This document shows, piece by piece, positions 1 to 64,000 of a stretch of DNA of 64,000 bases. The position numbers were made by a program, and so were the translations under genes. The notes beneath the pieces are model-generated. The model ran no database searches, was not told the origin of the DNA, and saw nothing but the letters and a program-made list of their open reading frames with translations. Positions within the stretch are counted from its first letter, which is position 1; each line of letters opens with the position of its first letter. Origin of the DNA: Candidatus Bathyarchaeota archaeon (GTDB taxonomy: Archaea > Thermoproteota > Bathyarchaeia > Bathyarchaeales > Bathycorpusculaceae); assembly GCA_963811105.1 (NCBI GenBank), contig CAWEPZ010000011.1, forward strand, positions 1,024,001-1,088,000, written 5' to 3'.

Positions 1-366
1 CTCAAAGGAGTCTGTCCGAACTAAAGTTGAGTCTTTTAAAGCGCCTAAATTCCGAATTAGATGTGGTGGCATTACGGTTACGTTATGAGATAGCCACAAA
101 TCTTTGAATTTTTCCATCACTTCTGAAGTGACCAAGCATTCACTGCAGATTTGCGCATCAATGTACCCTAGCGACGTTAGAGAGTAAAATCCGCCTGACT
201 TTGTGGTGAGCTCTGCCCCTTCAAACTCCTTGAGAACATGCAAAATGGAGGTTTCTCGGGTGTCTATTGCTGACTTTAGCATTTGAAGATTCTTGCTCCC
301 TTCCAAAAGCTGCAAAAGAATCTTTAATTTAAGCTCAGACCTTATCGGCGCTAAATAAGTAGTCAA
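1..366 (-). CDS. Winged-helix transcriptional regulator (FilR1/DUF1724-like), 3' end cut by window edge
   Basis: Not in ORF track. Hand translation from TTG at 366 is open to base 1: LTTYLAPIRSELKLKILLQLLEGSKNLQMLK...YSLTSLG...LWLSHNVTVMPPHLIRNLGAL; GGGAAGGGG upstream. Confidence 0.7.
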   Translation of the reverse strand, partial: MTTYLAPIRSELKLKILLQLLEGSKNLQMLKSAIDTRETSILHVLKEFEGAELTTKSGGFYSLTSLGYIDAQICSECLVTSEVMEKFKDLWLSHNVTVMPPHLIRNLGALKDSTLVRTDSFE

Positions 367-606
367 CCGTGCCCCTTCCCGCAAAGTAATCGTCCTTATA
401 AATATTTAAGTTTATCCTCTTTCTTAAGTCTTGAATAGGCTTATTTTGATTGATGAACATATTGCCGATTGCTGTTTATCCACCTTTTTGTTGAAGCCCA
501 AAGCAAAAACGGTTTCAGCAAACTGGAGTTGACAAATTGGCGAAGTGTGCTTCTCAAAAATCTTATAATAAGTTTGGAAAGTAAAAAGTTGACGGAGGAA
601 AGAGAT

Positions 607-729
607 GTGTCGAAACGGAATAGAGTTCTGACAATCATCATGTTGCCTTTTCTTGTTTTCACTTTTCCTATCGGATGGTGCTTATCATGGGCAGACCAAA
701 AAAGTAACCTTCCAAACAGAAAGCCCTGA
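607..729 (+). CDS. Small single-TM membrane protein (possible GTG start)
   Basis: 3' part of ORF 469..729: basic N-terminus then hydrophobic helix (SKRNRVLTIIMLPFLVFTFPIGWCLSW); GGAGG upstream. Confidence 0.35.
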   Translation: MSKRNRVLTIIMLPFLVFTFPIGWCLSWADQKSNLPNRKP

Positions 730-939
730 CATCGCTTTTTGCTCTACTGTAGAAGTTCTACCTTGCCGAAAGGCGCCCGCTTTCGTAGCATTATTGTTGT
801 TGTTATATTGTAACACCATTTGTTTAAATAGTCCGTGGTAAGTTATCAATAACAATTGAAAAGAGAGATTCTGTTTAATTGATAATTTGGAACCGATAAC
901 AGCAGTCAGTTGAACCATTTGCTGCTGATTCTGTTCCAT
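685..939 (-). CDS. Hypothetical protein, possibly a degenerate remnant
   Basis: GAGGTGAT SD-like site just upstream of the ATG region; C-terminal half looks non-coding (poly-Asn). Confidence 0.3.
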   Translation of the reverse strand: MEQNQQQMVQLTAVIGSKLSIKQNLSFQLLLITYHGLFKQMVLQYNNNNNATKAGAFRQGRTSTVEQKAMSGLSVWKVTFLVCP

Positions 940-1008
940 TGACCAAGTATATCACCTCGAACTTCTCGAAGAAAATAGAATGCGCCTAAAAATGTTTGGA
1001 GAAAAAAA

Positions 1009-1707
1009 ATGTTTGGTCAAAGGTATGAACCCACGCAACCCACTAACATATTTATTGCCGCACTCAACGAAGAAGAAGGAATAGGCGCCACAATATCTGA
1101 GCTTTCAGAAAACATAAATGCTAAGCGTATTCTAGTAATTGATGGCTATAGTGACGACCGGACAGTAGAGGTCGCCAAAGATCATGGAGCAGAAATCTTT
1201 TTCCAAGACGGCAGAGGCAAAGGAGATGCTTTAGCCAAAGCTGTGCAGTGCATCAGTGTTGATGTTGAGTATGTGGTTATCACTGATGCAGACTTCACTT
1301 ATCCAGCTGAGCATGTGCCGCAAATGATTCAGATCCTCGAGAATAGACCACGTGTAGGCATGGTTTGTGGAAACAGATTTAGTAAACAAACAGAAGGAAA
1401 CGCTTTTCAAGGTCGGTTTACCTTTGGAAACAAACTATTGGCTTTAGCTCATAGTTTTCTGAACGGAATAAATTTGCAAGATCCATTAACCGGATTGCGC
1501 GTTGTCCGAGCAGAAATACTCCGGAAATGGGCCATTAAGTCCAAAGGTTTTGACATTGAAGTTGAGTTGAATCATCAGGTAGGCAAACAAGGATTTGATA
1601 CAATCGAAATTCCAATTGAGTACCGAGAACGTTTGGGTGAGAAAAAATTGAAAATGAAACATGGCGCAACGATTCTAAAGAGAATTTTATTCGAAAGCTT
1701 CAATTGA
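1009..1707 (+). CDS. Glycosyltransferase family 2 (DPM1-like polyprenol-phosphate glycosyltransferase)
   Basis: LNEEE, IDGYSDDRT, GKGDAL, DAD motif, DPLTGLR, GFDIEVE, YRERLGEKK. Confidence 0.9.
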   Translation: MFGQRYEPTQPTNIFIAALNEEEGIGATISELSENINAKRILVIDGYSDDRTVEVAKDHGAEIFFQDGRGKGDALAKAVQCISVDVEYVVITDADFTYPAEHVPQMIQILENRPRVGMVCGNRFSKQTEGNAFQGRFTFGNKLLALAHSFLNGINLQDPLTGLRVVRAEILRKWAIKSKGFDIEVELNHQVGKQGFDTIEIPIEYRERLGEKKLKMKHGATILKRILFESFN

Positions 1708-2086
1708 AATTCTTGATGGGTGTTATATTTTCAACATTGATGGATTCATGTGGTTTATAAGTAAAAAAGTCCGAGTTATGGAATTATTGCTGTTTTTTTT
1801 AGTTTGATTGAATTTTACCCCCGCGACGCTCTCTGCCTTGTCCCTTTATTGCGCGTTGAATAGGTTGGTAAACATGCTTCGGTTACTCTCCAATATTCTG
1901 AAGTGTGGATACTAATTTCCCATTTTTCGTATTTTCTAAAGTGTAGAATGAGGAGGATTTTTTTTCCTTTCTTAGAGTATAGGGGAATCTGGAGCGAATT
2001 TGGTAGAGATTTGAGTGAAAATCTGGAAAATCAATTAATAGTTTTTCCGCTTAACAGACATTGAAAACTTCAAGCCGAACAAGGTA

Positions 2087-2395
2087 ATGGGAAAAATGAA
2101 ACAAACACAAGTTTACAGATTGGATTTAACCAAGATCGATGGGAGAGGAGACTTTTCATGCCCAGAATGTGGGGCTGTAATATCTCCTGATGATTGTACC
2201 GAAAAGGCATACTCTATTCTGGAAGCGAAGGTCAATAAACAAGGTTTGGTTGAATTGGTGATTTGCTGTAAATCGTGTGGAAGTTCTATTCACTTGACTG
2301 GTTTTTCTCTTTTGCAAAAGGTGCCTGAGATAGGGGGAGAGAAACTGGAGAGTAAGAAGAGAGAAGAATCTCCATGCTACATTACTCACCTTTGA
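2087..2395 (+). CDS. Small Zn-ribbon protein
   Basis: CPECG...CKSCG pairs. Confidence 0.7.
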   Translation: MGKMKQTQVYRLDLTKIDGRGDFSCPECGAVISPDDCTEKAYSILEAKVNKQGLVELVICCKSCGSSIHLTGFSLLQKVPEIGGEKLESKKREESPCYITHL

Positions 2396-3004
2396 AATTA
2401 TCTTAGTGCAATCCTCGTCATAATGAGTCGTGTTTATTAAATTATGATCTAACCAGCCAAAACTAAGCCTGCAAGAAACCTGCAAAACCCACGATCTCAA
2501 AAGTACCTAAAACGTAAGAGTTCAGCACACTGAGCCTTGGTTATCGGAAGAAAAGCTTCATCTTAGGCAGGTTTGTTGTCTGTCTAAATCGGTACAAGAA
2601 TTTCTTTTTGCACGCCGGCAAGACGTGCAAATAACTCCAAGAGGAAAAATACACTCTCTGTGGGGACCATTAAAAGGGAAAATGCAAATTCAAGCGAAAA
2701 TCGGTACGAGAAGTTTTGAAAGGGCAATGCTGCCTGAATCATTCCAACGCTATGAGAAGTTTTGGACTCATCCACCTCAGGACTCTACTGTATCTCTTTA
2801 TTACTGTTGAAGTAAACTGGTTAGACTGCTTCGTATAAGTTCAGCGTGACACGCCGTTTCTGCCGCCTCATCAGATCCCAAGAAAACGTTCGTTTCCAAA
2901 GCTTTTCCCTCCTTACACTCTTGTTCAGGCAAAAAACTGCAAAAAAATCGACAAATTTAGCGCTAACTTTTCCATTGTTTGGGATCAGATAAACATTCAT
3001 TAAT

Positions 3005-4276
3005 ATGAATTTTGTCGCCATGAAAAATGCGCGTTTCGATTTTCGGGAAAAAGTTTTAATTCGCCTTTATAGGTGTTCTCTGCCTGTGTGGCGACTAGGA
3101 TTCTTCTTCCACGAGATGGCATTCGGGCTGCTTTCGATTTTTATACCACTCTACGTTGTAAGGACCCTTGGCGGATCACTAGTTGAATTGGGACTTATGG
3201 TTGCCGCAGCCTTGCTCTTCAGCATTCCCGCTTCTTTCTTCTGGGGGTACATCTGCGACAAAACAAGGCGCTACAAAATCTACATTCTTCTTTCCTTCGC
3301 TTCGGCAACAATAATTATTTATCTTTTCACACTCACAGCAAGCATTCTTCTGTTCATCTTCCTTTACGTGACTATGTCCATGCTTCACGTTGCACATGAA
3401 GCTCCCAAAAACGTTTTGATAGCTGAACACTATTCTCGAGATGAATGGGAAAAATCTTTTGCGTCGTATCAACGGCTCACTGAAGTTGGCTGGTTACTGG
3501 GGTTATTACTTGGGCTGATAGCCGCAACTCTTAGTCTCGGCACTCAGTACACATTGTTTTTGTGCAGCGGCCTAAACTTAGCTGCTTTTGTCTTATCCAT
3601 ATTCCTAGTCGCCGACCCTCTGTTGATCTTTGAACGAAGATTGGTAAGCATAGAAAAAAAGATTGACTACGCTTACCGCGGTATCAAAGTTGCCTCGCAG
3701 ATTCTTGACGGATATTCCCCTAATGATAAACTCAAGAAAGAAAGCTTCGTTGCGTTCGGCATCGCCATACTATTCTTCTCTTTAGCATCAAACACATTCT
3801 TCACACCAATGCCCATCTTCTTCGCCCAAAAACTCGCTCTCCCCACAAACATGATTTTTGTAATTTACATGTTAAACTCATTAGGTGCAATCGTTGGATA
3901 TTCCCTAATCAAAAGAAAAACCATGTTCACTGACTCAAAAAAACAGATTCGTAGAATCGTGCTCCTCAGAAGCGCACTAATCTTTCTATTAGTCGCAGCC
4001 ATCCAAATAGCGTTTTCACCAACATTTTTTGCTTCACTTGTCATGGTGCTGCTAAATCTTGCTTACGCAGTCTACTACATCCTCATGATTTCACTCGCAA
4101 TGGAACTTATACCCCAAGGCAAAACCGGAATTTTCGATGTCCTCACAGGCTTAGGCGCCGCAACAGGCTCCTTTTTAGGGCCTTTTCTCGCCCAAATGCT
4201 AGGTTTCCTCCCCCAGTTCCTAATCGCCAGCGCCATCTTCCTATTAGCATTTGCAATTCTAAAGATTTTCACCTAA
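3005..4276 (+). CDS. MFS transporter
   Basis: About 12 hydrophobic helices with central loop; motif A-like WGYICDKTRRYK. Confidence 0.9.
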   Translation: MNFVAMKNARFDFREKVLIRLYRCSLPVWRLGFFFHEMAFGLLSIFIPLYVVRTLGGSLVELGLMVAAALLFSIPASFFWGYICDKTRRYKIYILLSFASATIIIYLFTLTASILLFIFLYVTMSMLHVAHEAPKNVLIAEHYSRDEWEKSFASYQRLTEVGWLLGLLLGLIAATLSLGTQYTLFLCSGLNLAAFVLSIFLVADPLLIFERRLVSIEKKIDYAYRGIKVASQILDGYSPNDKLKKESFVAFGIAILFFSLASNTFFTPMPIFFAQKLALPTNMIFVIYMLNSLGAIVGYSLIKRKTMFTDSKKQIRRIVLLRSALIFLLVAAIQIAFSPTFFASLVMVLLNLAYAVYYILMISLAMELIPQGKTGIFDVLTGLGAATGSFLGPFLAQMLGFLPQFLIASAIFLLAFAILKIFT

Positions 4277-4370
4277 AAATAAATTCTCACAAAAACGCTA
4301 AAATCTAAGCAGCCTGAAACAAGCTTAACTTGCCTTCTTCGTAACAAACCTGGAAAAATGTGGACGCTAA

Positions 4371-6210
4371 TTAGGTGTCGGCTGTCTCCGTTGGTTCTTC
4401 ACGAGGGTAAGTTCCGGGCTTTTTCTCGATTGAGCCGCCATTTTGCTTACTTCTTATAAACGCTATTGCTTCTCGAAATTTGCGAGGTAAGTACAGCGCC
4501 GCTAAGCCTGGGCCTCGAAGAGTATAACCTGTTCTGGCTTGAACAGCGAAGAAAATTACTGCAATTGCAAACGGGAGAAGAGACAGGAAGTTTATGAACG
4601 CTCCCAGAAAAGACCAATGCAGAAACGCCTGAGGAAAAATGGATCGGACCATGTCGTACTAGACTCCCAACGAATGCTCTTGAAAAAATCTCACTGAAAA
4701 ACGGCAGAGCAAGAAGAAAAATAGAAATTGCCGCGCCCAATACAAGTGTTTTCCACGAGTATCGACGCATGTATTCTATGGATGATATATTTTTGAAGGG
4801 AATTTCCGTGACTTTTCTGGAAAGGACGCCTCTTTTTATAAAGAGCCTCTTTTCCGTCGCAATAACGCCCCAGCTGCCTGAGGACCAACTCTTCAAAACG
4901 TTTTCAGGTGATGAAAGAGTAGAACGGGCTTCGCTGGGGATATTTATTAAACCTCTTTCTTTGATTAATTCAGTTGTCAAAGCCTCGTCAAGGTCAGCCG
5001 CTAAATTGGATACGGCAAGGCTCATTGTCCTTTTCTTGGCGTTTTCTGAAAGCTCCTTCCACAATCCCGGATTGTCCACAAGCTTACAGATCGCCTCCGC
5101 CGCGCCTCCTATGTCTTCTGGGCCATTCACGTGGAGGCCTTCAACGCCGTTATGGATGAGCCATTTCTGTCCCCCAACCCCCGAAGTAACAACGGGAACG
5201 CCGCTAAACATGAACTCCATCTGCGTCAACCCCAAGGCTTCCAGCCTACTCAAAATTATGTTTATATAGGAAGCCTTGATTAGGAGTACTTTTTCCTGCT
5301 CGTTTATCTCACCCAGATAAGTCACATTTGGCATGTCCTTGCTTTCTTGAATGACTTTTTCGGCGTAAGGTGAACCGCCTTTTCCAGCTAAAACAAAATG
5401 AATGTCGCTTCTTTCTTTTAGTATCTCAGCTATTTTTATTATAGCCATCGGGTTTTTGCGTTCCTCAAGACTACCTAAGAAAGATACTATTTTTGAGTCT
5501 TGCTTGATCTTTAGGGCTTCCACGAATCTTCTAACGTCGGCATTCGCATATCGTAGAAATATTTCATCGTCCACTCCGCCCGGGAATAGGAAGAACTTGT
5601 CAGGGTCAGCGCCCATCTTAATTTTGGCTTCTTTCTCAAATGGTGTAACGACGATTATGAGGTTGGCTGTTGAAAATATCTGCGGCAAAGTCAACCTGTT
5701 CCACACGGTCCGAAAAGAACGCTCAGATAAGGAATATCTTTTGGGGGTGGGCTCTTGGAAGTGGGACATTTGGCAGAACACTAGCGGGTCTTGGTATCCA
5801 CCAATGTCTTTCATGTAACGTCTCCACTCTATGAATTTGGCAGTATCTTCAGGTCCATTCCACAAAGTGCTATGGGTTATGAGAACATCAAGTTCAAACT
5901 TGTCCACGATCTTTTCAAGTATAGAAATAAAATCTCGGAAAACAATTCGCCGGGGAGGCCACTTTGCGATGTAGCTTTCAACCCGAATTATCGGTATTTG
6001 CAGTTCCTCGTCGTCGGAATAGACGTACCCACCGATTTTGGTCAGATTCTCTGAGGAGACAACTTTTTCTCCATCATGGAAAACGCTGGTGATAAGGTAT
6101 GCTTCGTTTCCCAGCTTGATGAACTCACGTACCATTCGTTGGGCTACGAGTTCTTGCCCTTTGCTTCTGCTTGTTTGGTACATGATAACTCCAATTCGTT
6201 TCTTCAGCAT
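4371..6210 (-). CDS. GT4 (GT-B) glycosyltransferase with C-terminal PH-like/membrane domain; apparent +1 frameshift near 4656
   Basis: GSLEERKN and EALGLTQMEFMFSGVPVV GT4 motifs; ORF 4371..4652 continues the membrane domain in another frame. Confidence 0.8.
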
Positions 6211-6386
6211 ACCGTTGGCTCACAAAAATTTACCGTCTATTAACTTAAATTGATTTGAAGCTTAAAAAAGTGACTCAACTCCGCCCCATAAAAAGCAAAG
6301 AAAGGGCTGCATAGCCAGGTTATTTGGCGCTTTAGAAGAAAGACTAAAGCAACCAAACCGGTATTATCCTATGGAGGACTTTCAGA

Positions 6387-7172
6387 TTGAAAAATAAAAA
6401 TATTGTAAAAAGAGTTGATGCACTATTCACAGATTATGACGGGACGATAAGTCCCATAAACGTTTCACGGTCAGAATCGCGAGTCCCCCCCGAAATTATG
6501 TTATTGCTCAACAGGATCAAAGATCGGATTCCAGTGGCCGTAATAACTACCAAGTCATTTGAATTTGTGGTCGCAAAGACGCAATTCGCTTGTGCGTGGT
6601 CAACGCTCGGAGGATTGGAGACCAGAATAGGCGAAATCACCTATCGAGCGTCATGTTTGAAAACTACACGGTTCGTTGCAAAAGCTCTACAGTTCGCAAA
6701 GAGCCTGTCTAAAGATGTCTTGGCAGTGGAGGAGAAACGAGATTCTCGAGGAGAAGTCGTCGCGTTTTCAGTTGACTGGCGCTTTGCTGATAACCAGATA
6801 ATAGCAGAAAAGACGGCTATGAAGATTCTTTCTTTTTGCGAAAGTTTGTCCGTGGTAACCTTAAGATATAATGGACAACCGTTTTTTGATGTTTTTCCAT
6901 GTGCCGTTAACAAAGGAAAAGCTCTCTTAGACCTAAAGCAGAAACTCGGAGTACTGGGTAATGTCTTGTTTATGGGTGACTCAACTGTGGATAATCTAGC
7001 GTTTGAGTTGGCTGACATCGCGGTGGGCGTGGTGCATGCCGAGACGCCGAAGAATCTTGCATGTGACTACTTTGTTCGGTTTGAGGATATTGCTGGTTTT
7101 TTCAAGTGCCTAATAGAAAATGATTTTCTTTTTGAGTCGAATTTTCCCATGATTATCCAAAAGAAAGCATAG
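6387..7172 (+). CDS. HAD-IIB hydrolase, trehalose-6-phosphate phosphatase-like
   Basis: DYDGTI motif I, NKGKAL, MGDSTVD motif IV. Confidence 0.8.
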   Translation: MKNKNIVKRVDALFTDYDGTISPINVSRSESRVPPEIMLLLNRIKDRIPVAVITTKSFEFVVAKTQFACAWSTLGGLETRIGEITYRASCLKTTRFVAKALQFAKSLSKDVLAVEEKRDSRGEVVAFSVDWRFADNQIIAEKTAMKILSFCESLSVVTLRYNGQPFFDVFPCAVNKGKALLDLKQKLGVLGNVLFMGDSTVDNLAFELADIAVGVVHAETPKNLACDYFVRFEDIAGFFKCLIENDFLFESNFPMIIQKKA

Positions 7173-7387
7173 CTCTCTCTGGTGAATTTGCCATGAAAGT
7201 TTGGACCGAGTCGCTCGAAGCTAATGGAAAATGCTGAGTTGATTTTTCTTGTGGCTGGCCTATGCTCAAGTGTTGATCGAGCATCAAATTAAGCCCACTC
7301 ATTTACCCTTATTGAGAACCAAATATGTTTCAGTAGCAACCTATTTCTATGTCCTCAGCAAGGAGTACCGCAAGATGATTCCATAAA

Positions 7388-9463
7388 ATGACGCTGCCTT
7401 CAATAAAATTAGATGAAAACCAGCTTGCTGATTTTGATCAGGCCATAAGAAAGGAGTGGCTTGTAACTAACGGTTTAGGAAGCTACGCCGCCTCAACCGC
7501 ATTAAGCATTAACACAAGGAAATACCATGGGTTATTGGTTGCCGCTTTGCACCCTCCGGGTGACCGAACCGTCTGTCTTGCAAAGCTCGACGAAGAAGTA
7601 TTCATCGGCAACGATATTTTCAGCCTTGGAGCAAATGAATTCATTGACGCAATTCAGCCTCAGGGTTACCGTTTTTTGAAAGAATTCAGCATTTCCCCAT
7701 TTCCAACATATCTTTATAAAACTGAAAATATTGAAGTCAGAAAAACTATTTTCATGCCGCATGAAAGAAACGCAGTAGTCGCTGTTTACCATGTGAAAAA
7801 CTCGGGCGATATGGATTCTAAGATGAAGATTTACCCTGTGATGTCTTGTAGGCATTTTCAGTCAGTTGTTGACAGGAGAGCCAAACAGTTAAGTTTCACT
7901 CAAACCTCAAAAGCAAAAGAAGTGGACCTTGTTTTTAGCCAGCCAAACGCGACTATAGTCTCAAGAGCTATCGAAGGCACTTTTTCCGCCAACTTAGAGT
8001 GGATTGATAAGTTGCATTATAGGGAGGAAGAGGAACAAAATGAAAGCAGTTTTGATGATTGTTTCCAGCCTGGATTTTTTGAGTTTACTCTCCCACATAA
8101 ACATGATTCCAATTTTGCGATAGCTACCGCTGTTACTGAAAACAATGGGGAAGCAATTACCATTTTGAATGAAATGGGTAATTGCATCGACGCGATTGAA
8201 TCTCTTCTGACGCGGGAATTGAATCGTAAGAATTGTCTTTTGACTCAATTTTACGATAAGCATGAAGGAGTAACTGTGAAGGATTGGTTAAGCTGGATTC
8301 TTCTGGCTGCGGATTCCTTCATCGTAAAAAGAGGCGAGAGAGAGTTCATCATTGCCGGGTATTATAGGTTCGAGCCCTGGGGAAGGGATTCGTTCATTTC
8401 GTTGCCCGGACTCTTGCTGGTAACTGGTAGATTTGATGATGCAAGAAAAGTTCTTTTGAAGTTCTCGAGTTACAGCAAACGAGGGTTAATACCTGATTAT
8501 ATTGATGAAAAAACTGGAGTACCAGCGTACAATACTGTCGACGCCACTTTATGGTATGTTAACGCTGTCTGGCAGTATTTGAAGTACACAGCCGATTTCG
8601 AATTTGTGAAAGATACTTGCTGGGACGGTTTAAAGGAAATCATTGATACTCATCAGAAAGGCACAAAATATGACATACATGTTAACCGGGATGGGTTGCT
8701 TGAACATGGTTCAAGGCTTACTTGGATGGATGCTGAAAATGACGGGGTGGCTGTAACTTCAAGGGCTGGAAAAGCTGTCGAAATCCAAGCATTATGGTAT
8801 AATGCTCTTCGAATATGCGAGGTATTGGCGAAGAAGTATGGAGAGGGTGCTCTTGCAAATAATTATTCTTCAATGGCGGATAAGGCTAAGTCGAGCTTTA
8901 ATCGGGAGTTTTGGAATAATGAAAGGCAATGTCTTTTTGATGTTGTAGATGAGCATGGTGCTGACCAGTCAGTTAGGCCTAACCAGATCATTGCTGTCGG
9001 ACTTGATTTCACCATGTTGGAAAAGGAAAGGCAAAACCTTGTTGTTGACTTTGTTATGGCAGAGTTTCTTACACCTTACGGGTTGAGAACACTTGCAAAA
9101 AGTGATCCACGTTATAAGGGCAGATATTTTGGTGATTGGAAGATGCGGAACTTGGCTTATCATAATGGTCCTGTTTGGCCCTGGCTGACTGGACCTTTGA
9201 CAAAGGCTTACCTAAGGACGAAAGATCAAGCAAGTCGTCAATTGAAGTTCGCGCAGGAGACTTTTCTGTTTCCTTTGCTTGCCCAGCAGGTTCTTCAGAG
9301 CGGGTTAGGATCGATAAGTGAGCTTTACGATGCCGATTTGCCCTACACGCCAGGCGGCTGCATAAGTCAAGCTTGGAGCGTAGCTGAGCTTCTAAGAGCC
9401 TACGTGGAAGATACTCTGCAATTTAGGCCGCCTCATGAAAAAGAGGTTTTAGCGGAAATCTGA
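7388..9463 (+). CDS. Glycogen debranching enzyme, archaeal amylo-alpha-1,6-glucosidase type
   Basis: EWLVTNGLGSYA, TRKYHGLL, WGRDSFISLPG, LTWMDA, YHNGPVWPW, QAWSVAE. Confidence 0.93.
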   Translation: MTLPSIKLDENQLADFDQAIRKEWLVTNGLGSYAASTALSINTRKYHGLLVAALHPPGDRTVCLAKLDEEVFIGNDIFSLGANEFIDAIQPQGYRFLKEFSISPFPTYLYKTENIEVRKTIFMPHERNAVVAVYHVKNSGDMDSKMKIYPVMSCRHFQSVVDRRAKQLSFTQTSKAKEVDLVFSQPNATIVSRAIEGTFSANLEWIDKLHYREEEEQNESSFDDCFQPGFFEFTLPHKHDSNFAIATAVTENNGEAITILNEMGNCIDAIESLLTRELNRKNCLLTQFYDKHEGVTVKDWLSWILLAADSFIVKRGEREFIIAGYYRFEPWGRDSFISLPGLLLVTGRFDDARKVLLKFSSYSKRGLIPDYIDEKTGVPAYNTVDATLWYVNAVWQYLKYTADFEFVKDTCWDGLKEIIDTHQKGTKYDIHVNRDGLLEHGSRLTWMDAENDGVAVTSRAGKAVEIQALWYNALRICEVLAKKYGEGALANNYSSMADKAKSSFNREFWNNERQCLFDVVDEHGADQSVRPNQIIAVGLDFTMLEKERQNLVVDFVMAEFLTPYGLRTLAKSDPRYKGRYFGDWKMRNLAYHNGPVWPWLTGPLTKAYLRTKDQASRQLKFAQETFLFPLLAQQVLQSGLGSISELYDADLPYTPGGCISQAWSVAELLRAYVEDTLQFRPPHEKEVLAEI

Positions 9464-9669
9464 GTTCCTAAATCAATAAAGTGAGTCACCCAAGAAAAGA
9501 AAATGGCCGCGTTGTGTAATCCTAAAGCAAAGTTATTAACAGGGTTAACTCTAAGAATTCTAAGCTGAAAAGTTGGAAAAGGAAAATTGAGTGAATTTTA
9601 TTTGTTTGAACAATCCTCACTGCCAAATTGTCACGTTAATGGAGCCAGTTTTTTTTCCTCACAATAGGA

Positions 9670-11163
9670 GTGATAATCGTCCCATTTGATAATAAAGAAG
9701 AATTTGAGAGCGATGTGATAGTGGTGGGTGCCGGACCAGCAGGCTCCGCTGCTGCATACTACTTTGCATCCGCAGGTTACGATGTAACTTTAGTTGATAA
9801 ACAGAAATTTCCACGCGATAAGGTATGCGGCGACTTTGTTAGTCCTGTAGCACAAAATGAACTCACCAAACTCGGAATTACAAATTTTCCAGAATTCAAA
9901 AATTCAAACGCAATAAGCAGAGCTTCAGTTTATCTGGATGGTAACAAACTAATTTCCAGATCTGTACCAAAGCTTCAAGGTCTCCCTAGATACGGTCGTG
10001 TAATTCCTCGCATCATTTTGGATAAAATGCTTTTAGACTCAGCATGCAAAGAAGGGGCGACTTTCTTAGAGGGACTCAAAGCCGTAAGTATGAAGATAAA
10101 GCGCAAAGGCGTGGAGTTAAGATTAGAGGGGCCTTCAGGGAAAAGAATCTTAAAAGCTCGTCTGTTAATAGGCGCAGACGGCAGCAACTCAACCATCGCC
10201 AAACTAGTCAGAGGTCACGCACCTTCGAGTGCAGATAGAATAATTGCCATACGCGGATATTTCGAAGGTGTAGAAGGACCTGCAAATCAAGCTGACCTGC
10301 ACTTTAATAAAGAAAGTTTTCCGGGTTACTGTTGGCTTTTCCCAACCGGCAAAACTCAAGCTAACGTAGGAGTTGGCATTGTCTTAGACACCATACCTTC
10401 AGGGAATCGCCTAAAAGAGCTTCTTAGCAACCTCATCAAAAACGACCAAGCGTTATATAAACGCCTCAGAAACGCTAAATTAATTGGGCAAATAAAAGGT
10501 TGGCCTCTATCAACGTATAACGCAAACCAGCCATTGGTTGACAATCGAGTTATGCTTGTAGGCGACGCAGCAGGTTTGGTGAATCCTTTGAACGGTGAAG
10601 GAATTCAATATGCACTCCTCAGCGGCAGATGGGCCTCCGAAGTTGCGATCTCTTCGATAATAGTGAACGATTTTTCCAAAGAAGCTTTGTCGGCATACCC
10701 ACATATCGTTGAGAAAGAACTTTTCTACGGCATGTCAGTTGCAAGTCTAATCGTTCAATTAATTCGAAATCGAATCTTCAACCCATTTTGGCTTCGTTCA
10801 TTGGAACTCATGGCAGAACGTTCACGAGTGGACCCCAGCTATGCTGACATAGTTGGAGGCATTCTAATGGGAACCGTTCCCCAAAGCGAATCAACCAACT
10901 TAGAAGTCGCGCGAGGAACAATTGAACAAGCCATGTTATCAACAGGGCTGACAAATCTGCTTGAAACAATTCAGGATCCAAATGCCATGGCAAAAGCCAC
11001 AATAGAAACTCTGCAAACAGGCTTTGAGATTTCACTCCAAGCAATGCAGAATCCATCGGCCTTTATCAATTGGGCCATTAAATCCACGACAAGCGCAATA
11101 AACTTCGCAATCGCATCGTCATTCAATTACTCAGAAAACGCCGAAAAAACGTCATCGAACTAA
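9670..11163 (+). CDS. Geranylgeranyl reductase-family FAD oxidoreductase with C-terminal helical extension
   Basis: GAGPAG, FPRDKVCGD, GADG, GYCWLFP, GDAAGLVNPLNGEGI. Confidence 0.9.
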   Translation: MIIVPFDNKEEFESDVIVVGAGPAGSAAAYYFASAGYDVTLVDKQKFPRDKVCGDFVSPVAQNELTKLGITNFPEFKNSNAISRASVYLDGNKLISRSVPKLQGLPRYGRVIPRIILDKMLLDSACKEGATFLEGLKAVSMKIKRKGVELRLEGPSGKRILKARLLIGADGSNSTIAKLVRGHAPSSADRIIAIRGYFEGVEGPANQADLHFNKESFPGYCWLFPTGKTQANVGVGIVLDTIPSGNRLKELLSNLIKNDQALYKRLRNAKLIGQIKGWPLSTYNANQPLVDNRVMLVGDAAGLVNPLNGEGIQYALLSGRWASEVAISSIIVNDFSKEALSAYPHIVEKELFYGMSVASLIVQLIRNRIFNPFWLRSLELMAERSRVDPSYADIVGGILMGTVPQSESTNLEVARGTIEQAMLSTGLTNLLETIQDPNAMAKATIETLQTGFEISLQAMQNPSAFINWAIKSTTSAINFAIASSFNYSENAEKTSSN

Positions 11164-11240
11164 CTTATTCTTGCCACAGTAACCCTAACTAGACAAAGGT
11201 TATCTATGAATATTGAGTAACATGAAGGGGATGTCACCGC

Positions 11241-12266
11241 TTGAGCGAATCAGCCCTATCCGCGATGAAGAAAAAAGTCGCCATTCGGATGCAGTATTAC
11301 CTTAAGCGGAACTTTGGATCAAAAACGTTAGCATACGACCTGTTGGCTGACTATCCAACTAGACCAGGAAAAGGTATCCGCCCACTTCTGTGTCTTGCAG
11401 CTGCGGCATCAGTGGGTGGCGACTACAATACTGCAATAGACACAGCGACGGCGATTGAGCTTCTTCATAATTCGTTTCTCATTAAAGATGACATTGTTGA
11501 TCAGTCTATTTACCGAAGAGGTGACCTTACTCTAAACAGAAAGTACGGTCTTGCTTTGGCAGCGAATGCTGGAGACGCGGTAAAAATCCTTGCAATGTCT
11601 CCTCTTGTAGATAACTTGGCTTCGATAGGCGTTAGGAAATCTTTGCAAATCATTATGGAAATACAGGAGACAGCACGTCGAAGCGTGGAAGGACAGATAA
11701 CAGAACTGACTTTTGTCAAAGAAAACCGGATTGATTTGAAGCCCAAAGACTATTATTACATTTGCGAAAACAAAACATGCTGGTACACAATCATTACACC
11801 TTGCAGAACTGGAATAATCATAGGTCTAGATGAAGCAACTCCACAACAATTAGACGCCATCACAAGATATGCTCGCTACACGGGAATAGCATTCCAGATA
11901 ACCGATGACACGCTGAACCTAACTGCAACACAAGCCCTTTACGGCAAAGAAATCGATGGTGATATTTTAGAGGGAAAACGAACCCTCATCCTTATTCACA
12001 CTCTCAACTCATGCAATCCTGAAGAGAAAGAACGAATTCGAAAAATACTGCAAACACCTCGAGAAGACAAAACGGAAGTGGATGTAAATTACATTAAAGA
12101 TCTCATGCAAAAATACGAAGCCATAAAATATGCTAGAAATATAGCAAAGCAATTCGCAACCAAAGCAAGGAACGTTTTGCTAAATGAATGCGACTGGATG
12201 ATTGAGAAAAAATGGAAAAACTTCTTCCTTGAACAAACCAACTACCTTGTTCAGCGGAAAAAATAA
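11241..12266 (+). CDS. Trans-polyprenyl diphosphate synthase (variant motifs)
   Basis: GKGIRP, FARM-like LIKDDIVD..YRRG, GQ, KT, SARM-like FQITDDTLN, GDILEGKRT. Confidence 0.9.
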   Translation: MSESALSAMKKKVAIRMQYYLKRNFGSKTLAYDLLADYPTRPGKGIRPLLCLAAAASVGGDYNTAIDTATAIELLHNSFLIKDDIVDQSIYRRGDLTLNRKYGLALAANAGDAVKILAMSPLVDNLASIGVRKSLQIIMEIQETARRSVEGQITELTFVKENRIDLKPKDYYYICENKTCWYTIITPCRTGIIIGLDEATPQQLDAITRYARYTGIAFQITDDTLNLTATQALYGKEIDGDILEGKRTLILIHTLNSCNPEEKERIRKILQTPREDKTEVDVNYIKDLMQKYEAIKYARNIAKQFATKARNVLLNECDWMIEKKWKNFFLEQTNYLVQRKK

Positions 12267-12284
12267 ATACAACTAACAGAGAGA

Positions 12285-12716
12285 ATGGAGGTGGAGATAA
12301 AAGTGAGCCACCAAACAACCCAAAAAACAAGTGAAAAGCCCAAACGTGCGTCAAAGGCAAGCGCCAAAATAGTAATGCCTAACCCAAAAACCGTTCAGAA
12401 AGCTATAGACCAAATCGTTTCCACACTAAACAATCCTGAGACGAAAGACCAACTAACCAAGTTAACCCAGGCTTCAGTTAACAACACCGTTCAGACAGCT
12501 CAAAGACTAGGGAAAGTAACCGCCCGTATGAGCAAACTGGACAACGAAGAAATGACCGAACTTGTAAGCAACTCCGTTGCTGACATGATGCGCCTTTACA
12601 TTCAGTTCAATACAGAGCTCTTGACACTTGTACAAAAAGTTTCCAACAGAGCAGTTGATATTATAGAAAAAGCCGCTCTCAGTACTGAAGAGGCTAATGC
12701 TGAGCAGTCGTCCTAA
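12285..12716 (+). CDS. Hypothetical alpha-helical protein (phasin/apolipoprotein-like pattern)
   Basis: 143-aa ORF; stop overlaps next ATG (TAATG); amphipathic helical composition. Confidence 0.7.
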   Translation: MEVEIKVSHQTTQKTSEKPKRASKASAKIVMPNPKTVQKAIDQIVSTLNNPETKDQLTKLTQASVNNTVQTAQRLGKVTARMSKLDNEEMTELVSNSVADMMRLYIQFNTELLTLVQKVSNRAVDIIEKAALSTEEANAEQSS

Positions 12717-13843
12717 TGACTTTATACCGTGTAGAAGACACGGCTAGCGTCGATGCTTTTACTCTGCCCTCAATCTTCGACACAAAAGCCAGTTTATACC
12801 AGGAATGGCATGACTTCGTATTTTTTGACCGAAAAAAAAGAATATTCTGTCTACTAAACTTTGGATTGCACGGCAACCCTTATGATTCAAAACGAGGTTG
12901 GGGTTCTGTCTTATCATACATCGTTGACCCAACTGGAAAGATATTTGCTGAAATAAAGCTAATACCCATAAGTCACCTCGAGGTTTCATCTTACAACCCA
13001 AACTTTATTGGTGATAAGTTCTCTGTCAATTTGCTAAAAGACAATTCTTTTGAAGTTACAGGGCAAATGCAGCAAACTTCATTTCACCTAAATTTCAAGG
13101 TTGCACAGCCTCCGGTAACGGATCAAGATATCTTTATTGATGTACTCAAAGAGCAAGATCCTAAAGCAAAGATGCTTCTGGCTGCCCAAGAAATGAATCG
13201 CCAATGGGAAAACTGGGTGGAACTACCCAGATTACTTGTCAAAGGAAAACTAGAAATCGACAAAAAAACCTATTCAATTAATACTAACCAAGGATATCAA
13301 GACCACGAAGGCGGTTGTTTCGACTTAGGAACAACTTGGGGTTGGGATACTGGCGTTATCTTTTGTGACCTCAATGCTGTCAACGAGCCGGAGAGAGTGG
13401 ACTTTCTAATTTACCGATATGGTCCCTCAAAGGATCTTTCATACGGTGGCATCTTTCTTGAAACCAAGAGTGGAAAGAAACAATTCTTTGATAACACAGA
13501 TATGCAGATTACTTCAAAAGGGAAGTACGATGGCAATCTGAGCATTATGCCAGCAATTACACAAATACTTTATCCAAATTATCATCCAGCAATACCAAAG
13601 AACACTACGTTTACTGCAACCAAAGGTTCAGATAAACTTGAAATTACCTTCACACCTAAAGCTGTGTGTAGCATAGTCAACGCGAGCCACATCAGTCCTT
13701 CAGAAGTTGTATTCAACGAAATGTTCTGTGAAGTAAACCTCCGTGGAAGAATTGAAGGCAACACATATGATAGTAGTCTTCCCTGTTGGTTTGAATCGGT
13801 TCGACCGCGAAAGAGGGCTTATGACTATGCAATTGACGCTTGA
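12716..13843 (+). CDS. CrtC/AttH/tocopherol-cyclase-like beta-barrel protein
   Basis: YQEWHDF and GYQDHEGG..TWGWD resemble the EWWYF and GYxDHxWG..WxW motifs of this clan; beta-rich. Confidence 0.6.
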   Translation: MTLYRVEDTASVDAFTLPSIFDTKASLYQEWHDFVFFDRKKRIFCLLNFGLHGNPYDSKRGWGSVLSYIVDPTGKIFAEIKLIPISHLEVSSYNPNFIGDKFSVNLLKDNSFEVTGQMQQTSFHLNFKVAQPPVTDQDIFIDVLKEQDPKAKMLLAAQEMNRQWENWVELPRLLVKGKLEIDKKTYSINTNQGYQDHEGGCFDLGTTWGWDTGVIFCDLNAVNEPERVDFLIYRYGPSKDLSYGGIFLETKSGKKQFFDNTDMQITSKGKYDGNLSIMPAITQILYPNYHPAIPKNTTFTATKGSDKLEITFTPKAVCSIVNASHISPSEVVFNEMFCEVNLRGRIEGNTYDSSLPCWFESVRPRKRAYDYAIDA

Positions 13844-14225
13844 ACTGTTTCTTAAAGAACTAATAGCATTAATGAAACAAGACTACCCGCAGCATCTTCA
13901 AAAAATGATTATGAATACTCAGGGGTTAACTTGGCATCAAACTCTAGACAATGAAAATACGATAATTCAAGTCACAGCTGATGATATTGTTATCAGCGAA
14001 AAAGTTAAGCCCAAAAAAATTGATGTTCGAGTAAGCCTTTCGAGAAAATGCCTGTTTGATCTTCTTGAAGGTAGAATAACTCTTGACAAAGCACTTCAAA
14101 CAAAGAAAATTGAAGTCTTTGGAGAACCCGCAACATTGCTAAAATGCTACAGAATTTTTGAGCAGATTCTCCTACTTTCAAGAATGTCACCTCGCTTCTA
14201 CTTCTTAACTTACAGACTACGTTAG
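13821..14225 (+). CDS. SCP2 sterol/lipid-binding domain protein
   Basis: Likely start MTMQ at 13821; DVRVSLSRKCLFDLLEGRITLDKALQTKKIEVFGE is a typical SCP2 pattern. Confidence 0.8.
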   Translation: MTMQLTLELFLKELIALMKQDYPQHLQKMIMNTQGLTWHQTLDNENTIIQVTADDIVISEKVKPKKIDVRVSLSRKCLFDLLEGRITLDKALQTKKIEVFGEPATLLKCYRIFEQILLLSRMSPRFYFLTYRLR

Positions 14226-14328
14226 TATCATTAAAGCGACATACAGTTTCCACTGTTCTCTGCAGACCAATCAAACCTACAAAAACGATAAATAACAATA
14301 CATCGTAAATAGAAACGGGGTCAAGTAA

Positions 14329-15516
14329 TTGAGCAAAAGCTCGAGAACCAAAAAAGTTTTAAATGAAAATATTTCCAAAACGACTGCTCCTGCAGTTACA
14401 TCAAAAGACCAAAAAATCTGTATTCCCATTCCAAATATTGAAACCCAAAAAGTCTGTTTAAATTTACCAAAAATAGATGTAGAAACAGAAAAAGTCTGTT
14501 TTGATTTACCTAAAATACCATCAAAAGGCTGCGATTGCCCTCCGCCCGTGATGCGCTGCCGACCCAGAGAAGAAAAAGTTACGACCCGCGCCGTGATACC
14601 AAAATCAGAAATTGCTTCAAGCATCGGCGGGCCTCTCTCTATTGCTGAGATAGAAATTGGGGAAATTTCGATTCCAGATCTTAGATTGAAAAATTTTAGC
14701 GGGAACTTCAAATACGATTCATGTAAAGCAAAAAACGTAGAGTTAGAAATCACCTTATCCATTAGCACAACTTTTTCAGGGAACATTGATCTGCCCTGGC
14801 CGCTCTGCTGGTCTGACTTTTGCTATGGCGTATCAGGCGGAGTGAATTTTGATTCCTACGTTGAGAAACATTCTTTAGGAGATGTTGTATTTGGCGCAGG
14901 CCAATTTTCAATGGTTTCTACCTCAACTACTATTGGTCCATTCTCAATGACACCTAACCCAATAAGAGAAACTAAAATCGACCAAGTTACCGCCGACAAT
15001 ATCCAAATGAAATGCACAAGTATTCCCCTTGAGACTCCTCTGGGAATCAATATCGGACTCTGCCTACCCATACCAAATCCCATGGGTCCAAACGACATCG
15101 CAACGGATCAAACAACTATCGATGAAATGGATTCAACCGGAATATCAAGCCCACAAGCATCAATGAAAAACATAAGTGCCTTAAACGTGACAATTCCATC
15201 AGTCACTACCCAAGCATTCGAGGCGCAATCTAACACCGCATTGCCAATATCAACGTCCAAAAAAATGTATGGATCAGGAGTAACCCTAAACGGCGACGCA
15301 GATAAAGCTCATATTGACGGCAACTTAACTCTTAATATTTCCAAAATAATAATGAGGGTCAAAGGCGGCTTGGAATTTACAAACCTAAACGGTTCAGTTG
15401 CAACCGATTCCGCAATTGCAGATAAACTTGACTTAAGCTTGGTCTTAAAAGGAATCAAAATCAAGGGACTAAATCTATGTGGAATGAAAATTCCAGAGAT
15501 AGAGGTGGTAATGTAG
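14329..15516 (+). CDS. Uncharacterised beta-strand-rich, Cys-containing protein with N-terminal repeats
   Basis: 395-aa ORF in the operon; alternating hydrophobic strands; DLPWP motif. Confidence 0.75.
   Translation: MSKSSRTKKVLNENISKTTAPAVTSKDQKICIPIPNIETQKVCLNLPKIDVETEKVCFDLPKIPSKGCDCPPPVMRCRPREEKVTTRAVIPKSEIASSIGGPLSIAEIEIGEISIPDLRLKNFSGNFKYDSCKAKNVELEITLSISTTFSGNIDLPWPLCWSDFCYGVSGGVNFDSYVEKHSLGDVVFGAGQFSMVSTSTTIGPFSMTPNPIRETKIDQVTADNIQMKCTSIPLETPLGINIGLCLPIPNPMGPNDIATDQTTIDEMDSTGISSPQASMKNISALNVTIPSVTTQAFEAQSNTALPISTSKKMYGSGVTLNGDADKAHIDGNLTLNISKIIMRVKGGLEFTNLNGSVATDSAIADKLDLSLVLKGIKIKGLNLCGMKIPEIEVVM
14407..14520 (+). repeat. Three imperfect in-frame repeats (QKICIPIPNI / QKVCLNLPKI / EKVCFDLPKI)
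   Basis: DNA-level duplication of AAAAAGTCTGTTT..ATTTACC.AAAATA. Confidence 0.75.
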
Positions 15517-15801
15517 ATGAGCAGAAGTCTAAGTAGCAGTAAACCTAAGCTCAAGATTGAGGAAATCGCAAAAAGAGAAAGAATAATGAAATCTGTAATG
15601 GACCAGAAAAGAACTGGAAAAATTGATATAAAAGCCACATTCGATTTGATACATCTTAGCGTCTACCCGCTTCTAGAGAACCGAGAGATAGTAGAAGACG
15701 ACATGAAGAAACTCAAAACGACACTTGACGAAGCCGCCTGCCAAATCTGTGAGATAATCGAGAAATCAAAAAGAAAGACTTCAAGCAATACTCCACAATA
15801 G
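15517..15801 (+). CDS. Hypothetical helical protein
   Basis: ATG directly after previous TAG; GAGGTGG upstream. Confidence 0.7.
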   Translation: MSRSLSSSKPKLKIEEIAKRERIMKSVMDQKRTGKIDIKATFDLIHLSVYPLLENREIVEDDMKKLKTTLDEAACQICEIIEKSKRKTSSNTPQ

Positions 15802-15814
15802 CTTAAAGAAACTC

Positions 15815-15845
15815 GCGGCAACTTCTTGCCGTGTCATTTTCTTTT
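15815..15845 (+). terminator. Hairpin plus T-rich tract closing the isoprenoid cluster
   Basis: GCGGCAA-CTTC-TTGCCGT followed by GTCATTTTCTTTT. Confidence 0.5.
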
Positions 15846-16042
15846 GCTCCCAAGAATAGGCCAATTCTATTACCAAAATGACGATGGATCGTTTTAACGC
15901 TAAATTTGAGGGGTTTTCAAAATGCTTCTTGAAACAGGTTTGAGTCTTCAGTTTTAAATTGTCTTAAATGGAACACAAGTAGTGCTATTTGTAACAGAAA
16001 AGTCACAATATTTAAGAATTAGATTCCACAATCCCATATTTA

Positions 16043-16264
16043 CAGGCTGGGGAGCACGCTTTAAGATGTGCGTTGAGGCACGGAGCGTATCAATTAAAAC
16101 AGCTGAAAATTGGTATGCGACTAAGACCTTACCTCCACGGGCTGGCCATAACAAGCGTTGCCGCGAGGCTATGAGCTATATGGTCAAAGCGGTTAAAGAC
16201 CATGTGGTGATTATGACATTGCCTCGATGGACCGTGGACGCATTTAAGGCTTAGACTCAGCCTG
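16043..16264 (+). ncRNA. Candidate structured non-coding RNA of unknown class
   Basis: 5'/3' closing stem, two side hairpins and a long interrupted helix; many G-U pairs on the + strand; TTTAAG box at 16011-16016. Confidence 0.6.
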
Positions 16265-16354
16265 CTCTCACTAATTTATAACGAATTTCCAGTCCTTGCA
16301 AGCAAGCCCTAAATCATTTTTCTTTCATAAAAATAGGGATAAAATGAGTTGAGT

Positions 16355-16798
16355 TTATTCTTGTATTATTTCGTAGGATGTTGTGATTTCTGCTGTCTTC
16401 TTTAGCATTGCTCCAACTGAACAATATTTGTAGTGTGAGAGTTGAATTGCTCTTTCAACAGCTTCTTTGCTAATGTTTTTTCCTTTGACGATGTACTTTA
16501 TGTGGATTTTGGTGAAAACTTCCGGCGGCTCCTCGCTCCTTTCAGCTTCAGTCTCAACACTGTAGCCTGTTATGTTTTGTCTTTTCTTTTTCAGAATGGT
16601 AACGACATCAAAACTGGTGCATCCAGCTAAAGAGGCTAAGACTGTTTCCATAGGTGTCGGAGCAGAGTCTTCTCCCCCATATTTTGAAGGCGCATCGAAA
16701 TTTACCGTCAGGCCTCTCTCAGTTTTTGCTTCAAAACGAAAGTTCCCTTTCCAATTCAAAACAATCTTCTTTTTGTTATCAGACATACCTTGTACCAT
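16355..16798 (-). CDS. OsmC/YhfA family protein
   Basis: PTPMETVLASLAGC...KYCSV. Confidence 0.92.
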   Translation of the reverse strand: MVQGMSDNKKKIVLNWKGNFRFEAKTERGLTVNFDAPSKYGGEDSAPTPMETVLASLAGCTSFDVVTILKKKRQNITGYSVETEAERSEEPPEVFTKIHIKYIVKGKNISKEAVERAIQLSHYKYCSVGAMLKKTAEITTSYEIIQE

Positions 16799-17071
16799 GA
16801 AATTTGGCGCTAAAAAATCTTGCTAAGTTAAAAACTATAGATAAACGCGAGAGACATAATCAATTTGACTCAACCAAAGAAAGAACCCAATTGAGCTTGT
16901 TTAATTCTTGACTTGTCCTCGGCTTTTTTGAGTTTCAGATAACAACCAAAGTTTCTCAAGCAAGTACAAATAGTTCTCAGAGGTATAACCGTGAAAGTGA
17001 TAATTAAAGAAAACATAAACCTTCTTCACGGACTTACTCACTTCCTGAACTTTTGGAACCCAATACAGTCT

Positions 17072-17539
17072 CTATAGTTCCCTCCCTTTCTGCAATGCGC
17101 ATATCATGATAATCCGATGAAACCACAATATTCTCACCTCTGCCATGCCATCACCGAAAATAAGCAAAATCTTCAAATCACAATCACGCTTCGGCGGCAA
17201 CTGAATTAAAAAACAACTCAGTTTCCCACCCAACTGCAGAGGGCGCATCAAATCAAAATAAGCGTTCAAATCAGCCTTAACATCACTCTTCAAACCAAAA
17301 TCCTTATCATGAGTTATCAGTTTGGACAATTTTGCTACAAAAAAAATCGGAAGAAGAATACTTTAACCAGTCCATAACTGCCTTTGGAAGGGAAACGGCA
17401 GAATGTTGAGTTATTTCACTATTTTAAAACACTTGAATATGCTCGAAGCTTCTTCTTTTCACCATTGCGGCAGAACGGGTCATTCCCACTCATTATAGCT
17501 CCAGCCGGAGATACCAAGATGAATGTTGGAGTTGCTCAT
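17072..17539 (-). pseudogene. Decayed DUF72-family gene
   Basis: Begins MSNSNIHLGISGWSYNEWE then stop; further stops and frameshifts; remnant KLITHDK...GKLSCFLIQLPP. Confidence 0.75.
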
Positions 17540-17583
17540 TGTTGAACCTCAAGGTATTTGGTTGCTTCCAGAGGCAGAGTTTT

Positions 17584-18138
17584 TCATTTGTAAAGTTCTT
17601 TTCCTATGTCCCATGCTTTGGCGATCTTGTTTCCTAGACTCCAGTAACTTCGGTCATTCATGACAAACAAGATAGGCTTCACTTTGCCAAAATCTACGGA
17701 ACCTCCGCTGAGAACTTCGTTATCACAAAAAGTGTTGACTATCTTGCCTACGAATACATCATGGCTTGGGAAATCAACAGTCTTTATTAATTCACATTCC
17801 ATGTTTATTGCGCATTCCTCAATCATCGGGGCAGTTTTCAGTTTTCCAAAAAAAGTCTTAAACAACGATGCCTTATCCTCTGATTTTCCTGAAATCAAGC
17901 CACAGTAATCAGTCTTCTTAATCGTCTTCTCTGAAGGAATATTAACGCTGAAAGTGCCATTTGCCTTTATTCCAGCATTAGTATAATGAATTTTACTCAT
18001 CCCTAGAGAAACTGAACCCATATCCATTATACCTACATGCGCGATTGGAAGGTAGTTAGGTTTGCCATTTACCAAAGCGCCAACCAACGTTGTAGGCATC
18101 GGATAGAGACAATTTTTAGGTCCAATGTCTATTTTCAT
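17584..18138 (-). CDS. Flavin reductase-like FMN-binding protein (flavoredoxin family)
   Basis: YPMPTTLVG, FSVNIP, DYCG, APMIEEC..MEC, HDVFVG. Confidence 0.9.
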   Translation of the reverse strand: MKIDIGPKNCLYPMPTTLVGALVNGKPNYLPIAHVGIMDMGSVSLGMSKIHYTNAGIKANGTFSVNIPSEKTIKKTDYCGLISGKSEDKASLFKTFFGKLKTAPMIEECAINMECELIKTVDFPSHDVFVGKIVNTFCDNEVLSGGSVDFGKVKPILFVMNDRSYWSLGNKIAKAWDIGKELYK

Positions 18139-18219
18139 TTTTCGAACCCTACCGTTATCAAACTATTACTCTTCGGCATCAATTAAAGTTTCAATAATTG
18201 AATAGCGTGAAACCTATTC

Positions 18220-19146
18220 TCACAACGCAGCTTTCATAGATCCTATAACTTCTTCCACTGAAGAGTAGGTCCTCTCAGGAATCTTCTCTAACAACACTGA
18301 TAGATGCACCCTCTTCTCAGATGTTAAGTCAACAACTTTCCAGCCTTGATCACTAATCAGTGACTGCTTTGAAGAAGGAAAAACGGCATCCTCAGAAAGA
18401 ACCGCCCTGGCAGAATCTAAACCAGTGTAAGCTGTAACTGGAAGGAAATTTCCTGTTTTCTTGTACTGTGCAAACCTAAGCGCGTCAGTGCTCATTCGTA
18501 AGCCGTGATAAGACATAGCAACAACTTTCGCTTTGCTTTCTGAGGCGTTCTTATCGATTTCCCTTAATTCTTCGTCGGTGAATTGGTATATGTTATGTTT
18601 GCCCTTGCCAAAAAGCCTCGAGTACCCAACATCCGACCAGTCAGCGGGCTTAACAGTTGAAATATCTACACAATGAATAATGTTAAAATCCCTCGTCAAA
18701 TCAATAGCTTGCTCAGTTATGGGAGCGCGTATTTCCCAAACAAGCCGAACTCCATTCAGATTGGCAGAAGCAAAAAAATCCCTCGCAGATCTCATTGCGA
18801 TTTCGTCAAGGACATAGCTCGCGGGTGTTTCTAAAACAAGAAAAGGCGAATCCAAAAGCCTGCAGTAAGTCACCATTTGACCGAGCACCCCATAAGCCTC
18901 ATCGATGGGTTTTAAGCCTATTTTGTGGGTTAAGTCTTGGTGGCAACGAACCGAAAAAGTAAAATCTGAAGGCACAGTTTTCCGCCAGTTTTCAACTTGC
19001 CGAATATTTGGATACTCATAAAATGTGTAGTTGACTTCTACAAAATTGAATGCTTCAGAGTAAGCTTTCAATGATGGTTTGTTTGGAACTTTGAAATAAG
19101 CCCAACCGCCAGTGCCAACCAGATAATCAGGCAAATAAATACCCAA
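18220..19146 (-). CDS. DUF72-family protein with C-terminal DUF2795-like domain
   Basis: VGTGGWAY, FNFVEVNYTFY, FSVRCHQDLTH; tail FPSSKQSL...PERTYSSVEEV. Confidence 0.85.
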   Translation of the reverse strand: MGIYLPDYLVGTGGWAYFKVPNKPSLKAYSEAFNFVEVNYTFYEYPNIRQVENWRKTVPSDFTFSVRCHQDLTHKIGLKPIDEAYGVLGQMVTYCRLLDSPFLVLETPASYVLDEIAMRSARDFFASANLNGVRLVWEIRAPITEQAIDLTRDFNIIHCVDISTVKPADWSDVGYSRLFGKGKHNIYQFTDEELREIDKNASESKAKVVAMSYHGLRMSTDALRFAQYKKTGNFLPVTAYTGLDSARAVLSEDAVFPSSKQSLISDQGWKVVDLTSEKRVHLSVLLEKIPERTYSSVEEVIGSMKAAL

Positions 19147-19179
19147 ATTATTATTCTACAACTAAATTAATTAGATTAA

Positions 19180-19326
19180 TCAAAAAAAATAAATCTCCCA
19201 GCTACACCTACTCTTTTCAGCGTTCGAAAGAACTGACAGAACTTTCTTCTCCGCGTTTTCATCTACTTCCAAGTTTTTGATACGCTTCTTAAATTCGCCG
19301 AGCATATGATAATCTTCTGAAAGCAA
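19180..19326 (-). CDS. Small hypothetical protein, possibly truncated
   Basis: 48-aa ORF LLSEDYHMLGEFKKRIKNLEVDENAEKK... starting 2 nt after the Rieske stop; below ORF-track cutoff. Confidence 0.35.
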   Translation of the reverse strand: MLSEDYHMLGEFKKRIKNLEVDENAEKKVLSVLSNAEKSRCSWEIYFF

Positions 19327-19328
19327 TC

Positions 19329-19670
19329 TTATTCGTCTTTTAGAATTTCAACCATTATCTTCCCATTTTCGATCTTACATCGATAACTATCCAGCTTCAC
19401 TTGGGGAATTTCTTGGTATTGCCCATTTCGCACATCGAATTTCCAACCATGACATGGACACATAACAACGTAGCCTGTAAGGATGCCACCCTGCAATTCG
19501 CAGCTCTGATGAGGACAACGATTTGAAACCCCAAAAATTTCGCCGCCTTGCCGCACTAACAAAATCGACCTACCTTTTACACGAACAGCCTTCATATGAC
19601 TTTCACTGAGATCACTCTCTTTTACGGAGGACACAAAACTATCTTTGCTCGTCATAACATCATCCTTCAT
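19329..19670 (-). CDS. Rieske [2Fe-2S] ferredoxin
   Basis: CPH...CPCHGWKFD. Confidence 0.92.
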   Translation of the reverse strand: MKDDVMTSKDSFVSSVKESDLSESHMKAVRVKGRSILLVRQGGEIFGVSNRCPHQSCELQGGILTGYVVMCPCHGWKFDVRNGQYQEIPQVKLDSYRCKIENGKIMVEILKDE

Positions 19671-19920
19671 TAATTTTATTTCTTATGATCTTCAATACAG
19701 GAGATAGCAACAATTATTTCTTACTCTTATTTCACATTTATCCTAAACTTTTTCTTACCTAAGTATTTATCAACTTCAGGTGTGCTACAAATATTTCCGA
19801 ATAGTCTCTCACGTGACTCTTCGAATGAGCGGCAAAACAAAATGACATAGCGTGTACTGCTTATCTAAATAAGTAAACATTAAATTCTTGAAAAAAATAT
19901 CATATAATAGGCGAATTTTT

Positions 19921-20484
19921 ATGACTGAAAATAAAAAACCAGCCGAAAAAGAAGCAACTTCTAAAAAAACCGAATTATCAATCACAAAAAAGAAAACATC
20001 AGCAATCAATAAGGCCCCAAAGAGACCTATGGTTTTAGCTGCACCCACTCCTTCAGATCTTTATGAGGCTTTTGATGACACTTTTGAAAGGTTCAGAAAT
20101 GATTTTGAAGACCTTCTCTTTCCTTCAACGTGGGCGAGCACATATTCACTCATGCCAGAAACTCGAGTTCCAGCAATGGATCTAGAAGATAATGAAAAAG
20201 AATATCTCTTAAAGGCGGAGATGCCTGGCTTTAAAAAAGAAAATATCGAAATCGATGTACAAGACAACGCTGTAGTAATATCAGGCGAAGTTGGATGGAA
20301 ATACGACAAGAAAGAACATGAATACCTCTGCAAGGAACGGGCATGCAAATCATTCTACAGAACAGTGGACCTGCCAGAAGAGGTAGACGTAAACGGAGTC
20401 ACTGCCAACCTAACCGATGGGGTACTTGAAATCTGTCTTCCAAAAAAAATACCAAAACAAAAAAGAAAAGTCAAAGTCAAATAG
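19921..20484 (+). CDS. Small heat-shock protein Hsp20
   Basis: AEMPG, LPEEV, DGVLEICLPK alpha-crystallin domain; ATG at 19921. Confidence 0.92.
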   Translation: MTENKKPAEKEATSKKTELSITKKKTSAINKAPKRPMVLAAPTPSDLYEAFDDTFERFRNDFEDLLFPSTWASTYSLMPETRVPAMDLEDNEKEYLLKAEMPGFKKENIEIDVQDNAVVISGEVGWKYDKKEHEYLCKERACKSFYRTVDLPEEVDVNGVTANLTDGVLEICLPKKIPKQKRKVKVK

Positions 20485-20724
20485 ACAGACTTTTCCTTAT
20501 TTTTGTCCCAAGATAGGCTTAAATTGAAAAAGGTTGACATTGTGCGGACTTGTTCAGACTATGCGCATTAATGTGTAAAAATTCTTATATAGGTCCCTTT
20601 TGTGGGGTTGAGAAGGTTTGGTAATAAAATTTACAATGCAATATCGATTAGGTCAAACAGAAAAAGGTAGGCTTAATATTTTTTGGGTCATGTAATAAAA
20701 CGCACAATTTACTGATGATTCAAC

Positions 20725-21708
20725 ATGACGGAAGATTTGGTAATTGAGACAAAAGGGCTTCGAAAGATTTTTATCTCTAAAGAGAGGGGTGGGAAAAAAG
20801 AGGTTGAGGCAGTTAAAGGTATAGATCTCACTGTTAGGAAAGGGGAAATCTTCGGTTTTCTAGGTCCAAATGGCGCGGGAAAATCTACCACACAAAAAAT
20901 GCTGTCAACGTTGCTCCGTCCAACTGGCGGAGAAGCAAAGGTTCTTGGTTACGACCTAGCAAAACAACAAGAGCAGATTAGACAAAAGGTTGGATGCGTA
21001 AGTCAAGCAGGCGGAGCGGATCTGGGTTCTACAGGTGTTGAAAACCTGGTCCTACAAGCCCAACTGTATGGCGTGGATGCTTTGACTGCAAAGAAAGCTG
21101 CAGCCAAATTCGCGGAGCGCTTCCAGATGAACTCATTTATAGCTAGACCGGCTTCATCTTATTCTGGTGGCCAAAAACGCCGTTTAGATATTGCGTTAGG
21201 CATGATTCACCATCCTCAGCTACTTCTTCTCGATGAACCGACTACAGGCCTTGACCCACAAAGCAGAGCCTATCTGTGGGGAGAAATAAAAAAACTGAAA
21301 GCCGAGGGCGTCACCATCTTTTTAACTACTCAATACATGGATGAAGCTGACAAACTTTGCGATACAATAGCGATTATAGATAACGGAAAAATCATTGTCA
21401 CTGGAACTTTAGGGGAGTTAAAAAGCTCTGTCGGTGGTGATTCAATAGTTTTTAGTTTTCTGTCAGAAGAAACAGCTCGCAACGCTGAAACTCTGTTAGC
21501 CGAAAAGATTCAGGTTGAAAAAATTCAGACTTCATACAATTCAGTCCATCTGAACATCAAAGATGGAGAAAGGATGATGCCTGAGCTGCTGCGTTCACTT
21601 GACGCCAAAAACTTGGAGACGCAAACCGTAACGTTGTCTAGGCCAAGTTTAGATGACGTATTCCTAAAGTACACTGGCCGTTCTTTGAGGGAGGACATAA
21701 TAAAATGA
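20725..21708 (+). CDS. ABC exporter ATP-binding subunit (DrrA-like)
   Basis: GPNGAGKS, YSGGQKRR, LLLDEPTTGLD, PSLDDVFL. Confidence 0.95.
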   Translation: MTEDLVIETKGLRKIFISKERGGKKEVEAVKGIDLTVRKGEIFGFLGPNGAGKSTTQKMLSTLLRPTGGEAKVLGYDLAKQQEQIRQKVGCVSQAGGADLGSTGVENLVLQAQLYGVDALTAKKAAAKFAERFQMNSFIARPASSYSGGQKRRLDIALGMIHHPQLLLLDEPTTGLDPQSRAYLWGEIKKLKAEGVTIFLTTQYMDEADKLCDTIAIIDNGKIIVTGTLGELKSSVGGDSIVFSFLSEETARNAETLLAEKIQVEKIQTSYNSVHLNIKDGERMMPELLRSLDAKNLETQTVTLSRPSLDDVFLKYTGRSLREDIIK

Positions 21709-22466
21709 AAATCCAAAACGACATAAGATTGATGTTTATTCGCAATATGCAGCATACTTTGAGAAGCCCCGTTTTTGTTTTCGTAAGCATGTTCCAGCCC
21801 CTTATGTACTTGCTCTTGTTTATGCCGCTTCTCAACGGTCTCGGCGGTGTACCTGGATTGCCCTCTGGAAAAACAGTAGATGTTTTCATCCCAGGTTTGT
21901 TGGTTCTGCAAGCACTATTCGGCACAGCCTTCGTTGGATTCTCACTCATCGATGATATTAGAACAGGAGTTATAGAACGATTTTTAGTGTCTCCAGTGAA
22001 TCGCTCAGCAATTCTTTTAGGCAGGGTTTTGAGAGATGCGTTCGTTCTTCTTATTCAATGTGTTTTGATTACATTGGTTGCTATTCCATTTGGTTTGAGC
22101 GTAAATTTAGGCGGATTTTTGCTCTCTCTGTTGCTGTATGCTTTAATTGGAATTACTATGGCGTCTATTTCTTACGGTTTCGCTCTGATTTACAAAATTG
22201 AGGATGCCCTCGCCCCAACGTTGAACACAATAACACTCCCTGTTTCCTTGCTGTCAGGCATTATTCTCCCATTGGCGCTTGCTCCAATCTGGCTTCAAGA
22301 CCTTGCAAAGATTAACCCCTTCTCATACGCGGTTAACGCTACTCGAGCATTGTTCGCTGGAAATTTTCAAAACATCGGAATTGTAGAGGGCTTCGTTGTC
22401 ATCGGTGTACTTGCAGTTCTGGTGTTTCTTTGGGGGTTGAGGTCACTTAAGAAAATGGCGTTATAA
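21705..22466 (+). CDS. ABC-2 type permease (DrrB-like)
   Basis: Six TM pattern, NPFSYAV; 4-nt overlap with the ATPase gene. Confidence 0.93.
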   Translation: MKIQNDIRLMFIRNMQHTLRSPVFVFVSMFQPLMYLLLFMPLLNGLGGVPGLPSGKTVDVFIPGLLVLQALFGTAFVGFSLIDDIRTGVIERFLVSPVNRSAILLGRVLRDAFVLLIQCVLITLVAIPFGLSVNLGGFLLSLLLYALIGITMASISYGFALIYKIEDALAPTLNTITLPVSLLSGIILPLALAPIWLQDLAKINPFSYAVNATRALFAGNFQNIGIVEGFVVIGVLAVLVFLWGLRSLKKMAL

Positions 22467-22478
22467 CAATGAACCCAC

Positions 22479-23609
22479 TTAACTCGCCTGTTGACTGCCA
22501 TTTTTGTTATGCAACTCTGATAATCGTAGAAGTGTTTCTTTGTAAACCTGTATGGCGTTGAGGTATTCGCTTATTTCGATGTGCTCATCTAAGGTGTGGT
22601 CTAGATGTGAGTCGCCTGGTCCGTAGGTTACTATTGGGAGGTTCATGGCTTTTCCGAGGATGTTCATGTCGCCGGTTCCTGTTTTGTGCAACAGCGTTGC
22701 GGGCTTGTTAAGCACTTTTCTCACGGAAGATGACAGTACATGAACAAGCGGTGAAGCTTTGTTAACTTCGAAAGGTTCGACTGTGTCTAATACGGTTGCT
22801 TTAACTGATACCTTTGGGTTGACAGCTTGGTACTTATTAATTATCTTCTCTATCTGCTCATAAACCTGAGCTGTCGAAAACTGTATTGGCACTCTGACAT
22901 CAAGGTTCATTTCAACCTCAAAGGGAACAACAGAAGTTGCTCTGCCGCCCACAACTTTTACCAAACATGCCGTAACAGCGTTGTATGGGCTTGCCGAAGG
23001 ATCCAGAGACGGATACGAAGAAGCATTCTTAATTTGCTCCCAAACTTCGAACGCTTTCTCCAAGGCATTATCGTACATCCAAGGCGTAGAAGCATGACCA
23101 GTTTCAGTTTTGCAAACAATTTTAAGTTGAATTTGCCCCTTGTAACCTATTGTTACGTTTTCAACGCCGCTGGGTTCACCGAAAATCGCGTAATCCGCCT
23201 TAATTCCCTGTGTTATTAGGTGCTTTACGCCACGGCTAGTAGCTTCTTCTTCCACAACGCTGGCAACCAAAATTTCACCTTTAAACCCAGGCTCCTTATT
23301 GGCAGCAAGTGCGGCTATAATCATAGCAGCAAGCGGGCCCTTCGCATCCACAGCACCCCGAGCGAATATTTTTCCTTCTTCAATCCGAAGAGGCAAATGT
23401 CCCGCCACCGTATCCATATGACCGCATAGCAGAATAACTGGTTCGCCTTCACCGACGACGCCGATTACGTTTCCGATAGCGTCTTTGCCTACTTCAAAAC
23501 CCATTCGTTTCATTTCATACTCTAGGTAATTGGCTGCGTCCCCTTCTTTTCCTGAAGGACTGTAAATACCAAGAAGGTTAGTTAGGAAACGTACTGCTTG
23601 CTCGCTCAT
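22479..23609 (-). CDS. lysK: [LysW]-lysine/ornithine hydrolase (M20)
   Basis: YSPSG, GHMDTV, GRG-like ARGAVDAKG, EEE, GPGDSHLDH; operon context. Confidence 0.92.
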   Translation of the reverse strand: MSEQAVRFLTNLLGIYSPSGKEGDAANYLEYEMKRMGFEVGKDAIGNVIGVVGEGEPVILLCGHMDTVAGHLPLRIEEGKIFARGAVDAKGPLAAMIIAALAANKEPGFKGEILVASVVEEEATSRGVKHLITQGIKADYAIFGEPSGVENVTIGYKGQIQLKIVCKTETGHASTPWMYDNALEKAFEVWEQIKNASSYPSLDPSASPYNAVTACLVKVVGGRATSVVPFEVEMNLDVRVPIQFSTAQVYEQIEKIINKYQAVNPKVSVKATVLDTVEPFEVNKASPLVHVLSSSVRKVLNKPATLLHKTGTGDMNILGKAMNLPIVTYGPGDSHLDHTLDEHIEISEYLNAIQVYKETLLRLSELHNKNGSQQAS

Positions 23610-24789
23610 TCTCTTCTTCTCCCAAAACCTCGTCAAGAACTAAAATTGCCTTGTCAATTTGTTGCTTCTCAATCACCAAAGACGGCAACAGACGAACCAC
23701 GGTTCTTCCAGCATCCAAAACCAAAACGCCCTTCGCTGCTGCTTTCAGAATAATATTATGAACATCAAACCGCAGTTCCATTCCAAGCATTAAACCTAAC
23801 CCTCGCACTTCCTTAACGATTTTATGCTTAGCCATTAAACCTTCCAAACCAGCCTTGAAGTACTTGCCCATCTCCGCGGCGCGATCAACAAGTTTTTCTT
23901 CTACAAGCGCATCTATGGCGGCGCATCCGGCGGCACAAACGAGTGGGCTTCCGCTGAAAGTGGTTGAGTGTTCACCGATTTTTAGAGAGGACATGATATT
24001 TTCTTTGGCGACAGTTATTCCGATGGGTAAGCCTCCTGCAAACGGCTTTGCCAAACATATAATGTCGGGTGTAACATCCCAATTTTGGCAGCCGAAAAAT
24101 TTTCCCGTTCGACCAAAACTTGTTTGCACTTCATCAAAGAGTAACAAGACATTTTTTTCATTGCAAATTTCTCGTACTGCCTGCAAAAAGCCTTCAGGAG
24201 GGACACGAACACCGCCTTCGCCTCGGATTGGCTCTATCAAGACTGCAGCGGTTTTCTCTGTTATTGCCGCACGGATTTTATCAGCGTTGTCTGGAGGCAC
24301 GTGTTTAAACTCGGGAACCAGAGGCATGAAAGGCTCGCGGTATTTCTTGTCCCATGTTGCGGATAGAGCACCCATGGTTTTGCCGTGAAAAGCTCCCATT
24401 AACGCGATAATTTCGGGTTTGCCAGTATATTTGCGGGCTAGTTTTATGGCGCATTCAACTGATTCAGCGCCGCTGTTTGACAGGAACGCTTTGTCTAAGC
24501 CTTTCGGCGTTATCTGAACAAGTTTCTGTATAAATTCTGCGCGTTTATCATTATAGTAGCAACTATGACAGGTAATCAGTTGCTCAGCTTGAGCCTGGAC
24601 CGCAGCAACTATTTTTGGGTGGCAATGTCCTAGCAAAGCGACACCATAGCTGGTTGAGCAGTCCACATATTCTTTCCCGTTTATATCCCAAACTAGCGCG
24701 CCCTTGCCTTTTGTGAGAACCAATGGTTTTTTGCTGAAAACATTCGCTAAATAGCGATTTTCAATATCTGTTATTTCTTTGTCATTCAC
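23578..24789 (-). CDS. lysJ: [LysW]-aminoadipate/glutamate semialdehyde aminotransferase
   Basis: NSGAES, FHGKTMG, DEVQT, PLP lysine in LAKP. Confidence 0.93.
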   Translation of the reverse strand: MNDKEITDIENRYLANVFSKKPLVLTKGKGALVWDINGKEYVDCSTSYGVALLGHCHPKIVAAVQAQAEQLITCHSCYYNDKRAEFIQKLVQITPKGLDKAFLSNSGAESVECAIKLARKYTGKPEIIALMGAFHGKTMGALSATWDKKYREPFMPLVPEFKHVPPDNADKIRAAITEKTAAVLIEPIRGEGGVRVPPEGFLQAVREICNEKNVLLLFDEVQTSFGRTGKFFGCQNWDVTPDIICLAKPFAGGLPIGITVAKENIMSSLKIGEHSTTFSGSPLVCAAGCAAIDALVEEKLVDRAAEMGKYFKAGLEGLMAKHKIVKEVRGLGLMLGMELRFDVHNIILKAAAKGVLVLDAGRTVVRLLPSLVIEKQQIDKAILVLDEVLGEEENERASSTFPN

Positions 24790-25600
24790 CAGTTATCACT
24801 GTACCAACCTTATGATCCAACGCCGAGCTAATAGGCTGATTTCCTGTGCCAGCGGTTACTAAGACTTCCTTGACGCCTTGATTCAAGGCTTCCAATGCCG
24901 CATGAACCTTTGTACTCATGCCCGCCCCAATGCCGGACATAATCTCTTTAACCTCAGTTGCACTGATTTTTTTAACGCACTCTCCTTTGAGCATTAAGCC
25001 TGACACGTTAGTGAGCAAGATTAAGCGGTCAGCTTTAAGAGCGCCTGCGATCATGGCTGCTGTTCGGTCGCCGTCAACGTTAAGGGGTTCAGAATCTTGG
25101 CTAAGCGCTATAGGCGTCACAATCGGTACATATCCCTTTTCAAGCAAGAGGTTAAGCAGATCAGAATTTACGTGAGTTATTTTCCCTGTATAGCCCCCAT
25201 CGATGACTTTCTTTCTGCCTCGTTCATCAACATGAATGAGTTTGGCTTTTCGATCACCCGTCAAAGTTGCAGCGTCTAGACCGCTTATACCTACAGCTGG
25301 GATGCCCTGAGTCTGCAGCGCTAGGACGATTTGCTTGTTGATTTTGCCTGCCATAACCATAGTGTAAATCTCAATTGTTTCTTTATCGGTATAGCGGCTT
25401 CGAAAGCCCTCGGGTGAAATTATGAATTTTTGTTCCTTACCAAGCTTAGATGCGATTTCAGTAACTTCTACGCCTCCACCATGTACAAGGATGACTCTGT
25501 TGGTTTTTGCAATTTCTTTCAGATCGGCGACTAAGTCTTGGGACGCGCCTTCTTTGAGTATGCTTCCACCCATCTTAATTACAAACAACATAGTGATCAC
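24782..25600 (-). CDS. lysZ: [LysW]-aminoadipate/glutamate kinase
   Basis: KMGGS, VHGGG, SPEGFRSRYTD, NVDGDR. Confidence 0.93.
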   Translation of the reverse strand: MITMLFVIKMGGSILKEGASQDLVADLKEIAKTNRVILVHGGGVEVTEIASKLGKEQKFIISPEGFRSRYTDKETIEIYTMVMAGKINKQIVLALQTQGIPAVGISGLDAATLTGDRKAKLIHVDERGRKKVIDGGYTGKITHVNSDLLNLLLEKGYVPIVTPIALSQDSEPLNVDGDRTAAMIAGALKADRLILLTNVSGLMLKGECVKKISATEVKEIMSGIGAGMSTKVHAALEALNQGVKEVLVTAGTGNQPISSALDHKVGTVITGE

Positions 25601-26652
25601 ATCGGATGGAACCCAGTACTCTTCAAGCCGGTGGTTTCATCTATGCCCATAAGAATGTTCATGCATTGCACTCCTTGGCCTGACGCTCCCTTGGTCATGT
25701 TGTCAATGGCTGAGAAAAGCAAAAGCCGATTCGCATGCTCATCAATCTCGAAACCAACGTCACAGAAGTTTGTGCCAACTGTGATTTTTGGGTCAGGCAA
25801 CTGGTAAGGTCCCTTCTGGTATTTCACTAAACGAATGAACGGCTCATTGCCATACATTCCACGAAGAGCTTTCCAAAGGTCTTTGTTCTCCAGCTTCTGT
25901 TTGGGGAAAGTATGTATTGTTGCAAGGATGCCACGTACCATGTTCACGGCGTGGGGGGTAAAGGAGATTTTTACGGGCTCATCTGTTAATGCATTCAGTT
26001 CCTGCTCAACTTCTGCGGTGTGTCGATGACCGACAACTTGGTAAGGTCGCACTCCGCTAAAGCGTTCAGGATGATGTGATGATACTGTGGGTTTGCTGCC
26101 GCCTCCTGAAGAACCAACCTTGAGGTCTACTATAATTTTGTCTTTGTAAACCAATTTGGCCTTCACTACAGGCGCTAAGCCAAGGATTGCGGATGTTGCC
26201 ATGCAGCCTGGGCAAGCAATAAGTTTGGCATTTTTGATTTCTTCCCGGTGAAGCTCAGGCAGCCCGTATGCCGCTTCTTTAAGCATTTCTGGGTGGGCAT
26301 GTTTCCAGCCATAGTAAGTTTCGTAATCAGCAGGGTTTTTGAGACGAAAGTCAGCACTCATGTCGATTACTCTTAAGCCTTCCTCTAAGAGTTTTGGAAC
26401 TAAGTTAACTGAACCTCCATGTGGAGTTGCTGTGAAGATTAAGTCGCATTCTTTCTGAATCTCAGCCATGTCTTGGGGCACAAATTTTAGCTGCGTTAAG
26501 CCTCTTAAGTTTGGGTGGATATTGAAGACGTATTCACCTACGCTTTGACGAGAAGTAACCATAGTTACCTCCACCTGAGGATGCAAAAGCAGCAACCTCA
26601 ACAATTCGCCGCCGACGTATCCTGAACCACCAATAATTCCAATTCTCAACAT
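25597..26652 (-). CDS. lysY: [LysW]-aminoadipyl/glutamyl-phosphate reductase (ArgC family)
   Basis: GGSGYVG, DMSADFRL, PGC catalytic Cys, DNMTKGASGQ. Confidence 0.94.
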   Translation of the reverse strand: MLRIGIIGGSGYVGGELLRLLLLHPQVEVTMVTSRQSVGEYVFNIHPNLRGLTQLKFVPQDMAEIQKECDLIFTATPHGGSVNLVPKLLEEGLRVIDMSADFRLKNPADYETYYGWKHAHPEMLKEAAYGLPELHREEIKNAKLIACPGCMATSAILGLAPVVKAKLVYKDKIIVDLKVGSSGGGSKPTVSSHHPERFSGVRPYQVVGHRHTAEVEQELNALTDEPVKISFTPHAVNMVRGILATIHTFPKQKLENKDLWKALRGMYGNEPFIRLVKYQKGPYQLPDPKITVGTNFCDVGFEIDEHANRLLLFSAIDNMTKGASGQGVQCMNILMGIDETTGLKSTGFHPM

Positions 26653-26676
26653 GTCTCTTTCCTCGTTACTCAATTA

Positions 26677-27858
26677 CTAGTCGATTAGACTTTGGGCACC
26701 TTTCAACAGTGGAACAGCCACATTATAACCTGTTGCCAGCCGAGTATTCTCCCAAAACTCTGGGCAAGAATTCGACTCGTGAAACACCAAAGCACTTTTA
26801 TTTTTTTCTATGCTTTCTTCAATTACCTTTTTAATATTTTCGTAATTCTGATTATTCGCATATCTCTGGAAAGCTTTTTCCAGCTTCGTATTCCACGCTC
26901 TAAAATTGGTTAGGCGAGTTTCATCTTGCTTGACTTTTTGAACAGACGCAAAAGCTTGCGAAGCCTTATCAAGTTCAGCTTTGAGGTAACCATCATCCAC
27001 CTGTTTGTTGTCTTTAACGTTTACCATAGCATCCAACGCGAAAATCCATGCTTCGCTGCCTTTACCAAGAGTTTTGCCGCACTTAACCGAAAGTTGCTGA
27101 ATACTTTTAGGTAATTTGGCGCCGAAAACCAAGTTGCCGAGAAAAGTGTTTGTTCTAAAGTCCTTAAAGCCGGCCCTTGCCATTGCTATAGGATAGCAAA
27201 CTGGTTGTTTGCCTTTCTCTTTTGAAACGATGATTCTTAAATCGTAAAACCACTTCTCAATCAGTTCCTGTGCGACCACACCGACAGGGTTAATTATTGA
27301 GGGTTTTGTTTCCCCTATGTTTGCAATTAGTTCTTCATCGTTTCTTGCAAGCATAATCATTTTGCCATGCGTTCCAGCATCAGCTTTAATCACGATGCCT
27401 TCTGAGAGAGGGATTTCTTGTTGGAACAGTTCTGCAATGTCTTTTTCATTGTGGATTATTTGCCCATTCTTTAGAGTGTCAGTTGAGTCGCACGGAACAT
27501 AAACTGTTTTGGGTATGGGGATGCCTTCTTTCCAAAGGGTAAGCAGCGTGCGTAGCTTACTGTAGCAAACAAATTCGCTTTGAGAAGAGTTTAACGCTTT
27601 TTTTTCGAGTTGCTCTATGATGTATGAGGCTTGGAGGCGACGATTCTTGCTTTGTGCACGATTAAGCACAACAGCAGTATCATTTATTGCGTTTGTGTAG
27701 TCTTTTCCTTTGGTTTTAGCGCTAAAGCCATCTTTGGATACTGATAAAGCGATTTTTCGGAAGGGCAGAAAAGTCAAGTCAATGCCTAATTGCTGGGCAG
27801 TTAGTTTTATTCCGTTTTCATCGTTTTCTGACCGCTCATAAAGAAGTGCAATGCTCAT
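26677..27858 (-). CDS. lysX: ATP-grasp LysW ligase (LysX/ArgX-like, atypically long)
   Basis: IPIPKT, QELI...DLRI, FRTN, ESN; directly downstream of lysW. Confidence 0.75.
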   Translation of the reverse strand: MSIALLYERSENDENGIKLTAQQLGIDLTFLPFRKIALSVSKDGFSAKTKGKDYTNAINDTAVVLNRAQSKNRRLQASYIIEQLEKKALNSSQSEFVCYSKLRTLLTLWKEGIPIPKTVYVPCDSTDTLKNGQIIHNEKDIAELFQQEIPLSEGIVIKADAGTHGKMIMLARNDEELIANIGETKPSIINPVGVVAQELIEKWFYDLRIIVSKEKGKQPVCYPIAMARAGFKDFRTNTFLGNLVFGAKLPKSIQQLSVKCGKTLGKGSEAWIFALDAMVNVKDNKQVDDGYLKAELDKASQAFASVQKVKQDETRLTNFRAWNTKLEKAFQRYANNQNYENIKKVIEESIEKNKSALVFHESNSCPEFWENTRLATGYNVAVPLLKGAQSLID

Positions 27859-27928
27859 CGCTTTTCTGCTTCCTGATAAAAAATTAATCAAAAAACTGAT
27901 CTAAATGAAGGATTGTTAGGGGAACCGT

Positions 27929-28147
27929 TTATTCGCCCCAGTCTTCTCCTTCAATGGTTAATTCCTGAAGGTCTACACATCCGCCCTTTACTTGCTTAAC
28001 TTCAAGTTCTAGTCCGCAACCAGGACAGCTCAGGATTTCTCCTTTCTCTGTGTCTGCTGGAACATCAAGCTCCGCTTCGCAGTCTGGGCATTTTGCCTTG
28101 TTGATAGCCTTAACCTCTGAAGGATTTATGTTTACGGGTTTAATCAT
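27929..28147 (-). CDS. lysW: Amino-group carrier protein LysW
   Basis: CPDC...CPGC and C-terminal EDWGE. Confidence 0.97.
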   Translation of the reverse strand: MIKPVNINPSEVKAINKAKCPDCEAELDVPADTEKGEILSCPGCGLELEVKQVKGGCVDLQELTIEGEDWGE

Positions 28148-28170
28148 TTTTTATTCGTCACTTTTTTATG

Positions 28171-28261
28171 TTGGGAAATGCTTTCCCAATTAACTCGGCG
28201 TAAATTTAAACATTGTGACTTATTTGTTACAACTTGGACTCATAATGCACCATTTGGTGCA
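28171..28261. promoter_or_regulatory. Two inverted repeats in the lysW-lysM divergent region
   Basis: TTGGGAAA-TGC-TTTCCCAA (28171-28189) and TGCACCA-TT-TGGTGCA (28246-28261). Confidence 0.45.
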
Positions 28262-28397
28262 GCAAAAAAGAATTTGCCAAATTGCTTGAGAAAGTGGAAA
28301 CGCATAATAAATCGCAGTCCACAACGAAATTCGCATCACCCTTTAAGCGTTAACAAGGGAAATCGTTAAATTTTTCCTCAAACCAATAACACTCTCG

Positions 28398-28817
28398 GTG
28401 ACAGAAATGGACGAGAAAGACAAAGAAATAATCAAACTTCTGAAAGATGACGCTAGAGCAGGCTACGGCGAAATTGGCGCAAAAATAGGCTTATCTGAAG
28501 GCGCTATAAGAAAAAGAATCAAAACGTTGACCGACGATAACGTAATACGCAAATTCACGGTTAAAATCGGCGTTGAAGAAGGCGCCCAAGCCATAACGCT
28601 ACTTGCAACAAACCCTGCCAATCCAACTCAAGAAGTGTCAAAAGAAATCCAGTCCATCCCGAATGTCGAAACAGTCTACGAAGTCACTGGAGAATATGAC
28701 ATAGTTGCAGTCATTAGCGGCATGAACATAATGGAAGTTAACGAATGTATAGAGAAGATTCGAAGGGTTGAAGGCATAATGAAAACCAACACAATGATAG
28801 TGCTGAGAAGCTCATAA
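28398..28817 (+). CDS. lysM: Lrp/AsnC-family regulator (LysM-type)
   Basis: MDEKDKEII..L..DAR, LSEGAIRKRI HTH, YEVTGEYD; divergent from lysW. Confidence 0.85.
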   Translation: MTEMDEKDKEIIKLLKDDARAGYGEIGAKIGLSEGAIRKRIKTLTDDNVIRKFTVKIGVEEGAQAITLLATNPANPTQEVSKEIQSIPNVETVYEVTGEYDIVAVISGMNIMEVNECIEKIRRVEGIMKTNTMIVLRSS

Positions 28818-29079
28818 ACAAAAAATAAGTAAGAATATGAAGACTATGAACTCCATTGGATTTAGTTCCGACAATAAGGCAGTTATTTGATTAATCATAG
28901 ATGCGCTCAACAAACAAAGCGTCTCATGCAAATTTGGCTAATATCAAGAGCAACAGGTTCCAAAAGATGGAACCAAACCATAATAAATTCTTCACTTTCA
29001 CTTAACCCTCCACTTCTCCACAAAGAAGTTTCTTAGCTTATCTTATAACCCACTCAACAACGATAGAGGTGACTCACGG

Positions 29080-29316
29080 GTGAGTCATATGAAAAAGAGA
29101 ACTGCACTCTTAGCCATGGAAGAAGACCTTTGTGTTGATCTGACGCTTCATAACGTTCCCGCTTCAATGCTCAAGGAGTTTGCAGAAAAAATTGTTCGTC
29201 CCTACTACAATGGCAACTTAAACATAGCCATACAGGACCTAATCAACAAAGCTATAGCAGAACAAGAATTCATTCATGCACACATAACCCATATTAAAAA
29301 CACACTGAAGCAGTGA
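29080..29316 (+). CDS. Small hypothetical protein (ribbon-helix-helix-like)
   Basis: GAGGTGA SD; VDLTLHNVPASMLKEF...AIQDLINKA. Confidence 0.65.
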   Translation: MSHMKKRTALLAMEEDLCVDLTLHNVPASMLKEFAEKIVRPYYNGNLNIAIQDLINKAIAEQEFIHAHITHIKNTLKQ

Positions 29317-29332
29317 CTTTGCCATAGCTTGT

Positions 29333-30047
29333 TTACTTTATTACCTTTTCGATTTTCTCAACAGCGGAATTTGTTCCAATGTAGACTATATCGGTTAAGC
29401 CGACAAAGAACCCAGTTTCAACAACGCCAGGAATCATCTTAACAGTCACCTGCAATTCGGCAGGCTTCGGTATTTCACCAAAATACGAATCCAAAATGGC
29501 GTTCCCATTATCAGTGATTATTGGGCCAAGCTTACCTTTGCCTTCCCGCAAAATAGGTTTTCCGCCAACTTCAACTATCTTTCGCTTCAGCTAGCGAAAT
29601 TGCAAAAGGCAGAACTTCAATTGGAACACCTTGATTGTTTTCACCCAAAAGCTTAACTTTTTTCTGTCGGTCAGCAATAATAATATTAAGTTTGGAGGCG
29701 GCGGCAACAATTTTTTCTCTTGCCATTGCTGCACCCATACCCTTGATTAAATACAGTTCAGGAGTTAGCTGGTCAGCACCATCAATGGTCACGTCAATTT
29801 CTGGATACTCATCCAAAGTAGTAATCGGAATACCACATTTGACTGCCAACAAAAATGCCTGATAAGAAGTTGGAATACCAACAATTCGCAGTTTTTCATT
29901 TTTTATTCTTTCACCTAAGGCTTCAATAGCAAACGCAGCCGTAGATCCACTTCCTAAACCAACAACAAATCTGTCTTTAACATGTTTAACTGCTACCAAA
30001 GCTGCTTTCTGTTTTTCTTCTTGGATCGGGTCGAGGTTAGCTTTCAA
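29333..30047 (-). CDS. rpiA: Ribose-5-phosphate isomerase A, split by an apparent +1 frameshift near 29590
   Basis: GLGSGST, DGAD, KGMGAA..REK in 29571..30089; TDNGN, PGVVETG in 29333..29551. Confidence 0.9.
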
Positions 30048-30784
30048 TTTCCATTTGCCCCAGTTTATCCAAAACCTTCTCAACTTCACTTCTTATAGAT
30101 TCAATCCTCTTTTCTGCCTCAGTTTTAGCCGTAGGTTTCTCCTCTGGCGGCTTACGCTTCTTTTTCTGTTTCTCTTCCCCTCCTGCTTCTTCCGCTTCCT
30201 CTTCCTCAGCTTCCGCATCCTCAATGCGTTTCCATCTGAGAAGTAGGAGTTGGCGAAGGTAATTTTACAGGAATCTCCCTTATCGGTTTAACATCAATCC
30301 TTGTTCTAAGCTCTTCAACCTTTGAGTTCAATTCTCCAAAACGTTCACTGAAAAGCTTCATCAAGTCCTCCTGCATACCCTCAAGGTCATGGAGCGCAAC
30401 TATTGTTTCATCCTTTGATATGGACTCTTTTATTGACATCATTCTTGCCTTGTAAGTTGCAGCAAGCTTTTCTCGTTCTAATTCAGTAATCTTCCCTTCC
30501 GCTTGTGCCTCATACAAATGGCGAATGGCATCACTTAAGATTTCCCGCTCTAAATCGAGCATTCGAAGCTCATCTTTTGCACTGGAAGCTGTTGATGTTT
30601 GAACGCTCTTAGAAATCCTAAACGGTAAGCCAGAATAGTCAAGGTCTGGATCAGCAGTTTTCTGAGATTTTTTCGGCTTCGGTTTTCTTCCCTGTCTTCT
30701 CATGCCATAAATTACTATTCCGACAGCGCTGATTATGACTACCGCTACTGCAATGACTATTAAGGGGTCATCGTACCAAGCCAT
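30037..30784 (-). CDS. Membrane-anchored coiled-coil protein; apparent +1 frameshift near 30227
   Basis: N-terminal TM and coiled coil; a second frame continues EDAEAEEEEAEE...RSEVEKVLDKLGQMEIES to stop at 30037. Confidence 0.7.
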
Positions 30785-30883
30785 TCCAAGCTGTCCTCGG
30801 TTATCTTGATTATGTACAATGCTTATATAAATTAATTTAAGTCCACGGGTTTCCTATTCTAAGCTAAGCGATTGCGTGATGGA

Positions 30884-31477
30884 CTATGCCGTTTTAATCT
30901 TCTTAACCTGCGCTCTTTCAAGAATACGAACAATAGGTAACGCTAAAATAACTCCAATTATTCCACCGGCAACTATCAAACCTACCCAAATAGTTATCGC
31001 AAACGTGGGCGAAACAAGAGTAAAATTTACAATTGCAGCAGCTGATGCAGAAACAATAGTACCTAAAATAGCGATTCCCACGTTTATGATTTTAACGCTT
31101 ATTTTATGATGATTAATCAGGAGAAACAGATCAAAAATTATAGCTGCAACTATAAAGCCTATGACTGGAAGCGGACCTCCAGCAAGCAAAACAATAGTAG
31201 AGCCTATGATACCAACTAAGGTTGCAGCGCCATATTGATTTGTAGCCCAGATAACAAGAAGTAGAATAAAGAAAATTATTATGCTGTGAATAATAGGCAA
31301 TCCAGTAAGCCTAAAGCTAATGGGTGCAACCGTTAGGTTTAGAGCTACCCATAACGCGCTGAAAATGCTAATTACCGCGATGTTGACGCTAAAACGGTTT
31401 TTGACAGTTTGGGCTTTAAACAAATCAGTAACACTTATTTGCACTTTAGTAACACTCACACATAAAAACATTCTCAA
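30884..31477 (-). CDS. Integral membrane protein, ECF S-component-like
   Basis: Five to six TM helices; IAVISIFSAL motif in helix 1; true start probably downstream. Confidence 0.65.
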   Translation of the reverse strand: MRMFLCVSVTKVQISVTDLFKAQTVKNRFSVNIAVISIFSALWVALNLTVAPISFRLTGLPIIHSIIIFFILLLVIWATNQYGAATLVGIIGSTIVLLAGGPLPVIGFIVAAIIFDLFLLINHHKISVKIINVGIAILGTIVSASAAAIVNFTLVSPTFAITIWVGLIVAGGIIGVILALPIVRILERAQVKKIKTA

Positions 31478-31588
31478 CGATCATGTTAACGCGCCTAAAC
31501 CATAAATACTTAATCAAACGACTTCAAAACTCTAATAATTCCGCTATAGGACTAAGTTTAAATCCGAAACCACTCACCAAACATAACT

Positions 31589-31957
31589 ATGAAAGCCATA
31601 GCAATACTTGGAGCCATTGCAGCAGCAATAATATTCTTTTTCGCAATAATTTTTGCCCTTGCCTCTTCGTATCAAGGAATCCCAACTCAAACCGCCCAAA
31701 CTAGGCTCGTTAGTAGTGTTTTACTTTTCATTATTGGAATTGCAGTAATTGTGGGCATTTATTTTCTTACTCGCAAACCAAAAACAGTTATCCAGCGTTT
31801 GGAAGTTTCTGGACAAATGAAAGGGGCAGCGATAAAGTGTCCGAACTGTTCAGCTTCAATTAATGCTAACGAAATAAAAATTGTTTCAGGCGTACCCTAT
31901 GTTAAATGCCCCTATTGCGGCACCACGTTTGAGGTTACTGAGGAACCAAAATGGTGA
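31589..31957 (+). CDS. Two-TM membrane protein with C-terminal Zn ribbon
   Basis: CPNC...CPYCG, ends EEPKW; overlaps next gene. Confidence 0.85.
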   Translation: MKAIAILGAIAAAIIFFFAIIFALASSYQGIPTQTAQTRLVSSVLLFIIGIAVIVGIYFLTRKPKTVIQRLEVSGQMKGAAIKCPNCSASINANEIKIVSGVPYVKCPYCGTTFEVTEEPKW

Positions 31958-33576
31958 AGCGCACCTATCTTCTAGTAGTTCTTTTAGCGCTATCGGTTAT
32001 CTTGATCGGGTTAAACACCGTTAATGCTCAGAATATAGTTTACAGTGTTGACCATCAATATACCCAGATATTCATTAACCAAGACGGCACCATCGACTTA
32101 ACCTACAACATTACCTTAACAGTTACCTCAGGAGTAATTCATGGATTCTATGTTGGTCAACCAAAAAACGACTTTACCATAGGTCAAGCAGTAGACCAGT
32201 ATGGAAACAATCTTCAAGTTTCAGACGCTAGCAGCGGCGGCGACTATAGAGTTGATGTTACACTAAACCCGCCCTTAACAGCTGGAAACTCGATCTGGTT
32301 CACTGTAACAACCAATGTTGCAGGAATGATATACAACGACACAAAGAACCCTGGCAACTTTGGCATGCAGTTTGCGCCAGAATGGACTAATGTACCAATT
32401 AATGATGTACGAGTTCAAATTTTGCTTCCGCCAGGCGCTACTACAAGCGATGTGAAAACTACTCAGAACTTCTATAACAGCACCTCAATAGTGGAGGGAA
32501 GGCTGGCTGTATTTTGGCAAATTCCAGTAATACAAGCTAACCAGAAATACTTCGTGGGCGTTTCTTTTCCAGCAAAATACATGCCTAACTACAATCCTCC
32601 CAAGACATCAGGCGACTTGGGCAGTCTGGGAAATATTCTTCCATTGATTGTTTTGCCAATAATCGCAATACTCGTAATCATAGCGGTTGTTGGAGTGGCA
32701 AGGAAAAGCACGTATTCTTCGCCTAAAGTCAGCATGGAAACCCTCGGAGTAAAACGCGGATTAACCGCAGTTGAGGCTTCTTACCTTCTTGATTTAAAGC
32801 CCACACAAATAGTTACAGAAATTCTCTATAGCCTTTTGAAGAAAAGGGCTGTTTGGGCTCAAGAAACCAAACCTTCGCTTAAACTTCAGTTGCTTACGCC
32901 TTATGAAAACAAAACAGGCACAGCAGAGAATCCCCTGCAGTATTACGAGATTGATTTTCTTGCCTCGTTGAAAACTGACGGCATGCTTGACGAGGAGAAA
33001 TTGGCGCACACTATCATGTTTTTGCGTGACACGATTGAACAGAAACTGCAGGGATACAGCCGACAAGACACAGTTGACTATTACAAAAAAATAGTTGCTC
33101 AAGCATGGACAATAGTCGAACAGGCTGGAACGGTGGAGTTAACATCAAACGCTTATGATGAACAATTGCTTTGGTTAATGCTTGACCCGAACCAAAAAAT
33201 TAAAACAGAAACAGTCTTTCAAAACAGAGTGTTCCAGCCTAATCCGCTTTGGTTCTGGTGGTGGTTCGGTTACACCACATATTATCCAAATCCAACATAC
33301 AAACCAAACATTCAAGCACCAACACAATCAGCAAAGCCGCCAGCAATTCCAGGCGCTGAATTCGCAAACAACATTGCAACCTCAGTAGAAAAAACTTCAA
33401 ACAACATGGTAGTCAACATAGAAAAATTCGCTAACTCCATTGTTCCACCGCCGCCAAAGGCTTCCCAGCAACCAGCACACCACAAAGCAGACTGCGTCTG
33501 TGCGTGTGCTGCATGTGCCTGTGCTTGCGCTTGTGTTTCATGTGCTTGTGCATGTGCAGGTGGAGGTGCCCATTAG
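31951..33576 (+). CDS. Single-pass membrane protein (DUF2207-like ectodomain) with C-terminal Cys/Ala repeat tail
   Basis: Signal peptide, INQDG beta-rich ectodomain, TM, cytoplasmic domain, tail CVCACAACACACACVSCACACAGGGAH. Confidence 0.88.
   Translation: MVKRTYLLVVLLALSVILIGLNTVNAQNIVYSVDHQYTQIFINQDGTIDLTYNITLTVTSGVIHGFYVGQPKNDFTIGQAVDQYGNNLQVSDASSGGDYRVDVTLNPPLTAGNSIWFTVTTNVAGMIYNDTKNPGNFGMQFAPEWTNVPINDVRVQILLPPGATTSDVKTTQNFYNSTSIVEGRLAVFWQIPVIQANQKYFVGVSFPAKYMPNYNPPKTSGDLGSLGNILPLIVLPIIAILVIIAVVGVARKSTYSSPKVSMETLGVKRGLTAVEASYLLDLKPTQIVTEILYSLLKKRAVWAQETKPSLKLQLLTPYENKTGTAENPLQYYEIDFLASLKTDGMLDEEKLAHTIMFLRDTIEQKLQGYSRQDTVDYYKKIVAQAWTIVEQAGTVELTSNAYDEQLLWLMLDPNQKIKTETVFQNRVFQPNPLWFWWWFGYTTYYPNPTYKPNIQAPTQSAKPPAIPGAEFANNIATSVEKTSNNMVVNIEKFANSIVPPPPKASQQPAHHKADCVCACAACACACACVSCACACAGGGAH
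33493..33573 (+). repeat. (Cys-Ala)n coding repeat, 10 Cys in 27 residues
   Basis: Synonymous codons vary (TGT/TGC; GCG/GCT/GCA/GCC), so it is not a simple slippage microsatellite. Confidence 0.9.
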
Positions 33577-34923
33577 ATGAGTTTTCTAAAATGGATTTTT
33601 GGTAAGCAAAAGGTTCCTGTAGGTCGTTATACTTATCGGGGTAAGGATAAGTTTGTGGGCATGTCCCTTCAACTGCGAATAGAGCAGAGTGGACAAGGGG
33701 TAATGGTAATCAATGCTAACAATGTTCTTCACCTAAACCATACTGCAACAGCGTTCGCTTACTTTTTCATGCAGGGATTGCAAAAAGAAGATGTTGTTAA
33801 AAAGATTCGCAGGTTGTACCGAGTTAATGCTGAAAGAGCAAAGGCCGATTATGAAAAACTAGTATTCACAATAAGTACATTGGCTCAAACAGAAAAAATT
33901 GACCCAGTCACATATCTTGAAATTGAAAAAGAAGAACCGTTCAGTCATCACTATTCAGCACCTCTACGCATGGATTTAGCTTTAACTTTTAGATGCCAAA
34001 ACGACTGCGTCCACTGCTACGCAGGGGGTCCACACGAGACACCGGAATTGTCAACGGTTCAGTGGAAAAGTGTCATCGACAAACTTAGTGAAATCGGCGT
34101 TTTCATCTTAACCTTCACAGGCGGAGAACCAACTTTACGTGAGGATCTGCCAGAACTATTATTGTACGCTCAGAACAAGGGCATCGTTACAGGGTTAATC
34201 AGTAATGGACGAAAGCTAAAAGATGAAGCGTTCGTTGAAGTGCTGGAAAAATCAGGTTTAGATTTTGTTCAGATCACCCTTGAATCACATAAACCCCAAG
34301 TTCACGACAAAATAACCTGCGCAAAAAGTAGTTGGAAAGAAACGGTTACAGGAATAAGAAATGCCGTAAAATCCCGAATTTACGTTTCAACGAACACTAC
34401 CCTAAACAAACAAAACGCCTCAGATTTTCTAACTACAATTGATTTTATTCAAACGCTTGATGTAGACGCTTTCGGATGCAATAGCTTAATTTATTCGGGA
34501 AAGGCGCCAGAAGCAAGCCAAGAATTTGCGCTATCCGTCGAAGAATTGAATACGCTTCTGGTTAAAATCCGAGACAAAGCCCACATGCTCAGGCTAAAGT
34601 TTCTTTGGTATACACCTACACAATACTGCCAATTTAATCCCGTACAGTTAGGCTTAGGCGTCAAAAGCTGCACTGCAGCCATGATAAATGCGTGTGTTGG
34701 ACCAAACGGCGATGTTTACCCATGCCAAAGCTACTTTGAAAGCTTAGGAAATATCCTAACTGATCCCTGGGAGAAAATTTGGAACAACCCGTTAGCCATA
34801 AAACTGCGAAAAAGAGACTATGTTGAGCAAAAATGTACAGATTGTTCACAGTTGCAGGTTTGCGGTGGAGGATGCCCCTTGGAGCTTCAAAACAAGGGGT
34901 ATCAATGTAGCCAGACAGGATAA
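33577..34923 (+). CDS. Radical SAM/SPASM enzyme with N-terminal PqqD-like RiPP recognition element
   Basis: LHLNHTA...IRRLYRVNAERAKAD (RRE-like), CQNDCVHC, TGGEP, SPASM C..GDVYPC..CTDC..VCGGGC. Confidence 0.92.
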   Translation: MSFLKWIFGKQKVPVGRYTYRGKDKFVGMSLQLRIEQSGQGVMVINANNVLHLNHTATAFAYFFMQGLQKEDVVKKIRRLYRVNAERAKADYEKLVFTISTLAQTEKIDPVTYLEIEKEEPFSHHYSAPLRMDLALTFRCQNDCVHCYAGGPHETPELSTVQWKSVIDKLSEIGVFILTFTGGEPTLREDLPELLLYAQNKGIVTGLISNGRKLKDEAFVEVLEKSGLDFVQITLESHKPQVHDKITCAKSSWKETVTGIRNAVKSRIYVSTNTTLNKQNASDFLTTIDFIQTLDVDAFGCNSLIYSGKAPEASQEFALSVEELNTLLVKIRDKAHMLRLKFLWYTPTQYCQFNPVQLGLGVKSCTAAMINACVGPNGDVYPCQSYFESLGNILTDPWEKIWNNPLAIKLRKRDYVEQKCTDCSQLQVCGGGCPLELQNKGYQCSQTG

Positions 34924-34989
34924 TTTATCTTTAGCGAGTTATCATTTGTCACTATAAACCAAGCCCCGATTCGTGAGTTCAGACATAAA

Positions 34990-36225
34990 ATGGTTGCCAG
35001 AGATAAGCCTAGGCTGATAGTTTTTGACGTTGAAGGAGTGCTTATTCCAAAAAACCGCTTCTTGTTTGAAGTAGGAAAAAAATTAGGCTTCATTAAACTC
35101 ATTAACCTTCTTTTTTATGGTTTTTTATATGAAGCAGGCCTACTAAAACTCGAATCAGCTCTAACTCGCGCCTTCAGAGAATTAAGAGGTGTTAAGCCGG
35201 AAGAATTGATGCTTATTTTCAACAAAATTGCCTCAACCGCTTTCTTGCAAACTCTATTCGCCCAAATCAAAACGAGAAATTGCAAAATCGCCTTGATTAG
35301 CTCAGGGGTGCCATCAGATATTGTAAAAAATTTAGCCATAACAGTGGGCGCAGATTACGCTTACGGAATTGAAGTTGAAACCAAAAATGGCAGGTTAACG
35401 GGCAAAATCGAGGGTGACGTTATTCAACCGAGTGGAAAGCTCAAGATTTTATCGCAGATCATAACCTTGGAAGGCGTAAGCTTAAGAGACTGCATCGTTG
35501 TCGCCGACGACAGAAATAACCGTTGCATGTTTATGCCTGGAATACTTAAAATTGGGTTTAATCCTGATTTTTTTATCCGCATGAAAGCCGACAAGGTAGT
35601 AGTTGGGAAGCTTTCTCAAATCTTACCCATTATCGATGGTAAAATACAAAAGCGTTCTTTCCCGTCAACGAACGATTTGGTAAGAGAAGACATTCATGCT
35701 TCAGGTTTCTTTATGCCAGTTATCGCCAGTTTTACAGGTGTGCCTTTTGTTGGCGCATTAATTTTCGCAATAGCGATGGTATACACTGCCTCTGAACTTT
35801 GGCGTTTAGAAGGAAAAGAAATATTGCTCATTTCGGCAATTACACGCCACGCTGCTTCACAATCGGAACTGCATGGTTTTGCAGCAGCCCCATTATACTT
35901 TGCTGCGGGTGTATTGTCAACGCTAATTTTGTTTCCTGCGCCCGCAAGCTATGCCGCCGTTGCTATGTTCTGCCTAGGTGACAGCGCCGCTTCCCTTTTC
36001 GGAGGCCTCATATCCACATCTTTACCATTTAATAAGGGAAAAACTTGGGAAGGCTCAGTAGGTGGATTCGTGTTTGCGTTTTTAGGCGGTCTGTTTTTTG
36101 TCTCGCCAATTTGGGCTTTGATTGGAGCAGCAATTGCTATGACAGTTGAGGTTCTTCCTTTACCGATAAATGACAACGTGCTTATACCAGTGATTACAGG
36201 AGCAGCACTAACGCTTCTACTCTAA
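34990..36225 (+). CDS. Fusion of a SerB-like HAD domain and a CTP-dependent polyprenol/phytol/dolichol kinase domain
   Basis: FDVEGVL, ISSG, ADDRNN; then REDIH, GDSAASLFG, KTWEGS, DNVLIP with TM helices. Confidence 0.85.
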   Translation: MVARDKPRLIVFDVEGVLIPKNRFLFEVGKKLGFIKLINLLFYGFLYEAGLLKLESALTRAFRELRGVKPEELMLIFNKIASTAFLQTLFAQIKTRNCKIALISSGVPSDIVKNLAITVGADYAYGIEVETKNGRLTGKIEGDVIQPSGKLKILSQIITLEGVSLRDCIVVADDRNNRCMFMPGILKIGFNPDFFIRMKADKVVVGKLSQILPIIDGKIQKRSFPSTNDLVREDIHASGFFMPVIASFTGVPFVGALIFAIAMVYTASELWRLEGKEILLISAITRHAASQSELHGFAAAPLYFAAGVLSTLILFPAPASYAAVAMFCLGDSAASLFGGLISTSLPFNKGKTWEGSVGGFVFAFLGGLFFVSPIWALIGAAIAMTVEVLPLPINDNVLIPVITGAALTLLL

Positions 36226-36693
36226 AGCAACTAATGCTTTGAGATAATCCTTGACAAAAAATTTCTTGCCCCTTTGAATAATCACATGTCCTTCTTGCTC
36301 CAAAAGCCGCTTTTGAGGTTCAAATCCGCCTGGATACTTCTCATTTAGGAATCCACCACGCTTCAATGTTCTCCAATAAGGAGTAGTATCAGCAAAACCT
36401 TGTTGTTTCTGCTCTTCTGCAGCGTAGGCAGAAATCCAAGCAAAAATTCCAGTAGTTAACGGGCAACCAATTGTTGCATTGTGATTTTTTGCAAGAGCTG
36501 AGCGGATTTCATTGATTGTTGTCAATTTGCCTCTAGGCACTCTTTTCATTAACCGATCTACCTCAATGGGCGCAGGGATCACTAAGGTGCCTGGCCCCCA
36601 TTTTTTGATCATTTTACCACTAATTTCTTTCACTTTTGGGTAGCCCTTGCTGTCGTTAAGTTTTTCCTGCCAAGTCGGTTTCTTTGAAGGCAT
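36217..36693 (-). CDS. MGMT/alkyltransferase-like DNA-binding protein
   Basis: VPRGKLTT, PYWR in place of PCHR, QKRLLEQEG. Confidence 0.8.
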   Translation of the reverse strand: MPSKKPTWQEKLNDSKGYPKVKEISGKMIKKWGPGTLVIPAPIEVDRLMKRVPRGKLTTINEIRSALAKNHNATIGCPLTTGIFAWISAYAAEEQKQQGFADTTPYWRTLKRGGFLNEKYPGGFEPQKRLLEQEGHVIIQRGKKFFVKDYLKALVALE

Positions 36694-36745
36694 ATTCTAA
36701 CCAAAAATTTATACTCAGCATGCTTTATTGAAACTTTCGATATAT

Positions 36746-37000
36746 CTATTTCTTGTTTTGCAAGCTTACAAGGTCAAGTTTTTGCTGATGACTAAGCTTT
36801 TTTATTTCTCTTTCCCGCTTCATCGCCAAACTTCGTGAATTAAAAAGCTCCGCATAAGCAACTCTTTCCGGTTTGTGGACTTTTGTGTATCTGGCACCCT
36901 TTCCGTTTTGATGCAGTTTTGTTCGTGCGTCCAAATCTCCGGTGTATCCCGTGTAAAAGCTACCGTCAATGCAAAGCAAAATGTAAACATAAAATGACAA
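36746..37000 (-). CDS. GIY-YIG nuclease (UPF0213/YhbQ-like)
   Basis: YVYIL..DGSFYTGYT, H..GKGARYT, AMKREREIK. Confidence 0.92.
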   Translation of the reverse strand: MSFYVYILLCIDGSFYTGYTGDLDARTKLHQNGKGARYTKVHKPERVAYAELFNSRSLAMKREREIKKLSHQQKLDLVSLQNKK

Positions 37001-37006
37001 GCTGAC

Positions 37007-37687
37007 CTACTGCTCCTTGGCTTCAGGCGGTAGGTAGTCGTAGATGACACCTTTCTGCATCGCTCTTTTCAAGTAAGCCTCAGGGTCAATTTCTTGAACC
37101 TTTGTACGATCAACATCTATTATGTAGATTTCTTGTATGCGAGCATTTCGGATTTCTTCAAAGGTCACAGGTGGCTTTTGGTAGTATGCGTCACAGAGCT
37201 TTTTTATATAAATTATTTCTTCGTCAGTTCGATTTCTAGGCGGCTTAGCTAACGCACGTGGAAAAGGTAGAGTATAATGTGGCGGCACGCCTAAAGCGAA
37301 TTTTCCTGCGAAGCTGCTGTACCGTATTATTTTGCTTGCCAATCTGGCAGTCGTGTAAGTTAAAGGTGCCAAAGCATTTTCTGGAGGAATAAAACCCGTC
37401 TCTATTTCAACAATTAAATTTCCAAAACCTTTTATGGCATATACATCACATGTCAAAAGCTCATTTAAGGTATATTCAAGCTGAACTTCGCAGCCCTTTT
37501 GAATAAGATATTTCGCACAAACAAGCTCCATAACTGAATGATTAATTTTTACAACGTTTTCTCTTTGAAGATTTGTCAGCCGATCTTTAAGGACGTTAAG
37601 TTTTTTTTCTACGTCATTTCCAGAATCCTTTGTCAGCCTATTTAAGAGGGTTGTTAAGTCTTGTCCGAATTTTTGCCTGTTACTCAT
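37007..37687 (-). CDS. Hypothetical protein, PD-(D/E)xK-like
   Basis: HSVMELV, CDVYA, VEIETG. Confidence 0.75.
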   Translation of the reverse strand: MSNRQKFGQDLTTLLNRLTKDSGNDVEKKLNVLKDRLTNLQRENVVKINHSVMELVCAKYLIQKGCEVQLEYTLNELLTCDVYAIKGFGNLIVEIETGFIPPENALAPLTYTTARLASKIIRYSSFAGKFALGVPPHYTLPFPRALAKPPRNRTDEEIIYIKKLCDAYYQKPPVTFEEIRNARIQEIYIIDVDRTKVQEIDPEAYLKRAMQKGVIYDYLPPEAKEQ

Positions 37688-37998
37688 TTGTTGCTTCCCT
37701 GCCGATTGGCTTGCTACTTTCTTTAACCTATTCGGCTTTTGAAATATATAAAGCCAAAAAATGTTTGTGCCAAAACCTCAACCAAATTATTAAGCTTCTC
37801 AATTGAAATAAGTGATTGCTGGTTTATTCAGACCTGACCGGATAGAAAATAAAAACAGAAAAAAATCCATTCATGATTTGCTCGCAGTGCCAAATGCAAA
37901 AACTTGCACAAGAAGAAATGTGACGACAATTTTCATTCTATTGCTTGCTGTTACTAAAGGGAAAAACTTCCTGAAAGTCAACACGCCTTTTTTTAGGG

Positions 37999-38178
37999 TT
38001 ATATGGAAGAGAGCACAAGTCTGGTTAAGTTAACGTCAACTTCAGTGATTTTGCAGTTTTTGAATTCTTTTGCTTCACCCAGAATGTTCTTAACTGTTAC
38101 ATTGTCTTGGTCAACTTTAACGTAGATTACGTCTTTGAATTGGACTTTTCCATTGACGATAATGTTAAATTCACACAT
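37999..38178 (-). CDS. CooT-family small protein
   Basis: Below ORF cutoff; MCEFNIIVNGKVQFKDVIYVKVDQDNVTVKNILGEAKEFKNCKITEVDVNLTRLVLSSI (MCE start, ILGE motif). Confidence 0.85.
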   Translation of the reverse strand: MCEFNIIVNGKVQFKDVIYVKVDQDNVTVKNILGEAKEFKNCKITEVDVNLTRLVLSSI

Positions 38179-38400
38179 AAGACTTCACAGCTATGGAAAA
38201 AGAGATTCTGGGTTATAAGCTCTTTTATCAGAAATTGTTTCTGATTAATCTTAAGCTTTTCTATTTGAAATGAATTCTGAGTTTAGATTAGCTACTTCAT
38301 TATTAACAAAAATTGTAAACAATTAAGGATGACACCGTAAGCTTTTTATTTGTACAGCAATGTAATTTTAAGGATTGTGGAATTTCAAGAGGAATTTAAG

Positions 38401-38451
38401 ATGAGGGATCGTCACCTCAATAGATGGGATCGTCGGGTATTTATTCTTTAA
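38401..38451 (+). promoter_or_regulatory. Possible ilv/leu leader peptide MRDRHLNRWDRRVFIL
   Basis: uORF ending V-F-I-L upstream of ilvB; in-frame GTG at 38377; TTTTATT box near 38344. Confidence 0.4.
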
Positions 38452-38556
38452 TTCGCCCAGGGAACTCTTTGAAACTGCCATTGAAAAATTTTCAAAACAA
38501 TATTGCTCTAGAAGAGAGTATTGTTACCAAAAAGGAGATGCAGAGAAATAACCAAA

Positions 38557-40254
38557 ATGTCTGGTGCAAAAGCACTTTTAGAATCCCTTGATCGGCAAAA
38601 CGTAGAAGTGATATTCGGCATTTTAGGCGGAGCAATCCTTCCTGTATATGATGCATTATGCGGCCATGAAAAGATTAGACACATCCTTAGTCGACATGAG
38701 CAAGGAGCAGCACACGCCGCTGAAGGCTATGCGAGAGCCAGCGGACGAGTAGGAGTGTGCATGGCAACCTCAGGACCAGGAGCCACAAACCTAGTTACAG
38801 GGATTGCAAACGCCTACATGGATTCTTCGCCAATTGTAGCTCTAACAGGGCAAGTCCCAACAATTGGCGGTAACAGTTCATACATGATTGGCAGAGATGC
38901 CTTTCAAGAAGCAGATATAATCGGCATTACAACTCCTATCACTAAATACAATTTTCAGCCAAGGACAGTTGCTGAAATTCCGACAACAGTTAACACGGCA
39001 TTCTATATAGCAGCTACAGGCAGACCAGGACCAGTTCTAATTGACTTGCCGAAAAACGTGCAGGCAGAAACCGCCGAAGTCGAAGTAACTGACAAAATTG
39101 ATGCCAGAGGCTACAAATCTATGATCGAGATAGATTTGACTAAAATCAGCGCAGCTGCTAATTTGCTCATAAACGCTGAGAAACCAGTTATATTGTCTGG
39201 CGGAGGAGTCATAATTTCGAACGCTTCAGATGAGCTTATGCAAATGTCTGATTTGTTGATGGCCCCAGTTGCAACAACATTCATGGGCAAAGGTTCAATC
39301 TCAGAATGCCATCCATTATCAGTTGGAAGCATTGGAATGCATGGAAATCCAGCTGCAAACAGGTTAATGAGCGAAGCTGACGTGTTATTGGCAGTTGGAA
39401 CAAGATTCTCTGACCGAGCAACAGCAAACGTTGATACATTCGCTAATAATGCTAAAAAGATTCACATTGACATTGACGACGCAGAAATCGGAAAAAACAT
39501 TGAAGTTGATGTGCCAATAGTCGGGGATGCTAAGACAGTTTTGAAATTATTGCATACAGCCTTAGCTGGTAAATTGCACAAAAAAGAAAGCACTGTTTGG
39601 ACAAAAAGAGTCAAAGCAACAAAAGATCTTCTGAGCCCGCTACTAAAAGAAGTGCCCAAAGATTTAGTGCCCAAAGCGCTACTAATGGAGCTAAGGAAAC
39701 TGTTGCCTGAAAACACTATAGTGACGACGGAAGTCGGCCAAAACCAAATGTGGTCAGCCCTATATTTCCAAGCATTAAAGCCAAGAACATTCATCAGTTC
39801 AGGCGGATTAGGGACCATGGGCTTTGGTTTCCCAGCGGCAATAGGAGCAAAAGTTGCATTTCCAAACAGGCCAGTCGTAGATATAGCCGGCGACGGCAGC
39901 TTCATAATGACTGAACAAGAACTCGCATGCTCAGTAACGGAGAACATCCCTGTAATAGTCATAGTGCTGAACAATTCAGTACTTGGCATGGTGGCACAGT
40001 GGCAACGAATGCTCTACAAACGGCGCTACATGGCAGTTAATCTAGGCAAAACACCAGATTTCGTGAAGCTGGCAGAAGCTTACGGAGCACAAGGCTTCCG
40101 AGCAGGGTCAATGGAAGAGTTCCAAAAAGCAGTTAAGAAAGCACTAAACAGTAAAGTAACAACGGTAATCGATGTACCTATAGGCTCAGAGGAGGACGTC
40201 GTACCTTTTGTACCTCCAGGCTGCGGTTTACCACAACAGCAAGGTGACTATTAG
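38557..40254 (+). CDS. ilvB: Acetolactate synthase large subunit
   Basis: RHEQGA, TSGPGATN, GDGSF ThDP motif; the ORF could start at TTG 38521. Confidence 0.96.
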   Translation: MSGAKALLESLDRQNVEVIFGILGGAILPVYDALCGHEKIRHILSRHEQGAAHAAEGYARASGRVGVCMATSGPGATNLVTGIANAYMDSSPIVALTGQVPTIGGNSSYMIGRDAFQEADIIGITTPITKYNFQPRTVAEIPTTVNTAFYIAATGRPGPVLIDLPKNVQAETAEVEVTDKIDARGYKSMIEIDLTKISAAANLLINAEKPVILSGGGVIISNASDELMQMSDLLMAPVATTFMGKGSISECHPLSVGSIGMHGNPAANRLMSEADVLLAVGTRFSDRATANVDTFANNAKKIHIDIDDAEIGKNIEVDVPIVGDAKTVLKLLHTALAGKLHKKESTVWTKRVKATKDLLSPLLKEVPKDLVPKALLMELRKLLPENTIVTTEVGQNQMWSALYFQALKPRTFISSGGLGTMGFGFPAAIGAKVAFPNRPVVDIAGDGSFIMTEQELACSVTENIPVIVIVLNNSVLGMVAQWQRMLYKRRYMAVNLGKTPDFVKLAEAYGAQGFRAGSMEEFQKAVKKALNSKVTTVIDVPIGSEEDVVPFVPPGCGLPQQQGDY

Positions 40255-40255
40255 A

Positions 40256-40768
40256 ATGGAAGCCGAAAAAACAAAAATCATCTCCGTATTAGTTGAAAAC
40301 AAGCCAGGAGTATTGCACGGAGTAGCCAACCTCTTCCGGCGAAGAAACTTCAACATTGAAAGCATAACAGTCGGCCCAACTGAACACGCAGACATCTCTC
40401 GAATGACAATAACAGTCAACGAGGATGAAAAGACAATAGAGCAAGTCATCAAGCAACTAGCAAAACTCATTGACATACTAAAAGTTGAGGAACTGGAGGA
40501 AGGAAGCTATGTAATGCGTGAACTTGCTTTGATAAAAGTCAATGCGCCGAGCCCAAAAGAACGCTCCGACATAATAAACTGCGTAGAAGTTTTCCGAAGT
40601 AGAGTCATAGATGTTTCAATTGATAGCCTAACAGTCGAAATGACAGGAACACCTGACAAAATAGATGCATTCCTTAATCTGATGAAAACAACTGGCGTAA
40701 TTGAGCTTGCAAGAACGGGTATAACCGCATTAGCTAGAGGAGCAAAATCGATAAGAATAGACGAATAA
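40256..40768 (+). CDS. ilvN: Acetolactate synthase small subunit
   Basis: VENKPGVL, RRNFNIESI, RELALIKV, ELARTG. Confidence 0.95.
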   Translation: MEAEKTKIISVLVENKPGVLHGVANLFRRRNFNIESITVGPTEHADISRMTITVNEDEKTIEQVIKQLAKLIDILKVEELEEGSYVMRELALIKVNAPSPKERSDIINCVEVFRSRVIDVSIDSLTVEMTGTPDKIDAFLNLMKTTGVIELARTGITALARGAKSIRIDE

Positions 40769-40872
40769 ATCGTCTCTGTTGACGGAAACCCTTAACTCTC
40801 AGTTTCTCAAAATTCACAAACCTTCATGATAATTGTCTGAAAACAGGTTAATTGTAACAAAGGTGAAAAAAT

Positions 40873-42141
40873 ATGAATATAACAGAAAAAATCTTGGCTA
40901 AAGCTTCAGGAAAACAAGTTGTGCACCCACGAGAAATAGTTGATGCAAACGTGGACATGATAATGGTTCATGATTTAACTGGACCTTTGGCTGTAGAAGC
41001 TTTCAAAAAAATAGGCGTACAAAAAGTGTGGGATAACAGGAAAGCAGTGGTCATACTGGACCATCAGGTACCAGCGGAATCAGTTAAAGCTGCAGAACTG
41101 CACAAAACTATGCGGCAATTCGCCAAAGACCAAAAACTACGAATATATGATATTGGCAGAGGCGGTATCTGCCACCAAGTCATGCCGGAAAAAGGACATG
41201 TTGTTCCAGGAACCGTAATTGTTGGTGCTGATTCTCACACTTGCACTTATGGAGCCTTCGGAGCTTTCGCAACTGGCATCGGTTCGACTGAAGCAGCTGC
41301 AGTTTTTGCTACTGGAAAGATTTGGCTGAAAGTTCCCGAAGCAATAAAAGTAAATGTGACTGGAGAATTCCAAGATTTTGTTACTCCAAAAGACTTAGTA
41401 TTATCAATAATAGGGAAAATGAGCGTTGACGGCGCTATATACAAAAGCGTTGAATTCACTGGCCCAACTATAAAGGACATGAGTATAGCGGGAAGAATGA
41501 CAATATGCAACATGGCTGTGGAAATGGGTGCTAAAAACGGCATCATAGAACCAGACGAAACAACCCGCAAGTTCTTAGAAGGCAGAGTCAAGAAGTTGCC
41601 AAACTTTGAATCCTTGAAAAGCGATAAAGATGCAGTATACGAGCGCACAATTGAATTTGACGTTTCAAAGATGGAGCCGCAAGTTGCTTGTCCATCATCA
41701 GTTGACAATGTTAAACCAGTTTCGGAAGTAGGCAACATGCAAATTGAGCAGGCGTTTATCGGATCATGTACCAACGGCAGAATCGAAGATTTACGTTTAG
41801 CTGCTCGAGTCCTGAAAGGAAAACGCGTAAAAGATGGCGTTAGGGCACTGGTGATTCCAGCCTCTCAAGAAGTTTACAAACAAGCCTTAAACGAGGGCTT
41901 ACTAGAAATATTTACAGATGCAGGCGCAATAGTTTGCGGTTCAGCTTGCGGTCCATGCTTAGGTGGACACATCGGACTGTTAGCAGCAGAAGAAATATGC
42001 GTAAGCACTTCAAATCGGAACTTCATCGGGAGAATGGGCAGCACGCTGGCCAGCGTATTCTTGGCTTCGCCTGCAACTGTTGCTGCTTCAGCAATTACAG
42101 GGAAAATTACTGATCCAAGAAAACTGGAGGCAAAGGCATGA
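40873..42141 (+). CDS. leuC: 3-isopropylmalate dehydratase/homoaconitase large subunit
   Basis: DSHTCT, GSCTNGR, CGPCLG, STSNRNF. Confidence 0.92.
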   Translation: MNITEKILAKASGKQVVHPREIVDANVDMIMVHDLTGPLAVEAFKKIGVQKVWDNRKAVVILDHQVPAESVKAAELHKTMRQFAKDQKLRIYDIGRGGICHQVMPEKGHVVPGTVIVGADSHTCTYGAFGAFATGIGSTEAAAVFATGKIWLKVPEAIKVNVTGEFQDFVTPKDLVLSIIGKMSVDGAIYKSVEFTGPTIKDMSIAGRMTICNMAVEMGAKNGIIEPDETTRKFLEGRVKKLPNFESLKSDKDAVYERTIEFDVSKMEPQVACPSSVDNVKPVSEVGNMQIEQAFIGSCTNGRIEDLRLAARVLKGKRVKDGVRALVIPASQEVYKQALNEGLLEIFTDAGAIVCGSACGPCLGGHIGLLAAEEICVSTSNRNFIGRMGSTLASVFLASPATVAASAITGKITDPRKLEAKA

Positions 42142-42641
42142 ACCTGAAAATCGAAGGCGTGGCTATAAAATTCGGAAACAATGTTGACACAGATGTTATT
42201 TTGCCAGGAAAATACCTAATACTGATCGATCCTTACGAATTAGCAAAACATGCATTGGAAAGCTTAGACCCAACGTTCCCTGAAAAAGCAAAAAAAGGCG
42301 TCATTTTAGTCGGGGGCAAAAACTTTGGTTGCGGTTCAAGCAGAGAACAAGCTCCTTTAGCCTTAAAGTTTGCAGGTGTGAAATGCGTGTTAGCGGAATC
42401 TTTCGCAAGGATTTTCTTCCGAAACGCCATTAACATTGGCTTACCAGTAATTGAATGCAAAGGCATATCTAACGCCGTTGAAACAGGCGAAGAATTGGCG
42501 GTAGACTTTGAAGCTGGCAAGATAGAAAATGTTTCACGAGGCAAAAAGTTTCAAGTGGAGAAGCTTCCACCATTTATCTTAGAAATACTAGTTGAGGGCG
42601 GATTGATAGAAAATTTACGAAGGAGAATGAACAAAAAATGA
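42138..42641 (+). CDS. leuD: 3-isopropylmalate dehydratase small subunit
   Basis: VDTDVI, NFGCGSSREQA, SFARIFFRN. Confidence 0.92.
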   Translation: MNLKIEGVAIKFGNNVDTDVILPGKYLILIDPYELAKHALESLDPTFPEKAKKGVILVGGKNFGCGSSREQAPLALKFAGVKCVLAESFARIFFRNAINIGLPVIECKGISNAVETGEELAVDFEAGKIENVSRGKKFQVEKLPPFILEILVEGGLIENLRRRMNKK

Positions 42642-43675
42642 CTGAATACATAATTTCCCTGATTCCTGGCGACGGGATTGGCCCAGAATTAACAGAAGCC
42701 ACCTTGAAAGTTTTAGATGCCGTTAAGAAGAAGTTTGGCATTGAACTTAAAATTGTTGAAGCAGAAGCAGGAGACGCAACTTTAGCTAAAAGAGGTGCAG
42801 CCCTTCCTGCTGAAAGCGTAGAAATAATCAAGGGATCCCACGCTTGTCTAAAAGGACCAGTTGGCGAAACTGCAGCAGATGTCATCGTTAAACTCCGTTT
42901 GATGTTTGATTTGTATGCTAATCTCCGTCCTTTGAAAACTTATCCAAACGTTCCAGTTGCCAGGCCAGACATTGACATGATATTTGTTAGGGAAAACACC
43001 GAGGACGTTTACAAAGGATTGGAATTCGCCATAGGCAACGACACAACCATATGCCTAAGAATAATTACGAGAGGAAATTGTGAACGCATAGCCAAAAAAG
43101 CCTTCGAAATTGCACGCTTACGCAACGGCAAAAAGAAAGTAACTGCTATACACAAAGCGAACGTCATGAGAATAACGGACGGATTATTTGCCAGCGTATG
43201 CCGCGAAACAGCAAAGAGGTACCCAGACATCGCCTTTAACGAATTATATGTTGATGCTGCTTCAATGCGATTGATAAAAGAGCCGCAGGAATTTGATGTC
43301 TTCTGTACCTGCAACATGTTCGGCGACATTCTCTCAGATGAAGCCGCTCAGCTAATCGGCGGGTTAGGCATGGCTCCAGGCGCAAACATAGGTGACAACT
43401 TTGCTCTCTTTGAACCCATCCACGGTTCAGCACCAAACAGAGCAGGGAAACATACAGCAAACCCAATCTCCATGATACTATCTGCGAAAATGATGCTGGA
43501 GTGGATAGGCGAAAAATACAACGATAAAAAAAGCATACAAGCAGGCAAAGCAATAGAGAACGGAGTAATATACGCATTACGTAACGGTCAAACTGTTCCA
43601 GACTGCGGCGGCAACACTACGACCGTGGGAATGGCAGAAGCCATTGCTGCAGCCTTGACAGTGAAAACTGGTTGA
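42638..43675 (+). CDS. leuB: 3-isopropylmalate/isocitrate-family dehydrogenase
   Basis: PGDGIGPE, RENTE, NMFGDILSD, FEPIHGSAP. Confidence 0.9.
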   Translation: MTEYIISLIPGDGIGPELTEATLKVLDAVKKKFGIELKIVEAEAGDATLAKRGAALPAESVEIIKGSHACLKGPVGETAADVIVKLRLMFDLYANLRPLKTYPNVPVARPDIDMIFVRENTEDVYKGLEFAIGNDTTICLRIITRGNCERIAKKAFEIARLRNGKKKVTAIHKANVMRITDGLFASVCRETAKRYPDIAFNELYVDAASMRLIKEPQEFDVFCTCNMFGDILSDEAAQLIGGLGMAPGANIGDNFALFEPIHGSAPNRAGKHTANPISMILSAKMMLEWIGEKYNDKKSIQAGKAIENGVIYALRNGQTVPDCGGNTTTVGMAEAIAAALTVKTG

Positions 43676-43679
43676 AAAA

Positions 43680-45203
43680 ATGACAAATAAAACTTCAAAA
43701 CGTATCCGTATTTTTGACACAACATTAAGAGATGGGGAACAAACCCCCGGCGTATCTTTAACTGCAGATGACAAGATTGAGATTGCACGTCAACTGAGCA
43801 AACTAGGCGTTGACATTATTGAAGCCGGTTTTCCAAGTTCATCTGAAGGCGAGAAAAAAGTTGTCGCTCAAATAGCGAAAGACGGTTTGGAACCAGAAAT
43901 TTGTGCACTATCGCGTGCAACCAAAGGCGATATTGATGCCGCCGTTGCCTGCGACGTGGACTTAATCCACGTCTTCATTCCCACTTCGCCCGTACAAATG
44001 AAGTATGCTGTAAACTTAACTCCTGAACAAGTACTTGCCTCAACCATAGAATCTATTGAGCATGTGAAGAAGCACGGCATGAAATGCGAGTTTTCTCCTA
44101 TGGATGCCACACGCTCAGAAATGCCTTTCCTAAAACAAGTTTGCCAAGCAGCAGAAAAAGCAGGCATGGACACTTTAAACGTCCCAGATACTGTGGGAAT
44201 AATGACTCCAAAAACAACCATAAAGCTTATCGAGGAACTCAAAACGGTAGTTAAAGTTCCCGTTAGTACGCATTGTCATGATGACTTTGGTTTGGCGGTT
44301 GCAAACTCCTTAGCTGCTGTTGAAGCAGGCGCTGCCCAAGTGCATGTTGCCATTAACGGTTTAGGTGAGCGAGCAGGTAACGCGTCGCTGGAAGAAGTAG
44401 TTATGGCTTTACATGAGATTTACAATTATAAGACAAACGTAAACACACGGTTATTGTTCAGCACATCCAGAATGGTGGCTTCATTAACTGGCATAGCAGT
44501 GCAAGCGAACAAAGCAATTGTTGGCGAGAACGCGTTTGCCCATGAATCAGGTATTCACACTCGCGGAGTAACAGAGAAACCACTAACGTTTGAGCCGATA
44601 AACCCTGAGTTAGTGGGTCGTACAAGAAAATTAGTTGCTGGAAAACTGGCTGGATCCCGCGGCATAAGAGCTGAGCTAGAAGAGATAGATATTCACCCAA
44701 CTGAAGATCAACTTAAAGAAATTGTACAACGCGTCAAAGAACTCGGGGAAAAGGGCAAGATGATAACTGATGCGGATTTGCTGGCATTAACTTCTGCGGT
44801 TATGGGCGAAGTAATAGGCGAAGAAAAAATCGTTGACTTATGCGACTTGGCAGTTGTAACAGGCATCAAAGTTATCCCAACAGCATCAGTTAGGCTAACT
44901 TTGGACGGCAAAGAGCACATTGCCGCAGAAACGGGAGTTGGCCCAGTAGACGCAGTCTTAAAAGCCATCCAAAAACTAACCAATAACCTAGAAAATATTA
45001 GCCTCAGCGAGTACCGGCTTGAGGCCATCACTGGCGGCTCAAATGCAGTTGCAGAAGTCGTCATAAAAGTTCAAGATGAAAAAGGCAATATCGTTTCAGC
45101 TCGGGCAGCTAGAGAAGACATCGTTATGGCTAGCGTTGAAGCAATGATAAACGGTATAAACAAACTCTTGATAAAGAATCGTAAGCAGGGAAACAAAAAG
45201 TGA
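43680..45203 (+). CDS. leuA: 2-isopropylmalate (or citramalate) synthase
   Basis: DTTLRDGEQ, HCHDDFG, GERAGN, HESGIH, C-terminal regulatory domain GVGPVDA. Confidence 0.88.
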   Translation: MTNKTSKRIRIFDTTLRDGEQTPGVSLTADDKIEIARQLSKLGVDIIEAGFPSSSEGEKKVVAQIAKDGLEPEICALSRATKGDIDAAVACDVDLIHVFIPTSPVQMKYAVNLTPEQVLASTIESIEHVKKHGMKCEFSPMDATRSEMPFLKQVCQAAEKAGMDTLNVPDTVGIMTPKTTIKLIEELKTVVKVPVSTHCHDDFGLAVANSLAAVEAGAAQVHVAINGLGERAGNASLEEVVMALHEIYNYKTNVNTRLLFSTSRMVASLTGIAVQANKAIVGENAFAHESGIHTRGVTEKPLTFEPINPELVGRTRKLVAGKLAGSRGIRAELEEIDIHPTEDQLKEIVQRVKELGEKGKMITDADLLALTSAVMGEVIGEEKIVDLCDLAVVTGIKVIPTASVRLTLDGKEHIAAETGVGPVDAVLKAIQKLTNNLENISLSEYRLEAITGGSNAVAEVVIKVQDEKGNIVSARAAREDIVMASVEAMINGINKLLIKNRKQGNKK

Positions 45204-46012
45204 AAGTTGCCTTCCAAGGCGAACCAGGAGCATATAGCGAAAGTGCAGTCTTCCAAGTCTTCGGAGAAAATACACAGGTTAAACCATGCAAAGACTTCAA
45301 AGACGTTTTTGAAAACGTCTGCTCAGCGGAAACAAATTTTGGCGTTGTCCCAGTCGAGAACAGCTTAGAAGGCAGCATAAATCAAAACTACGACCTCTTT
45401 CTAAGATATGATTTGAAGGTTTTCGGAGAAGTCATTGTAAAAATCGAGCACTGCCTTATCACAAATCCCGGCACTGCTTTGTCCGACATCAAATTTGTTT
45501 ATTCTCATCCTCAAGCGCTGGCACAGTGCCGAAGCTTCTTGGAGGATTTCGGGCGCGAACTCATACCATCATATGACACAGCCGGAAGCGTCAAGTTGAT
45601 TAAAGAAAAAGGCTTAAAAAACGCTGCGGCGATTGCAAGTGAAAGAGCAGCCAACATATACAGCATGCATATCGTCGCCAAAGACATCGCAGACAACCCT
45701 GAGAACTACACGCGGTTCTTCATCCTTTCAACCGAGGATTCACCCGCATCCGGCAATGATAAAACCTCAATAATTTTCTCCGCAAAACATGAGCCAGGCT
45801 CACTTTATCATGCTATTGGGGAATTCGCTAAAAGAAACATCAACCTTACCAAAATCGAGTCGAGACCCACAAAGAAAACTGCATGGGAATACAATTTCTA
45901 CCTTGACTTTGAAGGACACCGAACCGAACCCATACGTGCAGAAGCCTTGAAAGCTTTGGAGAAATATTCAATTTTTATCAAAATCTTAGGTTCATACCCT
46001 AAAGGCGTTTAA
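45200..46012 (+). CDS. pheA: Prephenate dehydratase
   Basis: PVENSLEG, SHPQALAQC, TRF, ACT domain LTKIESRP. Confidence 0.95.
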   Translation: MKVAFQGEPGAYSESAVFQVFGENTQVKPCKDFKDVFENVCSAETNFGVVPVENSLEGSINQNYDLFLRYDLKVFGEVIVKIEHCLITNPGTALSDIKFVYSHPQALAQCRSFLEDFGRELIPSYDTAGSVKLIKEKGLKNAAAIASERAANIYSMHIVAKDIADNPENYTRFFILSTEDSPASGNDKTSIIFSAKHEPGSLYHAIGEFAKRNINLTKIESRPTKKTAWEYNFYLDFEGHRTEPIRAEALKALEKYSIFIKILGSYPKGV

Positions 46013-46039
46013 CTTCGTAATTTTGGTTTCAATTAGATT

Positions 46040-46394
46040 TTACTTCTTCTCTTTTTTGGGCGGTAATGATGAAACGTACTTTATTGATTTGCCCAACCAT
46101 ATAGCAAAAAATCCATTGTCAGAGTAAAGAATTTTGGAAGAACAACATAACCTTCCATAGCCCTTCCCGGAATTGGTTCAGAGATGCAATAACATCCTTT
46201 CACTTTTTCATTATTTCCGCAATGTCAACGTCCGATAGCCGCAGGAAAGTCTAACACCGTAGACTCCAAAAAACATAATTGCCATTACTAAAATATGCTG
46301 GGTGCCCGAAGATAATGCCGCAATCGCATTTTGTGTCTTTCATTTTTTCTGTTATGGCTCTACAAGTTCCGCCATGGCTTTCGTCCCATTCCAA
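46040..46394 (-). pseudogene. Decayed TfoX/Sxy N-terminal-domain gene
   Basis: Fragments in mixed frames: IFGHPAYFSNGN, EPIPGRAMEGYVVLP, WLGKSIKYVSSLPPKKEKK-stop. Confidence 0.65.
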
Positions 46395-46454
46395 AAAATC
46401 AGCTCAGACTATTAAAGCAAAAAATAATTACTTTAGTTTTTCTATCGGTATTTA

Positions 46455-47327
46455 TTACTCTGCAGATTCAAGCATCTTATACATGACATCATAGGACTTC
46501 GCGAAGTCTGTATCAGTCTCTTTTAGCTTTGCCTTCAACTGTTCCATCCGCTCAACGATTGCTTTTGCGTCTTTCTTTCTAATCAGACCCAACCATTCTT
46601 GCGCTTTTGCCATAAACTGGTCTTCGATTTTGCTCAGATCAGGCAAATCTGTTTGCAAACTTGCGTAGAGGTCCGGCGTTTCCAAAGCTGTTGCTTCCGC
46701 CAGAGTGAATAGCATTCGGTAGGTTATGCCTGCCACCTTCTTGGTTTCGGGCAAATTCTTCTGTTCCAAAAGTGTCTCACACGCAACTAAACCAAGAAAA
46801 TGTGGCAAACCGAGAACAACCGACATTAATTCATCATGTTTTTTCGGCGACATAACAAATACGTGAGCTTCCTCTTTCTCCAGCACTTTCTTAAATTCTT
46901 GAGCAAACTTTTCTTCTGCAGCATTTGTTGGGGTTAGGATGTAAGCCTTATGCTTAACGCCGTTGCTTCCTGGCCCAAAAACGGGGTGCGTACCCAGCGC
47001 CAAAGCTTCTTTAATGTTTTCATGCATGAGTTTGACAGGGGTTTCTTTAATTGAGCAGATATCCATTACGATTTGTCCTTTGTGAAGTACTGGAGCAATG
47101 GTTTTGACTACTTCTTCAAAGGCTGTGATAGATACACAGATTAGTACTTGGTCAACGCCAATTACTGCTTCTCTGAAATCAGTGGTTGTATTGATCTGCA
47201 ATTGCTTTTTGAGGTTAGCTATTTTTTCTTTTTTTCTATCAGCCAAAGTAACGGAGTAACCTTTTGAATGATAAAATTTAGCGAACCAAACACCCATTTT
47301 ACCTGCGCCAATTACGGCGATTTTCAT
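46455..47327 (-). CDS. tyrA: Prephenate dehydrogenase
   Basis: GAGKMG, DICSIK, HPVFGP, HDELMS..LGLPH. Confidence 0.93.
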   Translation of the reverse strand: MKIAVIGAGKMGVWFAKFYHSKGYSVTLADRKKEKIANLKKQLQINTTTDFREAVIGVDQVLICVSITAFEEVVKTIAPVLHKGQIVMDICSIKETPVKLMHENIKEALALGTHPVFGPGSNGVKHKAYILTPTNAAEEKFAQEFKKVLEKEEAHVFVMSPKKHDELMSVVLGLPHFLGLVACETLLEQKNLPETKKVAGITYRMLFTLAEATALETPDLYASLQTDLPDLSKIEDQFMAKAQEWLGLIRKKDAKAIVERMEQLKAKLKETDTDFAKSYDVMYKMLESAE

Positions 47328-48403
47328 TTAAGCCCCTCGCTTATTATCTCAAGAGCAGTTTTGATTTCGTTTCTTGGCGCAGTTAACGAAATGCGGAAAT
47401 GTTCTTTGTAATCTCCAAATGCAGTGCCTGGAGCTACTGCTACACCTTTGTCAAGTAAGTCTAAGGTGAATTTTTCCGAGTTTAAACCTGGGCGCTTTGG
47501 AAAAACGTAGAATGGTGCTTCAGGCTTTGTGAAGAAGAAACCTGCTTTTGCCAAAGTTTTGCTTGCCATTTTTGCTCGTTCCTCGTATTCTTCTTTTATG
47601 TTTGTGGCAAGCTGTTTTTGCAGTTCTAGTGCTTTTAATGCTGCTTCTTGAATAAAAACGGGGACGTTGTTGATGGTGATTTGGTTGAGTTTAGTAATGT
47701 TGTCAACAAATCGTTTATTTGCTATTATGTAGCCTATTCTCCATCCAGTCATGCTAAATGTTTTGGAGAACCCTGTTGTGAGAATATGTGTTTGGTCACG
47801 GTCGTATTCCAAGATGCTTTTGGTTTTAACGAAGCTAATTGTTCCGTATACTTCATCTGAGAGGATGGTAACGCTTTTTTTGTTGGCTATTTCTACGATG
47901 CCTTCAAGAGTTTCAGCATCCATAACTTTGCTTGTAGGATTGTTTGGGTTGTTAAGTATTATCATTCGGGTGTCTTTGTCAATCATGCCTTCAAGCTTGT
48001 TCAAGTCGATTTTCCAGCCGTCTTCCATCTCTGTCCGCAGCAGTTTAGTCTTTGCTCCGAGGCTTTTAGCGATTAAATCGTAAGCTGTCCAGTAAGGTGT
48101 AGGGATGATAACGTTTCCTCCACCCTTCATTATAAGATACATGGTTGCGAAAACGCCCCATTTTGAACCAGGCGTAATTACAACGTTTTCAGTGTTAACC
48201 CCATGAAGTTCAGCAAGTTTTTGCCGAAGTTCGCTCTCGCCATAAGAAGAGGAATACTTTGTTTTTCCGGCCTTCATTGAGGCGTAAGCTGCTTCAATTA
48301 TCTCGTTAGGTGTAGCTAAGTCAGGGTCACCTAGGTTCAAGCGTATTATCTTCTTTCCTTCGCTTTCTAGCCTTATGGCTTTCTCATTTATTTCGTAGAG
48401 CAT
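47324..48403 (-). CDS. Class I/II PLP aminotransferase (aromatic/aspartate)
   Basis: NNPNNPT, SDEVY, FSKTFSMTGWRIG. Confidence 0.92.
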   Translation of the reverse strand: MLYEINEKAIRLESEGKKIIRLNLGDPDLATPNEIIEAAYASMKAGKTKYSSSYGESELRQKLAELHGVNTENVVITPGSKWGVFATMYLIMKGGGNVIIPTPYWTAYDLIAKSLGAKTKLLRTEMEDGWKIDLNKLEGMIDKDTRMIILNNPNNPTSKVMDAETLEGIVEIANKKSVTILSDEVYGTISFVKTKSILEYDRDQTHILTTGFSKTFSMTGWRIGYIIANKRFVDNITKLNQITINNVPVFIQEAALKALELQKQLATNIKEEYEERAKMASKTLAKAGFFFTKPEAPFYVFPKRPGLNSEKFTLDLLDKGVAVAPGTAFGDYKEHFRISLTAPRNEIKTALEIISEGLK

Positions 48404-48431
48404 TACTGTTAACTCCCGTTAAGAGTTCTTT

Positions 48432-48692
48432 TTACTGTTGAACAGCACTGCACATATTAACTATTTCGCGGTAAACCGCTTCAATTTGCAGGGGATCAAG
48501 ATTAAATTCAACAGCTTTTTGCTTGACATGCTTATAGAGCTGATTTTCTCTGGAAGTATCTCTTACCTGCATTCCTTGTTTTTTCTTAACTTTTCCAATA
48601 GCCCTGCAGATTTTTGCTCGCTCGTTTAGAGCATTGAGGATTTGCTCGTCAATTTCATCTACTTGTTTTCGAAGTTGTTGGATTTCATTCAT
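48432..48692 (-). CDS. Chorismate mutase (AroQ)
   Basis: LRKQVDEID...NER...K...RD..RE. Confidence 0.92.
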   Translation of the reverse strand: MNEIQQLRKQVDEIDEQILNALNERAKICRAIGKVKKKQGMQVRDTSRENQLYKHVKQKAVEFNLDPLQIEAVYREIVNMCSAVQQ

Positions 48693-49801
48693 TATTTTTG
48701 TCTCTCCAAAACTTTCGGTATTAAGCCAGCCCGAATCATTTGGTCAGCTAAGATTATGGCAACCGCGGATTCTATAGCTGGCACAGCTTTTGGAACCACA
48801 CAGGGGTCATGTCTACCCTTGACGGTGAGGCGCGCATCTTTCATTGCAGTTAGGTTAACGGTCTTCTGTTCTTTGCCGATGGAAGGTGTCGGTTTAATTG
48901 CCACTCTCATCAAGATAGGCATGCCATTGGATAACCCACCTAAAATTCCACCCATATTATGTGTGGACGTTGCAACTACCCCGCCCTCCATAACGTAGGG
49001 GTCGTTGGTTTCTGAGCCTTTGAGCTCTGAAATTCTGAAGCCCAAACCGAACTCAACCCCTTTGACCGCGGGAACATTAAACAATGCCTTCGCTAAATCC
49101 GCATCAAGAGAATCAAACAGTGGTTCACCAACACCTACTGGAACATTCAGCACTATACATTCTACTATTCCGCCAAGACTCTCGCCTTCTTTGCGGGCAT
49201 TAACTATAGCCTCTTCCATTCTTTCTGCACAAGCCAAGTCTGGACACCTCGTAGACGCTACATATCTGTTCCTGCGAATTTCTTCTGCACTGAACTTTTT
49301 GTCACTTTTAACTTTGCCAATTGATGTGCTGTAAGCTAACACATCAACATCGAATCTGCCCAGTAGTTTTTTGGCTACTGCTCCAGCCATGATAAGTGCA
49401 ACGGTGACTCTGCCTGAAAAGCGTCCGCCACCACGATAATCTCGAAAGCCCCCATACTTCACATGAGCAGGATAGTCAGAGTGCCCAGGCCTTGGCAGAT
49501 CCTTGATGGCTTCGTAATCATTTGAGTCAACTTCCTTATTTTCAACCATCAACGCTATTGGAGCACCAGTTGTAAACCCATTGAAAACCCCCGATAATAT
49601 CTTTATAACGTCTTTTTCGATTCTTCCAGAAACAATTTTTGGCTCTGCTGGAATGCGCCTGTCCAAGTCCATTTGAATATCTGCTTCTGTAAGAGGCAAG
49701 CCTGCTGGGCAACCGTCCACCACTACGCCAACGACTTTGCCGTGGCTTTCACCGAAACTGGTTACTGTGAACTCTTTACCTATCGAATTTCCCGCCAACA
49801 A
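48692..49801 (-). CDS. aroC: Chorismate synthase
   Basis: GESHG, RPGHSD, RGGGRFSGR, GRHDPC. Confidence 0.96.
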   Translation of the reverse strand: MLAGNSIGKEFTVTSFGESHGKVVGVVVDGCPAGLPLTEADIQMDLDRRIPAEPKIVSGRIEKDVIKILSGVFNGFTTGAPIALMVENKEVDSNDYEAIKDLPRPGHSDYPAHVKYGGFRDYRGGGRFSGRVTVALIMAGAVAKKLLGRFDVDVLAYSTSIGKVKSDKKFSAEEIRRNRYVASTRCPDLACAERMEEAIVNARKEGESLGGIVECIVLNVPVGVGEPLFDSLDADLAKALFNVPAVKGVEFGLGFRISELKGSETNDPYVMEGGVVATSTHNMGGILGGLSNGMPILMRVAIKPTPSIGKEQKTVNLTAMKDARLTVKGRHDPCVVPKAVPAIESAVAIILADQMIRAGLIPKVLERQK

Positions 49802-51080
49802 TTTCAGCTCCTAATTGTTTTAGATGAGTAAAGAACTGCGGATAAGACTTTCGAACGCACTGCGCATTGTGAATTGTTGTTTGGCTTTCTGCCCGTAATG
49901 CTGCAACTGTGCAAGCCATCGCAATACGGTGGTCATTATGAGGGTCAATAACAGCACCATGAAGTGGAGATAGACCTTCGACAGTAAGACTACTAGAATC
50001 CACAGTTAATTGAGCGCCCATCTTTCCAAGTTCAGCATGAAGCGCTGCTAACCTATCTGACTCTTTGAGTCTGAGCCTTTGCGCTCCAGTAATGTGAGAG
50101 GTGCCTTTGGCATAACAAGCAAGCGTAGTGCAAATTGGGACAAGATCGGGAATATTCTTAGCATCAATATTAACGGCCTCTAGTGGGCTGCCAGATCCAG
50201 CTATTTCAACACTGTCCGAACATACTTTTCCATCAACGCCCATTTGCTTGAGGATTCCCACAATTGCTCTGTCGCCTTGAACGCTATTGTAAACAAGATT
50301 GCTTACTCTAACATTCGAGTTGGTTATGGCCGCTGCAGCTAGAAGAAAAGCAGCTGAAGAGAAATCACCAGGCACTTTGTCATCAATGGGCATGTATGTT
50401 TGGTTGGCTGGGATAAATATTCGTTCGTAGTTTCCATGAATTTCTATGCTTATCCCGTGGTTGAAAAGGACATTTTGCGTCATTCTAACGTAATCTACCG
50501 ACTCAAGCGGCGATGTCACAAGGATTTCGGTGTCCACTTTTGCCATTGGGCAAGCAAACATTAACCCTGAAATAAACTGAGAACTGACGTTGCCGGGAAT
50601 AGAGGTTTCACCTCCAAGAATCCCACCGCCCTGAACGAAGACGGCGTCTTTGTTTCCTATTTTTTTAACGTAAGCTCTAGCACCCAGGTCATCGAGGCTT
50701 TTAAGCAGCGGTTCGATGGGACGGCGTTCAAGAGAACCACCAAAAATCAACAGTGAAGGATCCGGTGTAAGGGCGGCTATGGGTATCATTAAGCGAAACG
50801 TAGTTCCAGATTCGCCGCAGTCAACAGGCTCTTTTGCGTTTTCAAGCGGATTTGCACCAGTAACTGTCCAGCAGCCTTCCGACGAATGCACTTTTGCACC
50901 CAAAGCCGTAACTGCGCGCAACGTTGCTTTTGTATCGTCGGAAAGCAGGGGATTAGAAACCTTTGCAGCCCCATTTGAAAGAGCAGCGGCTATGAGCATT
51001 CGCTGCGTATAAGACTTGGAAGCTGGCGCACAAACCTCGCCACTTAGTTTTTCAGTTTTCTTAACAATAACATCTACCAT
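49776..51080 (-). CDS. aroA: EPSP synthase
   Basis: SKSYTQR, GESGTT, SSQF, RLKESDR, DHRIAM, KSYP. Confidence 0.96.
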   Translation of the reverse strand: MVDVIVKKTEKLSGEVCAPASKSYTQRMLIAAALSNGAAKVSNPLLSDDTKATLRAVTALGAKVHSSEGCWTVTGANPLENAKEPVDCGESGTTFRLMIPIAALTPDPSLLIFGGSLERRPIEPLLKSLDDLGARAYVKKIGNKDAVFVQGGGILGGETSIPGNVSSQFISGLMFACPMAKVDTEILVTSPLESVDYVRMTQNVLFNHGISIEIHGNYERIFIPANQTYMPIDDKVPGDFSSAAFLLAAAAITNSNVRVSNLVYNSVQGDRAIVGILKQMGVDGKVCSDSVEIAGSGSPLEAVNIDAKNIPDLVPICTTLACYAKGTSHITGAQRLRLKESDRLAALHAELGKMGAQLTVDSSSLTVEGLSPLHGAVIDPHNDHRIAMACTVAALRAESQTTIHNAQCVRKSYPQFFTHLKQLGAEIVGGKFDR

Positions 51081-51082
51081 TA

Positions 51083-51955
51083 CTACAGCACCCTAGCTTT
51101 CTCACGGTTCAAATTTGCCATTAAGATTTCACCGCCAAACTTTTGCAAAGCCGCCCTCACTGAATCAACCTTATCTTCTGGCACAACTGCTGTTACTGCT
51201 GGTCCTTTGCCGCAGAGCCCAGCTGCCACCGCGCCCGAAGCCAATGCATCAATTGCAATTGAACTGTCATATCCTTGGGCGGAAGAATAAATTAACCCGT
51301 TAATTGTCAATGCCTCCCATATCTTGCCCTCCAAAGCCTTCTCATACGCCACTTCGACAAGCGGCTTAACCGTTTGCAGCCTGCCCACGTTAGAGTCTGC
51401 CGTATACGCCTTCTTGGAGGGCACATGAAAAAGAACCGCTAAATTTCCAGTTACCAGCAACTGCTTGACAATTTCTCGCTTCTGATTGTCAGTGATGACT
51501 ACACCGCCAAAATATGAAGCACAAGCATCATCAAAAGCACCCGTCACTGTAACCTTCGCATCAAAAGCAGCATCGACACTCAACTTAACAAGTTCTAAAT
51601 CATCAAGAGTCTTCCCTAATGCTGCAGTGGCTGCTAACGCTACTGCATTTGCGGCCGCACTGCTACTTTTAAGCCCTCTAGCAATAGGAATGTTAGAGCA
51701 AGTTCTTATTTTTGCCCCAAAACGGTTTTCCAAACCAAACCGCCGAAGAACCCTCGCTACGGTTTTTTCTATTAAGAGGGTGCTTTCGTTTGGGTCATCG
51801 GTTATTTCTGATTTGAAAACACAGGGTTCATCTGTTATCTCGACCTCAGCTTTAGTCCACAAGTCTACCCCAAAAGCCGCGCCCTTGCCAAGTGCAATTG
51901 CGTTAACGATTGTTGCGGCGCCATGAGCTATAGCTGTAGCTTTCCCAATCAACAT
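51083..51955 (-). CDS. aroK: Archaeal (GHMP-type) shikimate kinase
   Basis: GAATIVNAIA, PIARGLKSSSA, TGAFDDA. Confidence 0.93.
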   Translation of the reverse strand: MLIGKATAIAHGAATIVNAIALGKGAAFGVDLWTKAEVEITDEPCVFKSEITDDPNESTLLIEKTVARVLRRFGLENRFGAKIRTCSNIPIARGLKSSSAAANAVALAATAALGKTLDDLELVKLSVDAAFDAKVTVTGAFDDACASYFGGVVITDNQKREIVKQLLVTGNLAVLFHVPSKKAYTADSNVGRLQTVKPLVEVAYEKALEGKIWEALTINGLIYSSAQGYDSSIAIDALASGAVAAGLCGKGPAVTAVVPEDKVDSVRAALQKFGGEILMANLNREKARVL

Positions 51956-52812
51956 CTACACCTTTGCAAGTGGTTAAGCGCTGCCTTCCTCATAACTTCA
52001 ACTGGTGCCTTGCAGCTTGTCCAGATCTCAAAAGAAGCGGCCCCTTGGTAAATGAGCATTTCAACCCCGCTTACGACTTTGGCTCTGGCAGCTTTAGCAT
52101 CCTTCGCCAGTGTGGTTTCGATTGGATTGTACACTATATCCATTACTGCCAAGTCATGTTTGAGCCACTCTGGCTGTACTGAGGTTTGGTTGGCGTTTGG
52201 TTTCATTCCAACTGATGTGGCGTTAATAAGCACATCAGCGCCAACAAGGTAAGCTTTGATTGTGTTAGGCGAAAGTGTGCCTGCTGTGATTTTCTTTTTG
52301 AACGTTTGCTTCAGGAGATTCGATAGTTCCTCAGCTGGCTGTGGTGTTCGATTCAAAATCGCCAATTCACCCGCCTGCGATGCAAGAGTGTACGCTATAG
52401 CTCGTGCGGCTCCGCCTGCTCCAAGCAATAGGACCTTTTTCCCTTTCGGATCAATACGGTTCGCTTTGAGCGCATTTAGAGCGCCGATTCCGTCGGTGTT
52501 AAAGCCTAGAAGTTTGCCATTTTTGTTTTGAATAGTGTTAACTGCATTAAGGAATTTTGCCGTTGGGTCTATTTCATCTAAGTACTTGATAACTGCTTCT
52601 TTGTGTGGCATAGTAACATTTAACCCATGAATATTCATGACACGAATTCCATCCAGGGCGCCTGCAATACCGTCAGGCTTAACCTTGAACGCTAAAAAAA
52701 CGCAATCCAGTTTCAAAGCCTCAAACGCTGCATTATAGATAACTGGGCTCAGGGTGTGTTCTATGGGGTCGCCGATTACGCCGAAAACGCGGGTTTTTCC
52801 TGAAATAACCAT
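51949..52812 (-). CDS. aroE: Shikimate dehydrogenase
   Basis: NVTMPHK, NTDG, GAGGAA, NATSVG, GVEMLIYQG. Confidence 0.95.
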   Translation of the reverse strand: MVISGKTRVFGVIGDPIEHTLSPVIYNAAFEALKLDCVFLAFKVKPDGIAGALDGIRVMNIHGLNVTMPHKEAVIKYLDEIDPTAKFLNAVNTIQNKNGKLLGFNTDGIGALNALKANRIDPKGKKVLLLGAGGAARAIAYTLASQAGELAILNRTPQPAEELSNLLKQTFKKKITAGTLSPNTIKAYLVGADVLINATSVGMKPNANQTSVQPEWLKHDLAVMDIVYNPIETTLAKDAKAARAKVVSGVEMLIYQGAASFEIWTSCKAPVEVMRKAALNHLQRCRC

Positions 52813-53495
52813 TATTTTTGCCCCAAAACGTCATAGGCAGCCTGCATTTGCTCAATTGTAATTTGCCCAGCCGCTGTTTCGCTGCCCTGTCCAAGCGAAG
52901 CAAATGTGAAGTACGCACCAAACAGTGGCGACAGCAACCTAGATACCTTGCCTTGTTCGCCCATACAGAAACACACAAGTTTCACTCTACCGGATTTAGC
53001 TGAAACAAAGTTCAGCGCCCCTAGATTGTCTTCTATTTTCTTTGCGGTTGTTACTATTTTGCAGACACTGGCGCCGCTTAAAATTTCCTGTTCCAAAATT
53101 CTTCCCATTTCAGGAATGCTAAGTGCGCTGTCGTGTTTGTGGAAGGAAACGATTGTTTTAGCGCCCAGCTGCTTGAGTTTATAAATTACTTTTTTATGGT
53201 CAGGGCTTGACAAGTCGATATCAACATATTGAAAGCCGTTTTTGGCGGCAGACAGCAAGGTTTGTTGGCGTTCAGCTTCAGTTCCAGCGAAAAAGCCCTT
53301 TTCACTTTGCAGCTTGTTTGTTGCGATAAGCGGGATTGTTGTGCATTTAGAGAATTCTGAGAGGTTTCCATTGGTTTGAAGACAGTCCAATCTAACTTCG
53401 ATGAAATCAGCTTTGGTGCTCTTTGCCCTCTCAATGAGGTTTAACGCTTCTGTGTTGTTTTCAGGGAGAATCGAGACGCAGATTCTTGGGGTCAC
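52812..53495 (-). CDS. aroD: Type I 3-dehydroquinate dehydratase
   Basis: EVRLD, IVSFH, KIV, CMGEQGKVSR, AAGQ. Confidence 0.92.
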   Translation of the reverse strand: MTPRICVSILPENNTEALNLIERAKSTKADFIEVRLDCLQTNGNLSEFSKCTTIPLIATNKLQSEKGFFAGTEAERQQTLLSAAKNGFQYVDIDLSSPDHKKVIYKLKQLGAKTIVSFHKHDSALSIPEMGRILEQEILSGASVCKIVTTAKKIEDNLGALNFVSAKSGRVKLVCFCMGEQGKVSRLLSPLFGAYFTFASLGQGSETAAGQITIEQMQAAYDVLGQK

Positions 53496-54535
53496 TTTTC
53501 AATCACCGTTTCTTCAGGCACAGAAACGCCGAAGTGCCGCCCTCCTTTCGCAGATAAATGAACCAAAACCTCATCGCCTGGTTTCAGCTCAGTTACAGGT
53601 TTTGAAGCCTTAGGAGTTACTAAACGTACGGTTTCGGCGTTTTGTAGGATGGTTTTGATTTTTGTATCGTCGGCTTGTGCCTCAATGAGCATTAGGGGAC
53701 GGAACTCAATTTTTGAGCGCCCCAGGTTTGTTATTCTGACTTTTCCTTCCCTGTTGATGATTAGGACTTCGTCGCCTGCTCTTAGCTCAGAGAGGTATCG
53801 TGTGTTCTGAAGGGAAGTTAATGTGTAGTGGGAGGCTGGTCCAGCGTTAACTCGAAAAGGTCTAGATTGGACATAGGGGTTTTCGTTTACTTCTGCTTCA
53901 ACAAGAAAGAAACCGGCGGATTGGCAGCCGACTAGCATTCCTTCGCCTGGAACCATCAAATCAACGGTGTCAACGCAAACTCTGGCTCCAGTTCCAATAG
54001 GTTTGATAGATAAGATTTTGGCGGTTGTTAAGGGGATTTTTGGCATTTGCTGCTTAACCAGTTTGATGGTTTTCGTAAACTCATTAGGATTGGATGTTTT
54101 CACCAGAACGCCGTCGGTTCCCAACTCTAAGGCTTCGAGAACTATTTTGGCGTCCTCCGCAGTGGTGACTTCGGCTATTAGTTTGCTTTTGCCGCCATGC
54201 GCCTTGGCTATTAAATTTTCGAGGGGAATTACTCGCCAATCAAGAGTGTTTATAATTATATAGTCAACTTGGAGTTCGGCTGCTTTGGCAGCTTGGTTTT
54301 CGTCTTCTTTACCTTTAATGGTTATTTTGATGGCTATTCTTTTGCCTTCGCTTTTCAGTTGGGCAAGCTTTTTCTCGTTTAAGTCAGCGAGGAAATTTAT
54401 GTTGAGTTTGCCTGAGCGGTTACTTATTTGTGTGCCGTCTATGATTGCGTCTGCATTTTCATGGGCAAGGCTAAGCAAGCTTTCTTTTTCTTGATTTGAA
54501 GCTGCTTGGTCAATTTCTATCCAAAGTTCCTTCAA
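53492..54535 (-). CDS. aroB': 3-dehydroquinate synthase II (archaeal AroB')
   Basis: WRVIPLEN, RVCVD, RPFRVNAG, RHFG. Confidence 0.93.
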   Translation of the reverse strand: MKELWIEIDQAASNQEKESLLSLAHENADAIIDGTQISNRSGKLNINFLADLNEKKLAQLKSEGKRIAIKITIKGKEDENQAAKAAELQVDYIIINTLDWRVIPLENLIAKAHGGKSKLIAEVTTAEDAKIVLEALELGTDGVLVKTSNPNEFTKTIKLVKQQMPKIPLTTAKILSIKPIGTGARVCVDTVDLMVPGEGMLVGCQSAGFFLVEAEVNENPYVQSRPFRVNAGPASHYTLTSLQNTRYLSELRAGDEVLIINREGKVRITNLGRSKIEFRPLMLIEAQADDTKIKTILQNAETVRLVTPKASKPVTELKPGDEVLVHLSAKGGRHFGVSVPEETVIEK

Positions 54536-55323
54536 CTTTTTTCACCGAGGATTTTAAGAGCCTGCTCTACGCCGACATTTTTGTGAACTATTGCTAAAAG
54601 CGCCTTAACCATCAGAGCGGGTTTGTCATGTTGAAACACATTTCGCCCAATTGAGACTCCTGCTGCTCCGGCTTTTAGCGCGTCATGGGTGGTTTGGAGA
54701 ACTTCTTGAGATGTTTTGCATTTAGGTCCCCCCGCAATCACTACTGGTACGGGGCAGCTTTCGATTACTGATTTGAAGGTATCAATGTTGCCTGTGAAGT
54801 TTGCTTTAATGATGTCTGCGCCAAGTTCAGCACCAATGCGGGCTGCATGCGCTACCACGTCGGCGGCATGTTCGTTTTGGATTTTTGGCCCGCGAGGATA
54901 CATCATTGCAAGCAACGGCATACCAAATAAGTCGCATTCTTCAGCTACCTTCCCCAAGTTGCTCAGCATTTTGTCCTCATCCTGCGCTCCAACGTTTACG
55001 TGTACGGAGACTGCATCGGCACCTAAGCGTACGGCTTCTTGGACACTACAGATTTGGACTTTGCTGTTTATTTTTGGGCTAAGGTTAGACATGCCTGACA
55101 ACATAACGATTAAACCTGTGCCATTAGCATCAACCTGTTTGGCTATGCCTTTGTGGACAAGTATGGCATCAGCTCCGCCTTCAAGAAGCTGATTGATGGT
55201 TTGCTGCATGTTAACTATGCCTTGGATTGGGCCAATTGTTACGCCGTGATCCATAGGCACTATTACTGTACGGTTGTCTTGCTGCATGATTCTTTTTATT
55301 CGCCTTGCTTTACCTTGATTCAT
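54532..55323 (-). CDS. aroA': 2-amino-3,7-dideoxy-D-threo-hept-6-ulosonate synthase (AroA', class I aldolase)
   Basis: PMDHG, MMYPRG, ELGADIIK, GRNVFQ; adjacent to DHQ synthase II. Confidence 0.92.
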   Translation of the reverse strand: MNQGKARRIKRIMQQDNRTVIVPMDHGVTIGPIQGIVNMQQTINQLLEGGADAILVHKGIAKQVDANGTGLIVMLSGMSNLSPKINSKVQICSVQEAVRLGADAVSVHVNVGAQDEDKMLSNLGKVAEECDLFGMPLLAMMYPRGPKIQNEHAADVVAHAARIGAELGADIIKANFTGNIDTFKSVIESCPVPVVIAGGPKCKTSQEVLQTTHDALKAGAAGVSIGRNVFQHDKPALMVKALLAIVHKNVGVEQALKILGEKS

Positions 55324-55338
55324 ATTTTGTCACCTTGG

Positions 55339-56586
55339 TTATTTTGCGCTCCTTAAAGAGTTTCTAATTAACTTTAAAGCTTTTTCACGCTCATTCCAAT
55401 CCAAAAACAGCAAAATACTTGACGTGATAGTCAGTATGCCTGAGATGTTAATGCCACTGACTCGGAGGTCTTCACTAATTTTTCCGATGATACCGTGGGT
55501 TTCTTCCAAGCCGACACCGCTGGTTTTTATGTATACTAAGTCCTTTTTGATCGCCATCGCAATAGTTTCTTTGTTTCTCTTCGTTATGTCGTGAATGTCA
55601 TTGAAAAGGGCATCCAAGTTTTTCTCCTGAGAAACGTAAAGTATCAACGAGTTTGCACTCATTGACATGCCAAGCAGAAGGGAGTGATGTTTGGTTTTTT
55701 CAACCATTTCTTGGATGATTTGCGGGTTAGCGGATATGCCGCAGCCGATTACTGTTATTTCAGCAACCGGGAAAGGATGGGCGATTTCTGCGTCTAGTTC
55801 GGTTGTAAGGGCGCCTGTGATTATTGTGCCTTCACTTGCTAGGTTGCCGTGTGCGTGGTTGATTACTTTTATGTTGATGTTTTTAGGTTTATACTTCAGC
55901 GCTTTGCTGTGGATAAATTTGGCTCCTGAATCAGCCAAACCTACAAGAGTGTTAACATCAATTTCTCTGAGACGCTCCGGATTGGAAACGATTTTAGGAT
56001 CCCCTGACATTACCCCATCAGCATTAGTAACTAAAACAATCTCATCAGCGCCCAAAGCTTCAGCTAAAACAAACGCAGTCGTATCACTTCCGCCTCGTCC
56101 TAGAGTTGTAATTTTGCCATCCTTAGTTTTACCCAAAAAACCCGCAACGACCGGAATAATACCTTTATTCATAATTGGCAATACACATTCACGAATGTTC
56201 TTTTCGCAGTCTTTCAGGATTGGATTTGCATTTTGAAAAGCTGAATCTGTAATTATTGGCCAGGTGCTGTCAATTGGGTCAAAGTAACAAGATTCGGCAC
56301 CGTTGGTTTTCAGTGCAGCTGCAAATATTCGAATACTAGTTCGTTCGCCCATCGAGAGGATATCGTCCAGGTCTTTTTTCTCGAGTTTGCCGTTTGAGGC
56401 GTTTTTTGCTGTTGTCATGAGGACATCAGTTGTTTTTCCCATAGCCGAAACTACAACGGCGATTCGAGTGCCTTTTTTGGCTTCGTTTATCACGGCGGTT
56501 ACCGCTTTTAAGAGCCTTTCGTGGTCTGCTAGACTGGAACCACCGAATTTAACCACAATTTTTTTCATAGAGTTCTCTTTTGCCAT
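55339..56586 (-). CDS. lysC: Aspartate kinase
   Basis: VVKFGGSS, VVSAMG, GER, TTLGRGGSD, C-terminal ACT-like domains. Confidence 0.93.
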   Translation of the reverse strand: MAKENSMKKIVVKFGGSSLADHERLLKAVTAVINEAKKGTRIAVVVSAMGKTTDVLMTTAKNASNGKLEKKDLDDILSMGERTSIRIFAAALKTNGAESCYFDPIDSTWPIITDSAFQNANPILKDCEKNIRECVLPIMNKGIIPVVAGFLGKTKDGKITTLGRGGSDTTAFVLAEALGADEIVLVTNADGVMSGDPKIVSNPERLREIDVNTLVGLADSGAKFIHSKALKYKPKNINIKVINHAHGNLASEGTIITGALTTELDAEIAHPFPVAEITVIGCGISANPQIIQEMVEKTKHHSLLLGMSMSANSLILYVSQEKNLDALFNDIHDITKRNKETIAMAIKKDLVYIKTSGVGLEETHGIIGKISEDLRVSGINISGILTITSSILLFLDWNEREKALKLIRNSLRSAK

Positions 56587-56605
56587 CTTTTTACGCCCCT
56601 GCCTT

Positions 56606-56643
56606 GCCCAGAACTCTACTCAAAAAATTTGACAGTTCTGGGC
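56606..56643 (-). promoter_or_regulatory. Hairpin between leader uORF and aspartokinase start (putative attenuator)
   Basis: mRNA GCCCAGAACU / AGUUCUGGGC perfect 10-bp stem starting at the first base after the leader stop; encloses a U6 run. Confidence 0.75.
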
Positions 56644-56730
56644 TTAAGGAAAATAACGATAATAAAAGCCGAAGTCGAAGCTCTGGAACCATGATACATT
56701 GTTTTCTTTTTTGCTTTGCAAATTAGACAT
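56644..56730 (-). CDS. Putative aromatic amino acid operon leader peptide MSNLQSKKENNVSWFQSFDFGFYYRYFP
   Basis: 28 codons; 1 Trp, 5 Phe and 3 Tyr in the last 15; lies between the promoter and the first gene of the aro/tyr operon. Confidence 0.8.
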   Translation of the reverse strand: MSNLQSKKENNVSWFQSFDFGFYYRYFP

Positions 56731-56770
56731 TGCAGCTTCGAACCTTGCTCAATCAGACATTAACGAGAAA

Positions 56771-56785
56771 ATATAAGCGTTTCGG
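56771..56785 (-). promoter_or_regulatory. BRE-TATA promoter of the aromatic operon
   Basis: Minus strand CCGAAACGC-TTATAT about 40 nt upstream of the leader ATG. Confidence 0.6.
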
Positions 56786-56877
56786 AAATAGACTAAGATT
56801 TAGCCACTAAATGTCAGCTCTGAGGGTATAGTGTTTATCAATTTGGCTGTGCATAACAACCAACGGAAGGCATCCAG

Positions 56878-57708
56878 TTGAAAGTGCAAATAGATTGGCA
56901 CCAAATCCTCATTGAATGCAAAATTAACGTGAAAGCAAGCATCAAGCCCTTCCTTAAAACCATCAAGGACCCCCAACCTAACCTAGGAGTAGGCGCAGGC
57001 GGAGATGCCATGAAACCAATGGATTTAGCGGCTGAAACAGCAATCCTTGACACATTAAAAAGCCATGATGTTTCTTTTACCTTAATCAGCGAAGAATCAG
57101 GAGTAAAAAAATTCGGCGAAGCGGCAGAGGAATGTATTGTTACCTTGGACCCGATTGATGGCAGCACCAATTTCATGCATGGACTACCCTTCTACTGTTG
57201 CTCTATTGCAGTTTCCCGACATCCTATGCTTGCCGATGCGTACGCAGGCATGGTTGCTGACTTAGTTCATGGCGCAACATACACGGCGATTAAAGGCAAG
57301 GGCGCCTATCGAGATGACGAAAAGATAAAACCCTCCACCACCGCTGATTTGCAAGATGCAGTAATAGGTCTAGACTTGAACACTTACAAAGTTAAAGAAG
57401 TTGTACCCAAACTAACCTCGCTTATAGCTGAAACCAAGCATATCCGCCATTTTGGCGCTAACGCACTTGAACTGTGCTATGTTGCTGATGGGTCAACAGA
57501 TGCGTTTGTGGATATCCGTGGGAAACTTCGCACAACCGATGTTGCAGCTGCTTTCCTGATTCTTAAAGAGGCAGGCGGAATCATGACTACCCCGAATAAT
57601 CACGTTTTAAACGTTGAATTAAACCCAAAACAAACGTTAAGCTTTGTAGCCTCAGGGAACATGCAAATTCACCAAAAAATTTTGACTTTGGTTAAATCCT
57701 TATGTTAA
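56878..57708 (+). CDS. Inositol monophosphatase / FBPase IV family
   Basis: SEE, LDPIDGSTN, DVAAA..I..EAGG. Confidence 0.9.
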   Translation: MKVQIDWHQILIECKINVKASIKPFLKTIKDPQPNLGVGAGGDAMKPMDLAAETAILDTLKSHDVSFTLISEESGVKKFGEAAEECIVTLDPIDGSTNFMHGLPFYCCSIAVSRHPMLADAYAGMVADLVHGATYTAIKGKGAYRDDEKIKPSTTADLQDAVIGLDLNTYKVKEVVPKLTSLIAETKHIRHFGANALELCYVADGSTDAFVDIRGKLRTTDVAAAFLILKEAGGIMTTPNNHVLNVELNPKQTLSFVASGNMQIHQKILTLVKSLC

Positions 57709-58544
57709 GTTTGCTTTGGCCCCACCCAGCAGCTATGGTAAAAATCCTGAAAACCAAAACCCTTCTTATCGCTGACCCACACATCGGATGGGAGATAGCG
57801 CTTCAAGAAAAAGGCATACATGTTCCAAGCCAAACCCCAAAAATCCTAAACAAGCTAACCGCAATAATCACCAAATACAAGCCAGACCGGCTTGTTATCC
57901 TAGGCGATGTAAAATACACCGTTATTTCTAGCGAAATAGGTGAATGGCATGATATTCCCGATTTCTTTGCTAAACTGCAAAGCTGCGTGCAAAATATCGC
58001 TGTTGTACGGGGTAACCATGACGCCAACATCGAACCACTCTTACCCGAAAACGTAGAACTTCTGCCTGCAACAGGAGCGATAATCGGTGACGTAGCCGTT
58101 TTTCATGGACACAAATGGCCCTCGCCAGCCCTGCTATCGTGCAAAACGTTGGTTATGGGACATTTGCATCCGGTTGTGGTTTTCCGAGACCCCGCTGGCT
58201 TTAAAATTACAAGGCAAGCATGGATGTTAGCGAACTGTAATTCTGAGGCATTAGCAAAGATTCTGTTGCAAAAGCACAATGTAAAAATCGAGGGCTCAGT
58301 TGCGGAAACACTAATGAAGCATTACAAAATCAAATTGAAGACAACCCAGATTTTCATCATGCCGAGTTTTAACGATTTTCTCGGCGGCAGACCAATAAAC
58401 GAAACAAGACCTCGAAAAGAAGTCGGCAGCGAAGCCTTGATCGGGCCAGTTTTGCGTTCGGAAGCGGTGGATGTTGATAACTCGGAGCTTTACCTGTTGG
58501 ATGGCACTTATCTTGGTACTTTAAACCAGCTTAGGAACCTCTAG
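57702..58544 (+). CDS. Metallophosphoesterase
   Basis: ADPH, LGD, GNHD, FHGH, GHLHP. Confidence 0.9.
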   Translation: MLSLLWPHPAAMVKILKTKTLLIADPHIGWEIALQEKGIHVPSQTPKILNKLTAIITKYKPDRLVILGDVKYTVISSEIGEWHDIPDFFAKLQSCVQNIAVVRGNHDANIEPLLPENVELLPATGAIIGDVAVFHGHKWPSPALLSCKTLVMGHLHPVVVFRDPAGFKITRQAWMLANCNSEALAKILLQKHNVKIEGSVAETLMKHYKIKLKTTQIFIMPSFNDFLGGRPINETRPRKEVGSEALIGPVLRSEAVDVDNSELYLLDGTYLGTLNQLRNL

Positions 58545-58653
58545 AAGTTGCGCTACCAAAAAAGAGCTTTTGTAGCCGCTTAGCGTTGATTTGGTTAACT
58601 CTTATATTTGCCACATGTTATATACATGATATAGTTTGAGGGAGGAAAAACAG

Positions 58654-58809
58654 TTGAAACTTGTAACAGTACTCCTACCAGAAGCTTATCTGGAAGGATT
58701 AGATGAATTAGTTCGCGCAAACATGTATCCAAGCAGAAGTAGCGTCATAAGGTCATCCGTACGTGACCTGCTAAAGAAAGAGCTCTGGGAACAAAAACGG
58801 GGAAGATAA
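58654..58809 (+). CDS. CopG/ribbon-helix-helix regulator (CdrS-like)
   Basis: Below ORF cutoff; MKLVTVLLPEAYLEGLDELVRANMYPSRSSVIRSSVRDLLKKELW; GGAGG SD. Confidence 0.85.
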   Translation: MKLVTVLLPEAYLEGLDELVRANMYPSRSSVIRSSVRDLLKKELWEQKRGR

Positions 58810-58816
58810 AAACCGC

Positions 58817-59590
58817 CTACAACCCTTTTAACGAATTGCAGAGCCATCGTGATGCCTTACCCGGGTCATCAGACATTGTGATTTCGCGTCCCACTATAAA
58901 ATAGCTGGCTCCTGCTTTAAGCGCTGTTTCCACCGTTCCTCCTTGAGCACCAACACCGGGCGAGTAGATAGGGACTTTATCGCCAAGAATCTTTTTTATA
59001 TCACTTATTTTTTGAGGATAAGTTGCTCCGACAACGACGCCGTCAGCACCCCATTTTAAAGCTTTTTGGGCAAAAGAAACATACTGCAGTTTTCTTTTCC
59101 CTGTTTGCGGGTCAATGATCGTTTGTCCGTAACCTTCGCATGCACCTTTGTGACTCATGTAGCAGAGAAGAATTACGCCACGGTCAAGCCGCTTTGAAGA
59201 TTCAAAAAGTGGTTTTAATCCTTCCTCCCAACCCACGAATGGATTAGCTATTAATGCGTCAAAACCCGCCTCATAATAGTAATCCGCGATTACCTCGTTG
59301 GTGGCACCTATGTCGTTTACCTTAGCATCCATAATCGCCAAAAGCTCGTGCCCGTGAATTTGCTCAACCAACTGTTGAACACCATTAAAAGTACCAAGTG
59401 GAAGCACAAGATGATGATTAATTTTAACCGCACAAACGTAAGGGTGAACGGCTGTAAGAATTCCCTGGGCTCTGCTCAAAATTTTATCTTTTTTTTCTGG
59501 ATTTTCAAAAGGCAAATCCAACGCTAACACAATCGGCGAATTTCTGTCTTTTGCACCATCTTGAATTTTGGCTTTAAACGACACAGTCAT
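58817..59590 (-). CDS. pyrF: Orotidine-5'-phosphate decarboxylase
   Basis: ALD, DAKVNDIGAT, VVGAT, SPGVGAQGG, IVGR. Confidence 0.94.
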   Translation of the reverse strand: MTVSFKAKIQDGAKDRNSPIVLALDLPFENPEKKDKILSRAQGILTAVHPYVCAVKINHHLVLPLGTFNGVQQLVEQIHGHELLAIMDAKVNDIGATNEVIADYYYEAGFDALIANPFVGWEEGLKPLFESSKRLDRGVILLCYMSHKGACEGYGQTIIDPQTGKRKLQYVSFAQKALKWGADGVVVGATYPQKISDIKKILGDKVPIYSPGVGAQGGTVETALKAGASYFIVGREITMSDDPGKASRWLCNSLKGL

Positions 59591-59817
59591 TGCCTCTTGC
59601 TCTATCTTGTTAATAGCTGAGCTATTTCATTTTTTCGTATGCTTTCAAAATCAAATGTAAAGGAAAACAATCACAAGAGATCATCTTTTTTTCAAAACGT
59701 TTCTTGTTATCTGGAAACAAGAAAATTCCATAAGGTTTATAGTGACTAGGTAATCAATACCGTTAATGGTGGCAAAGCATTAACTCTTCAGCAAAGTCCA
59801 CTTAATTTAGGGGGTAC

Positions 59818-62379
59818 ATGGTGAATCCAAAAAAAATTCAGATAATTGCTGTTTTGGCTTTGTTTCTTGTTTCGTCAGTTTTTGCTTCAATTTCAATCTT
59901 TCACGCAACTGCAAATGCGCAGGCGGCTACGAACACCGCTTCAAGCAGTTCCATATTAAGTCAGTATGAGTGGCCTCAGTTTCAAGGCGATTCCTCTTTT
60001 ACACGGTTCTCACAGGGACCAGCCCCTGAGACACCAGCAATACTTTGGAAAGCGAATGTAACTGGAGTTCAAAGTTATATCGCAGCTTTTGACGGATTCG
60101 TTTTCGTATGCACAAATACTTCAGTTGTTGCTCTTGATCAATCAGGAAAAATAGCCTGGAGAACAGATGTGCAAATGCCGAGAAATTGGCCAATAGCATA
60201 CAAAATCGATGATTCACACATGATTGTGGAAGGCACCTGCCTTGACCCCAAAACAGGTAACATACTTTGGACTAGCTCGCAGTTCACTGCAGATACAGGC
60301 ATTTTCAACGCCAACGTCTATAGTCCAGAACAAAAAATGTTCTATATCAAAATAAATTCCTATACTGAGGCATGGGACTTCTCTGACGTCTCTAAACCGC
60401 CAACGTTAGCATGGAGAACATACGTTCCTGGCGGCGGAACAACAGGGTTAGGAACAACCTATGGCAGCGGATTGGTTTTCCCAGGCTCTTTTGAAAATCA
60501 GCAAATAGCGCTCGACGCCAGAACAGGCAAAATCGTTTGGAGTACGCTCACGAAAGGACCAATGATTTTCAATGGCGCTTATTCGGATGGGAGATTCTTC
60601 AGAGGTGGAACTGACGACAATACAATGTACTGTTTCAATGCCACAAACGGCGAAATCCTCTGGACATACTCGCCTCAAACAAACGGATACTTCACAACAA
60701 GCGCCGCGGTAGCTTACGGGAATGTTTATGAAATGAACAAAGACGGATATTTATACGCCCTTAACGTGGGAACAGGTGATCTCGTATGGAGATACAAAGG
60801 ACCAGATGACACGCTTCTTTGGCCAGGGATGCCCACAGTGGCAGATGGAAAAGTTTATGTGACCACAGGTGAAGTTGCAGAATACGGCGGTCAAGTTGGG
60901 ATTTCTGAGTTTGCATGCTTGAACGCTTACACGGGAGAGCCAATTTGGAAGCTGCCAATTGAAGCCTTGGCGCCTAGAGAATCTGTAGCTGTGGCCTATG
61001 GTAACTTATACCTTATACCAGGCAATGTTACTACATCGGTTGACTCGGTTTCAGGAACCGAGTACAGTTGGGTCAATGAGGTATGGGCAATAGGAGCTAA
61101 CTCAATTCCAGTTTCCAACTGGACTATGTGGAGAGCCGACTCAACGCACTCTTCGACTGCTCAACAGGGACCTTCTAACCTCAGTTTAACCTGGAAGTTT
61201 TCAACTAACGGCGCCGTTATTTCTTCCCCCAGCGTGGTAGATGGAATAGTTTACTTCGGTTCGCAGGACAAAAATATCTATGCTGTTGGAGCATGGAGTG
61301 GCAACCTGATTTGGAAGTTTACAACTCAAGGCTCCGTTGAATCTTCACCTGCTGTTGCGGATGGCAAAGTTTACACAGGAGGCGATGACGGCTACGTCTA
61401 TTGTCTTGACGCTTATACAGGTAGCCTCATCTGGAAAACTTTTGTTAATGGTAATCAGGAGTTCACTTTTGGTTCGGTCGTGCTTAAATCTTCGCCCTCG
61501 GTTTCCGGAGGCAAAGTCTACATTGGATCTTTAGACGGATACATGTATGCACTTGATTCCAACAGCGGCAACATCATCTGGCAGACAAAAACCAATGGGC
61601 CAATCGAATCTTCTCCAGCGGCAGCCTACAACGCGGTTTACTTCACCTCGCAAGAACCAACAACAGGAGTTCTCTACAAACTTAGCGCCAATACAGGGGA
61701 TGTTATCTGGAAACAGCAGCTTCCTTACGAATATCAGTTTACAGGAGGCGATGAGATGCTTGGTTCCCCATCCGTTGCAAACGGCATGGTCTTCGCTACA
61801 GCTAACATAAGAACTTACTACGGCATTAACGATACAACAGGCGCGATTGTTTGGACAGTTACTGATCCAGCAGCTACTGAATTCGTGGTTCTTGCTCCAA
61901 TCTATGTTAACGGTCAACTTTTCATAATTGATAAATTTGACATCAAATGCATAAATGCAATGACTGGGGCCAACATTTGGAGCTTTTTCACAGGAGATGA
62001 ACTTTACATCTCGCCGTCTTATGCCGATGGCAAAATCTATGTGGTCACTAGTCAACGTGACATTTTCATTCTTGACGCTGCTGCCAAAGGAGCAAAACTT
62101 GCAACTTACACCACGCCGTCCAGTAGCTGGTCTTCACCAACTATAGCTAATGGAAAACTGTACATTGGATGTAACGACTGGAACCTTTACTGCTTTTCTA
62201 ACGTCAATTTCCCCGCAAGCCAACCCAGACCTTCATCATCAACGATTATCGACATCAATACAGGAATTAACATGACAATTGCGTTTGCCATTATTTTAGT
62301 AGCTATTGTCATCATTATTGCCTTGGGCTACCTGCTTAGAAAGAGGGCCAAAACAACCAAAATTGCTCATGCGAGTTAG
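59818..62379 (+). CDS. Secreted, membrane-anchored tandem PQQ/BamB-like beta-propeller protein
   Basis: Signal peptide; many Y(C/A)LDA.TG...W and SSP.V.DG.VY repeats; C-terminal TM plus basic tail. Confidence 0.9.
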   Translation: MVNPKKIQIIAVLALFLVSSVFASISIFHATANAQAATNTASSSSILSQYEWPQFQGDSSFTRFSQGPAPETPAILWKANVTGVQSYIAAFDGFVFVCTNTSVVALDQSGKIAWRTDVQMPRNWPIAYKIDDSHMIVEGTCLDPKTGNILWTSSQFTADTGIFNANVYSPEQKMFYIKINSYTEAWDFSDVSKPPTLAWRTYVPGGGTTGLGTTYGSGLVFPGSFENQQIALDARTGKIVWSTLTKGPMIFNGAYSDGRFFRGGTDDNTMYCFNATNGEILWTYSPQTNGYFTTSAAVAYGNVYEMNKDGYLYALNVGTGDLVWRYKGPDDTLLWPGMPTVADGKVYVTTGEVAEYGGQVGISEFACLNAYTGEPIWKLPIEALAPRESVAVAYGNLYLIPGNVTTSVDSVSGTEYSWVNEVWAIGANSIPVSNWTMWRADSTHSSTAQQGPSNLSLTWKFSTNGAVISSPSVVDGIVYFGSQDKNIYAVGAWSGNLIWKFTTQGSVESSPAVADGKVYTGGDDGYVYCLDAYTGSLIWKTFVNGNQEFTFGSVVLKSSPSVSGGKVYIGSLDGYMYALDSNSGNIIWQTKTNGPIESSPAAAYNAVYFTSQEPTTGVLYKLSANTGDVIWKQQLPYEYQFTGGDEMLGSPSVANGMVFATANIRTYYGINDTTGAIVWTVTDPAATEFVVLAPIYVNGQLFIIDKFDIKCINAMTGANIWSFFTGDELYISPSYADGKIYVVTSQRDIFILDAAAKGAKLATYTTPSSSWSSPTIANGKLYIGCNDWNLYCFSNVNFPASQPRPSSSTIIDINTGINMTIAFAIILVAIVIIIALGYLLRKRAKTTKIAHAS

Positions 62380-62958
62380 GTAGATTTAGGAGAAAGGAGC
62401 TTTAGTACAAGCTTTTGGTGGAAAACTTGTTTTGCCATAAATACGGTACAGAGCATCCAGACGATGCATCATCCGGCAGTAACAGAAGCTATGAAAACCG
62501 CAGTTTTTTAGGTCTCACAAACTGGAAAGACTAAACGTTTTGCAGAAGCAACATCTGGGTCATTGAAAGTTCCGCATTTTTACATTTGCACTATCATTAG
62601 CTGCAGACTTCGATTTGTTGATTATTGGAACGCAAGTAAATGGATTTAGAGCGGTACCTGAAATGATTTCGTTTGTTCAAAAACTTCTGGAAGGCACCAA
62701 CAAAAAAACGGTTCTCTTCTGCATCTACGCAGTCTCTTAAGGAAACACACTAAAAGAATTGGAGCAGAGCTTTCCAAAAAAAGGCAACAAAAATCTCTGG
62801 TGTAAAACCCAGAAAAACATATTTCCTTGATCCAATAAGTGAAATTATAGAATGCTTAGATAACTCAACTAAGCCTTCAGAAACATTATCAGGCCTAAGG
62901 GGCACAACCACTTTCAAATCAATAAAAGAAATCTTTTGAGCACTTCTCAAAAAGAAAG

Positions 62959-63297
62959 CTAAGTTGACTGTTCCGAACTTTCCTTTTCTTTGCTTCCTGA
63001 GCCCTTCTTGTTTAGTATAATTAGAAGTTGGTGGTTTTTTCTGGTTAGAACTACATCTTCATTTTCTATGTTTTCCGCGATTACTTCACCATTGTACTTC
63101 ATGCGGCTGGTATAGCCAAGTTCTTTTAATTCGTTCATCAACTGCTCTCGTAGTTTTCTGAGCTGCTCGCTGGAGGTATCCTCGCCCCTTTTGAAGCAGA
63201 AAGTAATGGTTTTTTTATCTTCTTCGTAGTTTGCTCGGGTGCCTTTGCCAATTTTTTCCACGTGACCCCAAACTACTTTGTCAATGGGTTCTCTCAT
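62959..63297 (-). CDS. Hypothetical protein
   Basis: 112-aa ORF starting 12 nt after the eIF2-alpha stop; charged composition. Confidence 0.6.
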   Translation of the reverse strand: MREPIDKVVWGHVEKIGKGTRANYEEDKKTITFCFKRGEDTSSEQLRKLREQLMNELKELGYTSRMKYNGEVIAENIENEDVVLTRKNHQLLIILNKKGSGSKEKESSEQST

Positions 63298-63309
63298 ATT
63301 TTCGCCTTA

Positions 63310-64000
63310 CTATTTCTCTCTCTTGAAGGAGCCATTTCCGCCAGCTTTAGTTATGTTGGTTACTACGTTTTGGCTTACCTCATCAAGAAGATCTTCAGCT
63401 TGTTTCCAGTTATCAGCCGAAACCTCTATACTGTATCTGGGAGCAGCAATGACGTAGAATTCTATTTTGGCGTCTTTAGCTTTCTGTGCTTTCTTAGCGT
63501 TAACAATTGCTTCTTGAATACATTTAACACCGTTAGGTTTCATGCAGCGAATTTCAAGAACACCTCTAACTTTAACCAGTTTAATACGTATACGTTCTTC
63601 AGCAACTTTAGCGAAGGCTTTGGCGATGTCTTCAGGGATTTCGAGTTTAGTAAGGGCCTCGATGCCTTCTTTGAGCACCATTTCAAAGCCTTCATATAAA
63701 CCGACTTTTTCTTCAAGGACAGCGCCTGCTTTTTGGTAGACTTCATGCACCGGTAAGCCAACTATTTCCGCGACTGCGCGTAGGAGCACTTCGCCCTTTC
63801 GTTCTTTTTTCCAGACTTTAATTTTTTCTATTCTTTCCCTTTTTGTAACTCGTCTTAATGATAGGTCGATGTGACCTTTTTCAAGGTCTACCCGAAGGAC
63901 TTTTAGGACCATTTTTTGTTTTTCACGAACGAAGTCGTGAAGATTTCTTACTCTGGCGCTTGAGATTTCAGAGATATGAAGGAAGCCTCGTTTATTGTAT
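63310..64000 (-). CDS. eif2a: Translation initiation factor 2 alpha subunit, 5' end cut by window edge
   Basis: S1 domain LHISEIS...VLKVLRVD..KGHIDLSLRR; C-terminal APRY. Confidence 0.94.
   Translation of the reverse strand, partial: YNKRGFLHISEISSARVRNLHDFVREKQKMVLKVLRVDLEKGHIDLSLRRVTKRERIEKIKVWKKERKGEVLLRAVAEIVGLPVHEVYQKAGAVLEEKVGLYEGFEMVLKEGIEALTKLEIPEDIAKAFAKVAEERIRIKLVKVRGVLEIRCMKPNGVKCIQEAIVNAKKAQKAKDAKIEFYVIAAPRYSIEVSADNWKQAEDLLDEVSQNVVTNITKAGGNGSFKREK

Follow-up and report, generated by a model that had tools for sequence, protein, structure and literature searches.

We analysed a window of 64,000 nucleotides from a Candidatus Bathyarchaeota archaeon (contig CAWEPZ010000011.1, assembly GCA_963811105.1) and found that positions 16042-16265 of its + strand are a real, single-copy structured-RNA gene with its own BRE/TATA promoter and no counterpart in Rfam. 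It is very probably a stand-alone gene whose sole product is a circular non-coding RNA, cut out at a bulge-helix-bulge structure (BHB). A preliminary description of this DNA had proposed an unannotated + strand structured RNA novel to Rfam, and every refutation test that was run bore this out; the excision and circularisation at the BHB, the repeated modules and the pseudoknots had been overlooked. The element lies where that description had put it and is far beyond chance, although several of the pairings proposed for it did not hold (see below). The features, in window coordinates, are as follows.

15990..16017, + strand: promoter region, from the sequence and the comparison of homologous loci
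15990-16007, + strand: near-palindrome TGTAAC-N6-GTCACA, overlapping a BRE-like stretch
16007-16017, + strand: TATA box AATATTTAAGA, about 26-31 nt ahead of the first base of the terminal stem
16042..16057, + strand: 5' leader, lost in processing (5' strands of P1 and H, two bases of bulge B1)
16043-51, + strand: outer helix h, the 5' strand of P1, paired with 16256-64
16052-55, + strand: 5' strand GAGC of the central BHB helix H, from alignments
16056-57, + strand: A16056 and C16057, first two bases of bulge B1; cut between C16057 and G16058, placed from the contig joint
16058..16254, + strand: mature circle of 197 nt, G16254 ligated to G16058, from RNA-library contigs
16058..16064, + strand: 5' strand GCUUUAA of P2, paired with UUAAGGC at 16244-16250, by covariation
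16071..16144, + strand: module 1, by covariation
16071-83 / 16127-39, + strand: stem A1 of module 1, by covariation
16085-95 / 16108-18, + strand: stem B1 of module 1, double changes in 11/11 pairs
16096-107, + strand: loop of module 1
16119-26, + strand: 8-nt bulge GACUAAGA of module 1, facing A16084
16100-03 / 16141-44, + strand: pseudoknot PK1, by covariation
16145..16160, + strand: inter-module linker, variable and gappy in alignments; may form a small hairpin
16161..16234, + strand: module 2, paralogue of module 1, by covariation
16161-73 / 16217-29, + strand: stem A2 of module 2, by covariation
16175-85 / 16198-208, + strand: stem B2 of module 2, double changes in 11/11 pairs
16186-97, + strand: loop of module 2
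16209-16, + strand: 8-nt bulge GAUUAUGA of module 2
16190-93 / 16231-34, + strand: pseudoknot PK2, by covariation
16249..16255, + strand: 3' half of the BHB, from the contig joint and alignments
16249-52, + strand: 3' strand GCUU of helix H
16253-55, + strand: bulge B2 (A16253, G16254, A16255), cut between G16254 and A16255
16255..16265, + strand: 3' trailer, lost in processing, holding the P1 3' strand 16256-64, from contigs and alignments
16272..16279, + strand: weak T-rich stretch TAATTTAT, which may be a terminator
37007..37687, - strand: gene of P220, 226 aa, candidate partner, 21 kb from the RNA gene

A gene without a known family

Transcription of the RNA gene has an inferred start and end. 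A BRE/TATA-like box was present 24-38 nt ahead of the stem in nearly all of the 63 homologous loci inspected, and the TTTAAG box pointed out in the preliminary description (16011-16016) is real. Sequence conservation among homologues ended at 16265, and runs of T followed the stem at about 5-25 nt in most homologous loci, being weak in this genome. The downstream neighbour is a convergent OsmC-like gene (16355-16798, - strand).

Searches of the window against Rfam at the gathering score returned no match, and at E <= 10 over 15800-16450 (linear sequence) only four weak matches were obtained, all in the flanks. ARAGORN predicted no tRNA in the window. The models of archaeal SRP RNA (RF01857) and archaeal RNase P RNA (RF00373) had no match here, and the genome carries its own copies at C2:292030-292344 (158.5 bits) and C9:174896-175196 (176.6 bits), respectively; its 5S RNA is also located elsewhere. 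The loose resemblance to SRP RNA remarked on before is one of topology only. C/D box sRNAs, a class with known circular members in archaea, carry a box C (RUGAUGA) and a box D (CUGA) with a K-turn near their ends; reading of 16058-16254 by eye revealed no TGATGA, and there was no Rfam match to this class. A riboswitch or cis-regulatory leader was rejected on the gene downstream, which is convergent here and convergent or differing in most of 68 loci. A MITE or an IS remnant was rejected on the single full-length copy in 3.49 Mb, with neither flanking repeats nor target-site duplications; a regular-expression scan for the BHB frame likewise yielded this locus alone with real frame sequence. The overlapping ORF 15982-16254 matched no Pfam family and its frame was lost in relatives: the nearest homologue (89% identity) had a 1-nt indel and five in-frame stops. 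No such RNA was described for Bathyarchaeia in the main texts covered by a literature search.

Fold and covariation

The folding energy of the + strand was -83.7 kcal/mol (z = -4.06), and none of 200 shuffles was as good; that of the - strand was -68.6 kcal/mol (z = -2.52). The GC content was 0.45-0.48 within the element and 0.33-0.38 in the flanks, as the preliminary description had it. Covariation, which had been suggested as a check, was abundant both in RNAalifold (58 predicted pairs, 19 of them compensatory) and in the revised structures. The two-module form with its pseudoknots showed double (compensatory) changes in 60 of 71 pairs with 91.6% paired; none of 500 shuffles did as well, and sliding the partners cut pairing to 31-41%. 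For the one-module form found in some relatives, double changes affected 34 of 44 pairs (92.2% paired). P1 (16043-51 / 16256-64) was paired in 98% of cells, with double changes in 8 of its 9 pairs, and P2 (16058-64 / 16244-50) was 92.8% paired with double changes in 4 of 7.

Both modules are hairpins made of two parts, with a bend at a conserved 8-nt bulge of the consensus G-N-Y-N-A-A-G-A. The bend lets four bases of the loop reach four bases just 3' of the hairpin foot, forming the pseudoknot. In PK1 the pair of alignment columns 67-115 was AU in 38 sequences, GU in 9 and GC in 5, and its equivalent in the short form, pair 64-109, was GC in 14 and AU in 6; in PK2, pair 189-312 was GC in 33 and AU in 10, and pair 192-310 was UA in 18, CG in 17 and UG in 8. 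Each pseudoknot was set at 4 bp, since roughly half of the sequences cannot form a fifth pair. The unpaired bases of the circle were highly conserved. A K-turn at the 8-nt bulge was rejected by eye, since G-A falls out of register once the covariation of the pairs on either side is followed.

The pairings drawn by eye in the preliminary description divided into two groups. Its closing stem is P1, its 11-bp hairpin (16085-95 / 16108-18) is B1, and two segments of its long arm also proved right: CGAGGC 16164-69 with GCCTCG 16221-26 covaries and falls within A2, and CTATATGGTC 16176-85 with GACCATGTGG 16198-207 corresponds to B2. Four others gave way. The hairpin GCACG 16054-58 / TGTGC 16067-71 was not confirmed: 16052-57 is part of the BHB and is lost in processing. 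The arm CTAAG plus CCTTA 16121-31 / 16245-54 is replaced by pairing of 16244-50 with 16058-64 (P2) and of 16127-39 with 16071-83 (A1). The helix TCCACGG 16134-40 / CCGTGGA 16232-38 can form in this genome only and was not conserved in relatives. Instead of the kissing contact supposed between the two loops, each loop pairs with the four bases next after its own module (16100-03 / 16141-44 and 16190-93 / 16231-34).

BHB motif and processing sites

The terminal stem together with what had looked like an internal loop constitutes a canonical hBHBh' motif; a K-turn, considered first for the P1/P2 internal loop, was abandoned when the cut sites revealed the BHB. The definition applied, a 4-bp helix between two 3-nt bulges, closed by an outer and an inner helix that each have 2 bp or more, comes from the portion of PMC7714728 dealing with the motif. 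The 4-bp helix GAGC/GCUU (H, 16052-55 / 16249-52) lies between the 3-nt bulges ACG (16056-58) and AGA (16253-55), which are on opposite strands; the outer helix h is P1 (9 bp) and the inner helix h' is 16059-61 / 16246-48, its first three pairs being conserved in homologues. Pairing in H reached 99.5% in alignment A3 (52 sequences) and 100% in alignment A4 (24 sequences), and its first pair (11-335) was GU in 24 sequences, GC in 13 and AU in 12, never A-C. Both cuts follow the second base of their 3-nt bulge and are thus in symmetric positions; judging from tRNA splicing between positions 37 and 38 and from this symmetry, we take it to be the canonical position. The intron borders that ARAGORN gave for this genome's own tRNA genes looked unreliable for comparing cut geometry.

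The genome encodes two EndA paralogues (PF01974 matches at 95.1 and 69.7 bits) and one RtcB (PF01139, 588.6 bits), which are presumably the acting enzymes. The two EndA genes are located at C9:305455 and C3:58245. The (alpha-beta)2 type of splicing endonuclease is given as typical of TACK archaea, and circular products are described, in the passages of PMC7714728 on this enzyme. In the mechanism that we propose, the BRE/TATA promoter would drive a precursor of about 230 nt whose ends would pair as P1 while the adjoining bases build the hBHBh' motif. The splicing endonuclease, with its two EndA paralogues and of the heteromeric TACK type, would cut two nucleotides into each bulge, and RtcB would join G16254 to G16058, leaving the short leader and trailer as by-products. 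The 197-nt circle refolds, with P2 capped by a 4-nt loop UUAG (16251-54) that holds the ligation junction.

The circle in RNA libraries

Metatranscriptome contigs from four runs of four different studies covered exactly 16058-16254 and none of the flanks, leader or trailer. All four runs contained a joint from 16254 to 16058 that goes back 197 positions with an ambiguity of 0, and in three of them there were 227-nt contigs (197 + 30). With this back-joining in the contigs of all four runs, the product is a circle of 197 nt, seen here through assembled contigs, which carry neither strand, ends nor abundance. Loose contig ends from relatives carried the same UUAG/GCUUU junction. The contigs come from RNA runs alone, and the joint might in principle stem from a tandem duplication in the DNA of some strain; against it, the predicted bulges are exactly where the cuts sit, and no contig reaches into the flanks. 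The circle occurs in metatranscriptomes from soil, sediment and freshwater. In 17 further runs a comparably small share of the words of the stretch was found, a matter of word sharing alone that is no evidence of habitat.

Distribution and the neighbouring gene P220

Within the genus, 33 of 41 genomes carried the RNA; for the order the figure was 74 of 151, and for Bathyarchaeia, the only class that yielded the family with the models used, 25 of 151. Those models gave none in the rest of the phylum (131 genomes). The number of modules per RNA varies: one in some relatives, two here and three in genome G013. Genomes G001, G015 and G029 of the genus have two or three copies.

P220 is a protein without a match by sequence in Pfam, NCBIfam or PDB, from an uncharacterised family of more than 5,000 members with a mean column identity of 56% across orders. 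Its predicted model (pLDDT 91) has a PD-(D/E)xK nuclease-like fold and resembles nucleases including a CdiA-CT toxin. The P220 gene is back-to-back with the RNA gene in at least nine families, and 20 of 68 RNA loci (11/49 and 9/19) have it as their divergent neighbour, the other flank being variable. Among 14 further regions upstream of P220, seven had the same BHB frame around a different, rod-like interior, and in the other seven the frame was not found. In the present window no RNA or BHB frame lies beside P220. P220 occurred in 23 of the 25 RNA-positive genomes of the class sample; in the genus, whose genomes keep the two genes apart, 32 genomes have both, one (56% complete) has only the RNA, three only P220 and five neither. 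P220 is the more widespread of the two (74 against 25 of the 151 class genomes), and in family f24 it was present in 27/27 genomes and the RNA in 1/27; a search with the short model in five P220-bearing genomes of this family found no RNA, an empty answer that says little.

The circle may tentatively be regarded as a long-lived, exonuclease-proof protein-binding scaffold or regulator, for which P220, a protein specific to Bathyarchaeia, is the best candidate partner; each repeated module (one, two or three) would then bind one copy of the partner. More doubtful still is the proposal that circle and P220 form a new archaeal RNA-protein system, in which a host-made, BHB-framed circle could be the RNA subunit of a PD-(D/E)xK nuclease, whether as its guide, its activator or its brake. 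Biogenesis would then be the task of the frame, while specificity would come from an interior that is particular to each lineage, with pseudoknot modules here and other rods elsewhere. The genomes are related and hence not independent: one or a few events may explain the co-occurrence, and synteny passed down by descent could by itself account for the back-to-back order. What the frame encloses varies from family to family, which would be odd for one conserved binding partner.

Alternative explanations

The reading of the gene as one for a stable circle has to be weighed against other origins of the same molecule. Circular pre-16S and pre-23S rRNAs are intermediates that are later opened, according to the account of rRNA processing in PMC12918454, and the contigs cannot tell whether linear forms coexist with the circle; it might accordingly be a by-product or a transient intermediate, and the functional species a re-linearised RNA or the ligated leader and trailer. 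We consider this unlikely: conservation and covariation are confined to the circle, sequence outward of P1 is unconserved, the sequence of P1 is free to vary provided that pairing holds, none of the four runs gave a contig over leader or trailer, and P2 covaries in a register that exists only after the BHB is resolved. A disguised or permuted housekeeping RNA is highly improbable. Although the section of PMC4731332 on Thermoproteus SRP RNA offers the precedent of an RNA restored through a BHB, this genome has its SRP, RNase P and 5S RNAs in ordinary form, no partial Rfam match at E <= 10 fell within the element (as linear sequence), the distribution is patchy (25/151 class genomes) and the number of modules varies. 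An origin in a mobile or selfish element (MITE, IS remnant or integrated viroid-like replicon) is the least credible of all. The two or three copies in G001, G015 and G029 and the likeness of rod-like circular RNAs to viroid-like agents would speak for it, whereas the copy here is single, with its own promoter, a host-type BHB and no flanking repeats, and the neighbourhood is conserved across orders with a structure that covaries throughout the class.

Other explanations concern what the modules do. By analogy with type III ToxIN, in which an endoribonuclease toxin processes a repeat RNA that is co-transcribed upstream of it, the RNA might be one half of a toxin-antitoxin or defence-like pair, its modules binding the P220 nuclease and holding it inactive. 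In favour of this are the one to three tandem modules and the nuclease-fold gene that adjoins the RNA in at least nine families, whose confident model resembles a CdiA-CT toxin among other nucleases. Such a pair is nevertheless improbable, about as much as the by-product: both genes are single-copy with apparently vertical inheritance, the conservation of P220 is unlike that of fast-moving defence genes, the two genes are divergent and not co-transcribed, the RNA is processed at a BHB, and there are genomes, as in f24, in which P220 alone was found. The highly conserved unpaired bases, the compact fold and the tandem modules with covarying pseudoknots would also suit small-molecule aptamers arranged as in glycine riboswitches and acting in trans or as a buffer. 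A ligand-sensing RNA is, for all that, very unlikely, given that there is no expression platform, that most of the 68 loci have a convergent or unrelated gene downstream, and that the RNA is excised and circular, with its interior swapped for unrelated rods in other families.

Comparison with known systems

The stand-alone circular RNA gene resembles several known RNAs in its processing. Archaeal tRNA introns, and with them the metazoan tricRNAs, have the same succession of outer helix, 3-nt bulge, 4-bp helix, 3-nt bulge and inner helix, and symmetric cuts that give a circular product (PMC7714728 and PMC4536317, in their parts on excised circles); EndA and RtcB genes are present here. In contrast to the introns, there is no host tRNA, the 'exons' are a 16-nt leader and an 11-nt trailer, and the excised piece is itself conserved and covarying, under its own promoter. 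In archaeal rRNA processing, which yields circular pre-16S/23S and circular 23S rRNA, the paired ends of a transcript likewise hold a BHB whose excision gives a circle (sections of PMC12918454, PMC7038931 and PMC7714728), and the circles treated in that portion of PMC12918454 are rRNA only. The present one is a non-rRNA of 197 nt that only part of a single class possesses. Thermoproteus has a permuted SRP RNA that is also a structured RNA, neither tRNA nor rRNA, matured via BHB cleavage and circularisation, which restores the permuted molecule (PMC4731332, in the part cited above). That is a known universal RNA with a permuted gene, whereas here the gene is unpermuted, belongs to no known family and coexists with a separate SRP RNA. 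The BHB intron in the 5' UTR of HVO_1309 and circles from circRNA-seq surveys are further EndA substrates beyond tRNA and rRNA, detected through their circles (relevant sections of PMC7714728 and PMC3326292). They belong to an mRNA or are circles of sporadic occurrence; ours is a conserved gene devoted to the circle, whose fold is complex and covaries. CsrB/RsmZ and the ToxI of type III toxin-antitoxin systems are modular RNAs that titrate proteins. The circle may be comparable to them in its variable count of repeated modules (one, two or three) and a possible partner gene nearby, a likeness drawn from modularity and neighbour gene only; it differs from them in being circular and archaeal.

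Implications

The RNAs known to mature through BHB cleavage and RtcB ligation are tRNAs, rRNAs, a single permuted SRP RNA and a handful of UTR segments. The same machinery appears here to serve a dedicated gene of which the excised circle is the only conserved product, and the frame motif suggests a simple search of archaeal genomes for more 'intron-only' genes. The RNA would also be a natural, genetically encoded, stable circular scaffold, relevant to the engineering of BHB-based circRNA expression. With it Bathyarchaeia, an abundant and uncultured class, gain a lineage-specific structured RNA and a testable link to the uncharacterised nuclease-fold protein family P220.

A conserved transcription unit between genes

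The element (window 16042-16265, + strand) sits inside a 550-nt gap between genes, in the following setting:

14329-15516 and 15517-15801, + strand: abutting ORFs (395 and 94 aa) on the upstream side of the element
16007-16017: putative TATA-like box AATATTTAAGA, read from the sequence and from its counterparts in homologous loci
16355-16798, - strand: convergent OsmC-like gene on the other side of the element

The two upstream ORFs had no Pfam or NCBIfam match and were not kept beside the RNA gene in relatives. The preliminary description had noted that the element is richer in GC than its flanks, and the values agreed (0.45-0.48 versus 0.33-0.38). The + strand fold of 16040-16268 reached -83.7 kcal/mol (z = -4.06; none of 200 dinucleotide shuffles equalled it), and that of the - strand -68.6 kcal/mol (z = -2.52). 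A BLASTn search of 60 related genomes gave near full-length matches in 14 of them, at 15 places altogether. In the resulting 14-sequence alignment conservation began sharply at 16042/43 and stopped at 16264/65; RNAalifold predicted 58 pairs on it, of which 19 showed compensatory changes.

Nearly all of 63 homologous loci had a TATA-like box with a BRE-like stretch about 24-38 nt ahead of the outer terminal stem, P1, counted from its first base, and in most of the loci T-rich runs came within a few bases after P1; the T-run in the window is weak. From these signals we infer where transcription starts and ends. A near-palindrome, TGTAAC-N6-GTCACA (15990-16007), lies right upstream of the TATA box, and close relatives carry a better one, TGTGAC-N6-GTCACA, at the corresponding place; it may be a transcription-factor site controlling the RNA gene.

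Covariance models of the long form found in the window (R1) and of a short form described below (R2) were used to survey genome samples:

Genus sample, R1: 33 of 41 genomes with the RNA
Order sample, R1: 74 of 151
Class sample, R1: 25 of 151

In the phylum sample R2 matched 8 of 151 genomes, all within the class, and none of the 131 genomes outside it. Because divergent interiors escape both models, a genome without a match is to be read as "not found with these models". In three genomes of the genus (G001, G015 and G029) the RNA gene occurred two or three times, as separate copies.

A 197-nt circle in RNA libraries

A run search with the stretch 15300-17000, of which the element makes up 0.12-0.13, returned 21 runs (17 studies), of which 16 are on record as RNA; each contained only 0.05-0.17 of the stretch's words. 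Contigs of four of the RNA runs, each from a different study (soil, sediment, freshwater and soil), were placed on the stretch. In all four, coverage was confined to four bins between 16041 and 16268, with pieces spanning 16058-16254 and zero coverage of the flanking genes, and a single joint led from 16254 back to 16058 (197 nt, positional ambiguity zero). Contigs of exactly 227 nt occurred in three of the four runs; this length, 197 + 30, is what assembly with 31-mers would be expected to make of a 197-nt circle. Loose contig ends from relatives ran across the same junction (...AGGGCUUAG and GCUUUAAG...). On the assembled contigs of these four runs, the product is a 197-nt circle. Folded as a circle, the 197-mer gave -62.6 kcal/mol (z = -3.35, 200 shuffles).

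Bulge-helix-bulge motif and processing

The two cuts, C16057|G16058 and G16254|A16255, match the canonical hBHBh' form of the bulge-helix-bulge (BHB) motif, as defined in PMC7714728:

16043-51 / 16256-64: outer helix P1
16052-55 / 16249-52: central helix of 4 bp, GAGC / GCUU
16056-58 and 16253-55: bulges of 3 nt each, ACG and AGA
16059-61 / 16246-48: start of the inner helix, CUU / AAG

Both cuts fall behind the second bulge base, which we take to be the canonical cut position. Pairing of the central helix was kept in 99.5% of cells over 52 sequences and in 100% over 24; its first pair was G-U 24 times, G-C 13 times, A-U 12 times and never A-C. The genome encodes two paralogues of the splicing endonuclease EndA (188 and 186 aa) and the ligase RtcB. 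PMC7714728 also describes circular fates for excised pieces and, for the (alpha-beta)2 enzyme of TACK archaea, a broader specificity. At the motif of the element, EndA would cut and RtcB would join the ends. After ligation the register that covaries is that of the circle's closing helix P2 (16058-64 / 16244-50), four of whose seven pairs show double changes. It sits one base off the precursor's inner helix and places the junction in a UUAG loop.

Modules and pseudoknots

The aligned matches fell into two size classes, of about 225-230 nt (the form in the window) and about 133-137 nt, the latter lacking all of the 3' domain. In the long form the two domains are paralogues with a common plan, given here in order:

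Stem A
A single A facing a conserved 8-nt bulge, G-N-Y-N-A-A-G-A
Stem B, 11 bp
An A-rich loop of 12-13 nt
A short G-rich segment right after the foot of stem A

One genome holds three such modules in one frame (G013, C12:34746-35056, locus L050). Outside the window's order the short form alone was found, so the long form probably arose by later duplication. Each module also forms a pseudoknot:

16100-03 / 16141-44: module 1, four loop bases with four bases after the module
16190-93 / 16231-34: module 2, four loop bases with four bases after the module

Pairs observed at pseudoknot positions (alignment columns)
189-312: GC 33, AU 10
192-310: UA 18, CG 17, UG 8
188-313: CG 37, AU 5, UA 1, UG 1
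67-115: AU 38, GU 9, GC 5
64-109 (short form): GC 14, AU 6

By its geometry, a hairpin of roughly 23 bp would have to bend back at the 8-nt bulge for its loop to reach its own base. Homologues bore out by covariation the structured RNA that had been proposed: by simple count 60 of the 71 pairs of the revised long-form structure showed double changes, and 91.6% of cells were paired. None of 500 shuffles was as good, and pairing fell to 31-41% when the partners were shifted 1-3 columns along. In the short form 34 of 44 pairs showed double changes, and 92.2% of cells were paired. The alignments were fitted to the nested helices of the model and so favour those helices; the pseudoknot columns lie outside it.

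The neighbouring protein P220

A single recurrent neighbour was seen in relatives: P220-type genes (210-230 aa) adjoin the RNA in 20 of the 68 loci examined (11/49 and 9/19; families f11, f12, f23, f25 and f27), divergent to it and 57-390 nt upstream. The flank opposite P220 differs between lineages, being an ATP-dependent DNA ligase in f11. The window holds:

37007-37687, - strand: P220 gene, 226 aa
37762-37776: TTTGTGCCAAAAC, upstream of P220

Sequence searches of Pfam, NCBIfam and PDB gave no match for P220. It is strongly conserved (mean column identity 56%). Its relatives number more than 5,231 at E <= 1e-5, and the named ones are all "hypothetical protein" of Bathyarchaeia except one labelled Nitrososphaerota. 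An AlphaFold model (pLDDT 91.1, pTM 0.87) shows a predicted PD-(D/E)xK nuclease-like fold: residues 49-203 matched 3dnx (Z 10.7), XisH 2okf (Z 9.9), AF1548 1y88 (Z 9.3) and NucS 2vld (Z 7.9), and the best Foldseek E-value was 1.3e-3, to CdiA-CT. His, Glu, Asp, Glu-x-Glu and Lys residues are invariant.

Among 14 P220-upstream regions chosen from genomes negative by R1, seven had an R2 match (filters off, E 3e-7 to 0.016), all divergent to P220 at 96-297 nt (families f1, f14, f20, f22 and f27). These seven (L111, L112, L114, L115, L117, L120 and L121) share the P1 and BHB frame (GGGAGCAYGCU ... GGCUUAGAC) but enclose different rod-like interiors, of 133-163 nt. The frame has the look of a "cassette" that can be reused to make circles.

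Of the 25 genomes of the class sample with the RNA, 23 also had P220; the other two are 85% and 68% complete. Among the 126 without detected RNA, 51 had P220. In the genus 32 genomes had both, one the RNA only (56% complete), three P220 only and five neither, and the two genes lie tens to hundreds of kb apart. Fisher tests of co-occurrence gave small p-values, on which we do not lean because related genomes are not independent. Two observations count against a functional link: in family f24 P220 occurs in 27 of 27 genomes and the RNA in only one, five f24 genomes searched again giving no match, and in the window P220 lies 21 kb from the RNA gene with no RNA beside it. The motif TTTGTGCCAAAAC also precedes the RNA-gene TATA box where RNA and P220 adjoin; the RNA does not follow it in the window, where it may be a relic of an ancestral RNA-P220 arrangement.

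Alternative identities and possible function

That the element is a known RNA in disguise is very improbable. Rfam 15 at gathering score gave no match in the 64-kb window, in line with the novelty first proposed for it, and at E <= 10 over 15800-16450 the four weak matches that appeared lay outside the element, in its flanks. Ordinary SRP RNA (158.5 bits), RNase P RNA (176.6 bits) and 5S rRNA (73.7 bits) are encoded elsewhere in the genome, and ARAGORN found no tRNA in the window. It called 43 tRNA genes in the genome, six with introns; tRNA-Trp (C9:413674-413846) holds an 81-nt intron, and the intron borders look imprecise. A mobile element is the least credible reading: as to the copy number raised by the preliminary description, BLASTn found a single copy in the 3.49-Mb assembly, hence no repeat (the remaining eight matches were <= 36 nt, E >= 0.1), and a regex scan met real frame sequence at this locus only. 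ORF 15982-16254 had no Pfam match and was rejected as coding, since in 13 close homologues stops and indels of 1 and 2 nt interrupt its frame (five in-frame stops in the nearest, 89% identical).

The biogenesis of the circle is well supported, and its function we infer from its features. A closed, exonuclease-proof RNA with a repeated compact module, invariant unpaired bases, one, two or three modules, a reusable frame and a nuclease-fold neighbour may therefore be a stable protein-binding scaffold or regulator, a tentative proposal in which P220 is the best candidate partner. An antitoxin-like brake on P220 seems unlikely; it would draw on the same neighbour and face the same observations against a link. 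A ligand sensor, for which the compact pseudoknotted module might speak, is more doubtful still; the element is not a leader or riboswitch, since in most loci the gene downstream of it is convergent or variable. It is equally unlikely as the brake that the circle is a by-product or intermediate. It is processed in the way known for tRNA introns, for rRNA precursors and for the permuted SRP RNA of Thermoproteus; unlike them, the element is a dedicated promoter-to-terminator gene solely delivering the excised circle, which is modular, pseudoknotted and matches no Rfam family. Full-text literature searches, at the level of abstracts and selected passages, gave no description of such an RNA.

Follow-up and report, generated by a model that had tools for sequence, protein, structure and literature searches.

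A radical SAM enzyme family genetically linked to a membrane protein with a cysteine-alanine tail in archaea and bacteria

RRE-radical SAM enzymes are nearly all known to act on short peptides, and few protein substrates have been shown (QhpC, CrpA). What does it mean, then, when the gene of such an enzyme directly follows that of a full-size membrane protein ending in a run of alternating cysteines and alanines? This arrangement is found in a stretch of 64,000 nucleotides of a Bathyarchaeota genome (contig CAWEPZ010000011.1, positions 1,024,001 to 1,088,000), called the window below (Table 1). With a probability of roughly 0.55, the enzyme installs cysteine thioether crosslinks on this tail, probably of the sactionine type.

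Table 1 Features of the cassette (coordinates are those of the window)
Feature	Position	Strand	Basis or remark
122-aa zinc-ribbon membrane protein	31589..31957	+	27.7 bits for the TIGR02098 zinc finger (cut-off 20.9)
541-aa single-pass membrane protein, proposed substrate	31951..33576	+	
Predicted signal peptide, residues 1-26	31951..32028	+	Hydropathy; helix 5-20 in model
Ectodomain beta-sandwich, residues 27-209	32029..32577	+	Structural match; weak DUF2207 N-terminal match
Transmembrane helix, residues 224-251	32620..32703	+	Model and hydropathy
Juxtamembrane motif Y-x-x-P-x-(I/V/L)-x-x-E-G-x-G, residues 255-266	32713..32748	+	Conservation in family
FAN helices, residues 468-497	33352..33441	+	Model
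Cys-Ala tail CVCACAACACACACVSCACACAGGGAH, residues 515-541, proposed core	33493..33573	+	Disordered in model, pLDDT under 50
448-aa RRE-radical SAM/SPASM enzyme, unnamed clade	33577..34923	+	Closest solved relative SkfB
RRE (PqqD-like) domain, residues 30-104	33664..33888	+	Profile matches, model, structural alignment
CxxxCxxC SAM-cluster motif, C140/C144/C147	33994..34017	+	Invariant in 88/88
SPASM region	34627..34908	+	C365, C383, C433 invariant in 88/88

The cassette and its membrane protein

The tight coupling of the three open reading frames, claimed in the preliminary description, is borne out by their coordinates. The first two genes share 7 nt, and the ATG of the enzyme gene comes immediately after the TAG of the preceding gene. 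The GC content of the cassette equals that of its surroundings, and there is therefore no sign of a recent island. A promoter and terminator scan, of a kind ill-suited to archaea, stayed at chance level. The 122-aa protein belongs to an unnamed family. It has two transmembrane segments and a C-terminal CxxC-x19-CxxC zinc ribbon, ends in TEEPKW, and is probably a partner subunit. This role had been proposed before, and it stands in so far as the protein is a common neighbour (39 of 47 main-type loci). The partner is not obligatory, since the 25 Clostridia-type loci do not contain it as a separate gene. Some lineages add an inactive paralogue of the enzyme and a methyltransferase.

The hydropathy of the 541-aa protein reveals an N-terminal hydrophobic segment (1-27) and a single transmembrane segment (about 221-256). 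Together with the model, it matches the predicted order of signal peptide, ectodomain, membrane helix and cytoplasmic domain given in the preliminary description. Five Lys/Arg residues are located on the C-terminal side of the helix versus two on the other, so that the ectodomain is predicted to lie outside and the cysteine tail in the cytoplasm. Structure comparison of the model assigned to the ectodomain the fold of the ribophorin I/Ost1 luminal domain and the M1 aminopeptidase N-domain (6s7o_E: Z 16.8, rmsd 2.5, 177 aligned; 3qnf_A: Z 13.8). The likeness to ribophorin I/Ost1, at 16% identity, is one of fold only. For the cytoplasmic domain, which was not folded alone, a Vps74/GOLPH3 identity was considered and dropped, as a Z of about 6 is too weak to name it. 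A sequence search of the PDB with the membrane-protein profile gave no significant match.

The general plan of the protein is that of DUF2207 (PF09972), namely a signal peptide, an aminopeptidase-N-like ectodomain, a transmembrane segment, a cytoplasmic domain and a low-complexity tail ending in G-G-G-x-R. The PF09972 profile scores 19.2 bits, below the cut-off of 24.4, and two orthologues just reach the cut-off; the Pfam status of the family refers to a subset of 99 homologues. An Atlas lead to DUF2207_C reached only 0.88, and the hhalign comparison of the family with one canonical DUF2207 member gave 0.7%, which is not significant. In contrast to the Cys-Ala tail, canonical DUF2207 tails consist of Gly-Phe repeats. 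All eight complete canonical proteins retrieved end in Gly-rich, Cys-free sequences, and none of their genes has the enzyme within 6 kb.

The tail stands out from the rest of the protein and from the genome. As noted earlier, the body is free of cysteine up to residue 515, and ten cysteines follow in the last 27 residues, encoded by mixed synonymous codons. Among the 1166 open reading frames of at least 300 aa in the genome, this protein alone has at least seven cysteines in its last 30 residues. The binomial probability is about 1e-13 at a background of 1.07%. Family-wide, all synonymous codons are used while the residues stay fixed. The tail core is 92% conserved versus about 40% for the folded domains, with an overall identity of about 30%. 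The number of Cys-Ala units ranges from about 3 to 10, which is a poor fit to one fixed hairpin. Six matches to the tail pattern were found in viral contigs, none of them with the enzyme or the membrane body.

Genetic linkage of tail and enzyme

The system has been found in Bathyarchaeia, Asgard archaea, Methanomassiliicoccales, Chloroflexota and gut Clostridia. Within the class Bathyarchaeia (201 genomes, two weak matches, G006 and G020, set aside), 42 genomes carry both genes and 156 neither; the three mismatches are all at contig ends. The enzyme gene lies directly downstream of the tail gene in 30 of the 30 loci examined. As a control, the 47 genomes with canonical DUF2207 were compared with the 43 carrying the enzyme, and not a single genome was common to both sets.

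The scan was performed in both directions. The preliminary description had named a usual lack of the enzyme beside tail-bearing homologues as a refuting outcome; the enzyme is present in the locus for 66 of 72 true tail genes, and of the five main-type misses, four carry it in another part of the genome. These 72 genes remained from 80 flanked loci after removal of seven chance matches and one duplicate, and 41 further tail loci with only 300-bp flanks were left out of the counts. Starting from the enzyme, the tail was found in 68 of 79 loci. In nine of the 11 misses the upstream side is shorter than 700 bp, and two enzyme loci (L203, L241) have no tail gene despite 5 kb on the upstream side. 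The tail protein and the enzyme clade travel together across many phyla of archaea and bacteria.

Many of these loci are kin, and the counts therefore overstate independence. The trees are congruent (Spearman 0.82; 25 of 35 supported splits shared), which was not counted as co-evolution because common descent alone predicts it. It could be argued on these grounds that the linkage is mere inherited gene order and the tail a low-complexity DNA repeat. Such an explanation is extremely unlikely. The enzyme may lie upstream, downstream or at another locus depending on the lineage, yet the co-occurrence holds, and in one genus with a patchy distribution (4 of 11) the two genes are present or absent together. 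The mixed codons behind fixed residues speak against a DNA repeat.

The enzyme and its possible chemistry

Both catalytic domains of the enzyme are recognized by Pfam: Radical_SAM (PF04055) with E 9e-24 (85 bits, cut-off 29.5) and SPASM (PF13186) with E 4e-11 (43.3 bits, cut-off 21.5). The complete set of SPASM cysteines reported earlier alongside the CxxxCxxC motif is indeed present, in the pattern CX9-15GX4C..CX2CX5CX3C (C365-G378-C383, C420, C423, C429, C433). C351, C420, C423 and C429 are confined to main-type enzymes, and the Clostridia type is without C420/423/429. The N-terminal domain, whose PqqD fold could have proved illusory, is an RRE according to several lines of evidence. The PqqD match of the window enzyme is weak (E 0.006, below cut-off), and 37 of 88 family members match at E≤0.01 (best 4e-9). 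The enzyme profile also matches the RRE of TfuB1 (E 5e-4). In the model the domain is built of three strands followed by three helices, and the structural alignments start at residue 29 with SkfB and at residue 20 with SuiB.

The RRE bears on the question of whether the tail is modified at all. Gene linkage alone cannot separate a substrate from a partner, and seven to ten strictly alternating thiols next to a zinc ribbon would suit metal binding. The tail might hence be an unmodified metal- or Fe-S/sulfur-binding element, with the alternating cysteines all pointing to the same side of a strand or hairpin, acting as cluster or sulfur donor to the enzyme or a sensor, while the true substrate (a small molecule, a lipid or another protein) lies elsewhere. 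We regard this as improbable. All types retain the RRE, among them the divergent Clostridia type (95.6% by hhalign) and the inactive paralogue (100%), an indication that the substrate is a polypeptide. Furthermore, the alanines and glycines of the tail are as invariant as the cysteines in the family alignment, which would go beyond the usual needs of metal ligation.

If the tail is the substrate, the relatives of the enzyme suggest a sactisynthase-type reaction, because SkfB is the best match in sequence (E 1e-35, 23% identity), in fold (Z 29.2, rmsd 3.8, 346 aligned) and in catalytic-proximity residues. When the six proximity positions (after PMC10288494) are mapped onto the family by motif, 87-88 of 88 enzymes show Y,T,T/S,T,Q,S. 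The corresponding residues are Y,T,S,S,Q,L in SkfB (by eye), Y,T,I,S,K,L in StsB and F,F,T,S,H,Q in CteB, giving an identity of 4/6 with SkfB and 2/6 with StsB. Only three auxiliary cysteines are invariant in the 88 enzymes, which might leave AuxI with an open site, as in other enzymes.

The same linkage would also be expected if the enzyme performed other chemistry on the tail, such as epimerisation of Ala/Cys (with no mass change), oxidation of Cys to thioaldehyde or formylglycine as in anSME, desulfuration, or C-C/C-S changes that a methyltransferase would complete. Nine Cys residues within the enzyme's C-terminal region suffice for two fully ligated clusters, as in anSME and SuiB. C351 in the linker is shared by 64 of 65 main-type enzymes and might serve AuxI as a fourth ligand by analogy with SuiB, which forms no thioethers. 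None of the characterised enzymes compared has the invariant proximity profile of the family, and its sixth position (Ser) has no counterpart among them. Moreover, a class I methyltransferase occurs in 21 of 47 main-type loci, but none was seen in the window's cassette. The match to SkfB argues against this alternative, as does the lack of a universally conserved spare cysteine for H-atom donation (29 of 88 enzymes have Ala in place of C373, and C301 is variable). We therefore consider it rather unlikely; if true, the membrane protein would carry a post-translational modification of a new kind.

Substrate recognition and known systems

The preliminary description suggested that the FAN region may be the RRE-binding leader. 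As a general leader, it finds no support. The near-repeat EFANNI/KFANSI is present in the window protein and decays in distant relatives, where the second copy keeps its F in 66% and the next A is mostly T. The region is modelled as two confident helices (468-486, 490-497), and in the short Clostridia-type substrates, which have fewer than 100 cytoplasmic residues and an extension behind GGG, these helices are missing, while tail and enzyme are kept. The juxtamembrane motif, with Y in 85 and P in 80 of 86 homologues, resembles the lasso-leader motif YxxPxL. It was rejected as an RRE leader, since a similar motif is found in tail-less DUF2207 proteins (control). As a candidate enzyme-binding site, it is only a lead. 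A predicted complex between the enzyme and membrane-protein residues 455-541, from a run whose controls did not fold, had a score of 0.01 and a mark of 0.32, which counts neither for nor against an interaction.

The system could still be an ordinary RiPP in disguise, if the tail were made as, or cut into, a short peptide by an internal start or proteolysis, with the membrane protein as carrier or long leader. A proline just ahead of the linker is 92% conserved, and three C-terminal fragments of 82-176 aa are listed as precursor peptides in a 2023 supplement (SSN group 40, "Other Uncharacterized", rows 3034-3036; PMC10288494). These entries belong to the same family; their tails end in the bacterial motif form and are paired with RRE-radical SAM accessions. 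They differ in being listed as short precursors, with no link in the entries to a membrane protein, archaea or a zinc-ribbon gene, and the main text of that paper does not mention them. Nevertheless, a disguised RiPP is very improbable. The earlier remark that the cluster contains no separate short precursor extends to all 68 enzyme-first loci with a tail, where each tail ORF either includes the membrane body or is cut short by a contig edge. Across 119 genes, the FAN helices are preceded by no conserved in-frame start codon; the one ATG that is frequent encodes the Met of a structural WLMLD motif. No protease or exporter was found as a conserved neighbour among the ORF clusters of 110 loci (30 with only 1.5 kb flank). 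Finally, the tail is sometimes internal and followed by a further domain (L197, P0157, P0167).

Crosslinking of a protein by such an enzyme has precedents. For CrpC/CrpA of Methanococcus voltae (TIGR04463 family), thioethers were shown on a protein (PMC13692751, 2026). As in our case, the gene of an archaeal RRE-radical SAM/SPASM enzyme lies next to that of a full-size protein carrying Cys motifs at its C-terminus. CrpA differs in being a 28.8-kDa protein with an N-terminal recognition region, 17-residue repeats and ranthionines (PMC13692751), whereas the present candidate substrate is membrane-bound, carries a signal peptide and has a (Cys-Ala)n tail. The window enzyme is not a member of TIGR04463 (34.8 bits, cut-off 525). 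With 1.8% Cys, the 541-aa protein is below the 5% filter of that study, and the terms membrane, Bathyarchae and CACAC are absent from its main text. QhpD likewise uses an RRE and forms several thioethers in a protein subunit not released as a natural product (PMC13692751). Its substrate, the small subunit QhpC, carries an N-terminal leader and is linked between Cys and Asp/Glu (PMC13692751), while the Cys-Ala tail is without Asp/Glu acceptors and placed behind a transmembrane helix.

SkfB, StsB and BlaB share with the enzyme the RRE, radical SAM and SPASM/twitch domains but act on short leader-bearing peptides (PMC6231123; PMC10288494). In StsA, CxCxC donors and Gly acceptors are linked by StsB (PMC6231123; PMC10288494). 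The NCBIfam scores of the window enzyme all fall far short of the cut-off: 92.2/300 for TIGR04403 (SkfB), 79.7/625 for NF045574 (StsB) and 74.7/850 for NF012164. TIGR04222 membrane proteins with Ser/Gly-rich, Cys-containing C-termini were proposed bioinformatically as substrates of RiPP-type MNIO enzymes, which are of another class; their tails are predicted to be periplasmic, and the linkage is much looser (PMC12452194). In a literature search with most subscription papers outside its reach, no experiment on the enzyme-tail system was found, nor anything joining DUF2207 or Cys-Ala repeats with radical SAM. The concept has its precedents in QhpD/QhpC and CrpC/CrpA; what would be new is an integral membrane substrate without an N-terminal leader.

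Under thioether crosslinking, the enzyme would be a dedicated maturase of the 541-aa protein. After membrane insertion, with the tail reaching the cytoplasm, the enzyme would bind at an internal site through its RRE or a domain-domain contact. SAM would be cleaved at the CxxxCxxC cluster, as known for the family. Hydrogen would be abstracted from backbone or side-chain carbons of Ala/Gly, and the sulfurs of tail cysteines, positioned at auxiliary cluster I, would be joined to these carbons. Repeated along (Cys-Ala)n-GGG, the reaction would produce several thioether rings, more likely sulfur-to-alpha-carbon. The modified tail would stay on the membrane protein, which may form an envelope-to-cytoplasm module with the zinc-ribbon protein, complemented in some lineages by the inactive paralogue and the methyltransferase. 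More tentatively, recognition could be leader-free and internal, on the cytoplasmic face, and the Cys-Ala run converted into a ladder of rings or by a chemistry not yet described. The product might then serve an envelope sensor as a protein-borne cofactor or a metal/sulfur-handling element, and the inactive copy and the methyltransferase would tune it in some lineages.

The claim is directly testable, as the core comprises 18-27 residues and the enzyme is a single soluble protein. Screens for short or Cys-rich open reading frames do not see this enzyme-tail system. A leader-free iterative enzyme for Cys-Ala runs, if confirmed, would be a useful tool for peptide engineering. If the tail is crosslinked, the range of RRE-radical SAM chemistry would come to include an integral membrane protein that is modified at its cytoplasmic tail and has no N-terminal leader, in both prokaryotic domains.

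Linkage and distribution of the cassette

The three overlapping or abutting genes described previously (7-nt overlap, TAG-ATG junction) were recovered on reading the ORFs, and translation gave the expected membrane protein with a Cys-free body and a 27-residue Cys tail. It alone, among 1166 long ORFs of the source genome, carries at least seven Cys within its last 30 residues. Its close homologues are labelled Candidatus Bathyarchaeia. No curated family naming any of the three proteins was found in Pfam or NCBIfam. The membrane protein gave only a sub-threshold Pfam match to DUF2207, and the enzyme scored far under the cut-off of each of the best 25 of 71 matched NCBIfam models, and far under that of TIGR04463. 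The CxxxCx[FYHM]C motif occurs in 38 long ORFs of this genome.

Among 201 genomes of the class, the membrane protein was strongly matched in 44 and the enzyme in 43. Both genes were present in 42 genomes and neither in 156; in all three mismatched genomes, a gene is truncated by a contig end. Zinc ribbon, tail protein and enzyme follow one another in this order in 30/30 loci examined, as far as the contig permits. A tail-first DNA scan of GTDB returned at least 121 stretches, 80 of them with flanks, and 72 were kept after removal of seven chance matches and one duplicate. The preliminary description had asked whether tail homologues usually lack the radical SAM neighbour. The opposite was seen, the enzyme being present in 66 of the 72 loci (42/47 of the main type, 24/25 of the Clostridia type with its shorter substrate), counts which, like all linkage counts here, are inflated by kinship among loci. 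Four of the five main-type loci without an adjoining enzyme carry one elsewhere in the genome, and co-occurrence persists though gene order differs among lineages. The tail-first matches listed include archaea (Bathyarchaeia, Heimdallarchaeota, Methanomassiliicoccales, Thermoplasmatota) and bacteria (Anaerolineae/Chloroflexia, Clostridia, Bacilli, Planctomycetota, Polyangiaceae, Hydrogenedentales, Sabulitectum).

Conversely, the tail was present in 68 of the best 79 of 537 confirmed loci of an enzyme-first metagenome scan. Nine tail-less loci have less than 700 bp upstream; the other two, L203 and L241, are genuine. Every tail in the 68 loci is carried either by a membrane body or by an ORF that a contig edge truncates, in keeping with the earlier remark that the cluster holds no separate short precursor. 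That the tail is a released short peptide is very improbable.

As a control, another 47 genomes of the class were found to carry canonical DUF2207 genes; the enzyme occurs in none of them (0/47), and 8/8 complete proteins fetched end in Cys-free Gly-Phe repeats. None of the 201 genomes combined the cassette (42-45 genomes) with canonical, Gly-tailed DUF2207 (47 genomes); in family f18, DUF2207 of this kind was seen in 29/43 genomes and the cassette in two others. This mutual absence may be a lineage effect or functional replacement.

Variants and surroundings

The Clostridia-type substrate consists of ectodomain, TM, short linker and tail, followed by an extension starting GGGRAGC. The separate zinc-ribbon gene is absent from this type; in 6/25 loci the ribbon lies within the substrate itself. 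Its enzyme retains an RRE-like domain (hhalign 95.6%) and six of six catalytic-proximity residues, and lacks the AuxII Cys. In 23/47 main-type loci, and doubtfully in one more, an extra paralogue has the RRE without CxxxCxxC. A class I methyltransferase gene occurs in 21/47 main-type loci, being convergent in some Thermoplasmatota; the source genome gave weak, generic matches only. L197, P0157 and P0167 carry an internal tail, which shows that the C-terminus need not be free. Four family members of about 770 aa (P0155, P0174, P0199, P0223) have an apparently duplicated ectodomain.

The phosphatase gene downstream is conserved with the cassette in a few relatives only. Its product's hydrophobic C-terminal domain, without a Pfam match, presumably resembles dolichol kinase/CTP-transferase.

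Features of the cassette, its variants and its surroundings
Feature	Position	Strand	Remark
HAD/SerB-like phosphatase with fused hydrophobic C-terminal domain	window 34990-36225	+	66 nt downstream of cassette, co-oriented
Presumed ribose-5-phosphate isomerase-like sequence	window 29333-30089	-	two ORFs (172 and 72 aa); split suggests a frameshift
Presumed LysW-type arginine/lysine biosynthesis run	window 23578-28147	-	presumably aminotransferase, kinase, reductase, unusual 404-aa ATP-grasp protein, small zinc-ribbon carrier
Radical SAM/SPASM genes, top TIGR04463 scores in source genome	G000:C10:18555-19733; G000:C11:1001069-1002238		91 and 87 bits, below cut-off
Inactive enzyme paralogue	L034:4111-5313; L033:1758-3056		RRE kept, cluster Cys lost
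Inactive paralogue fused to active enzyme	P0274		single case
Inactive paralogue fused to membrane-protein substrate	L045:1497-5030		single case
Class I methyltransferase	L152:2812-3573; L091:2912-3799; L044:6383-7180
Multiple substrate paralogues per enzyme, Clostridia	L057:3843-6495; L064:2004-6117		three in a row, one tail-less; or two flanking the enzyme
Edge ORF fragment with short Gly-run and Cys-Ala tail	L253:4997-5290		viral-collection contig; no enzyme seen in locus
Cassette copies split into several frames	L169 (G008:C55:48500-54500); L104; L094		decay or sequencing error

Conservation, predicted structures and chemistry

The tail is almost invariant over 120 close homologues. Among 86 full-length representatives (about 25-48% identity), conservation reaches 92% in its core (522-539) and about 40% in the folded domains; the last three Cys, two Ala and G538 show no variation (100%). 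All synonymous codons are in use at each Cys, Ala and Gly position over 95 loci, and the tail is therefore not a slipping DNA repeat. Judging from these alignments, selection acts on the tail as protein.

As modelled by AlphaFold (mean pLDDT 84.7), the membrane protein comprises a signal helix, beta-sandwich ectodomain, one TM helix, helical cytoplasmic domain and two helices (468-497), with disorder from residue 510 to the end. The predicted ectodomain best matches ribophorin I/Ost1 (Z 16.8, rmsd 2.5, 177 aligned), followed by M1 aminopeptidase N-domains (Z 13.8), a likeness at fold level only. In the enzyme model (pLDDT 91.6, pTM 0.91), residues 30-104, previously called PqqD-like, indeed adopt an RRE topology, as in the available part of PMC6231123. 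The model aligns best to SkfB, then SuiB, with each one's N-terminal domain covered.

Iterative thioether formation on the tail is the best fit, at slightly better than even odds (about 0.55), because the enzyme has an RRE, a SkfB-like active-site lining unchanged over 88 enzymes and three auxiliary Cys invariant in the family, and the flexible cytoplasmic tail holds Cys, Ala and Gly only. Against this, the AuxI site may be closed by C351, as in SuiB, proximity position 6 is unlike any enzyme compared, and no leader was identified in the substrates. Action of the enzyme on the same tail by other chemistry seems unlikely, and an unmodified metal- or sulfur-binding tail distinctly improbable. 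The proposed FAN leader (the 468-497 helices) found no support in the structure model, conservation or comparison with variant substrates. A juxtamembrane YxxPx(I/V/L) motif (Y in 85/86, P in 80/86 representatives) resembles the lasso leader in the excerpt of PMC6784204. Since (Y/F)xxP stands at the equivalent place in most tail-less DUF2207 proteins fetched, YxxP remains a lead only and is not named a leader.

Precedents and significance

In the sections available, PMC13692751 (September 2026) reports an archaeal RRE-radical SAM/SPASM enzyme that crosslinks a protein rich in Cys, and points to QhpC as an earlier precedent. As given there, its filters would miss the present membrane protein. 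Its accessible text and three supplementary files match no cassette term except CACAC, and of the CACAC matches in the supplements the two listed stand in nucleotide columns. In the same source, the sequence in row CrpA_WT (supplementary file 3, row 2) looks like that of a radical SAM enzyme, perhaps through a labelling error. In the spreadsheet of PMC10288494, three tails of this family appear among the short precursors classed 'Other Uncharacterized' (group 40), and the available main text does not comment on them. In the available part of PMC12452194, MNIO enzymes are proposed to act on Cys-tailed membrane proteins. No paper describing the cassette was found in the open-access literature searched.

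The cassette would function like a sactisynthase/Crp-type system, yet it lies outside every curated family. Its chemistry is proposed and unproven, and the general concept of protein-crosslinking radical SAM enzymes is already precedented. The tail-enzyme system is real, widespread and tightly linked, and the proposal is directly testable.

Follow-up and report, generated by a model that had tools for sequence, protein, structure and literature searches.

A short upstream open reading frame (uORF) ahead of the archaeal ask-aro-tyrA operon probably encodes a translated leader peptide through which the operon senses how much charged Tyr- and Phe-tRNA is available, with a switch made of stop codon, hairpin and Shine-Dalgarno (SD) sequence as its predicted output. 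Conservation among relatives extends to the uORF, the bias of its codons, the SD that precedes it and the order of stop, hairpin and SD. We infer that the uORF is translated, that ribosomes stall on it, that the SD of the first gene is switched and that the effect spreads down the operon.

The leader and the operon lie on the minus strand of the window, the whole stretch of 64,000 nucleotides that was analyzed, and positions are given in window coordinates. The host of both is a soil archaeon. A BRE/TATA promoter element (CCGAAACGCTTATAT, 56771..56785), read in the sequence, starts 55 nt upstream of the uORF ATG and is nearly invariant in an alignment of 30 leaders of the genus. It is followed at 56743..56746 by AAGG, a Shine-Dalgarno-like motif of the uORF whose GG is invariant in the genus alignment. 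The uORF occupies 56644..56730 with 28 codons and TAA, starts with ATG, and translates as MSNLQSKKENNVSWFQSFDFGFYYRYFP-stop. Its aromatic codons form the run W F.. F. F. F Y Y. Y F P at 56647..56691, and W, F and Y make up 9 of the last 15 codons, the share given in the sequence-only reading. Hairpin P2 was identified in the sequence and by RNAalifold at 56606..56643, with a lower stem of 10 bp and an inner UCAAA/UUUGA pairing. Its 5' arm GCCCAGAACT (GCCCAGAACU) at 56643-56634 begins at the base right after the uORF stop and pairs with AGTTCTGGGC (AGUUCUGGGC) at 56615-56606, and a T6 run is enclosed at 56627-56622. The perfect stem, the inner pairing and the T6 run had all been described beforehand and are present. 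A second helix, P1, was predicted by RNAalifold between a 5' arm in the 5' UTR of the uORF (UUCGAAGC, 56735..56742) and a 3' arm, GCUUCGA, within the Ser-Phe-Asp codons (56675..56681).

Behind the hairpin, the SD of ask is GGGG at 56596..56599 and GGGTG in most relatives. The first operon gene, ask (aspartate kinase), extends over 55339..56586 with its ATG at 56586 and was assigned to Pfam AA_kinase with an E value of 3.4e-46. Ten later genes with Pfam matches occupy 46455..55323 and abut or overlap each other. By these matches, genes 2 to 6 encode a DeoC-type aldolase (aroA'), DHQS-II (aroB'), aroD (DHquinase_I), aroE (shikimate dehydrogenase), and a GHMP-type shikimate kinase, and genes 7 to 11 encode EPSP synthase (aroA), chorismate synthase (aroC), CM_2, an aminotransferase, and prephenate dehydrogenase (tyrA). 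All 11 genes are co-oriented from 56586 down to 46455, and every gene of the ask-aro-tyrA operon that the sequence-only reading had named found a Pfam match. BRE/TATA element, uORF, stem, and ask ATG were likewise located where it had placed them on the minus strand. The upstream neighbor, a member of the inositol-phosphatase family at 56878-57708 on the plus strand, is divergent, so that 56587-56877 represents the promoter region. The P2 hairpin pattern occurs once in the genome of 3.49 Mb. Covariance models of Rfam 15 searched against 56300-57000 gave best E values of 0.45-3.5, far under the gathering scores and from unrelated families.

Conservation was assessed in 124 orthologous upstream regions of ask from 21 family codes of the phylum, where a leader was counted as aromatic if a short ORF held at least 6 Phe, Tyr, or Trp among its last 14 codons. 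Such leaders occurred in 99 of 124 regions (91 of 110 and 8 of 14), and the families carrying them include four outside the class. In the same genus, 35 of 35 regions had an ATG uORF at the corresponding position, 24-29 codons long, with a variable, polar N-terminus, a conserved tail of the form S-F-(D/E/G)-Y-x-F-Y-Y, and a stop 0-7 nt ahead of the hairpin. For 46 regions the source was another genus of the order; here 6 regions, 37 of 40 (the other 3 have 5), and 2 of 3 order-level regions held 6 or more aromatic codons. A further 26 regions came from other orders of the class, with leaders in families f14, f19, f27, f30, f32, and f34 and tails such as ...YYYYYYYCFF, ...FFDFFYYYFYFE, and ...FGYFYFYYFK. 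The 14 regions from other classes of the phylum added leaders in f47, f58, f62, and f66, with ...FGYFYFYYFGP, ...FYGFYFYFYFGP, and MAYFFFSY as examples. Families f26, f35, and f39 carry a different conserved small ORF (sORF) of the LFGDGVY or YIFGDYIYGE type with only 2-5 aromatic codons, and no such sORF was found in the ask upstream regions of f52.

The enrichment also stands out against shuffled sequence. Across 108 regions, the mean number of aromatic codons was 7.06 compared to 2.55 in dinucleotide shuffles. For 79 of 108 regions, no more than 1 of 200 shuffles reached the observed value, and the 17 weak regions belong mostly to f26, f35, and f39. Of 301 genomes of the order, 161 gave an orthologue of the aro-type ask (E<=1e-100). 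A single aro operon without ask, in genome G070, where the aldolase gene comes first, has no obvious aromatic leader. The check that the sequence-only reading had proposed, a search of orthologous upstream regions for the aromatic uORF and the hairpin, turned out in its favor far beyond the genus. Judged by these regions, uORF and hairpin are a conserved unit ahead of archaeal aro operons.

ATG is the start codon in 86 of 91 leaders, and 68 of 89 leaders have an SD-like motif between -15 and -4 relative to the uORF start, compared with a fraction of 0.10 in control windows further upstream. Length changes proceed by whole codons (3-nt in-frame indels), while the remaining two frames stay open across the uORF span in 26 of 89 (29%) and 12 of 89 (13%) leaders. 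Over the final 14 codons of 91 leaders, Tyr accounts for 28.3%, Phe for 26.3%, and Trp for 1.4% (18 of 1268), and any Trp appears in just 17 of 91 leaders. Synonymous codons are used in mixture, with counts of 177 for TTT, 156 for TTC, 251 for TAT, and 108 for TAC, and GC-rich clades keep Phe and Tyr through different codons. The last aromatic codon is located 1-3 codons ahead of the stop in 91 of 91 leaders. Between clades the peptide sequence, the synonymous codons, and the hairpin sequence change, and the aromatic identity stays, as does the architecture of own SD, aromatic run to near the stop, hairpin at the stop, and ask SD.

The rarity of Trp bears on what is sensed. In the sequence-only reading, one leader was to sense all three end products of the pathway, a claim not supported by the Trp counts just given and by the position of the trp operon elsewhere. 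Since Trp is this rare, the leader would read Tyr and Phe and not three amino acids. No Trp-rich leader precedes the trp operon of the genome, which sits on a separate contig after a CutA-like ORF, nor does a His leader precede the his operon. Two candidates from a genome-wide scan for biased leaders were rejected: the Thr-run leader at C11:598839 lies antisense to an ORF of 374 aa, and a T-rich sORF ahead of an unannotated 611-aa ORF lacks an ATG in the aromatic frame. A Tyr/Phe leader fits an operon that makes chorismate and Tyr and whose last genes are those for chorismate mutase, aminotransferase, and tyrA. The reading of the uORF as a sensor of Tyr and Phe supply is well supported by comparison and likely holds.

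Inside the host genome alone, the codon bias is not extreme, and the case rests on conservation. The uORF ranked approximately 38th of 5564 small ORFs in the genome bias scan. Among control upstream regions of the same genome, 10 of 1409 reached 7 aromatic codons in the last 14, and 4 of 1409 reached 8 or more, one of them being this leader.

The hairpin is tied to the uORF stop, starting within -3..+8 nt of its first base in 92 of 95 leaders. Its folding energy had a mean z of -3.0 against mononucleotide shuffles and was below -2 in 75 of 95 leaders. Within the genus, RNAalifold assigned 10 pairs to P2 with 1 compensatory change and several G.U pairs, the stem being almost invariant. Between clades, the stem sequence is swapped outright. 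GCCCAG...CUGGGC is shared by this window's genus and f7, and the stems of other clades are GGAGAAAUCAAGAC/GUUUUGAUUUCUCC, GAGAAACCG/CGGUUUCUC, GGAAGAGC/GCUCUUCC, GCUUCGAgGCC/GGuUUCGAAGC, and GGGGACCG/CGGUCCUC. Three to five canonical pair types were counted by script at positions 9-11 of the GCCCAG group, a count in which about 10 of 41 distinct arm pairs are mis-anchored. The ask SD follows the stem after 0-9 nt overall and after 6-9 nt in the genus. An extension of the stem by CCUU/AAGG over the stop codon, as had been suggested, can form in this window but is not conserved in the genus.

P1 comprises 5 bp in the genus consensus with 0 compensatory changes. Pairing of this kind between the uORF start region and distal codons was present in the minimum free energy (MFE) structure of 33 of 36 genus leaders and, with other sequences, in 3 of 3 leaders of f27, 2 of 2 of f14, and 12 of 13 of f7. 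The energies are unremarkable, with a mean z of -0.4 in the genus, and P1 is regarded as suggestive.

These elements can be arranged in a mechanism. A ribosome would load at the SD and ATG of the uORF itself and, when Tyr- or Phe-tRNA is scarce, would dwell on the aromatic run, which reaches 1-3 codons from the stop. The hairpin at the stop would act as a clamp, bringing the pyrimidine-rich last codons (UUU-CCU-UAA here) beside the purine-rich SD of ask. In ribosome-free RNA, the last codons would pair with this SD and dampen ask initiation. A ribosome parked approximately 3-6 codons before the stop would cover the last codons with the hairpin intact, leaving the SD free and the operon up, and a ribosome that reaches the stop and leaves would allow the closed form to refold. 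Translational coupling across gene overlaps, together with transcriptional polarity, would carry the effect to the rest of the operon. A switch confined to ask translation is not enough on its own to regulate the ten genes behind it. P1, which joins the uORF start region to the first aromatic codons, may restrict translation of the leader to times when a ribosome stalls.

The SD switch was examined by equilibrium folding at 37 °C with the ribosome represented as a block of 28 nt (A-site -15..+12), a footprint assumed to be of bacterial size. Leaders L147, L167, L055, and L071 (doubtful sORF or no hairpin) were left out of the statistics, as were L045 (5'-truncated), L080 (contains N), L063 (too little 5' sequence; P1 test), and L069, L039, and L050 (no SD by the pattern used). 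When no ribosome is present, the SD pairs most probably with the stretch of the last four codons and the stop, at a probability of 0.38 in the genus and 0.36-0.56 in most other clades (f7 0.36, f11 0.50). The MFE structure of the window pairs AGGGG with UUCCU of the last Phe-Pro codons, and the ask AUG region also pairs with Tyr codons, across the hairpin as clamp. The predicted probability that the SD is unpaired in this window rises from 0.23 in free RNA to 0.76 with a ribosome at the stop and to 0.61 with the A-site 4 codons before the stop. The corresponding values (free, at stop, 4 codons before stop) were 0.25, 0.22, and 0.52 in f7, 0.32, 0.37, and 0.73 in f11, 0.43, 0.23, and 0.80 in f14, 0.22, 0.15, and 0.63 in f30, 0.20, 0.21, and 0.49 in f27, and 0.09, 0.22, and 0.79 for leader L171 of f58. 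Opening of the SD by a stalled ribosome was also predicted for f19. In clades with a CU-rich 3' arm, a ribosome at the stop frees this arm to capture the SD in the folding model, and the resulting closed, open, and closed states would have the sense expected for feedback.

The effect is small in the genus and its near relatives, at 0.35 free, 0.40 at the stop, and 0.48 at -4 (n=41), and the test with a wider 19-nt window gave no difference for 41 leaders (0.45/0.53/0.55). SD pairing was not higher than with the last 27 nt of the uORF shuffled, at 0.42 for native and 0.49 for shuffled sequences, and the native sequence exceeded the shuffled one in 36 of 90. Such pairing between SD and uORF end may reflect how rich in U the Phe and Tyr codons are. 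The extended fold of the window had a z of -1.19, with 27 of 200 shuffles folding as well, and no switch was predicted for L177, L178, L180, and L184. SD occlusion, one of the outputs considered in the sequence-only reading, gains partial support from the folding of this window (0.23 to 0.61-0.76), and the SD also opens in several clades, but the effect is weak in the genus and does not exceed shuffled sequences. Translational unmasking is a plausible though still tentative choice of output according to these models, and premature termination is a doubtful one.

Premature termination would make the hairpin a terminator in a scheme of transcription attenuation, which appears unlikely as an account of the leader. 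A stalled ribosome would then cover the foot of the 5' arm and block folding, and quick release at the stop would let the hairpin fold and the transcript end, either intrinsically or by aCPSF1/FttA at a U tract. Aromatic codons lie 1-3 from the stop in all 91 leaders, so that a footprint of +12 nt reaches the stem, and, in the manner of a bacterial terminator, a stretch of U3-6 precedes the SD after the stem in f11, f14, part of f7, and some f1 genera (g25, g29, g30, and g37). In the window and its genus, however, the stem is followed by AAGGCA or AAAGCA with no U, which confirms the earlier statement that no U-tract follows the stem here, and a U tract behind the stem is also absent in f30, f34, and part of f27. 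The looped U run, proposed as an alternative site of termination, is present in this window, and a loop T run of at least 4 occurs in 31 of 35 genus leaders. It is lost in the other 4, though, and mostly forms an upper A:U stem of the hairpin. Ordinary 3' ends of this genome, sampled as 178 convergent ends, show no hairpins (mean z -0.32) and no clear excess of T, with 0.38 for T5+ against 0.31 for A5+. The first hungry codon lies approximately 10 codons upstream, where a stall would leave the hairpin free, giving the wrong sign, and the SD sits tight against the stem, a position that a terminator does not need. No conserved, mutually exclusive antiterminator was found either, as RNAalifold returned P1 and P2 alone. 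A three-segment switch in which the 3' arm of P2 pairs with AGAACUCUA near the second ask ATG was rejected, the stretch being deleted or different in relatives.

A protein-operated or plain RNA or DNA element, in which the ORF is incidental to T/A-rich sequence, is considerably less probable again. Examples would be a repressor on the inverted repeat TTCGAAGC...GCTTCGA or an RNA-binding protein on the hairpin. Proteins of the Lrp/TrpY type usually control archaeal amino acid operons, AGCTTCG is invariant in 30 of 30 genus leaders, as is TTCGAAGC in the genus, third codon positions included, and covariation in the genus is scarce, with 1 compensatory pair. Against such an element, TTCGAAGC is not enriched as a regulon motif (23 in the genome versus approximately 27 expected), and the motifs are lost outside the genus where ORF, ATG, SD, and aromatic bias stay. 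The frame is also preserved through indels, and the change of Phe and Tyr codons in GC-rich clades points the same way. About as improbable is an active peptide, either a TnaC-like arrest peptide that senses free Tyr or Phe in the ribosome tunnel or a small functional protein expressed together with the operon. The recurring S-F-D/E-Y-x-F-Y-Y motif of the genus, the conserved LFGDGVY-type sORF of f26 and f35, and a terminal Pro codon before the stop in 19 of 35 genus leaders and 5 of 5 of f58 and f62 would speak for it. Across clades, however, composition alone is kept, with lengths of 8 to 45 residues and differing motifs. Pairing of its CC with the GG of the SD accounts for the terminal Pro codon just as well, and the constraint on the invariant SFD codons acts on the nucleotides. 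The reading as a Tyr/Phe leader peptide with a switch at the SD of ask remains the favored one.

Leader-peptide attenuation is a textbook bacterial mechanism. No precedent for an archaeal leader-peptide sensor was found in full-text searches of a collection that does not cover all journals. According to PMC8448881 (2021), no transcription attenuation or antitermination is known in Archaea, and a ribosome-profiling study of Haloferax describes uORFs but no such role for them. The leader is probably the first ribosome-mediated leader-peptide amino acid sensor in Archaea, in which a Tyr/Phe uORF would control the aromatic pathway through a stop-hairpin-SD switch old enough to be shared by Bathyarchaeia and at least four more family-level lineages of the phylum. 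If this is true, the use of hungry codons to couple gene control to translation is not solely a bacterial invention, and archaeal ribosomes serve as metabolite sensors. The leader would then also allow polarity and the coupling of transcription with translation to be tested in Archaea, and it would provide a compact, portable switch responsive to Tyr and Phe. Leader and aro-type ask would additionally flag uncultured Bathyarchaeia that make their own aromatic amino acids.

The attenuators of the bacterial trp, phe, his, leu, and thr operons combine a run of codons for the end product with a hairpin after the leader stop. The archaeal leader resembles them in its short ORF with own start signals, its Tyr/Phe run, its hairpin at the stop, and its predicted translation. 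It differs in being archaeal, in having neither a terminator U tract in this window nor an antiterminator, which are two defining features of bacterial attenuators, in a hairpin that abuts the SD of the first gene, and in mixing Tyr and Phe codons. In the antibiotic-inducible erm and cat leaders and in tnaC, a paused leader ribosome remodels the downstream RNA or blocks a termination factor, and tnaC has a terminal Pro-stop. Pausing of a leader ribosome is proposed here as well, and some leaders share the terminal Pro-stop of tnaC. While those systems need a specific peptide and a small molecule, aromatic codon content alone is conserved here, and no conserved arrest peptide of the TnaC or SecM type was identified, as peptide sequence and length differ between clades. 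Archaeal regulators of the TrpY and Lrp families target the same pathway but are DNA-binding and act at promoter recruitment.

The general principle of bacterial leader-peptide attenuation is set out in PMC1183508. For mycobacteria, 10.1101/834739 (Canestrari et al.) describes Cys-responsive polycysteine sORFs on which stalled ribosomes block structures that sequester the next ribosome-binding site. These ORFs are bacterial, leaderless, and specific for Cys, whereas the uORF described here is archaeal, SD-led, and rich in Tyr and Phe, with a predicted sequestration that is weak and compositional. The polycysteine sORFs represent the closest mechanistic relative, following the same logic of an amino-acid-specific codon run placed upstream.

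The start of the aspartate kinase gene ask, the first gene of the aro operon, was placed with an alignment of 30 genus leaders, in which the conserved start is the first ATG 3' of the Shine-Dalgarno sequence (56586 in the window, minus strand). The second ATG, at about 56568, is not the conserved start. The N-terminus 5' of the conserved K-I-V-V-K-F-G-G is variable (56565-56586, minus strand; alignment columns 219-236), and 9 nt of this region are absent in 8 of the 30 genus members. Upstream of the leader promoter, an inositol monophosphatase/FBPase family gene (56878-57708, plus strand) runs divergently, and it may share one promoter region with the aro operon.

In three families of the class (f26, f35, and f39; loci L140-L155), a different conserved small ORF lies 5' of the aro-type ask, separated from the kinase core by 80-300 nt. 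This ORF occurs as M-G-D-x-LFGDGVY..., ...GGYIFGDYIYGE..., or MGGHLYWHKPAPETLIQV, contains few aromatic codons, and may be either a diverged leader or a different one. The aro-type ask is absent from one complete genome of the family (G070), which carries DHQS-II and the aldolase (L170, C11:23403-27476) and has no obvious aromatic leader 5' of the aldolase at this locus. Four other complete genomes without the aro-type ask are also missing DHQS-II and may be aromatic auxotrophs. Two public contigs with bacterial labels (L105 and L117; Candidatus Acidoferrum sp. and Candidatus Limnocylindrales bacterium) carry this archaeal kinase at 84-89% identity and are probably mis-binned Bathyarchaeia contigs.

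Elsewhere in the genome of the window, the top control match for aromatic small ORFs was a T-rich stretch (C11:1209555-1209700, minus strand) that lies outside the window, 5' of a 611-aa ORF with no annotation. Read in a frame without an ATG, this stretch gives ...DVFYFSAYFYFRFSF-stop; its ATG frame gives MSFISRHIFIFDFLSDVA. No Trp-rich leader was found 5' of the trpEGDCBA operon (C2:283775-289642, plus strand), also outside the window. Directly 5' of this operon lies an ORF of about 108 codons (C2:283420-283743, plus strand), which appears CutA-like from its sequence.

Within the window, pheA (45200-46012, plus strand), encoding PDT and ACT domains, stands at the 3' end of a leucine-type operon (42638-46012, plus strand). 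It follows an isopropylmalate dehydrogenase-like gene (42638-43675, plus strand) and a LeuA-like synthase gene (43680-45203, plus strand), the end of which overlaps the pheA start. The Phe branch is thus tied to a branched-chain operon and not to the aro operon.
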